Positions 1 through 64,000 of a stretch of 64,000 nt of DNA are shown here, one piece after another. The notes beneath the pieces were generated by a model. That model was not told the origin of the DNA and ran no database searches. It saw only the letters and a list, made by a program, of their open reading frames with translations. The stretch lies in assembly GCF_039654945.1 (NCBI RefSeq), contig NW_027361737.1, positions 13,020,001 through 13,084,000 on the forward strand, in the 5' to 3' direction. A program made the translations under genes and the position numbers. The number at the start of each line of letters is the position of its first letter. Within the stretch, counting starts at the first letter, position 1. Source of the stretch: Dendrobates tinctorius (lineage: Eukaryota).

Positions 1-224
1 CGCTTGTTGCACATGTAACGCTTACACTCGATTCAGGACCTGCAGGACCTAGATGACGTGTTCTATCACGTGACTCTTTGAAAATCAGATGATGCGCATA
101 TCTCAATGATAGGTGATTAGGACCATTTCCGGCGTGTTTTGGAAAATACCGCTTTCCTTCCTCAGGGATGGCCCTAGTCTCCTGGAGTTGCGTTTATATA
201 GTGCTGTAATTTATTCAAATGCAA

Positions 225-640
225 AAAGTTCAATTTCGTTATTTAATCCTTTTGGTTTTAATGCATCCAATTCAAAGATCCACTGGCTCTCTGCTTTTGA
301 CATTTTTTTTGATAAAATCCCCTTTGCGCCAGTTCTGTTTAACCACTTGAATCCCGGTTATGTCCATACCGTTTGTGAGACCACCATGTATACTGGCAAA
401 ATGTTTTGAGAGAAGGGTGGTCATCATATTTTTTTAGTATATTGCACAGATGTTCATTGATTCTCACATATAGGGGTCTCTTCGTTCGCCCTACATAAGT
501 TTATTGCAAGGACATTTTATGCAGTATATAACCCCTTTTGTTGTGCACGTGATAAAATCTTTTATTTGATGGCTCTTGTCTCCCTGTATAATTTCGTTTC
601 TTTTCTTTAAGCTAGTTTGCAGAATGTAAACTTTGTATAG
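225..640 (-). mobile_element. Penelope-like element fragment, GIY-YIG endonuclease region (frameshifted)
   Basis: Manual minus-strand translation gives IKDFITCTTKGVIYCIKCPCNKL / YVGRTKRPLYVRINEH ... KAESQWIFELDALKPKGLN, matching the VIY..C.C..YVG.T.R...R..EH and E..WI..L....P.GLN motifs of PLE endonucleases. Boundaries approximate. Confidence 0.8.
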
Positions 641-683
641 GATCAAACTATACTTGGTTAATTTGCAGTATATGGATATAGTA

Positions 684-1490
684 TCATAGAATGTTAGTGT
701 TGGAAGGGGGACCTCCCAGAGTTATCACGTCCAACCCCCTGCCCAATTCAGGATTCACTAAACCATTCCAAACAGATATCTGTCCAGTCTCTGTTTGAAG
801 ACTTCGATTGAAGGAGAACTCACCACCTCGTTTCAGCCTGTTTCACTCACTTATCACCCTCACTGTCAAAAAGTGTTTGCTAATGTCTAATCTGTATCAT
901 CTCTCTTTCTGTTTTTGTTCCATTGCTTCTTGTTTCCATGTGTAAATTAGAATAAGGATGATCCCTTTACACTGTGACATCCCTTCAGATATTTGGAGAC
1001 CGCTAATAAGTTTCCTCTTGGCCTTCTTTTTTGCAAGCAAAATGTTCCCAGATCCTTAACCATTCCTCGTAGGACATACTTTGAAGTTTGCTCACCATCC
1101 TGGTAGTTCTTCTCTGAACTTTCAATATCATTTTTAAAATGTGGTGCCCAGAACTGAACACAGTATTCCAAATGAGGCCTGACCGAGTAGTAGAGGGAGA
1201 TAATTTCACGTGATCTAGATTCTTTGCTTCTCTTAATGCATCGTAAAATTGCATTTGCCTTTTTTTTTTTTTTTTGCTGCTGCATCACATTGTTGACTCA
1301 TGTGCAGTCTTTGATCTATTGGTATACCCAAGTCTTTTTCACACGTATTGTTGCTTGATCCTATTTCTCCCATTCTGTAGATGCAATTTTCGTTTTTCTT
1401 GCGCAGATGTAGAATCTTGCATTTATCCCTGTTAAATACTATTCTATTAGTCACTGTCCATTGTTCGAACATACCTAGATCTTTCTGAAT
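684..1490 (-). mobile_element. CR1 LINE, 5'-truncated 3' end
   Basis: ORF fragments FNRDKCKILHL..EKDLGI and VRPHLEYCVQFWAPHFK are CR1 ORF2 C-terminal motifs. A CR1-type 3' UTR ends in ATTCTATGAT (reverse complement at about 684-693). Confidence 0.9.
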
Positions 1491-1527
1491 TTTGAATATA
1501 TATTGGGGATCCATGTTTCTCATTAAT

Positions 1528-1967
1528 GGCTCACTCATGTTACTGTATATCTCGGACGAGTGCTGTCCGATGTTTTATCAGATGGCACTCCGACCAATGT
1601 TATTTTATTGGTTCCGTGCAGATCTGATTTTTTTTTTTTCCTACAGACTGCATCGGCATAACAAAGAATTAGCTCCACAAATCTGATCACACGCACCCAT
1701 TCAAGTTTATGGGTGCATGCAAAACATCGAACTGCACTCTGTCATCTGAGTGCAGTCTGATTTCTGCGGACACACAGTGGAGAAGATGAAGGAATTAATT
1801 TCTTTGTTTTCTCTGAACCAGAGATGCAATTCTCTTATCTGAAAGAATCTGATCATGGTAAAATGACACTCTGCTAAAGCTCTGATCAGAGTTTGAGCCG
1901 AGGGTCATTGCCATAATCGAGCCAGTTTTATCTCTGAACAGAGAATCATTGCTGGTGTGACTGAGCC
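1528..1967. mobile_element. Harbinger-type MITE (degenerate)
   Basis: Imperfect terminal inverted repeats ggctcactca...tgactgagcc with internal tccga/tcgga-like motifs. Confidence 0.45.
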
Positions 1968-3976
1968 CTAAGAACTGTTTTATACGTCTTGATATTTCCG
2001 GTACCGGAGATATCCATGTGTGATACTTGTGGCATGCGTGCGGCAACTGTGTGACCGATCAGTACCACACGCACTGATGCTAGGGAAGCAGCATGCAGTT
2101 AGCGCTGTTCCCCGGCACTGGGTGCTGAAAACAGCTCTCCTCATTCTCCCCTGCCCTGCCAGCCAGCCATCAGCACAAGGAACGGAGAATGATGAACGTT
2201 ATATTCAAGTGATAACTGTGAGAGCAGGCGGTGGCTGATGGGAGTATATAGTAGCTGCTGACTGTGCTATAAATTAAATAATTAAGACTGTGCAATCCTC
2301 CCCACTTTTGACAACCAGCATTGCTAAAGCAGACAGCTGGGGGCTGGTATACTCAGGCTGGTAAGAGGCCATGGGTATTGCACCCCCCAGCCTAAAAAAT
2401 AGCCTGTAGCTGCCCAGAAAAAGCTTCTCTACTATTAGATGCGTCAATTCTGGTGCTTTGCCCGGATCTTGCCACTTGCCCTGTAGCGGTGACAAGTAGG
2501 ATAATATTTGTGGGGTTGATATCACCTTTTGTATTGTCTGGTGACATCAAGCCCATGGGTTGGTAATGGAGAAATGTCTAAATGACATCTATCATTACTA
2601 ATCCTATAGTTGTACTGTAAATAAAGACATCGCCAGAATAAAGTCTTTTATTTGCAATGAAACAAAATACACTTATCCATTATTATTTAAAAATAAGTTA
2701 TACTCCCAAATGCTCATTCCATCGAACTGCGGTGATCTCCACACCGTGGCAAAAAGTCATGAGTTCACTACAGTTCAGCCTCGGTGACCGGCGGTAACCT
2801 CGATGAGGGTTTCTATTTTTTTTCTTTTTTTTTGCTACTGCTTCTCTTGCATTCAAAAAAATTAAAACTCTACGGGTCTTGGATAATCTCAACATAAGTG
2901 GTTTATTTATTCTTTTTCTTCACCAGTTAAATAAAAAAAAGAACTTGCACATGTTTGAATCATATCGCGAGGTCAGTTTTACCATACAGTGAACATGGTA
3001 AATAAACCCAAAAAACAATCGTGGAATTGTAATTTTTTTTTTTCTAATTTCATTGCACTTCGAATTTTCTCTTTCCCCCATGACGGCACCACGGAGAGAG
3101 TGATCCGCCCTCAGGGACAGGAAACCTACAGATGAGAGGCGGTACCTCTCTCCCACATCAGTTGGTTTCCTGTCCCTGACGGGGAACCTACAGCACGTAC
3201 CTGCAGTCGACGCGGGATGCCGGGGACCGAACCAGTCCGGTAATAGGCAGCGGGGCTCCCTGACTCGGCTGGGTCGAGGCCTTGCGCAGGCTTCCCCGTA
3301 GCACCACCTCCGGGGTCGGCGGGCCTTGAGGGTGAGTGGGGAGAGGCAGTGAAGATCCGAGGACGAAGCCTGCCGATCCCAAGAAAGAAGAGGAAAAAAA
3401 AAGGGGTTTGCGGCCTCCTTTAAGTGAGTGGCGGCGGTCACTCAGGGAGAGCCCCCCCGCTGAGCCCCAGACCCAGAGCGTGCGGAGGATGGCGGCGGCC
3501 ACCGGGACGGCAAAAGGTACAGGGGTCAGGGCGACTGCCACCGGGAGCCGCGAGGTATAAGCCCGTAGGGCTTGCAGCAATGGGGGTGGCGGCGGTCACC
3601 GGGGGCTGCTGGAGAGAACGGAGGGCGCAGGACGCCAGTACTGGGAGGACGCGCACAGCAGCTTCCTTTAAAAAAAGGAGGCGCAATGCACTGCTGGGAA
3701 ATCTCGCAGTGCGCATGCGCCGGCGGTCACTTCCAGCAGGGCCTTGGACAGTGGGGAGGAGGTGCCAAATTCAAATTAAAAAAAAATAAAATAAAAAAAA
3801 AAAAAATTTAATTTAAAGCCCCACTAAAATAGGAAGAAGGCGATCACTATGAGAGGAAATCCTCAGAAAGAGAAGGAGACGCGGCAGGGGTCCTCGAAGC
3901 AGGGGCGGCGGCAGTCACAAAAACAGCGCCAGCGTGACTCCTCCCAGCAGCGCGGCAGCAGTGGTCATACAGGATC

Positions 3977-5371
3977 ATGGCACAGCTAAAGCTCCACCAT
4001 GGCGGCACAGCCAGAAGTGGATTCAGTGGTGGAAATAATCCCTACGCCCGAGACGGTATCTCTCGTTCCACATGGGGGGTGAGTGATCTCCGTGAGCTCC
4101 CGCTCGCTAATATGCGATTATTAACTTTTTCTTTTCAGGGGCGCAAGTGCACAGCAAAATCCAAGCACATGGTATGTGCTATATGCACGGAGGAGCTGCC
4201 CCCCTACATGGCAGAAAAAGCTCTGTGCGGCGTGCATAGAGCAGACGATACGGGAGGAATCCCCGAGGTTTGCTTCAGACCTCCAAACACTGATAAGGAC
4301 CCAGGTAGAGGACGCCCTCAAGGGCGTTAGAACCACTAAGAAAAAACATAGATCCAGGCATAGATCTCCAGAGTCCAGTATTAGTGAGTCAGGGAGTGAA
4401 TCATCTAACTCGAGTTATTCATCATCCTCCCAGTCATCATCATCATCCTCAGAAGGGGGACGCAGCTGCTTCCCTATTGAGGAGGCGGATGCACTGGTAA
4501 AAGCCGTGAGGACAACTATGGGGCTGGTAGATGAACGCCCTAAAAAAACGGCGGAAGAGTTAATGTTCAGTGGACTGGAACAAAAAAAAGGAGAGTTTTC
4601 CCAGTGAATGAGAAAATCCACTCTCTAATCAAACGAGAATGGAAAAAGCCAGACAAAGCCCTCCTAACACCCAAGAGGAAATACCCTTTTGATGATCCGG
4701 CCTGCTCCCTATGGAGTAAAGCACCTAAACTGGATGTGGCGGTTGCAAAGGCTTCTAAAAAATTTGCCCTGCCCTTCAAAGATATGGGTACCCTGAAGGA
4801 CCCAATGGATAAACAGGCAGAAAACTTTTTGAAAAACGCTTGGGAAGCGGCAGGAGGGGGACTAAAGCCAGCCATAGCAGCCACATGCACGGCACGTGCC
4901 TTAATGATTTGGTTAGACCACTTAGATTCCCAAATAAAAGAAAAAGTCCCAAGGGAAACAATACAAAGGTCAGTTTCTGTAATGAAGGGAGTAGCAGCCT
5001 TCCTGGCGGATGCGTCAGTAGACTCAACTAGGTTGGCGGCCAGAGCAGCCTCCTTCTCAAATGCCGCGAGACGCGCCTTATGGCTAAAATGCTGGCCAGG
5101 GGATCTGCAGACTAAAACCAAATTGTGCGCAATCCCATGTGAGGGAGAGTTCTTATTTGGCCCAACGTTAGACGACATCTTGGAGAAGGCGGGGGACAAG
5201 AAAAAAATCCTTTCCCAGTTTCCCTAATCAGGCATACACACGGCCTTTTCAGAACAGAAGATTTATGCGGCGAAGACCCCCAAAAGGGAACAGAGAAGGT
5301 TGGGAGGATAAAAGAAATAAGAACAAAGGCTTTCAGTTCAACAAGCCCACCGATAACAAAAAGCCACAATG
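3977..5371 (+). pseudogene. DIRS ORF1 (gag-like; Cys-rich N-terminus, Ser-rich linker), frameshifted
   Basis: ORF pieces 3977-4330 (CAIC), 4176-4607 (LCAAC, Ser-rich) and 4604-5227 (PKLDVAV..LKDPMDK..ARRALWLKCW..GEFLFG) lie upstream of RT, as in vertebrate DIRS ORF1. Confidence 0.75.
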
Positions 5372-5397
5372 AAGGTGCTCCCCGGGTCGGGGGAAGA

Positions 5398-7250
5398 TTG
5401 TCCTACTTCTTCCAGGCCTGGGAAAAAATATCCGCGAGCCCGTGGATTCTGAACATAATAAAAGAAGGACTGAGACTAAAATTCAATACCCTCCCCAACC
5501 ATTTTTTTGTGATAATGCCCCAAAGGACATCACACGAGCAGCTGGCTCTGCAACAAGAGGTCGCGAACCTAAGGGAAAAGGGGTACTACAAGAAGTCCCC
5601 TACCAGGACAGAGGCAAAGGCTTCTACTCCCCTCTCTTTCTCCGCAGAAAGCCAGACAGAACATACAGGGCCATAATAAATCTAAAGAGACTGAACAAGT
5701 TCCTGGAAATTCAGCGTTTCAAGATGGAAATAATAAAATCTTGTGTAAAATTGCTTCCCCCATCATGCTTCATGGCTGTATTAGACCTGAGAGATGCATA
5801 CTACCATGTACCTATTCACAGAGACCACAGGAAATACCTCAGGGTGGCGGTGACAATCCAGGGGGAGATAAAACATTATCAGTTCAAAGCTCTCCCCTTC
5901 GGGCTAGCTATTGCCCCAAGAGTATTTACAAAGATAATGTCGGAAGTAATGGCCCACATAAGAGAGCAAAACATCCTGATAGTCCCATACCTGGACGATC
6001 TCTTGGTAGTAGGCGTCACCTTTCACCACTGTGAAACAGTTGGACATGGTCATGGGATCTCTAGTGAATCTAGGATGGATGCTGAATTTGCCCAAATCCA
6101 GACTCGTACCAAGTCAGGTACAGGAATACTTGGGAATAATACTGGGCTCAACCGAACAAAAATGTTATCTTCCACAGGCGAAGATTCAAAAGATGACACA
6201 GATGGTGTCACAAATGATAGCTTCCCCAGTAACTACCCTGAGAAAGGCAATGTCTCTATTGGGGTCAATGACAGCCTGCATGCCTGCAGTACAGTGGGCA
6301 CAAAGCCACACGCGAGTCTTACAGTGGGAAATATTAGACGCAGACGTTTCCCTTAATGGGAATTTAGACAGGTGGTTAAACATCACACCAAACACAATAC
6401 ACTCCTTAGCATGGTGGACAGACCCAGCCAATCTAACCAAAGGGGTCCCTTGGGCGTTACCAACAACAAAAATCTTAACCACAGATGCAAGCCCCTGGGG
6501 GTGGGGTGCACATCTAGACAGCCAGGTAGCTCAAGGGCCCTGGGCTCAAAAAAGAGTCAGTTTCCTCAAACATGAAGGAGCTGCTGGCAGTGAAACTAGC
6601 TCTCGTTCATTTTCTAGACTCGCTTCGCTCCCAACACACAAGGGTCTTCTCAGACAACCGGGTAGTGGTAGCATATCTACACCACCAGGGGGCACCAGGT
6701 CTCGAGCACTGATGGAAGTAACAAAATCCATCTTTCACCTAGCGGAGCACAATCTGGAATCCCTGACAGCCCTCCACATAAAAGGGTCGGAAAACCGAAC
6801 AGCAGACTTCTTGAGCAGAACACGCCTAAAGCAGGCGGAGTGGGAACTAAGCCAGTCAGTCTTCAACCAGATTGTGAACCTCTGGGGCCGGCCAGAAATA
6901 GACTTATTTGCAAACAGTCAGAACCGGAAATTGGAAACCTTCTGCTCAATAGATCCCCGGGGGGTCCCAGTAGCTCTAGATGCCTTCACGGTTCCCTGGG
7001 ATTATCATCTGGCTTACGCTTTTCCTCCAATATCGCTCATCCCCTTAGTACTGAGGAAAATACGGGGGGGACAAAGCGACGGTAGTAGTAATAGCGCCCT
7101 TCTGGCCCTGGAGAATATGGTTCCCCTGGCTGAGAAAAATGTCTGTCACAGACCCTTGGGTTCTACCAGAAACCCCGGACCTTCTATCCCAGGGACCAGT
7201 GTATCACCCCCATATAAAAAACCTACACATGACAGCTTGGCTTTTGAGAG
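5398..7250 (+). pseudogene. DIRS reverse transcriptase / RNase H / dam-like methyltransferase, frameshifted
   Basis: LDLRDAYYHVPI, LPFGLAIAPRVF and PYLDDLL (RT); TTDASPWGWG and HIKGSENRTADFLS (RNase H); IDLFAN and YAFPP (MT-like). Confidence 0.9.
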
Positions 7251-8265
7251 GGAACTCCTAAGCAATAGGGGCTTCTCGTCAAACTTGATAACCACGTTAC
7301 TACAAAGTAGAAAGCCAGTAACCACTATGGCATATGGGAAGGTGTGGAAAAAATTCCTATCAATTTCAGATTCTGACCCAACGGGAGAGATCCCAATAGG
7401 GGAAATTCTGGAATTCCTACAGAAAGGGTTGGAAAAGGGACTAGCTACAAGCACCCTGAAAGTACAGGTGGCGGCCTTAGGGGCTTTGTATAATCATGAC
7501 TTAGCTGGAAATCGGTGGGTTAGGAGATTCATGAGGGCCGCAAGTAGATCTAGGCCGATCCCCCTACGTACCACCCCCCTTTGGGCTCTAAACCTGGTAT
7601 TGAACGCACTAACCAAATCTCCCTTCGAACCCTTGGCGGAGGCTCCCTTAAAAATATTGTCCCTTAAGACCTGCCTCCTCATAACCTTAACTTCTGCCCG
7701 CCGCATTAGTGATATACAAGCCTTGTCTGCCCACTCACCCTTCACGCAAGTTCTGGATGATAGGGTAATTCTTAGAACTGACCCAGCATATCTCCCCAAG
7801 GTGTCTTCACAGTTTCATAGGACCCTAGAAATCTCCCTACCCTCCTTCTGTCCTAATCCCAAAAACAAAACAGAAGAGGTATGGCACACTTTAGATGTAA
7901 AAAGATGCCTGGTCCAGTATATAACAACCACAAGGGAGTTTAGGAAGGATAGGGCTCTGTTTGTCTGTTTTCAGGGTCCTCGGAAGGGTCAAAAAGCATC
8001 GAAGGCCACGCTGGCGAGGTGGATAAGAGAAGCCATCACCCTATCCTACTCCTCCTGCGGGGCAGCCATCCCAGAGGACATAAGGACCCATTCAACCAGG
8101 GCAGCATCCTGGGGGGAGAAAGCCGGCGCTTCAATAGACCAGATATGTAAAGCCGCCACTTAGTCTTCCCCCTCTACATTTTTCAAACATTACCATCTAG
8201 ACTTGACCTCCTCTTCAGATCTCACCTTTGGGAAAAGGGTTCTGGAGGCGGTGGTCCCTCCCTAG
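7250..8265 (+). pseudogene. DIRS tyrosine recombinase, premature stop at 8161
   Basis: SARRISDIQAL, HTLDVKR, HSTRAASW and, after the in-frame TAG, TFFKHYHLD (catalytic Tyr region). Confidence 0.88.
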
Positions 8266-9219
8266 ATGTACAATCTTTGTAATTCTCTCCGTGGTGCCGT
8301 CATGGGGGGAAAGAGAAAATCGTAGTTACTTACCGATAACGGTATTTCTCTGATCCCATGATGGCACCCGTACATCCCCTCCCTTTCACACACACAGGTG
8401 TGCACATTAGAGTGAGTTAGTTAGCTTTGATACTTAGCCACACGGTGCCTCTATTAAGCTTAACTTGAGTAATTTGATTAATTGTGGATTTTTTTTATAA
8501 CCATTTGAGTTTCAGCTGAAAGTTCTGTGTAATGCTCTGTAAACCAACTGATGTGGGAGAGAGGTACCGCCTTTTTCATCTGTAGGTTTCCTGTCCCTGA
8601 GGGCGGATCCCTCTCTCCGTGGTGCCGTCATGGGATCAGAGAAATACCGTTATCGGTAAGTAACTACGATTTTTTTTTTTCCCCTCATTTTCCAGTACTC
8701 TATATGGTAAAATCAATGATGACATTCAAAAGTACAACTCGTCCTGCAGAAAATAAGCCATCATATGGCTACATTGACGGAAAAATACAAAAGTTAGGGC
8801 TCTTGGAAGAAGGGGGATGAAAAACAAGAACACAAAAATCAAAATTTTTTTTTTTTTTTTTTTTTTTTTGCTGAAACGTCGCAGTGTTTGAATCAAACCT
8901 TCATGGCTGAAATCAAGCGGAGTGCCTGATACATGCCAGCTGATGGGGCAGCATGTATCAGCTGTCAGGTTCACTTTAAAACTAAATGTGGTGACAGAAT
9001 TACTGACATTTATAGTGCAGTGAAGACTTTTTTTCTTACTCTTCAGCTTTTTTGTAACGGGAAGCAGTCACCATGAAAATGCAGATCAATCTGCAGGCAC
9101 CATATTATATAGTAGGAGGAGCTGAGCAAATTAATAAATAGATTGTGTAAAGACTCGGTTTAACCTGTCTTTTAACCATTTGAAACTTTCTAGGGTTTTT
9201 TTTTTTTTTTTTTTTTTTT

Positions 9220-9965
9220 TAACAGTTTGTACTTGCTGATTCCAGGTCTTTCTGTCAAATAAACTGGGAAGAAATAAAGCCCAATAAATGAATTGATTTA
9301 AGAAGTTTTCATCTCAGCAGCACATAAGTGATATCTCCCTTCGTTTTTTTCTTTTTACCAGGTCTTTCTGTAGCTCTCTACAGGTGGTCCTTGGTTCTTG
9401 GACAACTTTTATGATTCTTTTCACTCTTCTGTTTAAAATCTTACGGTAAGCACCTGATTATGGATGGTTTATGGTGAAATGATCTTTCCACTTCTGGCTT
9501 ATGACCCAAACAGTGCTCACTGGCACCTTCAATAGTTTCAAAATTCTTCTGTAGCCGATGCAATCAGTATGTTTTGCAACAATAAGATTGTGAAGGTCTT
9601 CAGATGGTTCACTGGTTTTACCCATCATGAAATGTTTCTTTGTGTGGCACCTTGGTAATGAGACACCTTTTTATAGGCATCAGTTAAACGAGCTGAAAGT
9701 AATCCTGCCACTTACGGAAAAATAATGATTTCAGCTGGTGTCATTACTTTCTGTGGCTTTTTGCACTACCAAGTATTCAATACTTTATTTCCCCTGTGTC
9801 CCATCTCATTATTACACACAACTTTATTTATGAACATAACATCTATGGTTTGATTTCTTTGCCTATGTAGATTGGATTGGTTGTTGTTACTGACATCTGA
9901 TTTAATGTCAATAGCACCTTTAGAAATATATTTATCTAGAAAATTGACGTGTTCAATACTTGTAC
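9220..9965 (-). mobile_element. Tc1-like DNA transposon 5' fragment (degenerate)
   Basis: Resembles the Tc1 N-terminal and subterminal region, with repeated ttcaatact(t) subterminal motifs at about 9776 and 9952. Confidence 0.5.
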
Positions 9966-10544
9966 ACACACATAGCTTTGTCATGATTTATAACATTCAG
10001 CAATATTTTTTTTCCATCCCCAGTTTCAATATGTGGAACTGGATTTCACAATATTTCGAGACAAGTCTAAACAGTCATGAAGAAATTATTGGGTGGGTTG
10101 TGAGGTCGGAGATTCCATATTAAGTCTGTTACTTATGCCCAGTAAGAGTTTCATAACATATGATGAAATGGGTTTTCTCACTCTTTTTTGAGGTTTCAGG
10201 TGCTGGGAATTTGGTGTGGAAATTTACTTCCATTTATAACTTTTATTAGTGCAATTTCCAGTGGGGAGACAAAACTTTTGTTGTTTTATATGGCCCTTTT
10301 TACTTCTCTAATTATTGTACTTTGTGAATGTTCTGCAAAGAAAAGTAATTTCTGTAACATAGATGATGAAATTTGGCATTTATGGACATGACTGTAATCT
10401 TGCATATATGGATAACCCATCTACTCCAATGAATTGCTTTACAAAATATCAAGATATTTTTGAGTAATAGAGCCATTAAGATTTACTATACTTCTTGCCT
10501 TGTACAAACTTCTCCATATAAACCCAAGTCCTTTTTTTAACTCC

Positions 10545-10684
10545 NNNNNNNNNNNNNNNNNNNNNNNNNNNNNNNNNNNNNNNNNNNNNNNNNNNNNNNN
10601 NNNNNNNNNNNNNNNNNNNNNNNNNNNNNNNNNNNNNNNNNNNNNNNNNNNNNNNNNNNNNNNNNNNNNNNNNNNNNNNNNNNN
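10545..10684. other. Assembly gap (140 N)
   Basis: Run of n characters. Confidence 1.
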
Positions 10685-13600
10685 CCCTACTTCAATCCAG
10701 ACTGCTTCGGGATCTTACAAAGAGAAGCCGCCCACTATCAGGGCCTGGGCAAAGTTCTCATCTTTGGAGTCCTCAATGCAAGAACAGGGAGAGAAAATGA
10801 CTTCCTGACCACGGATGGCAACATCTACATATTTGGAGCAGAGAATGACGGCCAAGACTCGGTAGTCACAGAGAGAAACAGCTATGACAGTACAGTCAAC
10901 AAAAGTGGTAAAAAGCTCCTGAACGTATGCAGAAGTTTAGGACTTCATATTCTTGATGGACGAACCAAAGGAGACTTCTTTAGGGAGGTGTAAACTAAAC
11001 TCCCATGTAGGGAGAAGTGTAGTAGATTATGCCATTACAGATATGAACCTGGCAAATATCAGCGCCTTCATAGTCTCCCCACAAACGCACCTGTCAGACC
11101 ACAGCCAACTTCTTCTGTACCTGAAATCTACAGAGAAACCATCGACTCAAAAGCCTCAGCAGAGCGGCCTCTTCACCTGGCCTCCATCCTATAAATGGCA
11201 CAAAATGTCGGCATTAAAGTATAAAGAGGCTCCCAGCAGACCTGAAATACAGCGGATGCTCCACCACTTCTTCAACTACGAGTACCAGCCTAACCCAAAG
11301 GGAGTGAGTCAATCTGCAAAAGACCTCAACAATATATTCTATGCAATGGCCAGACTGTCTAACCTTAAAGTGAACTACAAGAGACCAAAAGAAAAACAGA
11401 TCAACGGATGGTTTGACAGAGAATGTAAAGCCGTATGGAAGACCCTGAGAACAGCCTCAAACAAGAAACACAAAGACCCCAACCACCTGGGTCTGAGGGA
11501 AGCCTATGAAACCATACAAAGGCAGTACAAAACCATCCTCAGGAGGAAGAAGCAGAGTTACATCTCTACCAAGCTTAACCAACTCCAAGATGCCCTCCAA
11601 GACAACCCCTTCTGGGAACTATGGAACCACGTGGGCACAAAAGACAAGAAAAACAACATCCAAATCCATAATGGCAACATCTGGCTCCAGTACTATAAAG
11701 ACATTCCAAAGGAAAAACTAAGCCAAGAACAGGAAAGCATAAAGGCAAAACTAAAAGCAATGGAGGAAAAAGTAAAAAATTTCCAAAACCCCCATGGATG
11801 CACCTATTACATTACAGGAAGTAGCAGAGAGAATGTCTTCCATAAGATGTAGAAATGCCGGTGGCCGGGATGGAATCCTACCAGAAATGCTGAAGTACAG
11901 CCCACCAGAAATACAGGCTGCAATAGTTAAACTCTTCAATATTGTGCTAAGTGCCGGCTACTTCCCTCGTACCTAGAATCAAGGCCCCATGACACCCATC
12001 CACAAGAATGGGGACAGGTATGACACAGCCAACTACAGAGGCATATGTCACAGCAGCAACCTGGGAAAACTGTTCAACAGCATCCTGAACAAGAGGATCC
12101 TCAGTTTCCTAACTGAGCACAACGTCCTCAGCAAGAGCCAAGCAGGGTTCATGCCAAACCACCGCACTACTGACCACATCTACCCCTGCACAGCCTCATT
12201 CAGAGCCACGTCCACAATACAAAGAACGGGAAGATATACGCCTGTTTCGTGGACTTTAAAAAGGCCTTTGATTCGGTGTGGCACCCAGGCTTAGTCCTGA
12301 AACTGCTGGAGAGCGGAATAGGAGGAAAGACCTACGATGTTATCAAAAGCTCCTACATCGAGAACTTCTGCAGTGTGAGTGTGAACGGCAGAAGTACGGC
12401 CTATTTCCAGCAGAGCCGGGGAGTCAGACAAGGCTGCAGCCTAAGCCCAATGCTCTTCAACTTTTACATCAATGGGCTAGCTACCGCTCTGGAATCTTCC
12501 ACAGCACCATGTCTCGCCCTCCACGAAACGCAGGTGACCCGCTGCTTCTGTCACCAACCGAGAAAGGCCTCCAAGACAACCTGAAAATCTTAGTGAAATT
12601 CAGCTCCACCTGGGCACTACTGGTCAACCTAAAGAAAACCAACATCATGGTGTTCCGAAAGAGAGAGAGAAAATCAGACCAGCACCCTTCATTTGTCCTC
12701 AACAACTGCGCCCTGACAGGAACGGACAAATACCTACCTGAGCCTAGAGATTCACCAGTCAGGGAGCTTCAAACAAGCCATAGGGACCCTGAAAGACAAG
12801 GCATGCAAAACCTTCTATGCCATCCGAAGGAAACTCTTACCATCTAAAGCCACCAGTGAGGGTCTGGTTAAAAGTCTTCAACTCTATCATCGCCCCAGTC
12901 CTCCTGCATGGCAGCGAAGTCTGGGGTCCTCACACCTACCCAGACTGGTCAAGGTGGGATTCAAGCCCAACAGAAATATTCCACCTGGAATTCTGCAAGC
13001 ACCTTCTCCAAGTCCATCGGAGCACCTCCAACAGTGCCTGCCTGGCTAAGCTGGGCAGATCCCCTCTACACCTAACGGTTCTAAAGAGGGCACTGTCATT
13101 CTGGGCTCTCCTACGTAGGAGCAATCCAAGCTCCCATCACCATAAAGTCCTGACACATGTAGGTGAAACAGGAAAAACCAGGACCCTTGGAACAGCTCGC
13201 CCAAACCCAACCTGACCAGAACACCAATCACAGCAACCTGACAAAAGCCGGAATCAGGAAGATGGTAGACGAAGGCCAGGAGAGGTACGTGACTGGAAGA
13301 GCGACATCATCCGCTCACAGAAACTGACCATGTACCGGAGTCTACAGAGAGACTACAGACTGGCCCCATATCTGGAGAAACTCCCGGACCCCAGAGACCG
13401 CAAGATCCTGAGCCGGTATAGACTCAGTGCCCACAGTCTGGCCATCGAATCTGGCCGACACAGGCAGAACTACAAGCCCAGGGAGGAAAGACTGTGCCAA
13501 CACTGTGACCAGGAGGCCCTGGAGGATGAGACCCACTTCCTGCTACACTGCTCCAAATACTCAGCAGTGAGGGACACTCGCTTCAGGAGACTCTCACATC

Positions 13601-14023
13601 TCTTCCCGGATTTCATCACCATGAAGGAGGAAGAGAAAACATATCCTGCTGGGGGAAGAAGAGAGAGCAGTGGAGATAGCAGCACAATATGTGAGCGAAT
13701 GTCATAGACTGCGAGAAAGAGAACTATGATATGCCATGGACTTCTATGGCCCCCACCCTGGATATGCCCCATCCCCCCATCCACCTTCCCTATGCCATGG
13801 ACTTCTATAGCCTCATCCTGGATCTGCCCCCATCCACCTTCCCTATGTCATGGATTTCTATAGCCCCATCCTGGATCTGGCCCCATCCTGGATCTGCCCC
13901 CATCCACCTTTCCTACAGCCCCTACCCAACATCCCTACAGTCCCTATCCCCATTCCCTTCTGTACACTTGCTTTGGCAAAGCTAATGTATATTTAGTCCT
14001 GCCAATAAAGCTTCTTTGAATTT
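10685..14023 (+). mobile_element. Non-LTR retrotransposon (RTE-X-like LINE) ORF2 and 3' UTR, frameshifted
   Basis: APE C-terminus (SVVDYAI, LSDHS); RT motifs (GRDGI, NYRGI, QAGF, DFKKAFDSVWH, GVRQGCSLSP); C-terminal CCHC (RLSAHSLAIESGRH..ERLCQHC..EDETHFLLHC); AATAAA followed by a short ttgaa-type tail. Confidence 0.85.
13727..13960 (+). repeat. C-rich minisatellite in the LINE 3' UTR
   Basis: About 3-4 imperfect copies of gccatggacttctat..ccctggat.tgcccccatccaccttccctat. Confidence 0.75.
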
Positions 14024-15381
14024 GTGTGTGTATATACAGTGTATATATATAATATTTACACACATGCAGGTGCTTCTCACAAAATTAGAATCTCATCAAA
14101 AAGTTAATTGTTCTGTCCCCACATGAGGCGAATGGAGGTGTAGTTGATTGGGGCTGGGAGAGATTCCTACCTTCCATTTCCTCAATGCAGAGCAGACAGG
14201 ACCTTTGTTGCTGTTCATGCATCCGGAGAGATGATACAAACCAGATATTGTGAAGTCCAGACTTGTTTATTGGAAATCTGGACGTACAGCATATGATTGG
14301 TAATGCAGTACTTCTCCAGAAATGCAGGTGTAACGACCAAGGTGGTACAGCAATGGGTGTGCAGCAAGTTGGTAGCAAGATGATTCAGCAAACTGTGGTA
14401 AAAAAAGCTGATGCCTTTCACAGCCTGGTAAGTGTGTCTCTCCCAGGAGAAAATGAAACTAATAATGGCCACCAGCAGGAAGAGAAGGAGTGACTGACCT
14501 GGAAGTGGAAGGCATGTACTAAAATTAATTAGCCGCAGTCTGCTGTACAGAAAAGGACCAGCAGGTGGCAGCAGACAAAATGCAAGACTGTACACAAAGA
14601 ATGTGTTATGTGACCAATCTATATAAAGCATATAAGAATAACTTTAGCCGGAACAGCACACTCCCCGTCTAAAATTCCGTAAGGGATTTCACTATATTGT
14701 TTTTGTTTTTTGTTTTTTTTTTTTAAATTAAGTTCAATAACCTAGAAAGGAAACACAAATATGCATGCAACAATAACTTCAAAACGAGGTAGATGAGTCA
14801 GTTCCTATGACACTCCAAAGAAAACCCGTCTTCGGATCGGAGAAGCCGCACTAGGCCAAACGGTACCCAACGGTAATCCAATGGACGAAGCACTAGGGCA
14901 GAGTTCTGTTCATGGTTCATCCTACTGGAATGTCCTCAATTGGCAGTATCAATACGAGCTCGTGGATTGGCCTCTGAAATGTCTTAGGCTCGCCTTTCCT
15001 AAGGACCTTCAGCTCCACCTTTCGGACCTTACCGTCTTGTCTAGGGAAAGTCTTTGTAACGATTCCCATAGGCCAGTCGATCCTTCGGGCTTGTTGTTCT
15101 TTCATTAGTACCATGTCTCCTTCTTTCAAGTTCGGTTTATTCTGTCGCCATTTTCTTCTTCCTTGGAGAGTCACAAGATATTACTTTCTCCACTGGCTCC
15201 AGAAGTAGCCAGCGAGGTACTGCACACGTTTCCACTGTTTCTGGTAGGTGTTTGCGTGAGTAAACTCTCCACTAACTGTTAGCTGGTTCCCGGTCTTTTG
15301 GGTGAGAAGAGTAGCTGGCGTAAGAATGGTCGGTTTTTCGGGTTCCATGGACACTGGGACAAGTGGTCTTGAGTTGATTAT

Positions 15382-17541
15382 AAAAAGAGAAAAGAGCCAG
15401 CACTGCCAGTGGTCAGAACGCATAACATGAGGTGCATATGCACATATCTTACTGCATTCAAAATGAGACATTTAGCAAAATATTGATCAATATATTGAGC
15501 CACCCCGCCACGCCAAGGCAATCTCATATGGGGGGTCCTACTCTACATTTGTATTTATTCACTGTGCCATTGCGGCCTCCTAAATGTTTTAAAAGCAAGA
15601 CCATATCAAATGCAATCCATACCTGAAGCATGACTGCATCACTCCCGTGCAGCCAGATGGAGCAGGTGCAGATGAAGGCCAACCAGGTCTGAACACAGAC
15701 ATCTCAGGTTTGACCTCCACACACTGCCTGACCAGCAAACACAGATGAAGGGCAATTGCAGGCTCAGACATGGATGCAAAAATAAATAAAGCCTGGGGCA
15801 GGGCGGGGCTGCCGTGAGTGTGCACAGCAGCCTAGATCAATCACAATAAACACAGAAAAGATGGCGAACATGACCCAGCGTGCACGGCAACAGTGGTGGT
15901 CAGCCACAAAACCAATTTGCAATAAAAAGAGAAAAGAGCCAGCACTGCCAGTGGTCAGAACGCATAACATGAGGTGCATATGCACATATCTTACTGCATT
16001 CAAAATGAGACATTTAGCAAATGATTGATCAATATATTGAGCCACCCCGCCACGCCAAGGCAATCTCATATGGGGGGTCCTACTCTACATTTGTATTTAT
16101 TCACTGTGCCATTGTGGCCTCCTAAATGTTTTAAAAGCAAGACCATATCAAATGCAATCCATACCTGAAGCATGACTGCATCACTCCCGTGCAGCCAGAT
16201 GGAGCAGGTGCAGATGAAGGCCAACCAGGTCTGAACACAGACATCTCAGGTTTGACCTCCACACACTGCCTGACCAGCAAACACAGATGAAGGGCAATTG
16301 CAGGCTCAGTCATGGATGCAAAAATAAATAAAGCCTGGGGCAGGGCGGGGCTGCCGTGAGTGTGCACAGCAGCCTAGATCAATCACAATAAACACAGAAA
16401 AGATGGCGAACATGACCCAGCGTGCACGGCAACAGTGGTGGTCAGCCACAAAACCAATTTGCAATAAAAAGAGAAAAGAGCCAGCACTGCCAGTGGTCAG
16501 AACGCATAACATGAGGTGCATATGCACATATCTTACTGCATTCAAAATGAGACATTTAGCAAAATATTGATCAATATATTGAGCCACCCCGCCACGCCAA
16601 GGCAATCTCATATGGGGGGTCCTACTCTACATTTGTATTTATTCACTGTGCCATTGCGGCCTCCTAAATGTTTTAAAAGCAAGACCATATCAAATGCAAT
16701 CCATACCTGAAGCATGACTGCATCACTCCCGTGCAGCCAGATGGAGCAGGTGCAGATGAAGGCCAACCAGGTCTGAACACAGACATCTCAGGTTTGACCT
16801 CCACACACTGCCTGACCAGCAAACACAGATGAAGGGCAATTGCAGGCTCAGACATGGATGCAAAAATAAATAAAGCCTGGGGCAGGGCGGGGCTGCCGTG
16901 AGTGTGCACAGCAGCCTAGATCAATCACAATAAACACAGAAAAGATGGCGAACATGACCCAGCGTGCACGGCAACAGTGGTGGTCAGCCACAAAACCAAT
17001 TTGCAATAAAAAGAGAAAAGAGCCAGCACTGCCAGTGGTCAGAACGCATAACATGAGGTGCATCTTTTCTGTGTTTATTGTGATTGATCTAGGCTGCTGT
17101 GCACACTCACGGCAGCCCCGCCCTGCCCCAGGCTTTATTTATTTTTGCATCCATGTCTGAGCCTGCATTGCCCTTCATCTGTGTTTGCTGGTCAGGCAGT
17201 GTGTGGAGGTCAAACCTGAGATGTCTGTGTTCAGACCTGGTTGGCCTTCATCTGCACCTGCTCCATCTGGCTGCACGGGAGTGATGCAGTCATGCTTCAG
17301 GTATGGATTGCATTTGATATGGTCTTGCTTTTAAAACATTTAGGAGGCCGCAATGGCACAGTGAATAAATACAAATGTAGAGTAGGACCCCCCATATGAG
17401 ATTGCCTTGGCGTGGCGGGGTGGCTCAATATATTGATCAATATTTTGCTAAATGTCTCATTTTGAATGCAGTAAGATATGTGCATATGCACCTCATGTTA
17501 TGCGTTCTGACCACTGGCAGTGCTGGCTCTTTTCTCTTTTT
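15382..17541. mobile_element. Non-coding retro-insertion: 3.1 tandem 542-bp units plus one inverted unit, 14-15-bp TSD (Penelope/retrozyme-like architecture)
   Basis: Units start at 15382, 15924, 16466 and 17008 (partial); inverted copy at 17061-17541. TSD (t)cttgagttgattat at 15368-15381 and 17542-17555, within the BEL integrase. Copies differ by only a few bases. Confidence 0.9.
17380..17460 (+). ncRNA. Candidate HDV-like (nested double pseudoknot) ribozyme variant; also on the - strand at 15463-15543, 16005-16085 and 16547-16627
   Basis: Element order by eye: P1 ACCCC/GGGGT, P2 ATGAGAT/GTCTCAT, P3 GCC/GGC, 7-nt L3 TTGGCGT, P4 palindrome ATATTGATCAATAT, J4/2 GCTAA. P1 and P1.1 are non-canonical. 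Confidence 0.4.
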
Positions 17542-20246
17542 CTTGAGTTGATTATGGCAGAAACTTCAGTCAGAAGTAACCAAGGTCTCATGCGTAAGCC
17601 TTGAAGAGTTTACGTCCATAAACATAGAGTTCAGGATGTTGCGCGAGATCCCGATCATCCTTTCCCAGGAACCTCCCATGTGAGAACTATGCGGAGGATT
17701 GAAGATCCAGGTGCAACCTCGTTCTGCCAGTTGATCCTGAATTAGCTTGATGTCAGTATCCAGCTCTCGACATGCACCGATGAACTTGCTTCCGCTGTCA
17801 GACCTCAACTGTTTCACCGGTCCTCTGATCGCTAGAAACCGCCAGATCAGGCTGGATGTGTCCATAGGCTCTATTACCTCTATGTGGACGGCACGGACAG
17901 TCTGGTCCCAGGTCTATGTCCTTGAATCCTGCTGCGTGGTCACTTGAATCAAAGGCTCTTATGACAGCCAGGCTGTTTGAAGCAATTTTGTGCAATCTAA
18001 GCTTAGCTTGGTTCAGTATACCTTGGGTCCTCAAGAGTAGATCGATAGCCGCTTCTTCTGTGGGTAGAGATTTTAGTCCATCATCTACATAGAAGTCTTT
18101 CTCTACAAAGTCTCTGGCATCTGTTCCATATTCGGTCTCTCCTTTTTGAGCGGTTCTCTGCAGGCCATAGGTTGCCACTGCTGGGGAAGGGCTGTTCCCG
18201 AATACGTGCACTCTCATGCGATACTCCACCATCTCTCTGCTGGGGTCATTGTCCTTGTACCATAGGAACCTGAGGAAATTCCTGTGGTCTTCTCTGACTA
18301 TGAAACAGTGGAACATCTGTTCAATGTCGGCAGTGATGGCGATGGGCTCTTTCCGGAACCTCATCAACACTCCTACTAGGTTGTTTGTAAGGTTAGGACC
18401 CGTGAGGAGGACATCGTTGAGAGATACACCTTGATGTTTGGTGCTTGAATCAAAGACCACTCTAATTTGCTTAGGTTTACGTGGGTGATATACTCCGAAT
18501 GAGGGTAGGTACCAGCACTCCTCATTTTCCTTTAAGGGAGGCGCTGGCTCCGCATGGTAATTCCGGAATATCTTGCTCATAAAGGTGACAATGGGTTCTT
18601 TTGTCTCCGGTTTGTTGCTAAGTGTGCGCTGGAGAGAGTTAAATCTGGACAAGGCTTGTTCATGATTGTTCGGGAGTCTTACCCTGGTAGCTCAGAAGGG
18701 TAGGTGCCTTAGGTGTGGTTGGTGGAACGCAGCTTCTGGGGTAGGGATCTCATCCCTTTGGTCGGGTATTTGATCGCATTCGATTAGCATAGGTAAAGGT
18801 ATTTCTACGCCTCCGCTGACAGGAGAAGCAATGAAACCTTGTGCCCTTCTGCCGCTAGTCTCTATGCGGCCTGAGCAAGTGTTCAGATTATATGGCGTTG
18901 CTGGTCCCTTGATTCCAAAGGCTTCAAAGAACTTAGGTCCAGCTAGGGATCGATTGCTCTGATTGCCAATGATAGCCTACATTTTTACTGCCTTCTCTGG
19001 TTGCCCTTCTGGATAAACTCTGATTAGGCATATCCGGGCACAGCATTTATCACTTTGGCTCTCCCCACATACCTCTGAGCAGGAGACAGCTGTGGTAGAC
19101 TTGGCGTTATTCTGTGGCTCCCCGCCATGGCTTGTAGCTGGACTAGAGGTAAATGCGACTGCTGGATCACTGGTGGCCGAGGTTGGATGCAAAGCTGATG
19201 GGTGTATGACACTCTTTACACTTAATGGCAGATTTACAGTCCTTGGTCATGTGTTCTAATGAGGCGCAGCACTTGAAACATACCCCAAGTTCGCTGAGGA
19301 TTTTCTTGCGCTCCTTCATGGTTTTGGACCTGAAGCCTCTACTTTTGTTCAATGAGTGTGGTTTTTTGTGAATGGGACACTCACGATTGAAAGACTTATC
19401 TCTCGATTGAATAGTGTACTGTTTATCGGCAGTTACTGCAGGTGGTGGCAGGTTAGTCTTTCTGACACTTATACTGCTCCTCAAGTCCTTGTGTCTTTGT
19501 GAGACGCTTTCATACCTAGATGACGGTGTTGCTGGAGCTGTAGTGTTAGACTCCAGGAAGTCTAGGCTAGGGTCGTTCCTCATTTGGGCCTGTTCGTCGA
19601 CAAACTTGCAGAACTCATTGAACGGAGGAAAGGTGACATCATGTGATCTTTTGTACCTGGAAACGCATACTGCCCTCTTCTCTTGCAGACTATGTGGCAG
19701 CTTTGAGACGATTGGGTTCACCCCATGGGCAGTGTCAGGTAGCATAATCCAGACAGATGAGGGTCACATAACACAATCTATATAAAGCATATAAGAATAA
19801 CTTTAGACGGAACAGCACATTAATTTATTTCAGTTCTTCAATACAAAAAAATGAAACTCCTATAGAGTCATTACAAACAGTGCTCTGATTCAAGTGTTTA
19901 TTTCTGTTAATGTTGATGATTATGGCTTACGGCCAATGAAAACCCAAAAGCCATTATCTCAGTAAATTAGAAAACTTTATAACACCACCTTGAAAAATGA
20001 TTTTTAAATCCAAAATGTTGGCCTAGTGAAATGTATGTTCAGTAAATGCACTCAATACTCGGTTGGGGCTCCTTTTGCATCAATTACTACATCAATGCGG
20101 CGTGGCATGGAGGGGATCAGCCTGTGGCACTGCTGAGGTGTTATGGAAGCCCAGATTGCTTTGATAGCAGCCTGCAGATCGTCTGCATTGCTGTGTCTGG
20201 TATCTCTCATCTTCCTCTTGACAATACCCCATAGGTATGGGGTTAA

Positions 20247-20930
20247 AGGGAACCTGTCACCAGTTTTTTGCCCTACCAGCTAAAAATATTGAATTGATTG
20301 TGAGCTATGCATTCCACGACTATATCTGAAACCTCCTGACACCCCATGAATCCCCCATAAAAACCTTTTATATTTGTCCCGTGCTGTATGCTATTCTGTC
20401 CAGTCCGATGGGCGTTGGCTCTGTTGCTGCACTCCACCCCAACTCGGCTGCTGTACTCATTTTTCCCAGTGAATATTGGAGATCGCGTATTGCATTGGCG
20501 TGTGCCCAACTGCGGGCAAAGCCGAAAATCAGTAGTGCACATGCGCAGTTGTCCTGGAAGTATTTTGCGGCCTTTTCTCTGTTCCCTCCCTCCGCATGCG
20601 CACTACTGATTTTCGGCTTTGCCCGCAGTTGGGCAAAAGCATACTGCGCAAGTGCCGGGGCACATTTCAATGCGCATATGCCAAAGCAATACGTGATCTC
20701 CGATATTCACTGGGAAAAATGCATACAGCAGCCGAGGAGGGGTGGAGTGCGGCAACAGAGCCAACGCTGACCAGACCAGACAGGTTAGCATACAGCGCCG
20801 GACAAATATAAAAGATTTTTATGGGGAATTCATGGGGTGTCAGGAGGTTTCAGATAGTCGTGAAATGCATAGCTCACAATCAATTCAATATTTTTAGCTG
20901 GTAGGGCAAAAAACTGGTGACAGGTTCCCT
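20247..20930. mobile_element. Kolobok/T2-type palindromic MITE
   Basis: AGGGAACCTGTCACC...GGTGACAGGTTCCCT ends, TTAA/GTAA flanks, and long near-perfect inverted arms. Confidence 0.88.
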
Positions 20931-20985
20931 GTAAAGTCAAGTGAGTCTGCTGACCAATCAAGCACAGTGATACTGTTGTTTTTCA

Positions 20986-21977
20986 CCTCTTAATGACCAG
21001 AGGTATTTTTGGTTTTGCATTTTCATTTTTTGCTCCCATTCTTTGATCCCATTCTTCCCAGAGCCATAACTTTTTTTATGCTTTGGTCAAAATGGCCATA
21101 TGAGGGCTTGTTTTTTGCAGGACGAGTTGTACTTTTGAATGACATCATTGGTTTTGCCATGTCTTGTACTAGAAAACTGGGAATTTTTTTTTTTTTTTTT
21201 TTTTTTTTTGCCATTTTCAGACACCCGTGGCGTCTCCAATTTTTGGGATCTGGGGCTGGGTGAGGACTTATTTTTTTGTGTGCCAGTCTGACACTTTAAT
21301 TGATATCATTTTGGTTTAGATACAATCTTTTGATCGCCCGTTATTGCTTTTTATTGCAATGTTGCCGTAATCAAAAAAAGTAATTCTGGCGCTTTGATTT
21401 TTTTTTTTTTTTTCTCGCTACACCATTTACCGATTTGGATTAATTCTTTTTATATATTGATTGGGCGATTCTGAATGCGGCAATACCAAATGTGTACATT
21501 TGATTATTATTATTTTTTTTCTTTATTTTATTTTGAATGGGGCAAAAGGGGGTGATTTGAACTTTTTTACTGTGTATTTTTTTATATTTTTAAAAACTTT
21601 TTTTACTTCAATAGTCTATATGGGAGACTAGAAGCTGCAGTTTTCTGTTCGCCTCTGCTAGATAGAACAGGGCTGCAGCCTTGCTCTGTGGCAGATATGC
21701 TCACTTCCTTTGAGCGACGACCACCAGGCAGCGCTCATAGCGATCCAGCAATGACAACGACAGGGGTCTCCTGCTGACCTCGGGTTGCTATGCCAACTGG
21801 TCAGCGACCCGTGGTCATGTGACAGTGGCATTTAACATGTTAACAGCCGTGGGTGAATCGCTATTCTACCCACGGCTGTTCCAGGCACATGTCAGTTGAT
21901 CAGCTGTCATGTGCTGGAAAAGGTGCTGGCTCATCGCCAGAGCCTGGAACAAACAGGGGGAGGTGTCCAATGACTGA
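20986..21977. mobile_element. piggyBac-like non-autonomous element (degenerate)
   Basis: Degenerate (c)ctcttaatgacc...gacgttaagggg ends. The internal sequence is the reverse-complement relative of 8680-8830 (aaaagtacaactcgtcctgca). Confidence 0.6.
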
Positions 21978-22815
21978 GTCATGGACGTTAAGGGGATAAA
22001 CCAGGTATTGGTACTTTTGGCAGTGTGGACAGCTGCCAAGTCTTGCTGAAGAATTACATTTCCATCTCCAAAAAGCTTGGCAATAGAGGGAAGCATGAAG
22101 TGCTCTAAAATTTTCAGGTAGATGGCTGCGCTGACTTTGGTCTTGAGAAAACACGGTGGACTTAAACAAGCAGACAACATGGCTCCCCAAACTAGACTAA
22201 AGTAGCTCCACACTACCACACTAGACCTCAAGCATATATATAATTTTTTTTTTTTTAAGTTCGTTACCCCCAGTGAAAATAATAGTATTAGAAAAATAAA
22301 AAATACACATTTGGTATCGCCAAGTTCATAAAAGACTGATCTATCAAAAAATATAAAAACAATTAACTCAGTCGATAAATAATGAATGGAAAAAACTCGA
22401 TCGCCAAAATCAAAATTACCTTTTTTTTTTTTTCTGGTCACCACAAAAAATGCTGTAGCAAGCGATCAAAAAGTCACATATATCCTAAGATGGTACTAAT
22501 AAAAACGTTGCCTCGCCCTGCAAAAAATTGGCTATCACACAGATTCATTGGATGAAAAATAAAAATGTTACGGATCTCAGAAAATGGTGACACAATCTAC
22601 CCCCCCCCCCCCCCCTATCCCTCCGCTGCCAATTTTTTTTTTTTTTGCACCTTTCAAGATCTTGGTTCTACAAATTCACAATATTGCAGGCTGGAGAAGG
22701 TCATGCAAAACCACCCCCTGTGATCTTTCTTTCGAACAGCTCTGCTGCCAGCTATTGTCCGGGCAATTACTTACTTGGCCAAATAACTGAGGAGGCCGCA
22801 GGCTGTTTGCACTAA

Positions 22816-23213
22816 AGGCCACGTCACACACAGCGATATCGCCAGCGAGATTGCAAATTTTGTGACGCCACAGCGATCTCGCCAGTGAGATCGCTATGTG
22901 TGACATGGATCAGCGATCGGCCCTCCTGCCAGGTATCGCTGATCGCGCTCGAAAGTCCTGGGCTGTTTTTTGATCGTTGGTCTCCCGCTGGCCAGCATGC
23001 ATCGCTGCGTGTGGCAGCGAGAGACCAGCGACGCTGGTTTCCAAGGTAAACAGCGGGTAACTAAAGCCGCGTGGCTCTTAGATACCCGCTGTTTACATTG
23101 GAAACCAGCGTCGCTGGTCTTGATCGCTGGAGTGGCTAACTGTGTCCCAGCGATCCCGTCCATGTCGGATCGTTGGTGGGATCGCTGGGACATCGTTATG
23201 TGTAACAGGGCCT
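22816..23213. mobile_element. Harbinger-type CpG-rich palindromic MITE
   Basis: TIRs aggccacgtcacac / gtgtaacagggcct, TAA TSD, repeated cagcgat/atcgctg motifs. Confidence 0.8.
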
Positions 23214-23239
23214 TAACAGGCCATTTATCGGGAAATAGT

Positions 23240-25520
23240 GAGGGTATGGTATATACACCTCCGGACTCCAACACATGGAATATATGTATTTACCCCCTAA
23301 CTCCACGATAACCCCAGACTAGTCACCCCACCACCAATCTTTTGTATAGGCCGATTGGATGCCTGATAGGTAGCTTGTGGCTTCGAGGCATGGTTTACAG
23401 AACAAAGAGAACAGAGCTATTACATTTTATATTTAATCCAAAGAGGCAATTTTTATGAAAAATATACAAAAGATTTTACAATGAAACAAAAACAAACAAT
23501 ATATGTGAGTAAGGGCCAAGGCTGTAGTCATGGCCGAGGACACTGAGGCTTCTAGGCCCTGGCCTCCCATCACATGAAAATAATATCCATTAGTCAGCAT
23601 ACCTTGACTTCATAAAGATCTCTTCTGCACCACCTAAGGCTGTCTGCAAACGATTTCGCATCGATTGAGACAGTTCATTTCAACTTGAAACTGAACAACT
23701 TTACTGTTTTCATTTCTCAGCACATCCAAGTATTTCACAGAATTATTCACATGTTCAAAATTACACACTTATTCCTCTTTCCCTGTACTTCTTTCACTAT
23801 CACACAGCACGTTCCCGGGTTGGACCGTACCATAGGTTCCTCAGCGTCCTCCCTGTTTGGCTCTGCCATGGCTAGACACTCCTCAGTCTGTTTCACCCCA
23901 GACATCATATCCTCTGTTCCCGAAGTCAGTTGCCACATGGCGAGAGACCTGCCCTTCTATACTGTCATAGCTTCTCCTGTGGTACTTCCTATTGCCTACA
24001 TTACATTACAGGGGCCTACCGCCTTTAACGCTAATGCAGAATCCTCTCTGCTTATACTCACTGTGGTTGGGGAGTCCCTCAGCCATTTCGCACTGGATCT
24101 TAGGGCATCAGCCCATGCGATAAGTTGCCACATCATGGAGTCTCCTGCGTCCCTCTACTCTCCTGGCCTTTCCTTCTGCACCACACAGCTGTAGCCCACT
24201 GTAGTTCTGTCTTGCTGCTTTCCTGGCCTGTTACTACAGATGGCTGGGATCCTCACTTAGTATAACTTTGCGGGGTTACTGCTATGATTCTGGACACTTA
24301 AGTCCGTACTATATTCCTGGGCACTGAAGCCCATGCAGGTGGTTTGGGCACTGTGGCCCGTCTGTCTCCTATGAGGAAGTTCTCCCTCTTAGCTGCCGCT
24401 TACCCATCCTACATTAACTATTTACTCTGTGAAACTCCTATGCTAGTTTCCTACCATACTATGTACAGTACTCTATCTACGACTATGATGTGCCCCATCT
24501 TGTGGCTAAATTTAGGTACTATGCTTTCCCTGCTTAACAGTAGATGTACAAATCATTTTGGTCAATACCCAGCAGCAATACAAATATATGCAACATATTA
24601 TACAAATGGTTATATACAGCACAACACATGGTACCGGAACGAGTGGGAGAGGACAGTATCGCCTTTGTACCCCTTACACATGCACAGTTACAAAATAAAC
24701 TTAATATACTGGAGAGACTATTCAGTTTGGCTGAAGCAGAGCACTTCGATTGGCCATTTAGTGATCCTTGCGTACACTATATGTATCTTTCTACACGAAC
24801 ACAGATCATAATTCGCCTTGATCTTTTATTAGCCCCTGAGTGCCACTCACACACCCTCCCTATGATGACCTCACATGGGTCAGGTTGTGGGGTGTTCTCA
24901 GCCCTGTAGGATTTTATGAAATCCCAACTCATGCGATAACTTCTCACCGGACGATTGCAGAAGTTTGAGGGTGTTGCCACTTTTTTTTTTTTCTTGATTT
25001 TATCTTTACATAGAGACCAAATATGGCATAACTGTTGGCAGTTATCTTGCCCCTATGGATTTTGGGCCTTTTTGGCAAGGGTTATGGTTAAGAGAAAATA
25101 TGCACCTTTTTACATTTTCAGCGCTGGGGCTAACCAGGTATCTTTCAATAATATCGGATTTATAGAAAATGGAAATTTTCTATGTTTTCTTTGAGACCTA
25201 CTGTCTGAGCTGGCTTATCATAACATTTCCGCCTGCAGGAACCCAGTGTCACCCGAGTCCAACATACATTTCTTATAGACAAAAGGACTTCCACTGTCTT
25301 GTTTGTGTAGGCTGGGTAACCATGGCTGTTTGTAAAGGGTGTGAGATACTCCATTTCATCCTCTCAAAACTTAAAAATCCTTTCCCTTTCTAAACGATGT
25401 CTAACCTGTGCTTTGTCTGTCTATGCACAATATATACATATTCGTTCAGTCACCTGGACATAAAGAGGACTCCATGCATTTTAATTAAGATGGTTCACAT
25501 CTTTGTCCAGTGCCATTTTA
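23240..25520 (-). mobile_element. Old, degenerate LTR-retrotransposon-like remnant
   Basis: LTR-like segment near 23240-23500 and weak integrase-like residues on the minus strand near 24880-25350. No intact motif. Confidence 0.3.
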
Positions 25521-25613
25521 CATAAAAGCGGCTTTAGATTGCTAGCTCCTGTTTCCTTACTGCAAATGAGAGAGGGGCAGAGGAAGAGTGGTTTTGCATC
25601 AGGTCCTCTGTTA

Positions 25614-25994
25614 AGGGGGTTTTACACATAGCAATATCGCTATAGCGTCGCCGATTTTGTGACGCAGCAGCGATATTGCTAGCGATATCGCTACATGTGA
25701 TACTTACCTCCGACCGGCTCCCCCGCTGTCTATCACTGATCGCGCGAGATCGTCCACTTCTCATCGGCTGCTTCCTGCTGGGCTTCCTGCTGGTGCCGAC
25801 GAGCGATGCGTGGACGCGGGCCAGAGGACGTCATCATCGCCGCGTCTGAAAGGTAAGTAACGACCGCTGCTGCATCGCTGTGAGATCTGCCTGTGTGGCA
25901 GCTCACTAGTGACCATTTAGCGATGCACCAGCAATCCTGACCGGGTCATATCGTGGTCGGGATCGCTCGTGCATCGCTAAATGTAAAGGGGGCT
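25614..25994. mobile_element. Harbinger-type MITE, reverse-complement relative of 58137-58537
   Basis: tacttacctccgaccggctcccccgctg here versus cagcgggggagccggtcggaggtaagta at about 58411; degenerate TIRs with TAA-like flanks. Confidence 0.75.
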
Positions 25995-27322
25995 TAACTC
26001 TTACTGTAATCTGGTGACAGAAAAAATGAGGCGGGGGATTGGGAGTGACTTCAGAGATGAATATTATCTATGACATCACCACTAAAATAATTTAAAAAAC
26101 TAAATGTTTGGTATTGGTTTCTCCATCATGAAGAGAATCCTATTGGATGGTCATTTTTACCACAAAATGTTCTCCAGGAGCGGACACTGACAGCTTGGGG
26201 CCCCTGTGCAAGAAATGTCTGGGCCCCCCTCCCTGCCGGATATGCTGCTTATGATGAGAGCAATCTGGCAATGGGACCCCTGGACCCTCGGGCTCTGAGA
26301 AACCAGACAGATTGCCGTCATTATTGCTGCTCTGCAAGCAGTGACGTACATAGGAATCACAGGGCCCCATAACAAAAGCTGTGGCCAATGTTGGTCAAAT
26401 AAGGGCAGCTCAAGTCTGCCACAATGGGGGCCATTTGTAATTAGTAGCCATGAATTCTTGCTCGTAGGGAGTGGTTCTGTATAAAAGGAAAACCTGAAAT
26501 GTGGATGTTGATGCGTATAATGGCATAAATGACTACAGCTCTGACTGATCAACCAGTGTTTTTTTTTCTTTTTTCTGTGTAAGACTTGGCTTTAAACTGT
26601 TATAATCAAAGTGTTTGACATGGTTCCCAGGCTTTGACTCTCTAGACATTTTTAGCTGATTAGAAGTCCTCCTTCAATTTTTCTCTAGGCTTCTATCCTC
26701 TCGCTTTCCTGCGCTGGCATGATACCAGGTTCAGCGTTACTGGCTTGCTCTACATTGAGGTTGGGAATGCCAGCGGTATTTAAAAATGTTAGTTTTTTTC
26801 TGAAATGCTGTCAGCCACAAAAAAAAAAAAATTGCAAAAAAATTGATACTTTCAGATGCAGGATCCATTGCAATCCTAATAACGATAAAGCCATAGCTAT
26901 ATTATGTATGCGTTTTGCAACTTGAAGAAATCTTGATGTGGGGAACAGAGCGCACAGTAGGGTGATGCCAAAGGGAGGGAGATGGGTAAGTGCTTGGTTA
27001 ACACTCAACCTGGTGGAGTTGTGATAGGCAAAACTCCTATGTGGGCATGAAGAATAACAGCTGCTGCTGCTTTGCTGATAAATCCTCCAGGAAATATTGG
27101 ATCCAGTTGGTTGGAACACGTTGGGTGGGCTGCACTACTGGAGTAAATCAATTCTTCAGCAATGATAATGGCTTCTTTTGCTTTACAAACCTGCACATCA
27201 TCCTTGTAAAAGTCCAATATATCTAAGGGCATAGTATCTGATACTTCAGGAGCAAAAGGATATGTATGCTCATATTGTTCCTACTCTTTATTTTCAGGTG
27301 AGCTCGAAAGTGTTTAAAGATC

Positions 27323-27578
27323 ATGAAGAAGCTCTTCTTGGCTTTACTTACGGTGGTGTACTTGGCGTCTGTGCTGTCTCAGATCAACCTGTTATCGCTT
27401 GAGGAGCTGGGTTCAGATATTGGAATTCAGGTGTTTAATCAAGTGGTAAAGAACAAGCCTTATGACAATGTGGTCATATCTCCCCATGGAGTCGCTTCAG
27501 TCCTTGGCATGCTTCAGCTGGGTGCAGATGGCAAGACAAAAAAGCAGTTGACAACAGCAATGCGGTATAAAGTGAATG
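27323..27578 (+). CDS. SERPINE2: SERPINE2 (protease nexin-1 / glia-derived nexin), first coding exon (exon probably starts at 27298)
   Basis: Signal peptide plus LSLEELGSDIGIQVFNQVVK..NVVISPHGVASVLGMLQLGADGKTKKQL. Acceptor ttttcag ends at 27297; donor GTCTGT at 27579; phase 1. Confidence 0.95.
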
Positions 27579-28592
27579 GTCTGTTTATTTTACTTTTTTC
27601 TTTTTTGTCTTTCTTATAATATGTGGGTTGCACCTTATGTACATTGCATTGCAAACTGAGAATGGAGATCTGTGTATATACTGTAAATTAACTATACTGA
27701 CAATGCATCATACATTTTTTTTTTTCTTTTGTCGAAACCCCTCCATAATGTTTTATCTTAACGTATCCTATTAATTCCATTCTCACCTCTGTTCTGACAT
27801 CCGGAATGGAGAGGTGTAGGATTTGCACCGGGTGATGTATTTGCTGAGCAAAACGGCTACCAGACTGCCTCATGCTTTGGTCCTGTTCTAATAAAAAGTT
27901 GCATTATTGATTTCTCAACTAAACCAACCAAAGCCCACCTTGTGCTTCCTCATGCCCCCTCTGTCTAAAATAAAAAATGGTGTTCACAGATAAGTTTATC
28001 TGACAACTTTGCAACATTTACAAGGTAATTTTGTTTCTCCCACACACTAAGTTACCCCTTTCATGGCCCTCAAAGTATGATGCCAGTTTGTGACCCCCCC
28101 CCCAACACTATGATACCCCCACAGTGAATTTCTCCTCAGTACCCTCCACAAGCCCAGTAGGATGACCCCCCCACAGTGACCCACCCTCCCCACACACACG
28201 GCCATACAATCCTACAACTCTGTATAATCAACCTCTACATTGTACTTATTTAAAAATGAATAAATGCGATCTGCACTTGCAGGCGTGATGTAGTGACATC
28301 ATTACGACTGCTGCGCTGAGATATAAGAGCTCAGTTGCACAAGGAGAATGATGGATGAGGGAGCTCACTGCTGCTCCCTGTTCCATCATTGTTTTCAACT
28401 GTGTCTGCATCCAAACTCAACTCATGGGCTCCTTAGCGGGCCTCACTGCTCTTTAAAGTCCTTTTAAAGATGGGTTCTAAAAGGAAATTAAGCTTCTTGG
28501 TGTGCCGATGAATCTTCCTGTTCAATGTTCCTTAGTATACATGTCGCAACCTGGCCTGTCTTCTCTATGACCCTCAGTTCTGGCTACACTTC

Positions 28593-29277
28593 TGTAGGGA
28601 AGTTGGACTGACGGACAGATCTGCCTGTAGTGAGAGACAGAGGGGGGTAGCGCAGTGTAGGTGTGAAAGCGCTGAGATAAAGAGAAAGGGTGCCGTATTA
28701 TAGTTTGACCATTAGAGGGCAGTGGAGAGTGTAAGAGTGGGACTGAATAACTGCCATTGGTCAGAGAAACTGTCAAGTGATAGTGGGCGGAGCTACCAGG
28801 ACTGGGTAATAAAGGGCTGAGGGAAGGTTCTGGAAAGTCTAGTCAGTGAGGGGAGCACACTTGAGAGGCGGTTCTGCTGCGGAAATAGAGACAGTAGAAA
28901 GGCTCCAGAGAGTACTGACAGTTGAGGCGGTCACGGGGGGTTGCCCAGAGGATGGTAGCCGCAGACTAAGACGGTCTGTGGGTATTGAATGGACGGTGTA
29001 CTAGGATTGGTGAAGTGCTGTGGTGGATGTGCCTAGGGCAGCCACAGTGAAAAGAGCCACAGATGACGCCACGATTATAGTGACAAAGGAAGTGAAGGTA
29101 CCCGGGCCTGCACACAGAAGTGTGGAACTGCTGTGATGAGCTGTGGTGGTCGTCAGAAGGACGGCCAATAAAAACGGACCTGTAGAATACAAACTCTGTC
29201 TCAGTCTCGTGTCTGTCTGCGGCAAGAAGCGGGTCACCCCCCCATCCCTGTTAGTTAAACTTTTCCTCCATTCTACA
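28593..29277 (+). mobile_element. Solo LTR related to the 36759-46057 LTR family
   Basis: TG...CA ends, 4-bp TSD CTTC, and shared blocks (gggtgccgt..gaccattagagggcagtg, gtgaaggtacccggg, aataaa). Confidence 0.85.
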
Positions 29278-29501
29278 CTTCCACTTATCTAGTATAGGTA
29301 AGGCTTGTTGTACGCCTCCACTTGCCTGAGATAAGTAATCCTTCTGCCACTTGATACCAATTCAATCTAGAACTTGCTATCTGAGTATAGTCTCGCTTCT
29401 TCACACACAGCACCTTCACAAAGCAGGACCATAGGTTCTTCCCTCTTCAGTACTTTCTGCTAACTCCCTGACCAAAACACAAGCTGAATTTCATATGCCG
29501 C

Positions 29502-30340
29502 TGTAGGGAAGGTGGACCGACGTACAGACCTGTCTGTAGAAGAAGGGCAGAGGAGTAGTGTATAGAAGGTGGACTGTTGTAGTTAAAGAGGGGAAACAGC
29601 TGGAGATAGGAAGGAGGGCTGTAGTATTGGATTTTGACCATTAGAAGGCAATGGAGAGCTGTGAGGTTAGGACTGAACAATAGCCATTGGCTAAGAAAAC
29701 CGTTGAGTCATGGTGGGCAGAGTTACCAGAACGTGAAGGTTATAAAAGAGGGAGAGAAGGTTCTGGAAAAGTCAGTCAGCGAAGGGAGCACAGGAGACAA
29801 GAAGTATGTTTGAGGAGGGAGGAAAGAAAGGAAGCTCCTGAGAGGACTGACAGTTGTGACTGTTACGGGGGGGTGGCCCTGACAGGATTAGCCGCAGACA
29901 GAGACAGCAGAGATCACAGATGGAGAGCAAAGAGAGGCCGTAGACAGAGACAGCCTGGGCTACCACTAAACCGAACGGACTCGGACTGGAGAAACGCTGT
30001 GGTGGTAAGCCTAGGGCTACCACGGTGAAGGAGCCGCGAGGGACGTCCATTTGCCAACGAAAGAAAGTGAAGGTACCTGGGCCTGTGTACGAAGTCAAGC
30101 AGCTACTGTGTGTGGCTGAGGGGATTGTCGAGCAGCTGCTGTGCGCAGCTGTGGAGGTTTTCGAGCAGCTGCTGTATGAGGCTGCGGAGAATAACGTGCA
30201 ATTGCTGTGAGGTGCTGTGGGTCGTGGAAAGACGATCAATAAAGAAGACCTGTTTAACACGTTCCTGTCTCTGTCTCGAGTCTGTCTGCGGCCAGTAACG
30301 GACCACCCCCCAGTCGGTCCCCCTACCTACACGTACTATA
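29502..30340 (+). mobile_element. Second, more diverged solo LTR of the same group
   Basis: Starts tgtagggaag and shares gaccattaga, gaaggttctggaaa, gtgaaggtacc and aataaa blocks. The 3' end is approximate. Confidence 0.7.
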
Positions 30341-30659
30341 TTCCTCCCTCCTTGGGCTGGCCTCAATAGTTAGCAAACCAGTGCATAAGGTTAAGCGCTG
30401 CAGGCCACAAACTAGATAAAGTAATATAATGCATTGCCATGTTTTAAGATCTTCAAGGGGACTGTGGAGAGCTTCTCCACTCCTTTACAGGAGCACCATG
30501 ATGTCACAAGGAAAAAGTGATAACGAAGTGGCTCTGTGACCACTGACCATTTTGGGTCCATGGCAAGGAAACTCACAGATGTAAATTTCATTGAGAACCT
30601 GTGAACAATTCACACATAGCAAGTGTACAAATAATAGTGATTGTGAAAACCCATTCTTA

Positions 30660-31250
30660 GGACCCTGTCACACATGGCGACTCACCAGCGATCCCGACAA
30701 TGATATCAACTTGTCAGGATTGCTGGTGAGTCGCTACATGATCGCTGGTGAGCTGTCAAACAGCTTCACCAGCGATCAGCACCAGCGACGCCGAACGCGC
30801 AGCGTCGCTGTGTACGTTAGTTACCAGCGCGCCGATGCACGGAGCTGGTAACTAAGATCGACATCGGGTTTCTAAGGGGCGTGCGTCACTTAGAAACTCG
30901 ATGTGTACCTCGGTTACCAGCTCCCTGCACCAGCGCGCTGGTAACTAAGGTACACATCGGGTTTCTAAGCACCGCCCGGTGCTTAGAAACCCTGCATTTA
31001 CCTTAGTTACCAGCGCGCTGATCGCTGGTCTCCCACCTGTCACACGCAGCGATGCGTGCTGGCCAGCGGGAGACCAGCGATCAAAAAAATGTCCTGGCTA
31101 TTTCAGGACGATAAACAATAACCGGCAGGGGGGGCCGGTCGCTGGTCAGTGTCACACACAGCGATCTCGCTGGTGAGATCGCTGTTGCGTCACAAAACTT
31201 GTGACTCAGCAGCGATATCGCTAGTGAGATCGCTATGTGTGACAGGGGCT
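30660..31250. mobile_element. Harbinger-type CpG-rich MITE inserted in a Tc1 remnant
   Basis: ggaccctgtcacacat...atgtgtgacaggggct ends, TTA TSD, and ggtaactaag tandem motifs. Confidence 0.8.
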
Positions 31251-31812
31251 TTACCTAATCAGTGCTTGGAGGTTGTCATCAGTCATGATTTGGCCCAGAA
31301 GCTAATATCAAGCATACCAGGGCGAATTGCAGAAGTCTTGAGAAATAAGGACAACATTATAAATATTGAGTCTTTTACACAAACCTTATGGCTTTATCAA
31401 AAAGATCAATAACTTATGAAAATCTTTTAATTGTACTTCAGTACCTGGAGAAACATTTGACTAAAAGGTCTAAATGCACTTAAGTGTCAAACTGTGCAAA
31501 AATGAAGAATTGTCAATCTCAAGACTTTTGGTCACGACTGTAATGTCCAATCATAGCAGCAATAGTCCTGAAAAGTACATTTGTCAACTTCAGCCATGAC
31601 TTGCCTGCTATTTTATGATCTCTGATCTGGGTCCCAGTGTTGTCTATTTTTTAAAGGTCTTTGTGATGAAGAGCAGTAACGAATTGAAAATATTCTGAGT
31701 CTGTTCTTTAGATTTGCATTTAACTTTTATATCATTTATGCCTGTTTTTTATATTTTTTGTCCTGGATGTTTTACGGTATTTTACCAAAATAAATTAAAT
31801 CTTATTTTTCAG

Positions 31813-32040
31813 TTGTTGGGAAAATATTAAAAAGGATCAACAAGGCAATAGGAGCAAAGAAGAATAAAGATATTGTGAACACAGCCAATGCAGTATTTGC
31901 CAACAGCGGATTCAAGATGGAGGAACCTTTTGTTAGCAAAAATAAAGAGGTCTTTCACAGCCAAGTGAGAAGTGCAGACTTCCAGGACAGGAACACAGCT
32001 GCCTCTATGATCAACCAGTGGGTAAAGAATGAGACAAAGG
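31813..32040 (+). CDS. SERPINE2: SERPINE2 coding exon 2 (228 nt)
   Basis: VGKILKRINKAIGAKKNKDIVNTANAVF...INQWVKNETK; cag / gtaagt junctions; phase 1-1. Confidence 0.96.
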
Positions 32041-32240
32041 GTAAGTGGCTCACAGATGTACCACACTTATTAATGTGATCCCTGGACACACAATGTTTAC
32101 AAGGGGTCCATTAATGTATCATATGGACATACCGTATAACTTACGCTTATGTATAACCAAGAATAAATAAATTCTGTAGAATGTATCAAACTTTTATGTC
32201 CACATATAGGCTCAGGACTGAAAATAGGCAGACATTTATA

Positions 32241-32950
32241 AATTTATTCCCCAAAAAATGGAGAAAATACCCCAAAGCAGTATATATATTTTAAACAAGA
32301 TCATATAGATTTCAAGTAGACACAATAATGCTTATAAACAAAAAACTACTTGAAGAAAGAGAATACCAAAAAAATCGCTTAAAATATTCCATTATATTTT
32401 ATTTAGCATTGACACCAAGAAAATATTAAAAATGAAAAGGGAGCAGGTCAGCACATACAGCAAGACATAATGCAAGTGCACGGTACATACGAGAGGTGAT
32501 TTTTAACCCTAAGGCTACACAAAATATAAGCAATACTGACCAGGGTTCATGCTGGATGTCCTGGCACTGCCACCCTACACGCCAGTATTTTTGTTACTGA
32601 CCTGGCCTCTTTAATGTGATGATTATTGATTGTGTTCTGGAGTTAGCAGGGAGTCAGAATCGGTATAGATATCACTAAAATGGCACACATGCCCTGCACT
32701 TTATATTGAATCTGGTTCTGCTTCTCTGCAATTCTGGTATCACACCTTATTGGATTCTGACTTCTTATAATTATGTCTTGCTGTATGTGCTGACCTGCTC
32801 CTCTTTCATTTTTAATATTTGCTTGTTATGTGTCTGGTTTTATTATGTGTTTTACTTTTCTTGGTGTCAATGCTAAATAAAATATAATGGAATATTTTAA
32901 GTGATCTTTTTTGGTATTCTCTTTTTTTCAAGTACCATAGTTTTTTTGTT
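32241..32950. mobile_element. Older non-coding inverted-repeat retro-insertion (Penelope-like architecture)
   Basis: Arms about 32333-32470 and 32770-32950 are reverse complements. Flanked by 16/17-identical direct repeats ataggcagacatttata / atagacagacatttata. Confidence 0.65.
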
Positions 32951-33231
32951 ATAGACAGACATTTATAGATTGTCTAGTTTTTAAAAAGTGCAAAACTCAG
33001 TTTGGGATATCTTTATAAACATGTTTACTATGATCATACAAATGCTTCACCTATTCACATCTGATTATCGCTAAGAAAACAAAATTTTTACATATAATTA
33101 TATTATTTTATAGTCATTCTGTTCCAAGGGTCAGTACAATCTCAGAAATTTGGAGCACATAAGGCATAGTGTGACAAATCCATGGAGAATTTTAAGCTGC
33201 GCTCAGGTTCATCTCTATCTGTATTTTATAG

Positions 33232-33429
33232 GTATGATCGACAACCTAATTTCTCCAGAATTGATAGACAGCTCAATGACCAGATTGGTAGTAATCAATG
33301 CCCTGTATTTCAAGGGTCTATGGAAATCTCGTTTCCAACCAGAAAACACTAAAAAACGGACTTTCCATGGTCCCGATGGAAGGACTTATCAAGTCCCAAT
33401 GCTGGCCCAACTTTCTTTGTTCCGTAGTG
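33232..33429 (+). CDS. SERPINE2: SERPINE2 coding exon 3 (198 nt)
   Basis: MIDNLISPELID..TRLVVINALYFKGLWKSRFQPENTKKRTF..YQVPMLAQLSLFRS; tag / gtaagt junctions. Confidence 0.97.
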
Positions 33430-34564
33430 GTAAGTGTTAACTTATTTCCTTCCTATACTATTGAGACGTAATTAGTGATAAAAGTAAATAGAAGATACAC
33501 TTGTCCAGAAAATAGCAAGCAGAAAACCCATACATATTAATTTCCTGTTAGTCTTTCCCCAGATAAAAATGGATGAGATCAACTCCTACCAAACACGTTG
33601 GACTATGTTCCCACAATGAGCTTTTGGGGAGTTTTGATGTTGTAGAGTGTTGAAGCACTTTTATCAAAACTTTTATCATCATAATATATTGCAGTCATCA
33701 TATTATATAGCACTGTGTACTTACAATTGCTCATTTTGCCTTTCCACCCAGATAATTCTTCTCTTTTCCATTAGGTCTATGACATCGCATGATTAAATAT
33801 AGACAAGCTGAATCCTTCTAAACTATATAGAAAAAAAGGAGTTTCTTTTCACTGCAGGAGTTATCACTGTGAAAGTCCCTGATAGGGGGAAGGAGGAGCA
33901 GCTGGGTCAGGAGTTGAAGAGGGGAATGATAAATTTAGGGACAAGAAACTTCTTGTTTCTACATAGAGTAAAGAAAAGAGAAGAATTCATATGTTCTCTG
34001 AGAGCTGCTTCCAGACATGTCTGGTAGTGGCTTATCTCAAAGAGAACAAAAGGATCGGTAGTCCAAAATCGGATCCTTAACTTCCCTGACAATTTAATTT
34101 TCTGTGGCCCCCATAAATATTAGACTGTGGCAAATCCCACAATTATTGGCGGCTTCAGCTAACAATGGTCTGTTTATGGGGAAGCTTAACGTGCATAAGA
34201 AAGTTTCCTACTGTTGTTTGAGCGTGGGGTTGGACTATTACTGCAGCATGATACCTCTACATCCACTAAAGGCTCAAGGAAAAAGAAAATAAAACAAAGC
34301 TTTGATTTTCTGGCCTACTTATTTTTTTTCCCATTTCTCGGTTGTAAATTAAATGTGAGACCAAAGAAGATCGACATAAAGGAGGAATTTTATTTCCTTG
34401 TATGCATTTTAAGCTTTGTATATCAAGGGGTTGTCCACTGCACGTCAATATATTGGCAAATAATTTATAAATAAGCCATGGCAGTAGAAAAATCAAATTT
34501 TCACAATAATATAGGGATATGTACCCACCTGCATAGAGCAAAAATGACTATACAGCCATACATA

Positions 34565-35858
34565 CGAGGGGCGATCCAAAAGTAATGATAATCAATAATA
34601 AACACAATGAATATAGTAAAAAAAAATAAATTATTTTTCTACATAGTCTCCTAACAAGTCTATACATTTAGTCCATCTCTTTTCTAAACTTAGAATTCCC
34701 TTCGAAAAAAATTCTTGATCTTGACCCTCAAAAAACTCCCCAACGGCGGTTATCACGTCGCTATTGTCATCAAATTTCTTGCCCCGGAGGTGTTCCTTGA
34801 GCCGAGGAAAGAGAAAGAAGTCACTGAGGACTAGATCTGGTGAATAGGGGGGGGTGTTCCACCAGTTCAAAGCCCGCTTCTTGAATGGTAGCCATGGCAA
34901 CTGCAGCTTTGTGAGCCGGTGCGTTATCTTGGTGAAACAGCACTCCAGCCCGCAGTTTGCCGCGCCTTTTCTCCTTGATAGCCTCCCGCAATCTTCTTAT
35001 TTGTTCTGCTTAGTAGGAGCCCGTAATAGTGGCTCCCTTCTCCAAATAGTCCACCATAATAATTCCTTCAGTGTCCCAAAAAACAGACGCCATAACCTTC
35101 CCTGCTGAGCTTGACACTTTGAATTTCTTCGGCGACGGTTCGTCGGCTCGTTTCCATGTCATCGATTTGTGTTTAGTTTCGGGATCAAAGTGGTGGATCC
35201 AGGTCTCATCCATGGTCAAAAAACGTGACAAAAAATTCTCCTTGTCTGCTTGGAACTTTTCGAGATTTGCAATTGAAATGTCAACTGGTTTCTTCTTTTG
35301 CTCGTCGGTTAACACTTTTGGCACCCAACGCGCGGAGACCTTTCTCATATGCAATTCTTTTGCAAGGATTCTTTGAATACTGCTATGAGATCCCTGTGAC
35401 CTCAGCTACATGCCTGATAGTCACTCTTCGATCTGCCAACACAACTTCTTCAACTTTTCACGTTTTCTTCATTGAGGGACGTGGATGGGCGTCCTTCGCG
35501 ATGTTCATCTTCCGTCGACGTTCTTCCCAGCTTAAATTCCTTGGCCCAGCCTGCAACTGTGGAATATGGAGGAGAAGAGTCCCCCAATGTTTCCACCATG
35601 TTGCTGTGTATGTCTTTGGTAGACATTTTTTTCAAGCAGAGGTATTTGATGACAGCTCTGAGCTCGTTTTTTTCCATTTTGATGTTCACTCCTTGGCAGT
35701 TCATATTCAAATGAATGTAGCTCCCAGGAATTGTGGCCTATTTAAGTGATTTTTTTTTTCCTGGACTAGTGGGTACCTAAGAGAGAAGAAAACATTTTAT
35801 TTTAATTTCTGTGTGCAATAGAAATAACCGATTATCATTACTTTTGGATCGCCCCTCG
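34565..35858 (-). mobile_element. mariner (DD34D) transposon, full length 1294 bp, frameshifted transposase
   Basis: Perfect TIRs cgaggggcgatccaaaagtaatgataatc, TA TSD, and motifs MEKNELRAVIKYL, WVPKVL, DETW and YSPDL. Confidence 0.95.
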
Positions 35859-37773
35859 TATGTATTTATATCAAGTGATTTGTAGGCTTCTAACAGCTAT
35901 GGTACCATGAATCAATAAACAGTTAATCAGTAATCAAAGGTATACATAGATAAATCAATGGTATAGTTACACCACACCCGACGTGCGTTTCGCTATGAAA
36001 ATTATTACCTAATTTATTATATGTATATCTTCATGTGTTCCCCACTGCATTCTGCAACTGCAGAAAGCATTCACTGGTAGCATCTATTGTGAACATTTAT
36101 TTGATTTTTCTACTGCCATGGTTTCTATGTATTTATGAATTATGTGCTAATATATTGACTCTTTTGGTATACAAATATATACGCTATGGCTGTATGTATT
36201 TACAATCCTGGTGGTTCCCACTTTTCCTTTCTGTATTTGTGGTGTTTTGCTCCATGCTTTTATATTTTTTATTACATATCTTGTTTCAATAAAAGTATAT
36301 CATTGTGATTTGGCTGTGCGTAAAGCTCTTTTTTGGCATTATATTATGTCTTATTTGCTTTATGGCCCTTATGCAGGATAATAGTCGGTGTGTCAAAGTA
36401 ATACTCTATTTAATTCATCTTCTGTCTCTACTACTATGCGAGTTACAGCAAAGATCAATTTACCCGTGCCAGTGGCCTACCTAGGGTTCACTGAACCCTG
36501 GTGCAAAATTTAGACCTGGGCCCCCACCTTCATGTTGGTCACATGTAATACTAGATCCTATAAAGACATTTGTTCTTGAGGCAACCCCCCCCCACCAACC
36601 CATCCTGCATGTAATAATGTCTTCCATCCTGGCACCTTGTTGTAGTAATCTCCAATCTGGCCCATTCCAGAAATAATGCTCCCCCATCCTGGGCCCCTTC
36701 CATTCTTCTCCAGCACATTTTAAAAAGAAGCGAACTCTGCTCCCATGTCGCGTGCCATTGTGGGGAGGTTGACCTGGCAGATGGATCTGCCTTTAGTGGT
36801 AGGCAGAGGGATGGCTCAGCGTAGGAATGGAAGCGCTGAGATGAAGAGGAAATGGGTGCCGTGCTGTATAGTGACCATTAGAGGGCAGTGAGGAGCGGAG
36901 AAGAAAGTGGTTATTTAACGGCCATGGGTCAAGGTCATTGTCATTGGTCAGAGGTCTCTGTCAGGTGATAGTGCGCGGAGCTACCAGGGCAGGTAGTATA
37001 AAGGCTGAGGGAAGGTTCCAGAAGTTCCAGTCAGCCAGGGGAGCTCACTAGATAGGAGGGTCTGCTGTGAAGTGAAAGGCAGCGGAGGGCCCTCAGAGAG
37101 GATCTGACAGGAGAGACGGTCACGGGGAGTGGCCCAAAAGACAGCAGCGGCAGACAGACTGTCTGAGTGACAAGTAACGGTGTACTCTGAACGGTGAAGC
37201 GCTGTGGTGGAAGTGCCTAGGGCAGCCATAGTGAGGAGAGCCACAGAGGACGCCATGACTGTGAAACAGAGGAAGTGAAGGTACCCGGGTCTGTGTAAAA
37301 AGGGAAGTGTGTAATTCCTGTGACAAAGTGCTGGGAGTCGTCAAAGAACGGTGAATAAACACGGACCTGTTGAACTCCATTTCTGTATCAAGTCTCCAGT
37401 CTGTCGGCATCAAGAAGTGGGTCACCCCCCCAGTTCGGTTGGATCAGCACACCTTCCCCGCTTATCAGCATCAACAACACTAGATCACGCCCTTGCTCAG
37501 CCCGACCACTACATTTGGCGTAGTCGGCAGGATCGTTGATGCCAATACAACATCTTCAGCGGCTAGCCTGCCACCAAGTAACAAAGGCCCCCAAGCTGTG
37601 TGGGGTGAAGAATTTTTTCTTCTCTCCGTTCCCTGTGGATTACAATTTAAAAACTGGACTGTGGATTGCTAGCTGTTAACAAGCGGATCCGGAGCGGAAA
37701 AGTGCTTTGTTAAAAATGGCTGTGGTAATTTGGCACCAAAAGAAGGAGACACAGGCGTTTACAACTGAACTGG

Positions 37774-38830
37774 ATGACCCGGGGCTATATATCAAATCCG
37801 CCCCTGGGGGGAGTGGTGTTCATCTGGAGAGACCTGCTGCGGCTGTTTGGCGCCATTCGCCTACTGGACCCCAGGTGGCATGAGACGTTGCAGCTGTCGG
37901 GGTATCTGGCTCCTGGAATGGCGGTGGCGCCAAGAAATGGAGGCTCATCAGGAGACCTGCCCAGGGAGTCTCCCCGCGGAACTGACGGGCCTGGAGCCGG
38001 CCCTGCCGGATGGCGGGGTGAAGGTCAACGACCGGAGAGGGAGCCGTGGGAGAGCCTACTGGGAGCTGCGGCGGCTGTGAAGGTGAGTGTGCCCCCCGGT
38101 CCCGCCGGTGGTACTCCAGGCAAACCTCAGCCCCACGCTCCATGTATCGGACAGACCACGGGGCCCTGACACGGCCCTCGGCCTCCCCGCCTGACTCCTT
38201 ACGCCGTGGTACCTCCCACTCTGGATGACGGCGTGGCCCCCGCCAAGTTGACTGCCGCTGCAGCGTTCCCACCCCCGGTCGCTGCTGAAATCGGACCATC
38301 AGCTACAGTGGATGACTCACCGGCAACTGCGGTCGCTGCTTCATCGGCAGCCCTGCCTGCGGTTGATTTGCCGGAGCCTGTGATCGCCTTAAGTCCATCT
38401 GCGGCCTCCCCCGCGGCCACACCAATGTCACCGTCAAAGATGGCTGCGGCCTACTCACTACCGGAGTCTGCGGCCACTCCTGCCCCTCCCTCGACCGCGG
38501 CCCGCCCACCGGACTCTGCGTCCTATGCCGGACCCTCCGCTTGGGTTGCGGAGGTCATCGAAGGAAAGAAGGCCAGAGAGCGGGAGATTTGGGGGCTACT
38601 TCATGAAAAAAGAGAGGCTGGCATGGCGGTTCCACGATCCATCGGGAGGCTGGTGCACACGAATCGGGAATAAGGATATGGCTTCATCCGGGATCGCGCC
38701 ACTGGTGAGAGTGTATTTAAATGTGGCGTCCATCCGTCATGGCCGGGCTCTACAGGACGGAGACTGGGTCTCTTATCATAAGGAGTACTGCCTCCGAGGT
38801 TACTACGCTGTGGCAGTAATTGCTTGTCCT
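37774..38830 (+). pseudogene. Ala/Pro-rich ORF ending in a cold-shock (OB-fold) domain; one stop and one frameshift within the domain
   Basis: Reconstructed GRLVHTNRE*GYGFIRDRATGESVF/LNVASIRHGRALQDGDWVSYHKEYCLRGYYAVAV at 38644-38822. Confidence 0.65.
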
Positions 38831-40339
38831 GAAGATAGTGCCCCTGTAAAAGGGACTCCTAGAGACACCCCAAGAATCCCAGGACTTCACGGCTGTGGAG
38901 TCTTTGCTCAGTTGGTGGAACACCAGCCACAGGAGATGGCCCGGACTACCGGGAATTCGATGCACCGTTGTGCAATTCATAGGATAGTTCTGCATCCAAG
39001 TTAAAAGAAATGTTTTTTTTTTTTTTTTGTTCTCCCCTGACACAGCGGGGACGCATATGGGGAGGTGCTCATGGCAAAGGAAGGGGGAGTGTTATGATTG
39101 AGTCACCGTAGGAGGCAGACACAAAAATAGAAGCTAAGTCCAGAAAACCAGAGAAGTTGGCAACTATCAGATTGCAGACCCCTGAACCTATCAACACAAC
39201 TAGCAGTAGCCGTGGGGGGTTCCTACGATGCCCTAGACCCCTCGATCACAGCCGGAGCGCTAAATAGCCTAAAGACAGAAAAGGAAATCTAAACTGCCCC
39301 AGAGCAGACCCCAAAGTAAAAGGCAGCCCCCAACATATAATGACGGTGAAGCAAGATGAAAAAACACTCACACAGATAGAAAGATAGGCTGAGCAAACGA
39401 TGGGGCCCAAGCTAGCTAAACAGAACAGGAAAGGAAGGTTGCTGTCTGCAATCTGCCAAAACCCTATCAAAGACATAAGCCAACAAGCTGATATGAAAAA
39501 GACCCTGAAGCAGCTAGGCTTCAAAAACTAAATCAGCACTCAGGTATTTTCAGAAGACAGAGCTAAAGGAATTCAGCACACCCCAGCAGGGAATGGCAGA
39601 AATCCAGAAAAACAAAGCAAAACAAAGTCTAAGCACAAATGCAAAAGGCCGAGCAGAAAACTTAGCTTTAGAGGAGCAGGAATTCAGACTGGTCTCCAAG
39701 GATCCCACAGAGAAATCACCCGCAGGGCAGAAGGGCAGCCTTATATCCAGTCAGTAACTCCACTCAGCCAGTCATCATCATCAGACTCAGGTGTTTGATA
39801 ATCAGGCTCACTACCTTTCTTTACCAGAAGAGGGAGTTCCTCGGGCCTCAGTAGTGAAGGGGAAAATGAACTCACAACAGTACCTCCCCCTTGAGGAGGG
39901 GTCACCGAACCCTCAACCACGCCACCAGGGCGATCAGGGTGAGCCCGATGAAAGGCACGCACCAATCTTTTTGGCATGAATATCAGAGGCAGAGACCCAG
40001 GAATTATCCTCCTGACCATAACCCTTCCACTTAACCAAATACTGGAGTCTCCGTCTAGCCAGACTGGAATCCAGTACTTTCTCTACCTCATATTCCATGT
40101 TACCTTCAATACAGGGTCTGGAGGTGCCACCCCTGGAACAACAGGTTCAACAAACCTCTTCAACAAAGATTTATGGAACACATTATGGATTTTACATGTG
40201 ACAGGAAGAGCCAAACGAAAAGAGACCGGATTAATAATCTCCAAAATCTTGTAAGGTCCAATAAATCTAGGCTTAAACTTAGGAGAAGCTACCTTCATAG
40301 CAATATTTTTTGATGATAACCACACCATATCACCAACCT

Positions 40340-42244
40340 TCAACTGGGGACCAATGATCCTATGTCGGTTGGAAAACCGCTGGGCCTTTTCCTGGGAGAG
40401 AGAGAACTTATCCACCACTTGGTCCCAGATCTGGTGCATTCTCTCCACCACAGTGTCAACACCTGGGCAGGCAGAGGGCTCCACCTGCCCTGAAGAAAAT
40501 CGAGGATGAAACCCAAAGTTACAAAAAAAGGTGACATCAAAGTGGCAGAACTAGCTCTATTATTCAAAGCAAATTCGGCCAAGGTCAAAAATGAAACCCA
40601 ATCATCCTGATCAGCAGAAATAAAACATCTCAAATATGACTCCAAGGTCTGGTTTGTTCTCTCTGTCTGCCCATTGGTCTGAGGGTGAAAAGCAGAGGAG
40701 AAGGACAACTGAATTCCCAGCTTGGAACAGAAAGTTCTCCAAAATCTAGACACAAACTGGACTCCTCTGTCAGAAACAATGTTCTCAGGAATCCCGTGCA
40801 AGCGAGCCACCTGTTGTAAAAACAGGGGCACCAACTCAGAGGAAGACGGCAACTTAGGGAGTGGTACAAGATGAACCATCTTAGAGAACCTATCACAAAT
40901 CACCCAAATAACAGTCATCCTTTGAGAGACAGGCATATCCGAGATGAAATCCATTGAAATACGGGTCCATGGCCTCTTGGGGACAGGCAAAGGCATCAAC
41001 AACCCACTAGAGCGAGAACACGATTTAGACCGGGAGCACGTCCCACAGGACTGCACAAAATTCCTGACATCACGAGACAAGGAGGGCCACCAAAAAGACC
41101 GACTCACCAGATCTCTAGTACCAAAAATACCTGGATGACCAGCCAAAGCAGAGCAATGAACTTCAGACATCACTCTCTTCTTCCACTGGTCAGGAACATA
41201 CAACTTTCCACTGGGACAACGCTCAGGTTTGTCCTCCTGGAACACTTCCAGAGCACGTCTCAAATCGGGCGAGATGGCAGAAAGAACTACCCCTTCGCCT
41301 AAGATGGTAGCAGGCTTGGTCACCACAGGAGAATCAGCAAAGAAGCTCCAAGAGAGGGCGTCTGCCTTGACATTCTTAGTGCCCGGAAGAAAAGAAACCA
41401 CAAAATCAAAACGTGTAAAAAACAAGGCCCACCTAGCCTGTCTAGGGTTCAAGCGCTTAGCCGACTCTAGGTAAATCAAATTCTTGTGGTCAGTGAGGAC
41501 CACGACTTGATGCTTAGCTCCCTCCAACCAATGTCTCCACTCCTCAAATGCCCATTTCATGGCCAACAGTTGCCGATTCCCCACATCATAGTTACGTTCA
41601 GATGGAGAGCACTTTCGGGAAAAGAAAGCACAGGGATTCATTTTAGATGTTACAGGATCCTTTTGGGACAAAACAGCTCCTGCACCAATCTCCGAAGCAT
41701 CCACCTCTACCTGGAACGGAAGTGAGACATCAGGTTGCCGCAAAACCGGGGTGGAGGTGAATCTTCGCTTCAGCTCCTGAAAGGAAGAAACAGCCTCCGG
41801 AGACCAATTTAACACATCAGCACCCTTCTTAGTCAAATCAGTCAATGGCTTGGCAATACTAGAAAATTTTGCTATAAATTTTCGATAAAAATTAGCAAAA
41901 CCCAAAAACTTCTGGAGGGCCTTCAAAGAAGTGGGCTGAACCCAATCGTAAATGGCCTGTACCTTGGCCGGGTCCATTTCAATATTTGACGGGGACAAAA
42001 TAAATCCCAAAAAAGAAATCCTCTGTACTCCAAAAAGGCATTTAGATCCTTTAACATACAGGGAATTCTCCCTCAAGATCCAGAACACAGTCCGAATATG
42101 TTCCACATGAGAATCCCAATCCTTGGAGAAGATCAAAATATCATCCAGATAGATAATCAAAAATTTATCGACAAAATCTCGGAAAATATCGTTCATGAAG
42201 CACTGGAAGACAGAAGGGGCATCAGTGAGCCCAAAAGGCATCAC
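40340..42244 (-). pseudogene. Chromovirus pol (RT-RNase H-integrase), interrupted on both sides
   Basis: MPFGLTDAP, YLDDILI, VDASEIGAGAVL and the integrase core. Confidence 0.9.
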
Positions 42245-42474
42245 CAGGTACTCAAAATGTCCCTCCGGAGTATTAAACGCCGTCTTCCATTCATCCCCAT
42301 GCTTAATGCGAATAAGATTATACGCCCCCCTGAGGTCAAGCTTGGTAAACCAGCAAGCACCTTTAACTCTGGAGAATGGATCCGAAATCAGGGGTAACGG
42401 ATACTGATATTTTACAGTAATTTTGTTGAGGGCACGATAATCAATACAAGGTCTTAATTATCCATCCTTTTTGG

Positions 42475-43929
42475 CTACAAAAAAAAAAAGGCACCTAAGG
42501 TTGACGAGGATGGTCTAATATGACCCTTCTCCAACGCCTCCTTAATATAGGATCGCATAGCCTCGTGCTCGGGTACAGATAGATTGAAGAGCCGACCCTT
42601 GGGAAATTTACACCCCGGGCTCAGTTCAATTGCACAGTCATACCTCCTATGAGGAGGCAGAGACGCAGACTCATTCTCACTAAATACATCATAAAAGTCC
42701 GCCAAATAATCAGGAACATCATGTGACTGAGGAGAGGTGGAAAACACCGGAGCCTCACTAAAGGCACACCGACAACCCCAACTCACCACAGACACAGATT
42801 TCCAATCCAAAACTGGATTATGAATTTGTAACCAGGGAAACCCCAGAACAATAGTATCATGCAGATTATGCAACACCAAAAATCTGCAATTTTCTTGATG
42901 GTCTGGGGCGACCCACATTACCACCTGGGTCCAAAACTGAGGTTTATTTTTAGCCAAAGGAGTAGCATCAATCCCCCTCAAAGGGATAGGCGTCTGCAGA
43001 GGTGTCATCGGAAATCCACAACGTTTAGCAAAATCCAAGTCCATTAGGTTTAGGGCTGCTCCCGAATCCACAAAAGCCTTGGCGGAAAATGTGGACAGGG
43101 AGCAGATCAGAGTAATAGCCAGAAGAAACTTAGGTTGAACACCACCAACAGAAAACGTGTGTGCAAAGCGTTTCTCTCGTTTAGGACAGACGGAGATAAT
43201 ATGCGAGGCATCTCCACAGAAAAAACACAACTTATTACGCCTTCTGAACTCCTGTCGCTGCTCTCTGGAAAAAACTCTATCACATTGCATAGGTTCAGAC
43301 ATTTGTTCAACAGGTGGCAACACCTCTCGTGCAGCTTTGCGTTCGCGCAAACGCCGATCAACCTGAATGGCTAATGACCTAGAATCGTCAAGACCAGAGG
43401 GAACCGGAAATCCCACCATAGTATCTTTTACGGCTTCTGACAACCCCTTCCGAAAGAGAGCAGCCAAGGCATTATCATTCCAGGTAGTAAGTACTGCCCA
43501 CTTTCGGAATTTTTGACAGTACAATTCTGCAGGATCACGACCCTGGTTCAATGCCAGCAGGGTCTTTTCAGCCTGATCAATGGCATTAGGTTCGTCATAC
43601 AACAACCCTAAGGCCTGAAAAAATGCGTTCACATTAGTCAGAATAGGATCTTCTGGTTTCAAAGAAAACGCCCAATCCTGGGGATCGCCACGCAGCAAAG
43701 AGATGACCATTTTAACCTGCTGCACGGAGCTCCCTGACGAGTTAGGCTTCAAGGCAAAAAATAATTTACAATTATTTTTGAAATTCAAAAATTTAGACCG
43801 ATCCCCAAAAAATACATCAGGTGTAGGAATCTTTGGTTCAGCAGCATGTGAATGAGCAAGGTAGGCGGAAATTCCCCGCACTTCCGCAGCGAGCTGCTCC
43901 ACACGATCAGACAATTGCTTTATCTCCAT
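42475..43929 (-). CDS. Chromovirus gag-protease (484-aa open segment)
   Basis: ORF track 42475..43929 contains a gag capsid-like region, a zinc knuckle and a DSG protease. Confidence 0.85.
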   Translation of the reverse strand: MEIKQLSDRVEQLAAEVRGISAYLAHSHAAEPKIPTPDVFFGDRSKFLNFKNNCKLFFALKPNSSGSSVQQVKMVISLLRGDPQDWAFSLKPEDPILTNVNAFFQALGLLYDEPNAIDQAEKTLLALNQGRDPAELYCQKFRKWAVLTTWNDNALAALFRKGLSEAVKDTMVGFPVPSGLDDSRSLAIQVDRRLRERKAAREVLPPVEQMSEPMQCDRVFSREQRQEFRRRNKLCFFCGDASHIISVCPKREKRFAHTFSVGGVQPKFLLAITLICSLSTFSAKAFVDSGAALNLMDLDFAKRCGFPMTPLQTPIPLRGIDATPLAKNKPQFWTQVVMWVAPDHQENCRFLVLHNLHDTIVLGFPWLQIHNPVLDWKSVSVVSWGCRCAFSEAPVFSTSPQSHDVPDYLADFYDVFSENESASLPPHRRYDCAIELSPGCKFPKGRLFNLSVPEHEAMRSYIKEALEKGHIRPSSSTLGAFFFL

Positions 43930-46512
43930 TGAGGGAAAAAAAAATTCCCCCTACGGCCTCAGAGATATAGAGGAAAAAATATACAATTCTTTCCTGCTAT
44001 TGAGTACCCTAGGATCTGCGGTATGGCGGGTGATTCTGTTATGATTGAGTCACCGTAGGAGGCAGACACAAAAATAGAAGCTACGTCCAGAAAACCAGAG
44101 AAGTTGGCAACTATCAGGTTCAGGGGTCTGCAATCTATCAACACAACTAGCAGTAGCCGTGGGGGGTTCCTACGATGCCCTAGACCCCTCGATCACAGCC
44201 GGAGCGCTAAATAGCCTAAAGACAGAAAAGGAAATCTAAACTGCCCCAGAGCAGACCCCAAAGTAAAAGGCAGCCCCCAACATATAATGACGGTGAAGCA
44301 AGATGAAAAAACACTCACACAGATAGAAAGATAGGCTGAGCAAACGATGGGGCCCAAGCTAGCTAAACAGAACAGGAAAGGAAGGTTGCTGTCTGCAATC
44401 TGCCAAAACCCTATCAAAGACATAAGCCAACAAGCTGATATGAAAAAGACCCTGAAGCAGCTAGGCTTCAAAAACTAAATCAGCACTCAGGTATTTTCAG
44501 AAGACAGAGCTAAAGGAATTCAGCACACCCCAGCAGGGAATGGCAGAAATACAGAAAAACCAAGCAAAACAAAGTCTAAGCACAAATGCAAAAGGCCGAG
44601 CAGAAAACTTAGCTTTAGAGGAGCAGGAATTCAGACTGGTCTCCAAGGATCCCACAGAGAAATCGCCCGCAGGGCAGAAGGGTGTCGGCAGCCTTATATC
44701 CAGTCAGTAACTCCACTCAGCCAGTCATCATCATCAGACTCAGGTGTTTGATAATCAGGCTCACTACCTTTCTTTACCAGAAGAGGGAGTTCCTCGGGCC
44801 TCAGTAGTGAAGGGGAAAATGAACTCACAACAGGGGAGTATCCCTATCTGGTTAACATTTAGTTTTAGTATGTTTAAAAAAAAAAAAAAGAGAGGTAAAA
44901 GAAAAAAAAATCTGTTTTGATAAAAATGTGTTGCAGCAAATATGGAAAAGTGTGTAGTGAATTTGAAATGTTAAGGTGTTAAAAAAAAAAAAGTGTCCAA
45001 CAGGTCCCAGGTACGTGGAGTATGATGACCACGGCTTACTCAAGTTGACAGGACAACGAGACAGGAAGAAGGTAGACAGGCCGGGGTATTTGAGTCAGGC
45101 CCTCAGTGCGGCCCATGCCACTACATTTGGTGTAGTTCCGGGTATGAGGGTCTGTGTGACCAAGGGGTTTGTGTGACTAAGAGGTCTGTGTGACCGAGAC
45201 GCCGACCATGACTTGTTTTACAATGCCAGGTCCCTGACACCACGTACACCCCAGGAGAATAGGACGAGATTGTCGAGGACAACAATGGTTAAAGGAAGGG
45301 AGAATGTGCAGAGGTTGATCTGGTGGATGGATCTGCCTTTAGTGGTAGGCAGAGGGATAGCTCAGCGTAGGAATGGAAGTGCTGAGATGAAGAGGAAATG
45401 GGTGCCGTGCTGTAGAGTGACCATTAGAGGGCAGTGGTGAGCGGAGAAGAAAGTGGTTATTTAACTGCCATGGGTCAAGGTCATTGTCATTGGTAAGAGG
45501 TCTCTGTCAGGTGATAGTGGGCGGAGCTACCAGGGCAGGTAGTATAAAGGCTGAGGGAAGGTTCCAGTCAGCCAGGGGAGCTCACTAGATAGGAGGGTCT
45601 GCTGTGAAGTGAAAGGCAGCGGAGGGCCCTTAGAGAGGATCTGAAAGGAGAGACGGTCACGGGGAGTGGCCCAAAAGACAGCAGCGGCAGACAGAGACTG
45701 TCTGAGTGACAAGTAACGGTGTACTCTGAACGGTGAAGCGCTGTGGTGGAAGTGCCTAGGGCAGCCATAGTGAGGAGAGCCACAGAGGACGCCATGACGG
45801 TGAAACAGAGGAAGTGAAGGTACCCGGGTCTGTGTAAAAAGGAAGTGTGTAATTCCTGTGACAAAGTGCTGGGAGTAGTCAAAGAACGGTGAATAAACAC
45901 AGACCTGTTGAACTCCATTTCTGTCTCAAGTCTCCAGTCTGTCGGCGTCAAGAAGTGGGTCACCCCCCCCCCCCCAGTTCTGTGGGATCAGCACACCTTC
46001 CCCGCCTATCAGCATCAACAACAGTAGATCATGCCCTCGCTCAGCCCGACCACTACACCATCCTCTTTTGTAGCTGACGCAGGAGCCTTTAGCTGACTCT
46101 GGCATTACGGACAAATTCTCTTTAACTGATAAATGGCAGCCGCAGTTCTCAAGATTAAAGACAACTTCTTCTGGACTGTGGGTGCAAGTTAATGTCAAAA
46201 GATTTTTGAGGTGTTTTTTTTTTTTTTTTTTGCTTAAGTGCGTTCATTTTTGGCTAAAACATTTGTTGCAACTTTGATCTTCTACTAAACAATCTTTTAA
46301 ACTGATTTAGGCCTAAATCAAAGGGTTTTAGACCCTGTTGGATTCAATGGTAACTAATTCTGCAGTATATGTTCAGTGAAACCAAGCCTTTACGAGCTCA
46401 ACCATCCAAAATGTCCAAACATACTTTATTCCCCCTTGTTATATAGTTTCTAATTTTTATTGGGCACATTGAGGTAGTTACATTTATATATATTTTTTAT
46501 ATTAAAATACAG

Positions 46513-46708
46513 GATCTGCAAGTACTCCCAGTGGTCTGTGGTACAATGTAATAGAGCTGCCTTATCATGGAGGGAGTGTGAGCATGTTGGTGGCACTTCC
46601 TACAGATGAAAGCACTTTACTGTCTGCCATCATACCACACATTAGTACAAAAACTCTGCAAAGCTGGATGACGATGACCCCAAAGAGAGTACAGCTGATT
46701 TTGCCTAA
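46513..46708 (+). CDS. SERPINE2: SERPINE2 coding exon 4 (196 nt)
   Basis: SASTPSGLWYNVIELPYHGGSVSMLVALP..LSAIIPHISTKT..PKRVQLILPK; cag / gtaagc junctions. Confidence 0.96.
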
Positions 46709-47055
46709 GTAAGCGGCTATTTCTTAATTTTAAAATATTTGATATCTTGAGTATGTGTTCAAAATAGTCGTATTCTAAGACATTTCCTTTAGGGCATGTC
46801 TGCTAAGTTGCTAACCATACAATATCCATCCTAGAAGCTGTGTTGACTAGTAATTAGTGAAGATTGACCAAGTTGTATTGTTGCTCTTTTTGTGGGTCTT
46901 TTGTGGCCCAGAATTACATTTTAAAAAACTTCCACTAAGAATGAATATTGGTGTTTTCCATTTGGCAATCGAAGACATTTCCCATTTGTGGATCACTGCT
47001 ATGACTAGAATTCTGCGTATATGATGCATTTTTTAATCCACCATGTTCATTCTAG

Positions 47056-47156
47056 ATTCACAGTGGAGGCTGATGCTGATCTGAAGGAACCTCTTAGAAA
47101 CCTTGGCATCACTGACATGTTTGACTCCTATAAGGCGAATTTTACTCGGATTACTA
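47056..47156 (+). CDS. SERPINE2: SERPINE2 coding exon 5 (101 nt)
   Basis: FTVEADADLKEPLRNLGITDMFDSYKANFTRIT; tag / gtaagt junctions. Confidence 0.96.
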
Positions 47157-47189
47157 GTAAGTTGGAAAAGCCATAGCTACAGCTATTAA

Positions 47190-47756
47190 AGGCAACCTGT
47201 CGGATCTCCCATGGCCTCCAACCCAGCAGCATTCAGCCATGTGCGATTAAACTCCCTCCCTAACCAGCCCCGTATAACCTAATTCAGTTAAATAACCTCT
47301 GCTTTTCCTATGCTAGTGAAGACTTTGAGTAGTCGATGGGGCATTTAGTGTCTGAAAGTAGTCAGCCCTCTATCACTGTTTTCATGCCCTGTGGGTGTGA
47401 TAACATAAATTTCACTAGCCGGCATCATTGCCACTAATGCAAATCTAGCGCATGCGCACCGATCATTAAGGCAGTGTCACTGCGTCTCTGAAGCCGGGTG
47501 TATGCTTTATCATTCCCACAGGACACATGATAATGTGGAAATAGGGCTCACTAGTCTGGGGCAACTAATTAGTCAAAGCCCTCATTAGCATAGGAAAAGC
47601 GCTAGTTATAAACGATTTTTTAAAAACGTTCATGTAACTGAATTATATTATGCAGGGCTGGTTTGAGAGGGAGTTTAATCACACGTGGCTGAATTCTGTT
47701 GGACTGGAGGGCATGGGGGACTACCATCATTTTTATTTCCTGACACAACCTCCTGT
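47190..47756. mobile_element. Kolobok/T2-type MITE (diverged)
   Basis: TTAA-aggcaacctgtc start and inverted arms (attcagccatgtgcgattaaactccctc / gagggagtttaatcacacgtggctgaat). Confidence 0.65.
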
Positions 47757-47984
47757 ATAATGTGTTCATTTTTGTCCTTTTGTTTTGATATAACATCATA
47801 GTGTAAGATAAACTGGTTGCTATAATATGCTGCCTGACATTCGTCCGCCCTTCCCTCACTCCAAAAGGCCGTAAGTTATCCATACCAACAAGTCATAAAG
47901 GGGTTGTCCACTATTTCTATAATGATGACGTATACATTGTTCACCATTATCAGATGAGTGGGGCTCTAACACCCCTTAGCCTCA

Positions 47985-49244
47985 TGTGGCGCCCCCGAGG
48001 CTCAGTCGCCACAGAGGTACTGCACCTTCTCCTAAGGTGTAGTGCCCCACCATCCAGGTAAGGTGGGAACTCCTTTCCACGCTCCAACACTCGCACCCCA
48101 CACAACAGGGTAGTTCTGCACAACCACATTGCGGCTCAGTGCTTAGAGAGTAGCAGAGCACCTCTGGTGGTTCCCTGCTTGGAACACTGGATGTGCTGGG
48201 AGGTGGGTGGAGTTGAGAGACATAAAAGAGTGGGAAAGGGTAGGATGACGGGTCAGTCTGACAGGAGGTCAGTGAGGAAGGAAGCCACTCGGGAGGAGTG
48301 GGGATCCCTGGAAGAAGGGATGGAGGAAGGTGTGCTGCAGCTGCCTCAGTGATCTGAGACAGCTGGCACGGGAAAGGAAAAGGAGAAAGACTTAGAACTG
48401 CAACCTAAGCTTCCATAAGAGAGAGAGGGACTAGTACGGAACGAAGGAGTAGGAGAACAGTGGGTTGGAAGAGGAACCCTGCCTATAGGTCCTCAGCGCA
48501 AGGCCGGGGCCCAGTCCAGGAGGTTTAATGGACACTTATGGTTCTGCAGCAGACACCGGTGGAGTAGTTGGCTGTAAATGCACTACTCCCATCTAAGACT
48601 TGGGGCACAACAGGAACTGATTAGAGAGCCGGGACTCAGGAGAAGGGAGTCCCCGAAGCAGGCTACAGCTGTCTGCCGTACAAGTAGAGTTCTTGGGAAC
48701 ATCTGTAAAGAGTAACTCCAGGGTACCACGGTACTGGAGATCTTCACACCTTAAGGCGTTCAGGAAAGGTACACGGCGGAGTGTTGGAGAGGAGCTTTCC
48801 ATCTGGCCTGGAGGTTGGCTGAGTCTCTGACCCGGAGGACACGAATCGGAGGCAGGCACCCTTGTGTACCGCAGACTGTGAGTTAAGCCTTGGAACTGCA
48901 AGCCTTGGTGTCCTCCATTCATTCTTGCGTCAACCAGCTCAGCACTGCTACATCTGGGTACCATCCTTTACACTGCCCTGGGACATCAGCCCTGCCTGTG
49001 GAGGGCTATACCATCACTGCTGCACCACACCATCTGTCCCAGAGGACCTGTCTGCAGCGTCGGCTTAACACCTCCCTTGTCGAGTACCACAGGTGGCATC
49101 ACAAATTATTCTATTCCATTTCATTAACTACATTTCCCCATTACTTGGGCGCCCAGGGCCACGGGCCGGGTCACCGCTGCTGTGACACATCCCCAGGACA
49201 CCGGCCCGGTACCGAGTACCCCACGGCCCTGGGAGGGCGACCCA
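47985..49244. mobile_element. Solo LTR
   Basis: TGTGGCGCCC...GGGCGACCCA ends with 4-bp TSD CTCA; related to 59870-61025. Confidence 0.82.
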
Positions 49245-50940
49245 CTCACCCATCAGATGTGGCACCGACCAGATAGAAGTAATGTAGATAGCTCTGTTCG
49301 CTGTTTAGCGGCCGGTTGCTGTGAACTGCTGCTCAGTTCTTATTAATTTTAAAGTACCCAAGAACGGCCACTACACAGCGTAAGGAGCTGTGCTGTTCTG
49401 CTCTGTACATTGCTTCCATCCGTCTGCTGCCGATAGGTGGGGTTGCAAGGTTTCAAAACCCTGAATAGGTGAGGTTGCCAGGTGTCAGAACCCTGGTAGG
49501 TGGGGCTACCAGCTGTCAGGCCCCTGTGTTTCCTTGAAAATAAGTCTCCAAAAATCCTGCAAAAATCATGCCAAAGCCCATTTTGGGGTATACTCAAAAT
49601 ATAAGCCCTACTCCTATAATAAGTTCTAGTTAGTCAGGACCAGCATTCGAGTGGGTGTGGGTCGAAAACCAGGCATTTGTCTAGGGCCACCACTCTTGGG
49701 TGCAAACAGCATTTCTATTCTGGGGTTAAAATTGCTTAAGGCCCTTGGGTGCTACTAAAACTTTCAGATATGTAAGGGGAGCACCGAAGGGGATACTGGT
49801 ATGGAGACTTTTTTTTTTCAAGGCAATGCTCCATGAGATACAAATAAGGTGGATTACGTTACTTTTCATACTTTTTTCCATACTTTTTTTCATACTTTTT
49901 TTGTCTTTTAAATAAATCCCCTTGAGCTTCATCTAAGTCAGGGGTCCCCATCCTGTAGCTGAGGAATAATGTGGCTCGTGGGTCCATGATCTTTAGCTTG
50001 CATCTGTCTGCCAGCTTGCTGCATTTACACCTGGTCTATCAATCCGCTATAATGAGAGAATCTGCAGATGGTGACTTCTTGGAGTAGCCTCACACAAGAG
50101 CAGATCTTGGTGCACATTTACTGGCTTTGGGGTGTAGAGATAAATATGGTGAGCTGGATAAGATAATACGGAATGGGGGTAAGGTGGGGACCCCTAGATG
50201 TTAAAATCTATCACTGTGAGGGGCACACGATCATGGTGTGATCTCTGTGGGGAAGCTTTGGCTGTCATCACAGTAATGGATGGCACTGGCTGTCGCTTCT
50301 CCAAGGTAGGAGGCAGCTCTGTATGTGGCTTACGATCACCTCTGAGTTGAATGTGTCTCTGACAACCCCTTGTCAATCTGCGTGTCTGCCCCTGTTAAAA
50401 TAATACTCCCCTTACGTGCCAACGGTGTCTGCACTTGCTCTTCTGGAGCTCACGCAATGTTACGTCACGTGATCCTTGCATCCAATCAGAACCAGCTATG
50501 CAGTCCTGTCTTCGAATAAATATAACATCAAGTGACCTGTCATAAGCCTATGAGGATGCATATGTAAGCCAAGCACCATATAAAGACCCGCCACAGGACG
50601 CCCCGGAGCACGAAAATCTCATTATCGGAAAACTGCAAATGCAAATTAACAAACACCACTAGACGGATTTCATCAACCCAGGTATTCTTTTAATCAGTAT
50701 GACTATGCTGAACTGACACTGTCTGTAGTTTACGGAGCACAAACCTGCTGACAGGTTCCCTTTAAACACAGGTTGTATTGTAACAAAATAGGTAAAAAGT
50801 CAAGGGGTGTGAATACTTTTGTAAGTCACTGTTTTTATATTTTAATGGGGGCAAACACTGATTGAAAAGTTGCCCTAGTAGCCTCTTTTTATGGTTAGAA
50901 AAAAATCTAAGGCATCTTATGCCACCATCAAGCTTTGTGC

Positions 50941-50988
50941 TCTGTACAGATGAGGGTCAAGAGCCCACAAAACAGTAACTGCTACAGA
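50941..50988 (+). ncRNA. Decayed minimal type I hammerhead ribozyme motif
   Basis: tctgta-cAgatga-gggtc aaga gccc-acaaaac-agtaact-gc-tacaga. Stems I and II are intact; the core boxes CTGATGA, GAAA and GTC are mutated. Confidence 0.45.
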
Positions 50989-51238
50989 TGGGACGATGAT
51001 TTAGTAATGAACTGCTTTTCATAGATGCATACAGAGAATCTTATTTCTTGTACACTGCTGCCATCTGATGTCAAAGACTGGAATAAGTCAGCAGCGGGAA
51101 CATCTGTGATCACATCTGGTAGGAAAACATCTCATAGAGTTCTCACACAAATATACTGTGGACTTCAGATTTACCAAGAGGACTTGTGCTTCCTAAGTTT
51201 GGGGAACGCTGTGGCTTGATGCTGCAATGGGTCATCGG

Positions 51239-53389
51239 TAGTGTTGAGCATTCCGATACCGCAAGTATCGGGTATCGGCCGATACTTGCTGTATCGGAAT
51301 TCCGATACCGACTTCCGATATTTTTTCAATATCGGAATTCGGCATCGGAATCGGAAGTTCAGTTGATTGACGGCCTGACGTCATCATGATGCGCGGTGTG
51401 TGCGCATCATGATGCGCCGTCATTTCGGGCCTTCCGGGGGTCTCTGCCGGCCTGCCGGGGGGCTGTGCCGGCCTGCCGGGGGGCTGTGTGGACTGCCCGG
51501 GGTCTCTGCCGGCCTGCCGGGGGGCTGTGCCGGCCTGCCGGTGGTCTGTGCACCCTGTGGGGGTCTGTACCGGCCTGCCGGGGGGCTGTGCCGGCCTGCC
51601 GGGGGGCTGTGCTGATGTCCGGGGGTCTGTGCAAGCATCGTCCGATGGGACTACAAGTCCCATCGGGCGATGCCTGCTACCATGACAGTGATTGACACAT
51701 TAGCCAATGATGGGACAGTAGTAGTCCCATCATCCGGCTAATGTGTTAAATGTTAAAAAAAAAAAAAAAAAATACTACATACATACTACATGCATGCTAC
51801 ATACATACTACATGCTACATACATACTACATATATACTACATGCATGCTACATACATACTACATGCTACATACTACATATATACTACATACATACTACAT
51901 ACATGCTACATACATACTACATGCATGCTACATACATACTACATGCATGCTACATACATACTACATATATACTACATACATGCTACATACATACTGCATG
52001 CTACATACATACTACATACATACTACATACATACTACATGCATGCTACATGCATGCTACATACATACTACATACATACTACATACATACTACATGCATGC
52101 TACATGCATGCTACATGCATACTACATGCTACATACATACCACATACATACTACATGCATGCTACATGCATGCTACATACATACTACATGCTACATACAT
52201 ACCACATACATACTACATACATGCTACATATATACTACATGCATGCTACATACATACTACATATATACTACATGCATGCTACATACATACTACATACATA
52301 CAATACATACATAGACATACAGTACATATAACATAGAGTAACATACTTACCAATACTTGTCACATTGTTCCCCGAAGCCATTGTCTTTCCGGAATAAATA
52401 TTAACATAACAAACCACAAAAATACTCACCCACGATCCGAAGCAGTCCACGAGTGTGTCCCACGACGATCTTGGGTAGAGAACTGCAGCATCAGCTGTTG
52501 CTGCCGTTCTCTACGGGCTGCAGGAATCCAATGACGGAAGGTAGGTATCCTTCCGCACTGTATTCCTCCGCCACTTAAAAAAAAAAAAGTCCCTAGTCTC
52601 ACTTTATGCCATTGCTGCGTGGGAATTTCCCACACAGCAATGGCATAAAGTGAGACTAGGGACTTTTTTTTTTTTAAGTGGCGGAGGAATACAGTGCGGA
52701 AGGATACCTACCTTCCGTCATTGGATTCCTGCAGCCAGTAGAGAACGGCAGCAACAGCTGATGCTGCAGTTCTCTACCCAAGATCGTCGTGGGACACACT
52801 CGTGGACTGCTTCGGATCGTGGGTGAGTATTTTTGTGGTTTGTTATGTTAATATTTATTCCGGAAAGACAATGGCTTCGGGGAACAATGTGACAAGTATT
52901 GGTAAGTATGTTACTCTATGTTATATGTACTGTATGTCTATGTATGTATTGTATGAATGTATTGTATGTATGTAGTATATATGTGGTATGTATGTAGCAT
53001 GCATGTAGTATATATGTAGTATGTATGTAGCATGCATGTAGTATATATGTAGTATGTATGTAGCATGTAGTATGTATGTAGCATGCATGTAGTATATATG
53101 TAGTATGTATGTAGCATGTAGTATGTATGTAGCATGTAGTATGTATGTAGCATGCATGTAGTATATATGTAGCATGCATGTAGTATATATGTAGCATGCA
53201 TGTAGTATATATGTAGCATGCATGTAGTATGTATATGGTATGTATGTAGCATGTAGTATGTATGTAGCATGCATGTAGTATATATGTGTTATGTATGTGG
53301 TATGTATGTAGCATGCATGTAGTATGTATGTTGTATGTAGTATGAATGTAGCATGTATGTAGTATGCATGTTGTATGTATGTAGCATGT

Positions 53390-53424
<35 letters not shown>

Positions 53425-53969
53425 TTTAACACATTAGCCGGATGATGGGACTACTACTGTCCCATCATTGGCTAATGTGTCAATCACTGTCATGGTAGCA
53501 GGCATCGCCCGATGGGACTTGTAGTCCCATCGGACGATGCCTGCACAGACCCCTGGAGCCTGCACAGACCCCTGGAGCCTGCACAGACCACCGGCAGGCC
53601 GGCACAGCCCCCCGGCAGGCCGGCACAGCCCCCCGGAGCCTGCACAGCCCCCCGGCAGGCCGGCACAGCCCCCCGGCAGGCCGGCACAGCCCCCCGGAGC
53701 CTGCACAGACCACCGGCAGGCCGGCACAGACCACCGGAGCCTGCACAGACCCCCTGGCAGGCCGGCACAGCCCCCCGAAAGGCCCGTACAGACCCCAGAG
53801 AGGCTGTACAAGGGCAGGAAAGGGTTTTTCTTATTCCGATACCGGAAGTCCCATAGACTTGAATGGGACTTCCGGTATCGGAATCGGCGATACCGATACT
53901 TTTTTTAAAGATCGGCCGATACCATCCGATACGATACTTTGAAGTATCGGACGGTATCGCTCAACTCTA
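51239..53969. mobile_element. 2.7-kb palindromic non-autonomous hAT element
   Basis: TAGTGTTGAGC...GCTCAACTCTA ends, 8-bp TSD GTCATCGG, subterminal ccgata(c) repeats, and mirror arms centred at about 52626 containing a GC minisatellite and a TACA/TAC/ATGC microsatellite. Confidence 0.92.
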
Positions 53970-54285
53970 GTCATCGGTGTACTGTAATCCTGATGGCCTA
54001 TGTGATTGTTTCAACATCAGATCTTTTGTCGCCATCTACTGGACATAAAGATAAATCAGTTTAGTCTCTGATTTTAGGCAAAAGATTTCAAATCTGCGAA
54101 TTGATGTGTTTTTTTGTTCTTATGTTTTTGTATTTCTGTATTGTAATAAACTTTTTATATTTTAGTTTAGAAAAGGAATCATGCAATAAATGATGCCGGA
54201 GATGGTTCACAATGTCCTTTTAAGTGATATATAGAGTATTACAATTGCTATTGCAGTAATTCACTTTGTATCTTTACATTAAAAG

Positions 54286-54372
54286 GATCGGAGCAAGTCT
54301 TTGTTTCCCATATGCTGCAGAAAGCTAAAATTGAAGTGAAAGAGGATGGTACGAAAGCCTCAGCAGCCACCA
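54286..54372 (+). CDS. SERPINE2: SERPINE2 coding exon 6 (87 nt, hinge region)
   Basis: (R)SEQVFVSHMLQKAKIEVKEDGTKASAAT; AAG acceptor and gtaagt donor. Confidence 0.94.
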
Positions 54373-54484
54373 GTAAGTAACACCATGATAAATAGACAGT
54401 CGCCATACCTTCTTCTTTCCAGGCTTGAGAGCTCCTGTGTTTCACTAGTCTGGCCTGGGATCTGGGTGCTGACCCTACTCTTTA

Positions 54485-55378
54485 GGCTATGTGCACACGT
54501 AGCGGAACTCTCGCGGAAGTTACCGCGAGAATTCTGGAATTCCGTTCAGCGGGAAAATCGCATTTTAAATTCCCGCGATTTTCCTGCGGAGCGTAATTAG
54601 CTTGCAGAATGCTAGCGTTTTCCAAGCGATCTGGAGCATCGCTTGGAGAACTGATTGACAGGTTGGTCACACTCGTCAAACATAGTGTTTGACTAGTGTG
54701 ACCAACTTTTTACTACTGAGGCTGCCAATGCAGCATCAGTAGTAAAAGATAAAATGTAAAAAATAATAAAAAAAAATATTGTTATTCTCACCTTCCTGCG
54801 TCCCGCGCAGCCTTCCCGCCTCTCTCCACACTCCCGGTCCCAGTAATCCTTTGCGCAAATGACCGCGAGACGTCGCGCTCCCGTGACGTCATCGCAAATG
54901 ACCGCGAGACGTCGCGCTCCCGCGAGTTCTCGACATCATCGCGGTCATTCTTGCAAAGGATTACTGGGACCGGGAGCTTGGAAAGAGGCGGGAAGGCTGC
55001 GCGGGACGCCGGAAGGTGAGAATAACAATATTTTTTATTTTAATTCATTTTTTTACAGGGATATGGTACCCACAGCCCAGATGACAGTCTCCTCTCCTCC
55101 ATCCGCAAATGTTACTTTTTGCATGGTGGGCACAGCCACATGCGGGAAGTAAGTGGAACAATGCAATCCTATGGGTGCGGGATCGCCGCGATTCCGCTAA
55201 ATTAATGAGCATGCTGCGTTTTTTACCGCATAGCGATTCCACCGCGGAGAAAACCGCAGCATTAGCACAGCATTGTGGAATCCCATAGGATTGCATGCGA
55301 TGCTTATTTTTCACGTTTTCGTGGCAAAATCACGCATTTAAAACCGCCGCGAAAACACCGCAACGTGTGAACTCGGCC
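54485..55378. mobile_element. Harbinger-type palindromic MITE
   Basis: ggctatgtgcacacgt...acgtgtgaactcggcc ends, TTA TSD, and an internal hairpin at about 54770-55040. Confidence 0.82.
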
Positions 55379-55649
55379 TTACAGGGAGTGTGTCCTCACA
55401 AAATGACTGTTCAAACAAAGCACACCACTTAACAGGGGTCATAGCCCTAATAAAAATCGTAACCTTAGCGTCCAAATCCGTTGCTCCATTGGCAAGAAAT
55501 TCTTTATTCTAATATGCTAATGAGGAGCTAATGTATCACAGGGTGAGTCGAGCACCACATTGGCATACTTGTGTTTGCACAAATTGTTGTTGTTCAGATA
55601 TTCTAATGAGGCATTTGGTGCAGCTTCGGTGCACCTAGCACCTCATTAG

Positions 55650-55875
55650 TAGTGTTGAGCATTCCGATACTGCAAATATCGGGTATCGGCCGATATTTGC
55701 TGTATCGGAATTCCGATACCGAGTACCGATATTTTTACAATATCGGATACCGGAATCGGAAGTTCCCATAATGCAATGAGCCAGTGTTGTGGCTGTGATT
55801 GGCTGCTGAAATGATGTCATCATGATGCGCGGTCGGTGCGGGCCTGCCGGGGGTCTGTGCGAGCCTGCCGGGGGT

Positions 55876-55909
<34 letters not shown>

Positions 55910-57368
55910 GAGGCATCGTCCGATGGAACTACAAGTCCCATCGGGCTATGCCTGCTACAATGACAGTGATTGACACATTAGCCAATGATGGGACAGTAGT
56001 AGTCCCATCATCCGGCTAATGTGTTGAATGTAAAAAAAAAAAAAAGCATACATACTACATATATACTACATTCATACAACATACATGCATACATACTACA
56101 TACATACTACATATACTACATTCTTACAACATACATGCATATGTACTACATACATACTACATATACAGTACTACATTCTTACAACATACATACTACATTC
56201 ATACATACAATACATACATATAGACATACAGTACATATAACATAGAGTACATACTCACCATCACTTGTCACTTTGATCCCCGAAGCCAGTGTCATAAAAA
56301 TATTAAAATAACAAACAAGTGATATACTCCCTGATCCGCAGAAATCCACGAGTGTCCCATGACGATCTCCTGCAGTGCATCACTGAGAGGTTACTATGGT
56401 TCACTGGTCTCACTTTATGGCAAAAGCTGCGTGGGAACTGTCTCACACAGCAATGCCAAAAGTGAGACTAAGGACTATTTTTTTTTTACAGTGGTGGAGG
56501 AATATAGTGCGGAAGGATACCTACCTCCCGTCATTGTATTCCTGGGGCCCCTAGAGAGAGGTGGCATCAGCTGATGCTGCTGTTCTCCACGGGAGATCAT
56601 CGTGGGACACTCGTGGATTTCTGCAGATCAGGGAGAATATTGGTTGTTTGTTGTTTTAATATTTTTTTAAAGATGACACTGGCTTCGGGGATCAAAGTGA
56701 CAAGTGATAGTGAGTATGTACTCTGTTATATGTACTGTATGTATGTATTGTATGAATGTAGGAATGTATTGTATGTAGTATGTATGTTGTATGTCTGTAG
56801 CATGTTTTATGTATGTTGTATGAATGTAGTATGTATGTAGCATGTAGTATGTATGTTGTACGTATGTATGAAGTATGTATGTTGTATGAATGAATGTAGT
56901 ATGAATGTTTTATATATGTCGTATGTATGTTTTTTGTTTTTTTTTTCACATTCAACACATTAGCCGGATGATGGGACTACTACTGCCCCATCATTGGCTA
57001 ATGTGTCAATCACTGTCATTGTAGCAGGCATAGCCCGATGGGACTTGTAGTCCCATCGGACGATGCCTGCGCACACACACGCATAGACCCCCGGCAGGCC
57101 CCCGAGAGGCCCGTACAGACCCCGCACACACAGACGCACAGTGTCCGCCCACGCACCGCCCACTCCCCCCCCCCCCCCCCCCCTCCTCCCGAACTGGATG
57201 TGCAAGTAAAGAAAGGGATTTTTTTAATTCCGATATTTCTGTCCCATTGACTTGAATGGGGTTTCCGGTATCGGTATCGGAATCGGCAATGCCCGATACT
57301 TTTTGGGTATCGGTCCGATCCAATCCGATCCGATACTTCATGGTATCGGATGGTATCGCTCAACATTA
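55650..57368. mobile_element. Second palindromic hAT element of the same family as 51239-53969, inserted in a T2-like MITE
   Basis: TAGTGTTGAGC...GCTCAACATTA ends, 8-bp TSD CTCATTAG, and the same arm modules as the first copy. Confidence 0.92.
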
Positions 57369-57586
57369 CTCATTAGCATATTTGAATAAAGAATTTCTTG
57401 TGGAAATGCAGCAATGGATTTGGACATTAAAGTTTGACTTTTTTCTTTTTATACTAGGGCTATATCCCCTTTTGAAATGCTGTTCTTGGTTGGAACAGTC
57501 ATTTCGTGCAGACATATGCTCCCTACTGATGGGTTTATGCCCAGATTGCAGAAGAATAGGTAAATAATAGTTCTTTTCATTTACAG

Positions 57587-57670
57587 CGGCAATTTTAATA
57601 GCAAGATCCTCTCCTCCTTGGTTTATAGTGGACAGACCATTCTTGTTTTTCATCAGACATAACCCAACAG
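57587..57670 (+). CDS. SERPINE2: SERPINE2 coding exon 7 (84 nt, reactive centre loop, P1-P1' Arg-Ser)
   Basis: [27 protein letters not shown]; cag / gtgagc junctions. The final exon was not found in the window. Confidence 0.97.
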
Positions 57671-58136
57671 GTGAGCGTTTCTGTCTTCATACCTAATTTT
57701 TCATAGTGTAAGATTGGGAATGTGCACGCGTTTACAGTACTAGCGGCAGATTTTTAACTGCAAAAAAACAGCGTTGACAAAAAACCTGTAAAATTTGGGC
57801 ATTTTTTTAATTGCGTTTTTGCTTGCATTTTTCTCAGTGCACTTGAATGGTTGAAAAATGCTGCAAAAACACAAACAAGAAACCTTACCCTGCAGATTTA
57901 AAAAAATAAAAAAATGCCTTCAAATTAAAAAAGCAGCATGGCATAAAATCTCATTCACTTTTTCTGGTTGTGTAAAATGTTATGTTTTTCCACTTAAAAA
58001 TGCAATGTGTAAACAAGCCACTAACCAGATGTCATCCAGATGTTTTTAAGAGGAGAAAGGGAAAAATCTGCGGTCGTGCTCCTCTGGGGGTGGCTTATCT
58101 CCAGGGGGAACATAAGCATCCACTGTTTGGCCCTAA

Positions 58137-58537
58137 AGGTACTGTCACACTTAGCGATGGACCAGCGATCCCGACCAGCGATATGACGCGGTCAGGATCG
58201 CTGGTGCATCGCTAAGTGGTCGCTAGTGAGCTGCCACACAGGCAGATGTCACCAGTGACATCGCTGGGGTCGCTACTTACCTGTCACACCAGGCGATCCT
58301 GACGTCCTCCCGCCCGCTTCCACGCTCGTCGCTCCTCTCTCCACAGGAAGCCCAGCAGGAAGCTGATGACGAGAAACGGTCCAGGACGTTCTCGCACGAT
58401 CAGCGATAATCAGCGGGGGAGCCGGTCGGAGGTAAGTATCAGACATAGTGATGTCGCTAGCAATATCGCTAGAACGTCACAAAACCTGTGACGTTCTAGC
58501 GATATTGCTAGCGATATCGCTTAGTGTGACAGGCCCT
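58137..58537. mobile_element. Harbinger-type MITE
   Basis: aggtactgtcacact...agtgtgacaggccct ends with TAA TSD. Confidence 0.82.
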
Positions 58538-59869
58538 TAAGATGACCGATCCTTATCATGCACAACATCATGTGTCTGATTAGAGTCAGGAGGCCTCCAT
58601 ACAGATAGGTGGTTGGGCATGCTGGAATTGGTGGGTTCAGTCCTCTTCAATCTACCGTGTGCAGAAGAATCTACTGTCTGGTGTATGGAGGCTTGGCACA
58701 TATAAAACCTTGATTTTAATTTGGATTATACAAAACCTTTTATTTGCATACTAAAAGTTGAACTTGCCAATATCGATGGGACCAGCCAGCTATCTTGTAT
58801 GTATATTGATGTCTTTAGATGATGGAGAGAAGTAAAGAAGAGTCAGGCATAGTTCCCCTCATGAGTGATGAGCTGCTTCTGGCTGCAGCTAACTCTCTTC
58901 TCATTGGGAGCTCATGAGCACTCAGCTGAATGGAGTGTGCTTACAGTATGTCTGGGGTGGGTCTGGGTCAGGAGGAATACCTATGTACTGAACAAATGTT
59001 CTGCTGATGGCTTTTGATGGATATGGCCATCTTAAGTTTAAGACTCAAATATGAGTTATCCAGAGAAGAGTTGTCATTAGTAAAGGAGTTTAAAGCCACA
59101 CTCTCAGTATTTGGTCCGTAATTTACAACAGTATTTGTAATCCCCCCCCCCCCCCCAAAAAAAAAAAAAGTGGGTTGCAGATACTGGAGTGGTGACATGT
59201 TTCTATTATACCTTTTCTCTGATTGTTCCTCACCTGGTTTTGGCTTACAAATACTGATGTGACCGTAGCATTAATATGGCCACACACCTTGGGTTGACCC
59301 AACCAACCTTTTTCGTCAGGAATAGATGAGAATCAAATGACCAGCATTTGTTTTTTTTTTTCTCTTGTTCAAGAGGAAAGAGGCATTTCAACATGTCCTA
59401 TTCTTTGTCCTTCGATGAGATGAACTGCTGCCACAAGTGTTCTTACTGAGCACTCTCCATTCTGAACAAATTATCGCTCAGCCACATTGTGTTTGGGAAG
59501 TTTTTTAGGAATGGCGGTTGGCCAACAACTATTTAAAGTATAAGGTTAAGGATATATAGAGGATTTTTGCAGTGTAGCGGTTTGTTAAAGGGAATCTGTC
59601 AATAAGTTTTGCCCTTGGCAAGAAGCAGTATTGCTCTGAAGAACAGTGTAAAACTTTCCAAGGATGTTGTGTTTTTTTTCTTTTTTTGCTGTTTGCTCCA
59701 TTGCTGTGAGATTCTTCTTCTATTCACTTGCAAATTTGCTTTGACAGTGTATTGTTGGACCTATAAGTGGACTTACAATCTTCCCTTATCCCCTCCAGTA
59801 CACTTCTTGATTGACAGTTTAGAGCATAGGTGACATCATGCCTGTGGCTCCACTTGTCAGTCATGCAGG

Positions 59870-61025
59870 TGTGGCACCACAGAGGTACTGCACTTCACCC
59901 AGAGTTGTGGTATCCCACATCCCAGGTAAGGTGGAGGCACCCAACAGTACTCTTACACCAGCATCCAACACATCCTATAGCAGCAGGGCATCTGGATGTA
60001 CCCTACGGGAGGATGATCTCAACCCTGTCTGGGTGGTAAAGGGTGTTGGGAGGAGGGTGGAGCTAGTAGGATGAGAACGGGAGAATGGAGTTCAGTGGGG
60101 AGTCCACCCTGAGGGGAGGAAGTGGAAGGATGTGTGTAAAGCATCTCCTGGTCAGAGGAGCTGCTGGGAATGGAAAGACTGAAGGAAGCTCCCTGAAGAG
60201 GGAAGGGATCCTAGAGGCACGGTACAGCGACCATACTGTCCATGGGGCTCGTTTCACGCCGGCTGATGTCGGAGGGATCAGGTTGCAGTTTAGGGACTGG
60301 CCCTAAAACTAGTGAAGTGGTCAATGGACTTGGCTAGATAAACCAGAGGCTCCGAGCATTGCAAGTGCTACAGCCAAATCCACAATTATTTGCTGAAAAG
60401 GCAGACACATAGGATCCAGGGACCTAGAGGTTATTCCTGCCAAGATCTGAATCTGCTGGCTTGGGACACTGTTTGTTTGTGAAGGTGCTGGAAGGAGGGA
60501 AGAAATCAGCACAGGGAGATGGCCAGGAAATGAACACACTGAAGGGAGTTCTGGAAAGGTGTTCTCCATCTTCCTGGAAGTTTGCTGGACCCCTCACCTG
60601 GATGGACGCAGCACCAAGTGGGCATCCATGCACACAAGAATTGTGAATAAAGCTTTGGAACTGCACCCACCTGTGTCCTCTGAATTCTTTCTAAAACACC
60701 TACTCAGCACTGCTACATCCACCACTACCAAATACAACATCTTTGCTAGCACCACTGCCCTGAGACAAAAGCTCTACCTGTGGAGAGCTATTACAATTCT
60801 GGAATAGCTCACACCATCATTCCCAGAGGATCTGTACTGCAGCGCTGGTCACCTCTAACCAGAAACCACAGGTGGCGTCACAAACACTTTACAAACTCTA
60901 TTTTTCCCATGTAAATATCCCCTTTAATTGGATGCCCAGGGCCACGGACCGGGTCACAGCTGCCGTGACACATTCCTTTAAGTGGTCCAGTACAGAGTAT
61001 CCCCACTGCCCTGGCAGGCGCTCCA
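59870..61025. mobile_element. Solo LTR (relative of 47985-49244) inside a T2-type MITE (about 59589-61304)
   Basis: Shares ccacagaggtactgcac, catcccaggtaaggtgg, accacaggtggcgtcacaaa and cccagggccacggaccgggtca blocks. The host MITE ends are agggaatctgtc / gacagattccat. Confidence 0.75.
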
Positions 61026-61677
61026 CAAGAGAGCCTGTGGCTACACTTGTCAGTCATGCACGAGAGCCTGTGGCTCCACTTGTCAGTCATGCGCGGGTGC
61101 AGCGCTGGCTAAGAGGAGCAGAGAAACACAAATGATAAAACCAATAGCGCACTTGGGAAGCTAATTTGCATGTGAATAGAAGAATTTCACAGCAAGAGAG
61201 CATCAAATGGCAACAGAAAAGGTAGCTTTGGAAGGGTTTTGGACTGTTCTTTTCTGCATTACTTCTGCTTGCCTAGGGAAAATCTTACTGACAGATTCCA
61301 TTTAAAGAGGACCTGTCACCAGATCAAGTTTTTGCTTTTATTTTGCTCCAATTTATTATGTCTTAATATTATTATAATTAGTATTATGTATTTATTAAAT
61401 ATGAATAACTAGATTTTTATTTCAACACTGCTCCAGAGATGTGAAAAAATTATTTTTTAGTGCTATTTTGTAAATTTGTGTGGTCATTAACAAAAGGGCG
61501 TGGCTCAGCAGAATTCTCAGGGGCGTATCTTTAGGCTGTTCTTCGAGCACTCTCTGGCCACTTTTGATCTTGTAACTGGTTTTCTTTTAAACATTAAGCT
61601 TCAGCTGAAGCCAAAAGCTGCTGAATGCATGCAACACAATCTTGTGGACTTTTAGCGTTTAATATTTTAGGATAAGT

Positions 61678-63954
61678 TTAACCCCTTAACAACCGTCGAT
61701 ACACCTTTTAATGGCGGCAATTAACCCCTTCATGACCCAGCCTATTTTGACCTTAATGTCCTGACCATTTTTTGCAATTCTGACCAGTGTCCCTTTATGA
61801 GGTAATAACTCAGGAACACTTCAACGCATCCTAGCGATTCTGAGATTTGTTTTTTTGTGACATATTGCGCTTCATGTTAGTGGTAATCGTAGGTTGATAA
61901 TTTTTGCGTTTATTTGTGAAAAATATGGAAATTTGGTGGAAATTTTGAACATTTTGCAATTTTCAAATTTTGAGTTTTTATTCTGTCAAACCAGAGAGTT
62001 ATGTGACACAAACTAGTTAATAAATAACATTTCCCACATGTCTACTTTACATTGGCACAATTTTGGAATCAATTTTTTTTTTGTTTAGGAAGTTATAAGG
62101 GTTAAAAGTTGACCAGCAATTTCTCATTTTTACAACGAAATTTACAAAACCATTTTTTTAGGGACCACTTCACATTTGAAGTTACTTTGAGGGGTCTATA
62201 TGGCAGAAAATACCCAAAAGTGACACCATTCTAAAAACTGCACCCCTCAAGCTACTAAAAACTACATTGAAGAAGATTATTAACCCTTCAGGTGCTTCAC
62301 AGGGACTAAAGCAACATGGAAGAAAAAAATGGACATTTTAATTTTTCCAACAAAAATTTTTTTTTAGCATTAATTTTTTCATTTTCACATGGGCAACAGG
62401 ATAAAATGGATCCCAAAATTTGTTGGGCAATTTCTCCTGAGTACACCAATACCTCATATGTGGTCATAAACCATTGTTTGGGTGCACGGCAGGGCCCGGA
62501 AGGGAAGGAGCGCCATTTGACTTTTTGAATGGAAAATATGCTGGAATATTTAGCGGTTGCCATGTCGTGTTTGGAGAGTCCCTGTATACCTAAACTTTGG
62601 AGCTCCCCCACAAGTGACCCAATTTTGGAAACTAGACCCCCAAAGGAACTTATCTAGCTGTGTGGTGAGCACTTTGAACCCCCAAGTGCTTCACAGAAGA
62701 TTATAAAACAGGGCAGAAAAAATCATTTTTTTTCCTCAAAAATTATATTTTAGCAAGCTAATTTTTATTTTCACAAGGGAAACAGGAGAAATTGGACCCC
62801 AAAAGTTGTTGTCCAGTTTGTCCTGAGTACTCTGGTATCTCATATGTGGGGGGGACCACTGTTTGGGGGCACGGCAAGGCTCAGAAAGGAAGGAGCGCCA
62901 TTTGACATTTTGAATGGAAAATTAGCTCCAATCGTTAGTGGACACCATGTCGTGTTTGGAGAGCCCCTGTGTGCCTAACTTTGTAGCTCGCCACAAATGA
63001 CCCCATTTTGTAAACTAGGAAACTAAACCCCCTAAGGAACTTATCTAGATGCTTAGTGAGCACTTTGAACCTCCAGGTGCTTCATAGAAGTTTATAATGC
63101 AGAACTGTGAAAATAAAATTTTTTTTTTTCCTCAAAATGATTTTTTAGCAGACAATTTTTTATTTTCACAAGGGTAACAGGAGAAATTCGACCCCAAAAG
63201 TTATTTTCCAGTTTGTCCCGAGTATGATGGTACCCCATATGTGGGGGTAAACCACTGTTTGGGCACACGTCAGGCCTCGGAAGGGAAGTAGTAACGTTTT
63301 GAAATGCCGACTTGATGGAATGGTCTGCGGTTGTCATGTTACGTTTGCAGAGCTTCTGATGTGCCTAAACAGTGGAAACCCCCCACAAGTGACCCCAATT
63401 TGGAAACTAGACCGCTAAAGGAACTTATCTAGATGTGTGGTGAGCACTTTGAACCCCCAAGTGCTTCACAGAATTTTATAACGCCCAGGTGTGAAAATAA
63501 AAAAATCATTTTTTTTCCCACAAAAATCATTTTTTTATCCCCCAATTTTTTATTTTCCCAAGGGTAACAGGAGAAATTAGACCCCCAAAGTTGTTGAGCA
63601 ATTTTTCCTGAGTACGCTGATATCCCATATGTGGGAGAAAACTACTGTATGGGCACACGTCAGGGCTCGGAATGGAGGGAGCACTGTTTGACTTTTTGAA
63701 CGCAAAATTGGCTGGAATAAATGGTGGCGCCATGTCATGTTTGGAGACCCCCTGATGTGGCTAAAAAGTGGAAACCCCTCAAGTCTAACTCCAATCCTAA
63801 CCCCAACACACCCCTAACCCTAATCCCAACCCAAATCATAACCCTATCCTCAACACACACCTAACCCTAATCCCAACTCTAATCCTAACCACAAGCCTAA
63901 CCCTAATCCCAACTCCAGCCCACCCCTAATCCTAACCCTAATTCCAACCCTATC
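61678..63954. mobile_element. piggyBac-like (TTAA-CCC) non-autonomous elements, nested, with internal ~390-bp tandem repeats
   Basis: ttaacccctt starts at 61678 and 61721; ggaacttatctag recurs at about 62645, 63036 and 63420. Confidence 0.7.
63790..63953 (+). repeat. Degenerate telomere-like (CCCTAA/CCCAAC) array
   Basis: ccctaaccctaatcccaac variants. Confidence 0.8.
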
Positions 63955-64000
63955 TGTTATGATTGGGTCACAGATGAGGAAAGCAAGACCAAGCTAAGCC
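63955..64000. mobile_element. Start of another LTR resembling the 39090 chromovirus LTR (runs off the window)
   Basis: tgttatgattgggtcac versus tgttatgattgagtcac. Confidence 0.55.

Follow-up and report, generated by a model that had tools for sequence, protein, structure and literature searches.

A multimeric 542-bp insertion in Dendrobates tinctorius with the anatomy of a non-autonomous Penelope-type retroelement

Results

A recent non-coding insertion in a decayed BEL/Pao-type pol gene

The analysed stretch of 64,000 nucleotides from Dendrobates tinctorius (hereafter the window) contains a non-coding insert of ~2.2 kb, in which 3.1 tandem units of 542 bp and a flipped partial copy are enclosed within one pair of target site duplications (TSDs). 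We classify it as a non-autonomous insertion of a known kind, the Penelope-like element (PLE) type, and with a probability of about 0.7 it represents one recent insertion of a non-coding retroelement that was copied by a PLE reverse transcriptase/endonuclease supplied in trans.

The array was defined by repeat search and blastn; Tandem Repeats Finder, with a longest period of 500, reported nothing. Three head-to-tail units of 542 bp (unit 1, 15382–15923; unit 2, 15924–16465; unit 3, 16466–17007) are followed by the first 56 bp of a fourth (positions u1–56 of the unit, 17008–17063), all of them having the minus strand as the probable RNA sense. An inverted copy of 481 bp runs from u482 to u1 at 17061–17541 with the plus strand as RNA sense, and overlaps the direct repeat in the 3-nt microhomology CAT (17061–17063, no strand), the direct repeat ending at 17063 and the inverted one starting at 17061. 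The tandem units, the start of the fourth and the inverted copy joined through CAT had all been described in the initial annotation, and the searches bore them out. By blastn, all four substitutions among the full units (u99, u100, u192 and u387) are confined to unit 2, which reads T, G, T and T at these sites, and units 1 and 3 are 100% identical. The inverted copy corresponds to u1–482, lacks one T of a TT near u375/376 and shows no other difference from units 1 and 3, and the insert as a whole carries almost no later mutation. In the RNA sense this copy is truncated on its 5′ side and adjoins the 5′ side of the tandem. Both outer ends of the insert fall on the same unit position, as had been noticed earlier, which is u1 on either side: the left end reads AAAAAGAGAAAAGAGCC and the right end its complement, the inverted copy ending in ...GGCTCTTTTCTCTTTTT. 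The tandem itself runs on across the u1 site at which both outer ends start. No further copy of the unit was found by blastn in the window, and the unit has no tRNA-like head.

The longest ORF of the array encodes 101 aa. A homologous-protein search, two exact look-ups and an HMMER search against 1.84 billion proteins returned no relatives of the unit ORFs, and these blank results ruled out the 101-aa sense ORF as a PLE N-terminus. The earlier statement that no credible ORF is present was upheld, and since the array has none, its proposed mobilisation in trans becomes a necessity.

The whole insertion is flanked by perfect copies (15/15 identical, plus strand) of TCTTGAGTTGATTAT at 15367–15381 and 17541–17555, in agreement with the TSD originally reported. 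The first T of the right copy is common to the element end, so that T17541 is ambiguous and the TSD measures 14 or 15 bp; the 3′ end of the left copy would be the top-strand primer. When the insert and one TSD copy were removed, a continuous host pol reading, ...LLTEVSAIINSRPLVPVS..., was restored. Pfam placed DUF5641 (PF18701, E = 3e-18) at 14920–15180 on the minus strand, downstream of the insertion in the reading direction of pol, and a weak match (E = 0.055), together with reading continuity, placed the end of the integrase core (rve) of the same pol at 17569–17865 on the minus strand, upstream of it. As judged from these domain matches, the insert sits between the integrase core and DUF5641 of a decayed BEL/Pao-like pol. 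The location inside a BEL integrase that had been given first was approximately right, the element being confirmed and the exact place shifted to the interval between the two domains. Contigs of host-element paralogues in two other public runs gave alignments starting exactly at 17541, and the 64-kb window holds no such paralogue.

Probable Penelope-type copying of a multimeric transcript

PLE insertions are known to combine partial tandems with an adjoining inverted 5′-truncated copy (PMC8557442), and a PLE protein was found in vitro to cleave both target strands and extend them from the same internal RNA site, to use multi-copy RNA and to dispense with hammerhead cleavage (PMC11167929). The PLE-type explanation is supported here because the RNA-sense layout of the insert matches the PLE arrangement exactly (PMC8557442), with 3.1 head-to-tail units within one pair of 15-bp TSDs and the inverted 481-bp copy (u1–482) at the 5′ side of the tandem. 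It is further supported because both outer ends lie at u1, which suggests one common internal start of reverse transcription on the two target strands, as with the PLE protein in vitro (PMC11167929). A third line of support came from RNA folding. By the geometry of target priming, the tandem units have their RNA sense on the minus strand and the RNA 3′ end is U-rich, and the strand so inferred was the only one to fold better than its shuffles (−188.6 kcal/mol, z = −2.6, vs −148.1 kcal/mol, z = 0.09, for the opposite strand). Such strand asymmetry in foldability points to an RNA intermediate. The initial annotation had proposed a single insertion by target-primed reverse transcription from both strands in a Penelope-like style, in which the two cDNAs begin at one common U-rich position of a multimeric RNA and meet by microhomology. 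These proposals were supported, and the mechanism is published PLE behaviour (PMC11167929, PMC8557442) and not a new one.

In the process that we propose, the template would be a multimeric RNA transcribed from a 542-bp tandem array in the genome, its sense being the minus strand of units 1–3. Within the BEL/Pao pol gene, the enzyme would cleave an AT-containing site on both strands with a stagger of 14–15 nt, and each 3′-OH would prime cDNA at one common internal RNA site, ...CUCUUUUCUCUUUUU/AUUGC. The cDNA primed by the top strand would extend for 3.1 units and end at 17063, and that primed by the bottom strand would reach 481 nt. The 3′ ends of the two cDNAs could then pair via CAT/ATG and be filled in, giving a product in the order TSD, inverted 5′-truncated copy, partial unit, three full units, TSD. 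Read in this way, the locus would be an unusually clean natural record of two-strand target priming from one internal position of the RNA, with its perfect TSD, equal end phase, 3-nt cDNA–cDNA junction and near absence of later mutation; for a PLE, such priming has so far been shown only in vitro.

The template had originally been proposed to be a circular or multimeric 542-nt RNA, and only the multimeric part of this proposal is supported. The four-site difference of unit 2 from the identical units 1 and 3 fits a heterogeneous multimeric template, and a linear multimer is favoured over a single circular RNA. This A-B-A pattern of the unit sequences speaks mildly against a circle, and a circular template is unnecessary for explaining the insert. 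Rolling-circle copying of a single circular RNA was dropped as the main model on the same pattern.

The closest known systems are PLE passengers such as MRC1/Chlamys of Chlamydomonas, which are hammerhead-less and non-autonomous and form multicopy head-to-tail insertions (PMC8557442). They share with the insert the head-to-tail copies under one TSD, the adjoining inverted 5′-truncated copy, what appears to be two-strand cDNA priming at one internal site of a multimeric transcript (PMC11167929), and a non-coding passenger for which ribozyme cleavage is not required. The 542-bp unit differs in having no “tail” extension, and the window contains no partner PLE with the same 3′ end. Vertebrate tandem “non-LTR retrozymes” have likewise been argued to be PLE derivatives (bioRxiv 10.64898/2026.07.22.740005).

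Several features count against the PLE explanation. The optional PLE tail of 30–40 bp is absent, both ends lying at u1, and no autonomous PLE carrying the 3′ module of the unit was identified within the window. An AT-rich target with an ATT motif is a further PLE trait, and the 60-bp target context is only 55% A+T, with the top-strand primer ending in ...GATTAT. A hammerhead in the repeated pLTR part is typical of canonical PLE clades and absent in Naiad/Chlamys; among vertebrates, the canonical PLEs Neptune and Poseidon have hammerheads within the pLTR. Vertebrate PLE clades known from frogs normally have one in the repeated part, and the 542-bp unit has none. The PLE-like fragment at 225–640, which had been named as an example of a possible helper, was not supported in this role: by blastn within the window neither it nor its flank shows any similarity to the unit, and its PLE identity gained no confirmation from Pfam.

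Ribozyme searches and comparison with retrozymes

The absence of a hammerhead, already noted in the initial annotation, was borne out by every search made. No Rfam ribozyme was found in the array at the gathering threshold or at E 10, nor on a 121-nt segment with the candidate motif described below. The hammerhead cores CUGANGA and UUGANAA were absent from both strands of a unit dimer, and regular expressions for the core, with minimal, one-mismatch and U3-A8 forms included, gave no match that had GAAA after it. An Rfam match to MIR408 (27 bits vs a gathering score of 64) lies across the inversion junction; it was rejected as a product of the palindrome.

Metazoan non-LTR retrozymes are tandem repeats of type I hammerheads, including amphibian satellite-2-like elements, with reported units of 51–972 bp and at most 7 units in most families (PMC7229834; bioRxiv 10.64898/2026.07.22.740005). 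The insert resembles them in its tandem units, which are non-coding and a few hundred bp long, its TSDs of >4 bp, its presumed PLE dependence and its structured RNA. It differs in the defining feature, as the type I hammerhead expected in each unit is absent on both unit strands, minimal and U3-A8 cores included. Retrozymes also produce abundant unit-length circular RNA, and the depth of the unit in RNA runs was not enriched over the DNA expectation, contigs being unable to show circles. With no self-cleaving ribozyme demonstrable by Rfam or core searches, the insert is not a retrozyme by definition, and its first designation as a new retrozyme-like element was not sustained.

A candidate, unproven HDV-like fold can be drawn at 17388–17460 on the plus (RNA-sense) strand, with tandem-unit copies at 15463–15535, 16005–16077 and 16547–16619 on the minus strand. 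HDV-like ribozymes are nested double pseudoknots with a continuous P1 of 6–7 bp, P1.1, P2, P3, P4 and a J4/2 that holds the catalytic C. In the candidate, the putative P1 (17388–93 with 17417–23) is broken at U17421, which is either bulged or mismatched, P2 (17396–17402 with 17454–60) has 7 bp, P3 (17404–06 with 17414–16) is GC, L3 reads UUGGCGU, the P4 hairpin lies at 17426–47, and J4/2 reads CUAAAU, which resembles CUAAG of antigenomic HDV. P1.1 consists of one pair, with its polarity swapped. As in the HDV-like ribozymes of HDV, CPEB3 and the R2, RTE and L1Tc retrotransposons, a nested P1/P2/P3/P4 can be drawn and a C opens J4/2; the unit differs from them in its interrupted P1 and single swapped P1.1 pair, in a self-cleavage that is only putative, in matching no covariance model, and in a predicted cut that lies off every element boundary.

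If this fold were active in each unit, the insert would be a true retrozyme-like element, in which self-cleavage yields 542-nt monomers, possibly circles, that a PLE enzyme reverse-transcribes by rolling circle. Such an origin is unlikely, though it is the best placed of the alternatives. In its favour are the nested P2, P3, L3, P4 and J4/2 on the RNA-sense strand, matched by only 2 of 400 dinucleotide shuffles under a strict descriptor, and the position of the motif within the most deeply covered part of the family in public runs (17352–17485). The motif also lies 153 nt upstream of where reverse transcription would start, a spacing that resembles the one between hammerhead and start in a PLE (PMC11167929). 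The strict descriptor, however, was written post hoc after the motif had been seen, and a loose one matched 168 of 300 shuffles (56%). The cleavage site is positioned by P1, and this helix is broken by a C·U mismatch or a bulged U; there was no match to the HDV families of Rfam even at E 10 on 121 nt. The variant bases u99 and u100 of unit 2 break two P4 pairs without compensation, and the global fold pairs the segment elsewhere, its G-rich strand forming a helix of 16 bp with a C-rich segment far away. Neither the insertion ends nor the cDNA stops coincide with the cut predicted at 17387/17388, and the A-B-A heterogeneity of the units speaks against a single circle. It is doubtful that the 542-nt family belongs to a PLE-mobilised “retrozyme” class in which an HDV-like fold with swapped P1.1 would replace the hammerhead, lying ~150 nt upstream of where reverse transcription begins, at the place of the hammerhead in canonical PLEs, and would process multimers to unit-length, possibly circular RNAs. 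If the fold is active, the ribozyme module of such elements would be exchangeable; if not, the locus is an ordinary product of a known process.

Less probable LINE-mediated and DNA-level origins

Retroposition of a read-through transcript of a 542-bp satellite by a LINE, through L1- or L2-type twin priming and without a PLE, was considered improbable. A TSD of the 15-bp type, an inversion and a microhomology junction, as present in the insert, are also hallmarks of L1 twin priming, in which both staggered 3′-OH ends act as primers, as they would here; the abundance of the family is also sufficient for a transcribed satellite. L1 twin priming nevertheless needs a poly(A) tail and starts the second cDNA at an arbitrary internal site. 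The insert has neither a poly(A) nor a LINE-type microsatellite tail, the RNA 3′ end being U-rich, and both of its cDNAs begin at the same base of the unit, apparently on a multimeric template.

An origin at the DNA level or by artefact is the least probable. The candidates were a foldback-type DNA transposon, a break that captured satellite or extrachromosomal circular DNA, and an assembly error with a chimeric fold-back. In favour of such an origin, the perfect 481-bp terminal inverted repeats built from tandem subunits are foldback-like, and no contig among those listed from public runs bridges the inversion junction (17063/17064) to give independent read confirmation. Against it, known cut-and-paste superfamilies have TSDs shorter than 14–15 bp, equal unit phase at the two ends would not result from break capture, neither the perfect TSD nor the host reading frame that can be restored exactly would come from a chimeric assembly, and the strand-asymmetric foldability points to RNA.

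Repeat family in public sequencing runs

The unit had been presented as a possible novelty. In public runs it was found to belong to an abundant family of mixed ages, present also in a related organism, and the insert is a member of this family and does not represent a novel type of element. A tandem passenger of this sort can be abundant in a vertebrate and yet be hammerhead-less, and families like it would be missed by hammerhead-based “retrozyme” surveys, the 2026 vertebrate survey among them. With a 24-mer from the most conserved segment, a metagenome scan gave no match. In RNA-labelled runs the enrichment of the unit over its flank was lower than in DNA; one such run contained a 413-nt contig spanning the unit–unit junction with 0–1 mismatches, for which DNA carry-over is possible and which, as a contig, cannot show circles. 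In run X1, 1,659 contigs aligned to the unit family at 85–100% identity, and the summed depth of the unit was ~9x that of the flanking BEL/Pao sequence. The family copies of the second organism showed 85–95% identity.

Anatomy of the insert and its target

The region spanning 15382–17541 contains three head-to-tail units of 542 bp starting at 15382, 15924 and 16466, the first 56 bp only of a fourth unit (17008–17063) and a copy of unit positions (u) 1–482 in inverted orientation at 17061–17541, as mapped by repeat search and blastn. The direct and inverted parts share a CAT overlap at 17061–17063. Units 1 and 3 show no differences, and the inverted copy differs from them solely by one T absent from a TT near u375/376. 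Both outer ends correspond to u1 (AAAAAGAGAAAAGAGCC and its complement), and a perfect TCTTGAGTTGATTAT was found on both sides of the whole insert (15367–15381 and 17541–17555), giving a target-site duplication (TSD) of 14 or 15 bp with one T ambiguous. The tandem units, inverted copy and TSD claimed in the initial annotation were thus recovered exactly. TRF reported no array, as its period limit of 500 is below the 542-bp unit, and no contig bridging the inversion junction was present among those listed when the Logan contigs of four public sequencing runs were aligned to 16950–18950.

When the insert and one TSD copy were removed, the minus-strand reading of the host became continuous again (...LLTEVSAIINSRPLVPVS...). 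Judged by sequence, this host is a BEL/Pao-type pol, with DUF5641 (PF18701, E 3e-18) at 14920–15180 downstream of the insert and a weak rve match to the end of the integrase core (E 0.055) upstream. The pol is disrupted by stops and frameshifts and is therefore older than the insert. Furthermore, the alignment of paralogous host-element contigs from two other public runs begins exactly at 17541, which fixes the right boundary independently. We conclude that an element predating the insert was genuinely interrupted by it.

Polarity and priming

In target-primed reverse transcription, the target 3′-OH ends bear the TSD and each is extended by cDNA. At the left end, the target passes into the insert as ...GATTAT/AAAAAGAG (junction marked by a slash) and at the right end, on the bottom strand, as ...CTCAAG(A)/AAAAGAG; past the slash, the two run into the identical sequence. 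Therefore, both cDNAs would have copied an RNA having the minus strand of units 1–3 as its sense, and the junctions place the start of reverse transcription for both at ...CUCUUUUCUCUUUUU/AUUGC. In RNA sense, the layout is TSD, inverted 5′-truncated copy, 56-nt partial unit, three full units and TSD. The 3′ ends of the cDNAs (...GCAT-3′ and ...GATG-3′) have 3-nt complementarity, which explains the junction between the direct and inverted parts. The sense strand folded to −188.6 kcal/mol (z −2.6; 1 of 100 shuffles was as good) and the opposite strand to −148.1 (z 0.09); a circular fold of the sense strand is predicted to be 68% paired, in the shape of a branched quasi-rod.

Template and family abundance

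All four substitutions (u99, u100, u192 and u387; three events if the adjacent pair is counted once) lie in unit 2; units 1 and 3 and the 481-bp inverted copy are free of them, giving an A-B-A pattern. Random later mutation would rarely produce it, because the chance of three such events all falling in one of four similar segments is roughly 6%. Copying 3.1 times around one circular RNA, in contrast, should yield identical units. The pattern is more readily explained by an RNA transcribed from a genomic array of differing units, or by switches from one RNA template to another, than by such a circle.

In DNA run X1, 1,659 contigs aligned with 85–100% identity (322 at ≥99%, 510 at 95–99%, 583 at 90–95% and 244 at <90%). 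The summed word depth, which is not a copy number, was ~36,600 on the unit and ~3,900 on the BEL/Pao flank, itself repeated. The unit/flank depth ratio was ~19 in X6, ~3 in X13 and ~1.8 in X17; the latter two are RNA-labelled, and X17 is from a second organism with identities mostly of 85–95%. The unit is clearly a member of an abundant, mixed-age family common to a relative. Depth was maximum at 17352–17485 (u57–190). A 413-nt X13 contig with 0–1 mismatches runs from u164 to u1 and on from u542 to u292, so an RNA-labelled library contains a unit–unit junction. It fits multimeric or circular RNA, or DNA carry-over, with no enrichment over DNA.

Coding content and ribozyme candidates

For the longest ORF of the array (101 aa), neither a word-indexed protein search nor exhaustive HMMER comparison with 1.84 billion proteins returned a relative. 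No tRNA-like part was found. At the gathering threshold, Rfam returned no family in the whole window. An Rfam match to MIR408 at 16858–17152 (+) spans the inversion junction, its 27 bits falling short of the gathering score of 64 (E 7e-4); a microRNA gene was rejected here, as the match is the long hairpin formed by 107-nt inverted arms at this junction. At E 10, no Rfam ribozyme was found on the array or on a 121-nt motif region, and both strands of the dimeric unit lacked a core of the form CUGANGA or UUGANAA with a following GAAA. The absence of a hammerhead, as asserted earlier, was upheld by these searches.

A candidate HDV-like fold was examined on the RNA-sense strand at 17380–17460. 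As drawn, P1 pairs 17388–93 (CCCCCC) with 17417–23 (GGGGUGG), P2 pairs 17396–17402 (AUGAGAU) with 17454–60 (GUCUCAU), P3 (GCC with GGC) encloses L3 (UUGGCGU), P1.1 is one G-C pair of swapped polarity, P4 spans 17426–47 and J4/2 is CUAAAU. A strict descriptor of these features matched 2 of 400 dinucleotide shuffles (6 of 400 with P2 of at least 6 bp), but it was post hoc and a loose descriptor matched 168 of 300. The sense strand, deduced independently, is the one that carries the motif, which falls within the deepest-covered segment, 153 nt upstream of the reverse transcription start, a spacing similar to that between hammerhead and start in the anole Penelope-like element (PLE) (PMC11167929). 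However, P1 needs a C.U mismatch or a bulged U, an ungapped 6-of-7 P1 being absent; no HDV-family covariance model matched the array or the 121-nt region (Rfam, E 10); the u99/u100 change of unit 2 removes two P4 pairs without compensation; and the predicted cut coincides neither with the insertion ends nor with the cDNA stops. In the global fold, the G-rich strand pairs with a C-rich segment ~290 nt away. A working or recently working ribozyme is therefore unproven and appears improbable. The G-rich strand GCCUUGGCGUGGCGGGGUGG at 17404–17423 (+) is complementary to the C-rich CCCCGCCCUGCCCCAGGC, ~290 nt upstream at RNA-sense positions 118–133, and their helix of ~16 bp in the minimum-energy fold may be an alternative conformation.

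Relation to Penelope-like elements

Partial tandems flanked by an inverted copy lacking its 5′ part are a described PLE arrangement, which the insert matches in RNA sense; PLE clades without a hammerhead exist, and a non-autonomous passenger, MRC1, is described with "multicopy head-to-tail insertions" (Craig et al., PMC8557442). A purified PLE protein cuts and extends both target strands, uses an internal RNA start site common to both without target homology, takes a multi-copy transcript as template and inserts hammerhead mutants normally (Frangieh et al. 2024, PMC11167929). This scheme would account for every structural feature of the insert. L1 twin priming would not fit, since identical start sites are not expected of it and poly(A) is required.

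The mechanism first proposed, priming of both target strands at the same site of a circular or multimeric 542-nt RNA, was essentially right, although it is the known PLE mechanism rather than a new one. The name retrozyme had to be dropped, as an element lacking a hammerhead is by definition not one; we read the element as a non-autonomous, hammerhead-free passenger, probably of PLE type. Tandem "non-LTR retrozymes" of 51–972 bp with a hammerhead were reported in all seven amphibians sampled and argued to come from PLE pseudo-LTRs (Li, Clavereau, Pollet 2026, bioRxiv 10.64898/2026.07.22.740005). That survey detects elements through the hammerhead, and thus families like the 542-bp one would go uncounted. 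The insert is a textbook-clean example of a PLE-type insertion; that it hints at an exchange of ribozymes is possible but unlikely.

Other features of the window

At 225–640 (−), a frame with three stops (...GVIYCIKCPCNKLM-stop-GERRDPYM-stop-ESMNICAIY-stop...) resembles by eye a PLE GIY-YIG endonuclease. The suggested link of this fragment to the insert found no backing: Pfam searches of its separate pieces gave no confirmation, and the fragment with 225 bp downstream had nothing in common with the unit by blastn. A 207-aa ORF at 4604–5224 (+), within a transposon-rich stretch, matches the LAP2alpha domain (PF11560, E 2.9e-13) and may represent part of a host gene or a captured sequence. Two ORFs overlap at 5442–8163 (+), one of 304 aa carrying a reverse-transcriptase domain (RVT_1, E 2e-15) and one of 710 aa matching no Pfam family. 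The 140 consecutive N at 10545–10684 mark an assembly gap or masked stretch. Two long open frames at 40340–43929 (−), one of 484 aa (gag and aspartic protease) and the other of 634 aa (RT end, RNase H, integrase zinc domain and integrase core), belong to a Ty3/gypsy-type LTR retroelement, which is apparently far less decayed than the BEL/Pao host.

What the first reader, a model, noticed from the sequence alone, without database searches (positions are those of the whole stretch)
17380..17460. HDV-like double-pseudoknot motif with a swapped P1.1 in every 542-bp unit
Seen in sequence, 5'->3': (GAGT-AGG-)ACCCC [P1], ATGAGAT [P2], GCC [P3], TTGGCGT [7-nt L3], GGC [P3'], GGGGT-G-GCT [P1'], CA, ATATTGATCAATAT hairpin [P4], GCTAA [J4/2], GTCTCAT [P2']. 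This is the element order of HDV/CPEB3-type ribozymes. L3 keeps the first U and the CG, and J4/2 resembles the antigenomic GCUAA with a candidate catalytic C at 17448. Deviations: L3 has UG instead of CC, but a compensating CA follows P1' where GG normally sits. P1 is only 5 bp, or 8-9 bp with an internal loop, rather than 7 bp, and J4/2 is longer than usual. Inference: a variant self-cleaving ribozyme, or another conserved structured RNA, that cuts multimeric transcripts into monomers. Canonical HDV descriptors would miss it.
Basis: inference. Interest (0 to 1): 0.88.

Follow-up and report, generated by a model that had tools for sequence, protein, structure and literature searches.

The report
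HDV-like motif in frog tandem retroelement
The flagged 80-nt stretch is the best-conserved part of a very abundant, non-coding 542-bp tandem retroelement that inserts the way Penelope-like elements do; it resembles the HDV self-cutting RNA but fails several of that family's defining features, so self-cleavage is possible but unproven and, on balance, unlikely.

Summary
Three copies lie on the minus strand of a 3.1-unit array. The flagged copy lies in an inverted partial unit.

The motif keeps the HDV element order and most invariant nucleotides: L3 U..CG, P1' ending U then GG, and C-U-A-A before P2'. It fails on several counts:
- P1 is 5 bp (at least 6 required).
- Position +1 is A-U, not G.U.
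- P1.1 cannot form at the canonical place.
- There is a U x U at the P2/P3 junction.
- No HDV-clan Rfam model scores on it.
- The nested hairpin is at least as stable as the HDV-like fold.

Against a published HDV descriptor it passes only after relaxation to a level that shuffled sequence matches about 5 times per window (0.04 per unit). A post-hoc descriptor that keeps the invariant nucleotides gives under 1.5e-4 per unit.

The carrier is a clean 2160-bp insertion with a 14-bp target duplication. Its tandem-plus-inverted layout, with both ends at the same unit position, is the Penelope-like signature. Its template RNA stayed uncut at three or more motif copies.

The core is the most conserved part of the family and is kept in a second species. 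My best reading is a conserved cis-acting 3' RNA module. I put an active variant ribozyme at about 20%. Other first-stage notes and one follow-up report in this scan claim HDV-like folds in other tandem families of this genome; I could not test them.

The parts
17380..17460 (+). Flagged HDV-like motif (copy in the inverted partial unit). P1 17387-91/17417-21, J1/2 17392-95, P2 17396-02/17454-60, P3 17404-06/17414-16, L3 17407-13, GG 17422-23, P4 17426-47, C17448 then UAAAU.
16547..16627 (-). Motif copy in unit 3, identical to the flagged copy
16005..16085 (-). Motif copy in unit 2. It differs only by AT>CA in the 3' strand of P4 (16022-16023).
15463..15543 (-). Motif copy in unit 1, identical to the flagged copy
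17380..17426 (+). Stable imperfect hairpin: GAGU/GCUC plus ACCCC/GGGGU plus inner CCAU/GUGG. It is the only part of the motif with high pairing probability in the nested ensemble, and its inner extension competes with P3.
   Evidence: pair probabilities 0.9-1.0; P2, P3 and P4 about 0
15382..17541 (.). Whole 2160-bp insertion: 3.1 direct 542-bp units (15382-17063, sense on the minus strand) plus an inverted 5'-truncated unit (17061-17541, sense on the plus strand), joined over a 3-nt overlap at 17061-17063
15368..15381 (.). Left copy of the 14-bp target-site duplication CTTGAGTTGATTAT
   Evidence: this flank reads IINSRPLVPVS
17542..17555 (.). Right copy of the 14-bp target-site duplication
   Evidence: this flank reads ...EVSAIINSR
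15382..15396 (-). Left terminus: 3' end of the sense strand (...CTCTTTTCTCTTTTT), sense-unit position 540, the inferred start of reverse transcription, 81 nt downstream of the motif
17527..17541 (+). Right terminus: the same sense-strand 3' end at the same unit position, facing outward on the other strand
14917..15381 (-). Downstream part of the interrupted host gene: C-terminal region of a decayed Pao/BEL-type LTR-retrotransposon pol (DUF5641)
17556..18652 (-). Upstream part of the interrupted host pol (RT with an FYVDDG stretch; integrase-like region)

Best explanation
The motif is the conserved 3' module of a very abundant, non-coding, 542-nt tandem-unit retroelement that is mobilised in trans by a Penelope-like element (PLE). 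Shown: the 2160-bp block is a clean, very young insertion with a 14-bp target duplication. It consists of a partial tandem plus an adjacent inverted 5'-truncated copy. Both outer ends are the same sense-strand position (540 of 542). That is what a PLE enzyme produces when it nicks and extends both target strands and starts reverse transcription at one internal RNA site. The motif lies on the template (sense) strand, 81-154 nt upstream of that start site. It is the least variable part of the unit and is kept in a second species. Inferred: the module works as RNA, chiefly through the stable imperfect hairpin 17380-17426. It most likely acts as a recognition or positioning element for the PLE reverse transcriptase, or is otherwise needed for template function. 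Its resemblance to the HDV core is either coincidental or the vestige of a former ribozyme. In its present form it does not cleave efficiently.
For: Architecture. TSD and intact host reading on both flanks. Host is Pao/BEL pol. Both termini are at sense position 540 and the motif is at 386-459. PLE insertions are 'partial tandems' with 'an inverted 5'-truncated copy ... adjacent', and non-autonomous derivatives give multicopy head-to-tail insertions (PMC8557442). PLE protein cleaves and extends both strands and starts RT at the same internal RNA site on both, and hammerhead cleavage is not needed for insertion in vitro (PMC11167929). Conservation: the highest contig depth is at 16045-16082; there is one listed variant in the 56-nt core against about one per 10 nt elsewhere; the organism-B contig is 51/52 identical over the core with diverged flanks. 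Strand asymmetry of folding. The hairpin has pair probability 0.9-1.0 while P2, P3 and P4 are about 0. HDV membership features fail. Unit 2 alone carries 4 substitutions (P=0.004 if they arose after insertion), so the template was a heterogeneous multimer that stayed uncut at three or more motif copies.
Against: No autonomous PLE partner or shared pLTR sequence could be examined, so the PLE link rests on insertion anatomy alone. A role in RT recognition is inferred, not shown. The motif keeps nearly all the invariant HDV nucleotides together with P1, P2 and P3, which a post-hoc descriptor never found in 7.4 Mb of shuffles. The variants glimpsed in reads are all compatible with the HDV helices: P2 U.G to U-A, +1 A-U to G.U, the N of CNAA, the last L3 nucleotide, and matched 1-nt lengthening of both P4 strands. 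Multimeric insertions are also common for hammerhead retrozymes, so an uncut template does not exclude a ribozyme.
Confidence: 0.45

Rival explanations
1. It is a genuine, atypical HDV-like self-cleaving ribozyme that processes multimeric transcripts of a new 'delta-type retrozyme'. It would have either a 5-bp P1 and A at +1, or the reader's bipartite P1 (A17381-U17383 with G17423-U17425, a 3x1 internal loop, then the 5 bp) and a swapped P1.1 (U17408-A17427, G17409-C17426).
For: The element order is correct and the invariant nucleotides are kept: L3 U1, C5, G6; Y closing P1'; GG after P1'; C-N-A-A; a 7-bp P2; a 4-nt J1/2; a GCC/GGC P3. There were 0 such matches in 7.4 Mb of shuffles under the post-hoc descriptor. 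The core is the most conserved part of the family and is kept in a second species, and the variants seen are helix-compatible. It sits on the template strand shortly upstream of the RT start, comparable to the hammerhead in the anole PLE (cut site 26 bp and RT start 111-118 bp into the ORF). P1.1 with U:A plus a non-Watson-Crick pair supports fast cleavage in natural HDV ribozymes (PMC13635239). The unit has no hammerhead. Other notes in this scan report HDV-like folds in other tandem families of this genome; these are untested and not independent.
Against: P1 must be at least 6 bp, G1 is invariant and the G.U wobble is essential (PMC8495972); natural P1 is 6-7 bp (PMC4908430); P1 mismatches abolish in-vitro cleavage (PMC3774820). 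At the canonical place P1.1 would be U.G plus G x G. L3 positions 3-4 are GG where the published descriptor requires Y and H, and U17403 x U17453 interrupts P2-P3 stacking. At that relaxation chance gives 0.04 per unit and 4.9 per window. No HDV-clan Rfam hit at E<=10 on 121 nt. The local fold is no better than shuffles and the competing hairpin is at least as stable. The insertion ends and junction are not at the predicted cut. The template was uncut at three or more sites.
Confidence: 0.2
2. The HDV likeness is pure chance and the stretch has no RNA-structural role. Its conservation reflects recent amplification from few master copies, or a DNA-level role such as an internal promoter or protein-binding site (for example the 14-nt palindrome at 17430-17443).
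For: The published descriptor at the needed relaxation gives about 5 per window and 4 in the real background. MFE z-scores for the motif are 0.15 and 0.68. The first stage read several hundred windows of this genome and flagged several 'HDV-like' tandem units, close to what a 4% per-family chance rate would give. In Penelope the pLTR carries the promoter (PMC8557442).
Against: The core is conserved more than the rest of the same unit, and across two species, which master-copy amplification alone does not explain. The strand asymmetry of unit folding and the very stable hairpin point to RNA. The simultaneous presence of the invariant HDV nucleotides is rare in shuffles.
Confidence: 0.3

Closest known systems
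HDV-like / CPEB3-type self-cleaving ribozymes (Rfam HDV clan; R2, RTE and L1Tc retrotransposon ribozymes)
   Same: The order of elements P1-J1/2-P2-P3-L3-P3'-P1'-(GG)-P4-J4/2-P2' is the same. P3 is a 3-bp GC pair set, L3 is 7 nt with U at position 1 and CG at 5-6, P2 is about 7 bp, J1/2 is short, and a C directly follows P4 and is followed by N-A-A. The motif also resides in a retroelement transcript.
   Different: P1 is 5 bp, not 6-7. Position +1 is A paired to U, not a G.U wobble. L3 positions 2-3 are UG, so P1.1 cannot form with the GG after P1'. There is an extra U x U between P2 and P3. There is no covariance-model hit. The fold is not thermodynamically favoured. No cleavage evidence exists.
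Animal non-LTR retrozymes (hammerhead-bearing tandem repeats; newt satellite 2; Xenopus REP4 and similar)
   Same: The units are non-coding, a few hundred nt long, in short dispersed tandem arrays, and abundant in an amphibian genome. They are present in RNA-library contigs that cross unit boundaries and are probably PLE-dependent.
   Different: There is no hammerhead core (no CUGANGA on either strand, no Rfam hit). The 542-nt unit is longer than the roughly 330-400 nt reported for hammerhead arrays elsewhere in this genome. Heterogeneous units argue against rolling-circle copying of a monomer circle for this insertion.
Penelope-like element insertions and their non-autonomous derivatives (for example MRC1/Chlamys; pLTR structures)
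   Same: There is a partial tandem plus an adjacent inverted 5'-truncated copy that forms flanking inverted repeats. Both ends correspond to one internal RT start site. The inner junction is by microhomology, there is a target-site duplication, and the copies are multicopy head-to-tail.
   Different: No RT/GIY-YIG ORF, and no sequence similarity to an autonomous PLE could be checked here. No 30-40-bp 'tail' extension is evident at either end.
L1-type twin-priming inversions
   Same: Two segments have their sense 3' ends outward, there is a microhomology junction, and the TSD is 14 bp.
   Different: There is no poly(A) or A-rich 3' end; the termini are U-rich (...CUCUUUUCUCUUUUU). Both ends are at exactly the same internal sequence position, which fits sequence-specific internal initiation rather than poly(A) annealing.

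Membership tests
HDV-like ribozyme | Nested double-pseudoknot element order (P1, P2, P3, L3, P3', P1', P1.1 slot, P4, J4/2, P2') | tested here: met
   all strands are present in the right order within 74 nt
HDV-like ribozyme | P1 of 6-7 bp without mismatches (PMC4908430; 'at least 6 bp', PMC8495972; mismatches abolish activity, PMC3774820) | tested here: not met
Only 5 contiguous pairs (17387-91/17417-21). G17386 x G17422 blocks extension.
HDV-like ribozyme | G at +1 forming a G.U wobble with the last P1' nucleotide | tested here: not met
   Position +1 is A17387 paired to U17421 in all four copies. A minority variant seen in RNA-library contigs has G there (loose end at 16075).
HDV-like ribozyme | P1.1: L3 positions 2-3 pair with the two nucleotides after P1' | tested here: not met
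   U17408.G17423 is a wobble and G17409 x G17422 is a mismatch. Two Watson-Crick pairs are possible only with C17426/A17427, four nucleotides further on.
HDV-like ribozyme | L3 consensus TYYHCG*Y (published descriptor, PMC4870747 supplement Figs S11-S14) | tested here: not met
   TTGGCGT has two mismatches (positions 3 and 4). U1, C5, G6 and Y7 are kept.
HDV-like ribozyme | Catalytic C in J4/2 (CNRA*) directly before P2', with P2 (6-7 bp) abutting a 3-bp Watson-Crick P3 | tested here: inconclusive
   C17448-U-A-A-A fits CNRA*, but only if U17403 x U17453 is counted as a mispair at the base of P2. Otherwise J2/3 is 1 nt and J4/2 is 6 nt.
HDV-like ribozyme | Match to a curated covariance model of the clan (HDV, CPEB3, drz-Agam and others) | tested here: not met
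   No hit at E<=10 on 6.5 kb, on 121 nt, or at gathering score on the window
HDV-like ribozyme | Covariation supporting P1, P1.1, P2 and P3 | tested here: inconclusive
   The four window copies are identical in P1-P3. Read-derived variants are one-sided and helix-compatible only. No homologous loci could be fetched.
HDV-like ribozyme | Site-specific self-cleavage dependent on the J4/2 cytosine | not testable with these tools
   All runs are held as contigs, so no RNA ends could be mapped
Animal non-LTR retrozyme | Type I hammerhead ribozyme in each unit | tested here: not met
   No CUGANGA on either strand and no Rfam hammerhead hit
Animal non-LTR retrozyme | Non-coding tandem units, dispersed and abundant, present in RNA | tested here: met
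   The 101-aa ORF in the unit has no homologue or Pfam family. 1294 DNA contigs were laid. Contigs from probable RNA libraries cross the unit junction. Transcription as such is not shown.
PLE-type (Penelope-like) insertion of a non-autonomous element | Partial tandem plus an adjacent inverted 5'-truncated copy | tested here: met
   definition in PMC8557442
PLE-type (Penelope-like) insertion of a non-autonomous element | Both insertion ends at one internal RT-initiation site of the template | tested here: met
   Both ends are at sense-unit position 540; mechanism in PMC11167929
PLE-type (Penelope-like) insertion of a non-autonomous element | Sequence similarity of the 3' region or pLTR to an autonomous PLE of the same genome | not tested
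   There is no PLE in the window (blastn of the unit finds only itself) and no repeat library is available

The most novel reading that the evidence does not exclude
Frogs carry a second class of PLE-dependent tandem 'retrozymes' in which the hammerhead is replaced by a structurally deviant HDV-like ribozyme. It would have a short or bipartite P1, A or G at +1 and a relocated or swapped P1.1, and would cut multimeric transcripts 154 nt upstream of the reverse-transcription start. This would extend the known sequence space of the HDV fold.
Probability: 0.2. Interest if true: 0.85.

Novelty: new member of a known kind. Interest (0 to 1): 0.42.

Why it matters
If the motif cleaved, it would be the first HDV-type ribozyme serving a tandem, non-coding, Penelope-dependent retroelement in a vertebrate. 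It would also break rules now treated as invariant for the fold (P1 of at least 6 bp, the G1.U wobble, P1.1 placement). Even without cleavage the locus is useful. It is a very young, cleanly bounded insertion that displays the double-strand, internal-initiation signature recently shown in vitro for Penelope enzymes, and it is carried by a hammerhead-less non-coding unit. It also points to an 80-nt conserved RNA module that is a good candidate for the element's cis-acting recognition signal.

Tried and rejected
1. Hammerhead or other known ribozymes in the unit: none. Rfam at E<=10 and at gathering score found nothing, and there is no CUGANGA.
2. Using the 101-aa ORF that spans the motif to fetch homologous DNA: there were no protein homologues.
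3. Metagenome scans for the core: the 28-mer found nothing. The 20-mer gave 18 GC-rich bacterial contigs with random flanks, which are chance matches.
4. Literal sequence search of papers: nothing.
5. The bufonid BamHI-800 satellite has an 807-bp monomer and is not this family.
6. RNA 5'-end mapping was impossible because all runs are Logan contigs. Contig ends at 16087/16088 coincide with the start of a hypervariable stretch, so I read them as assembly branch points, not RNA ends.
7. L1 twin priming was rejected: there is no A-rich tail and both ends are at the same internal site.
8. A DNA transposon with long TIRs was rejected. A 14-bp TSD fits no common superfamily (from memory, not checked), and the 'TIRs' are simply unit copies.
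9. An assembly artefact was rejected, given the TSD and matching host reading on both flanks.
10. A canonical 7-bp P1 in another register or far upstream: no register works with P1' ending in U17421.
11. Search of earlier findings by sequence was blank.
Full report
OBSERVATION.
- P1 is ACCCC 17387-17391 with GGGGT 17417-17421.
- P2 is 17396-17402 with 17454-17460 (7 bp, one G.U).
- P3 is GCC 17404-06 with GGC 17414-16.
- L3 is the 7-nt TTGGCGT.
- There is a 14-nt palindrome at 17430-43, and GCTAA at 17447-51.

A 40-nt probe finds four copies. Three are on the minus strand at a spacing of 542 bp and one, the flagged one, is on the plus strand. All four are identical through P1-P3. The only difference is AT>CA in the 3' strand of P4 in unit 2.

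CONTEXT. The repeat is not a long satellite block. It is a 2160-bp insertion (15382-17541) made of two parts: 3.1 direct units (15382-17063) and an inverted, 5'-truncated unit (17061-17541). The two parts overlap by 3 nt. The insertion is flanked by a 14-bp direct duplication (15368-81 and 17542-55). Each flank, translated separately on the minus strand, reads ...IINSR across its own copy of the duplication. The interrupted gene is a decayed Pao/BEL-type retrotransposon pol, with DUF5641 at 14917-15174. So this is a real, clean and very young insertion.

In the orientation of the motif (the 'sense' strand), both outer ends are 3' ends at the same unit position, 540 of 542 (...CTCTTTTCTCTTTTT). 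The motif occupies 386-459, and the two inner ends are at 485 and 59. [quoted passage not shown] It also matches the in-vitro behaviour of a purified PLE protein, which cleaves and extends both target strands and starts reverse transcription at the same internal RNA site on both (PMC11167929). L1 twin priming would give the same outward polarity but needs an A-rich 3' end, which is absent.

IS IT A KNOWN RIBOZYME? Rfam finds no HDV, CPEB3, drz, hammerhead, twister or other ribozyme family. I searched at E<=10 on 6.5 kb and at E<=10 on the 121-nt motif alone, where the threshold is about 12 bits. I also searched at gathering score on the whole window. Neither strand has a CUGANGA hammerhead core. 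The 101-aa ORF in the unit has no homologue or Pfam family.

CHANCE. The answer depends on the yardstick, and I report all three.
At the candidate's own helix quality there are 11, against 4.3 in shuffles, or 0.04-0.10 per unit.
(ii) A pre-specified published descriptor from the Luptak laboratory (PMC4870747 supplement). It specifies P1 RNNNN*, J1/2 of 1-51 nt, P2 of 6-7 bp abutting a strict 3-bp P3, L3 TYYHCG*Y, then RN, a 4-54 nt spacer and J4/2 CNRA*. The candidate fails it. It passes only with two L3 mismatches (GG at positions 3-4) plus one P2 mispair (U17403 x U17453). At that relaxation shuffles give 188 hits in 4.9 Mb, which is 0.04 per unit and 4.9 per window. The real background of this window holds 4.
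(iii) A descriptor I wrote after seeing the candidate. It tolerates small junction irregularities but demands the invariant nucleotides: L3 U..CG., P1' ending in U then GG, and C-N-A-A just before P2'. Shuffles gave 6 hits at the U..CG level and 0 at the full level in 7.4 Mb, while all four copies pass.
My honest range is 1e-3 to 4e-2 per repeat family. The first stage read several hundred windows of this genome, so look-elsewhere effects are not negligible.

DEFINING FEATURES. The literature sets these constraints:
- P1 is 6-7 bp (PMC4908430) and 'must be at least 6 bp' (PMC8495972).
- G1 is one of about six invariant nucleotides and the cleavage-site G.U is 'essential' (PMC8495972).
- P1 mismatches abolish in-vitro cleavage, and the L3 G is required (PMC3774820).
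- P1.1 is more tolerant: U:A plus C:U or U:U still cleaves fast (PMC13635239).

The features that do fit are the 7-bp P2, the 4-nt J1/2, the GC-only P3, U1/C5/G6 of L3, and C-U-A-A.

THERMODYNAMICS. The motif's MFE is no better than shuffles (z 0.15 on plus, 0.68 on minus). The stable structure is a nested imperfect hairpin, 17380-17426 (-21.4 kcal/mol for 17380-17462). An inner CCAU/GUGG extension competes with P3. P2, P3 and P4 have probability about 0. P1+P3+P4 evaluates to -11.6 and the P2 duplex to -6.4 before any pseudoknot penalty. The whole unit folds better than shuffles on the sense strand (z -1.85, 5 of 100 shuffles as good) but not on the other strand (z +0.32).

OTHER COPIES AND RNA. 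One unit was found in 20 public runs of the same organism and weakly in one run of a second organism. All are kept as assembled contigs, so RNA ends cannot be mapped.
- In a DNA run of about 2 Gb, 1294 contigs at 80-100% likeness were laid. Their summed word depth was 1e4-1.6e5, which is not a copy number but shows great abundance. Depth peaks at 16045-16082, which corresponds to P1 through P1' of the motif.
- Among the best-supported variants, the 56-nt core has one site (the last L3 nucleotide, U>C, the majority form). The rest of the unit has about one site per 10 nt.
- A contig from a probable RNA library of organism B matches 16036-16087 at 51/52 while the adjoining 83 nt are 'same length, diverged'.
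- The variants seen are compatible with the helices: P2 U.G>U-A, +1 A-U>G.U, the N of CNAA, and both P4 strands one nucleotide longer in organism B.
- Contigs from probable RNA libraries cross the unit boundary. The tool warns that presence in an RNA library does not show transcription.
- Contig ends at 16087/88 coincide with the onset of the hypervariable stretch, so I treat them as assembly branch points.
- No homologous loci could be fetched for a proper covariation test, and no paper prints the sequence.

THE TEMPLATE WAS UNCUT. Units 1, 3 and the partial unit 4 are identical. The inverted copy differs by a single 1-nt deletion. Unit 2 alone has four substitutions. If these arose after insertion, the chance that all four fell in unit 2 is 0.004. 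The differences therefore came from the template. That template was a heterogeneous multimeric transcript of a source array, not a rolling-circle copy of a monomer circle, and it remained uncleaved at three or more motif copies. This parallels the anole PLE, where unprocessed RNA is the dominant insertion substrate. It argues against efficient self-cleavage but does not exclude slow cleavage. Neither the termini (position 540) nor the inner ends (485, 59) coincide with the predicted cut (380-386).

VERDICT. The HDV interpretation is a reasonable lead that fails four tested membership criteria and lacks any positive functional evidence. My weights are:
- 0.45 for a conserved cis-acting 3' RNA module of a PLE-mobilised, hammerhead-less, non-coding tandem retroelement. 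Its stable hairpin lies 114-160 nt upstream of the RT start.
- 0.20 for an active, structurally deviant HDV-like ribozyme.
- 0.30 for chance resemblance with conservation for other reasons.

Other first-stage notes and one follow-up in this scan report HDV/CPEB3-like folds in other tandem families of the same frog genome. I could not compare sequences, they are not independent evidence, and a 4% per-family chance rate would by itself yield a few such calls.

Noticed in passing
window 14615-14660 and 19774-19819: A 46-nt direct repeat (98% identical) brackets the Pao/BEL-like gag-pol remnant, which includes a CCHC zinc-knuckle-like stretch in the ORF at 19167-19745 (minus strand). These may be the last traces of its LTRs. 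Without the 542-bp-unit insertion the bracketed element would be only about 3 kb, so it is internally deleted.
   Followed up: no
window 20243-20934: Nested long inverted repeats (arms of 186 nt at 88%, 81 nt at 98% and 51 nt at 92%) form a foldback or MITE-like palindromic structure just beyond the retroelement.
   Followed up: no
window 51428-51632 and 53539-53804, with 51772-52321 and 52931-53390 between: Two GC-rich 21/41/61-bp minisatellites are in inverted orientation relative to each other. They flank two 11-bp (ATACTACATAC)n arrays that are also mutually inverted, giving a large palindromic repeat complex.
   Followed up: no
window 63791-63952: A degenerate telomere-like (CCCTAA-variant) array lies near the end of the window.
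   Followed up: no
window 16858-17152: The best Rfam 'hit' in the region (MIR408, 27 bits against a gathering score of 64) is simply the hairpin created by the junction between the direct array and the inverted copy. It is an artefact of the insertion layout, not a miRNA.
   Followed up: yes
window 15380-17063 (unit 2 = 15922-16463): Unit 2 differs from the otherwise identical units at four positions (16022, 16023, 16115, 16310). For 16022 and 16115 most genomic copies in the DNA run carry the base of units 1 and 3. This shows that the source array was heterogeneous.
   Followed up: partly
window 10545-10684: A run of 140 N (assembly gap or masked).
   Followed up: no
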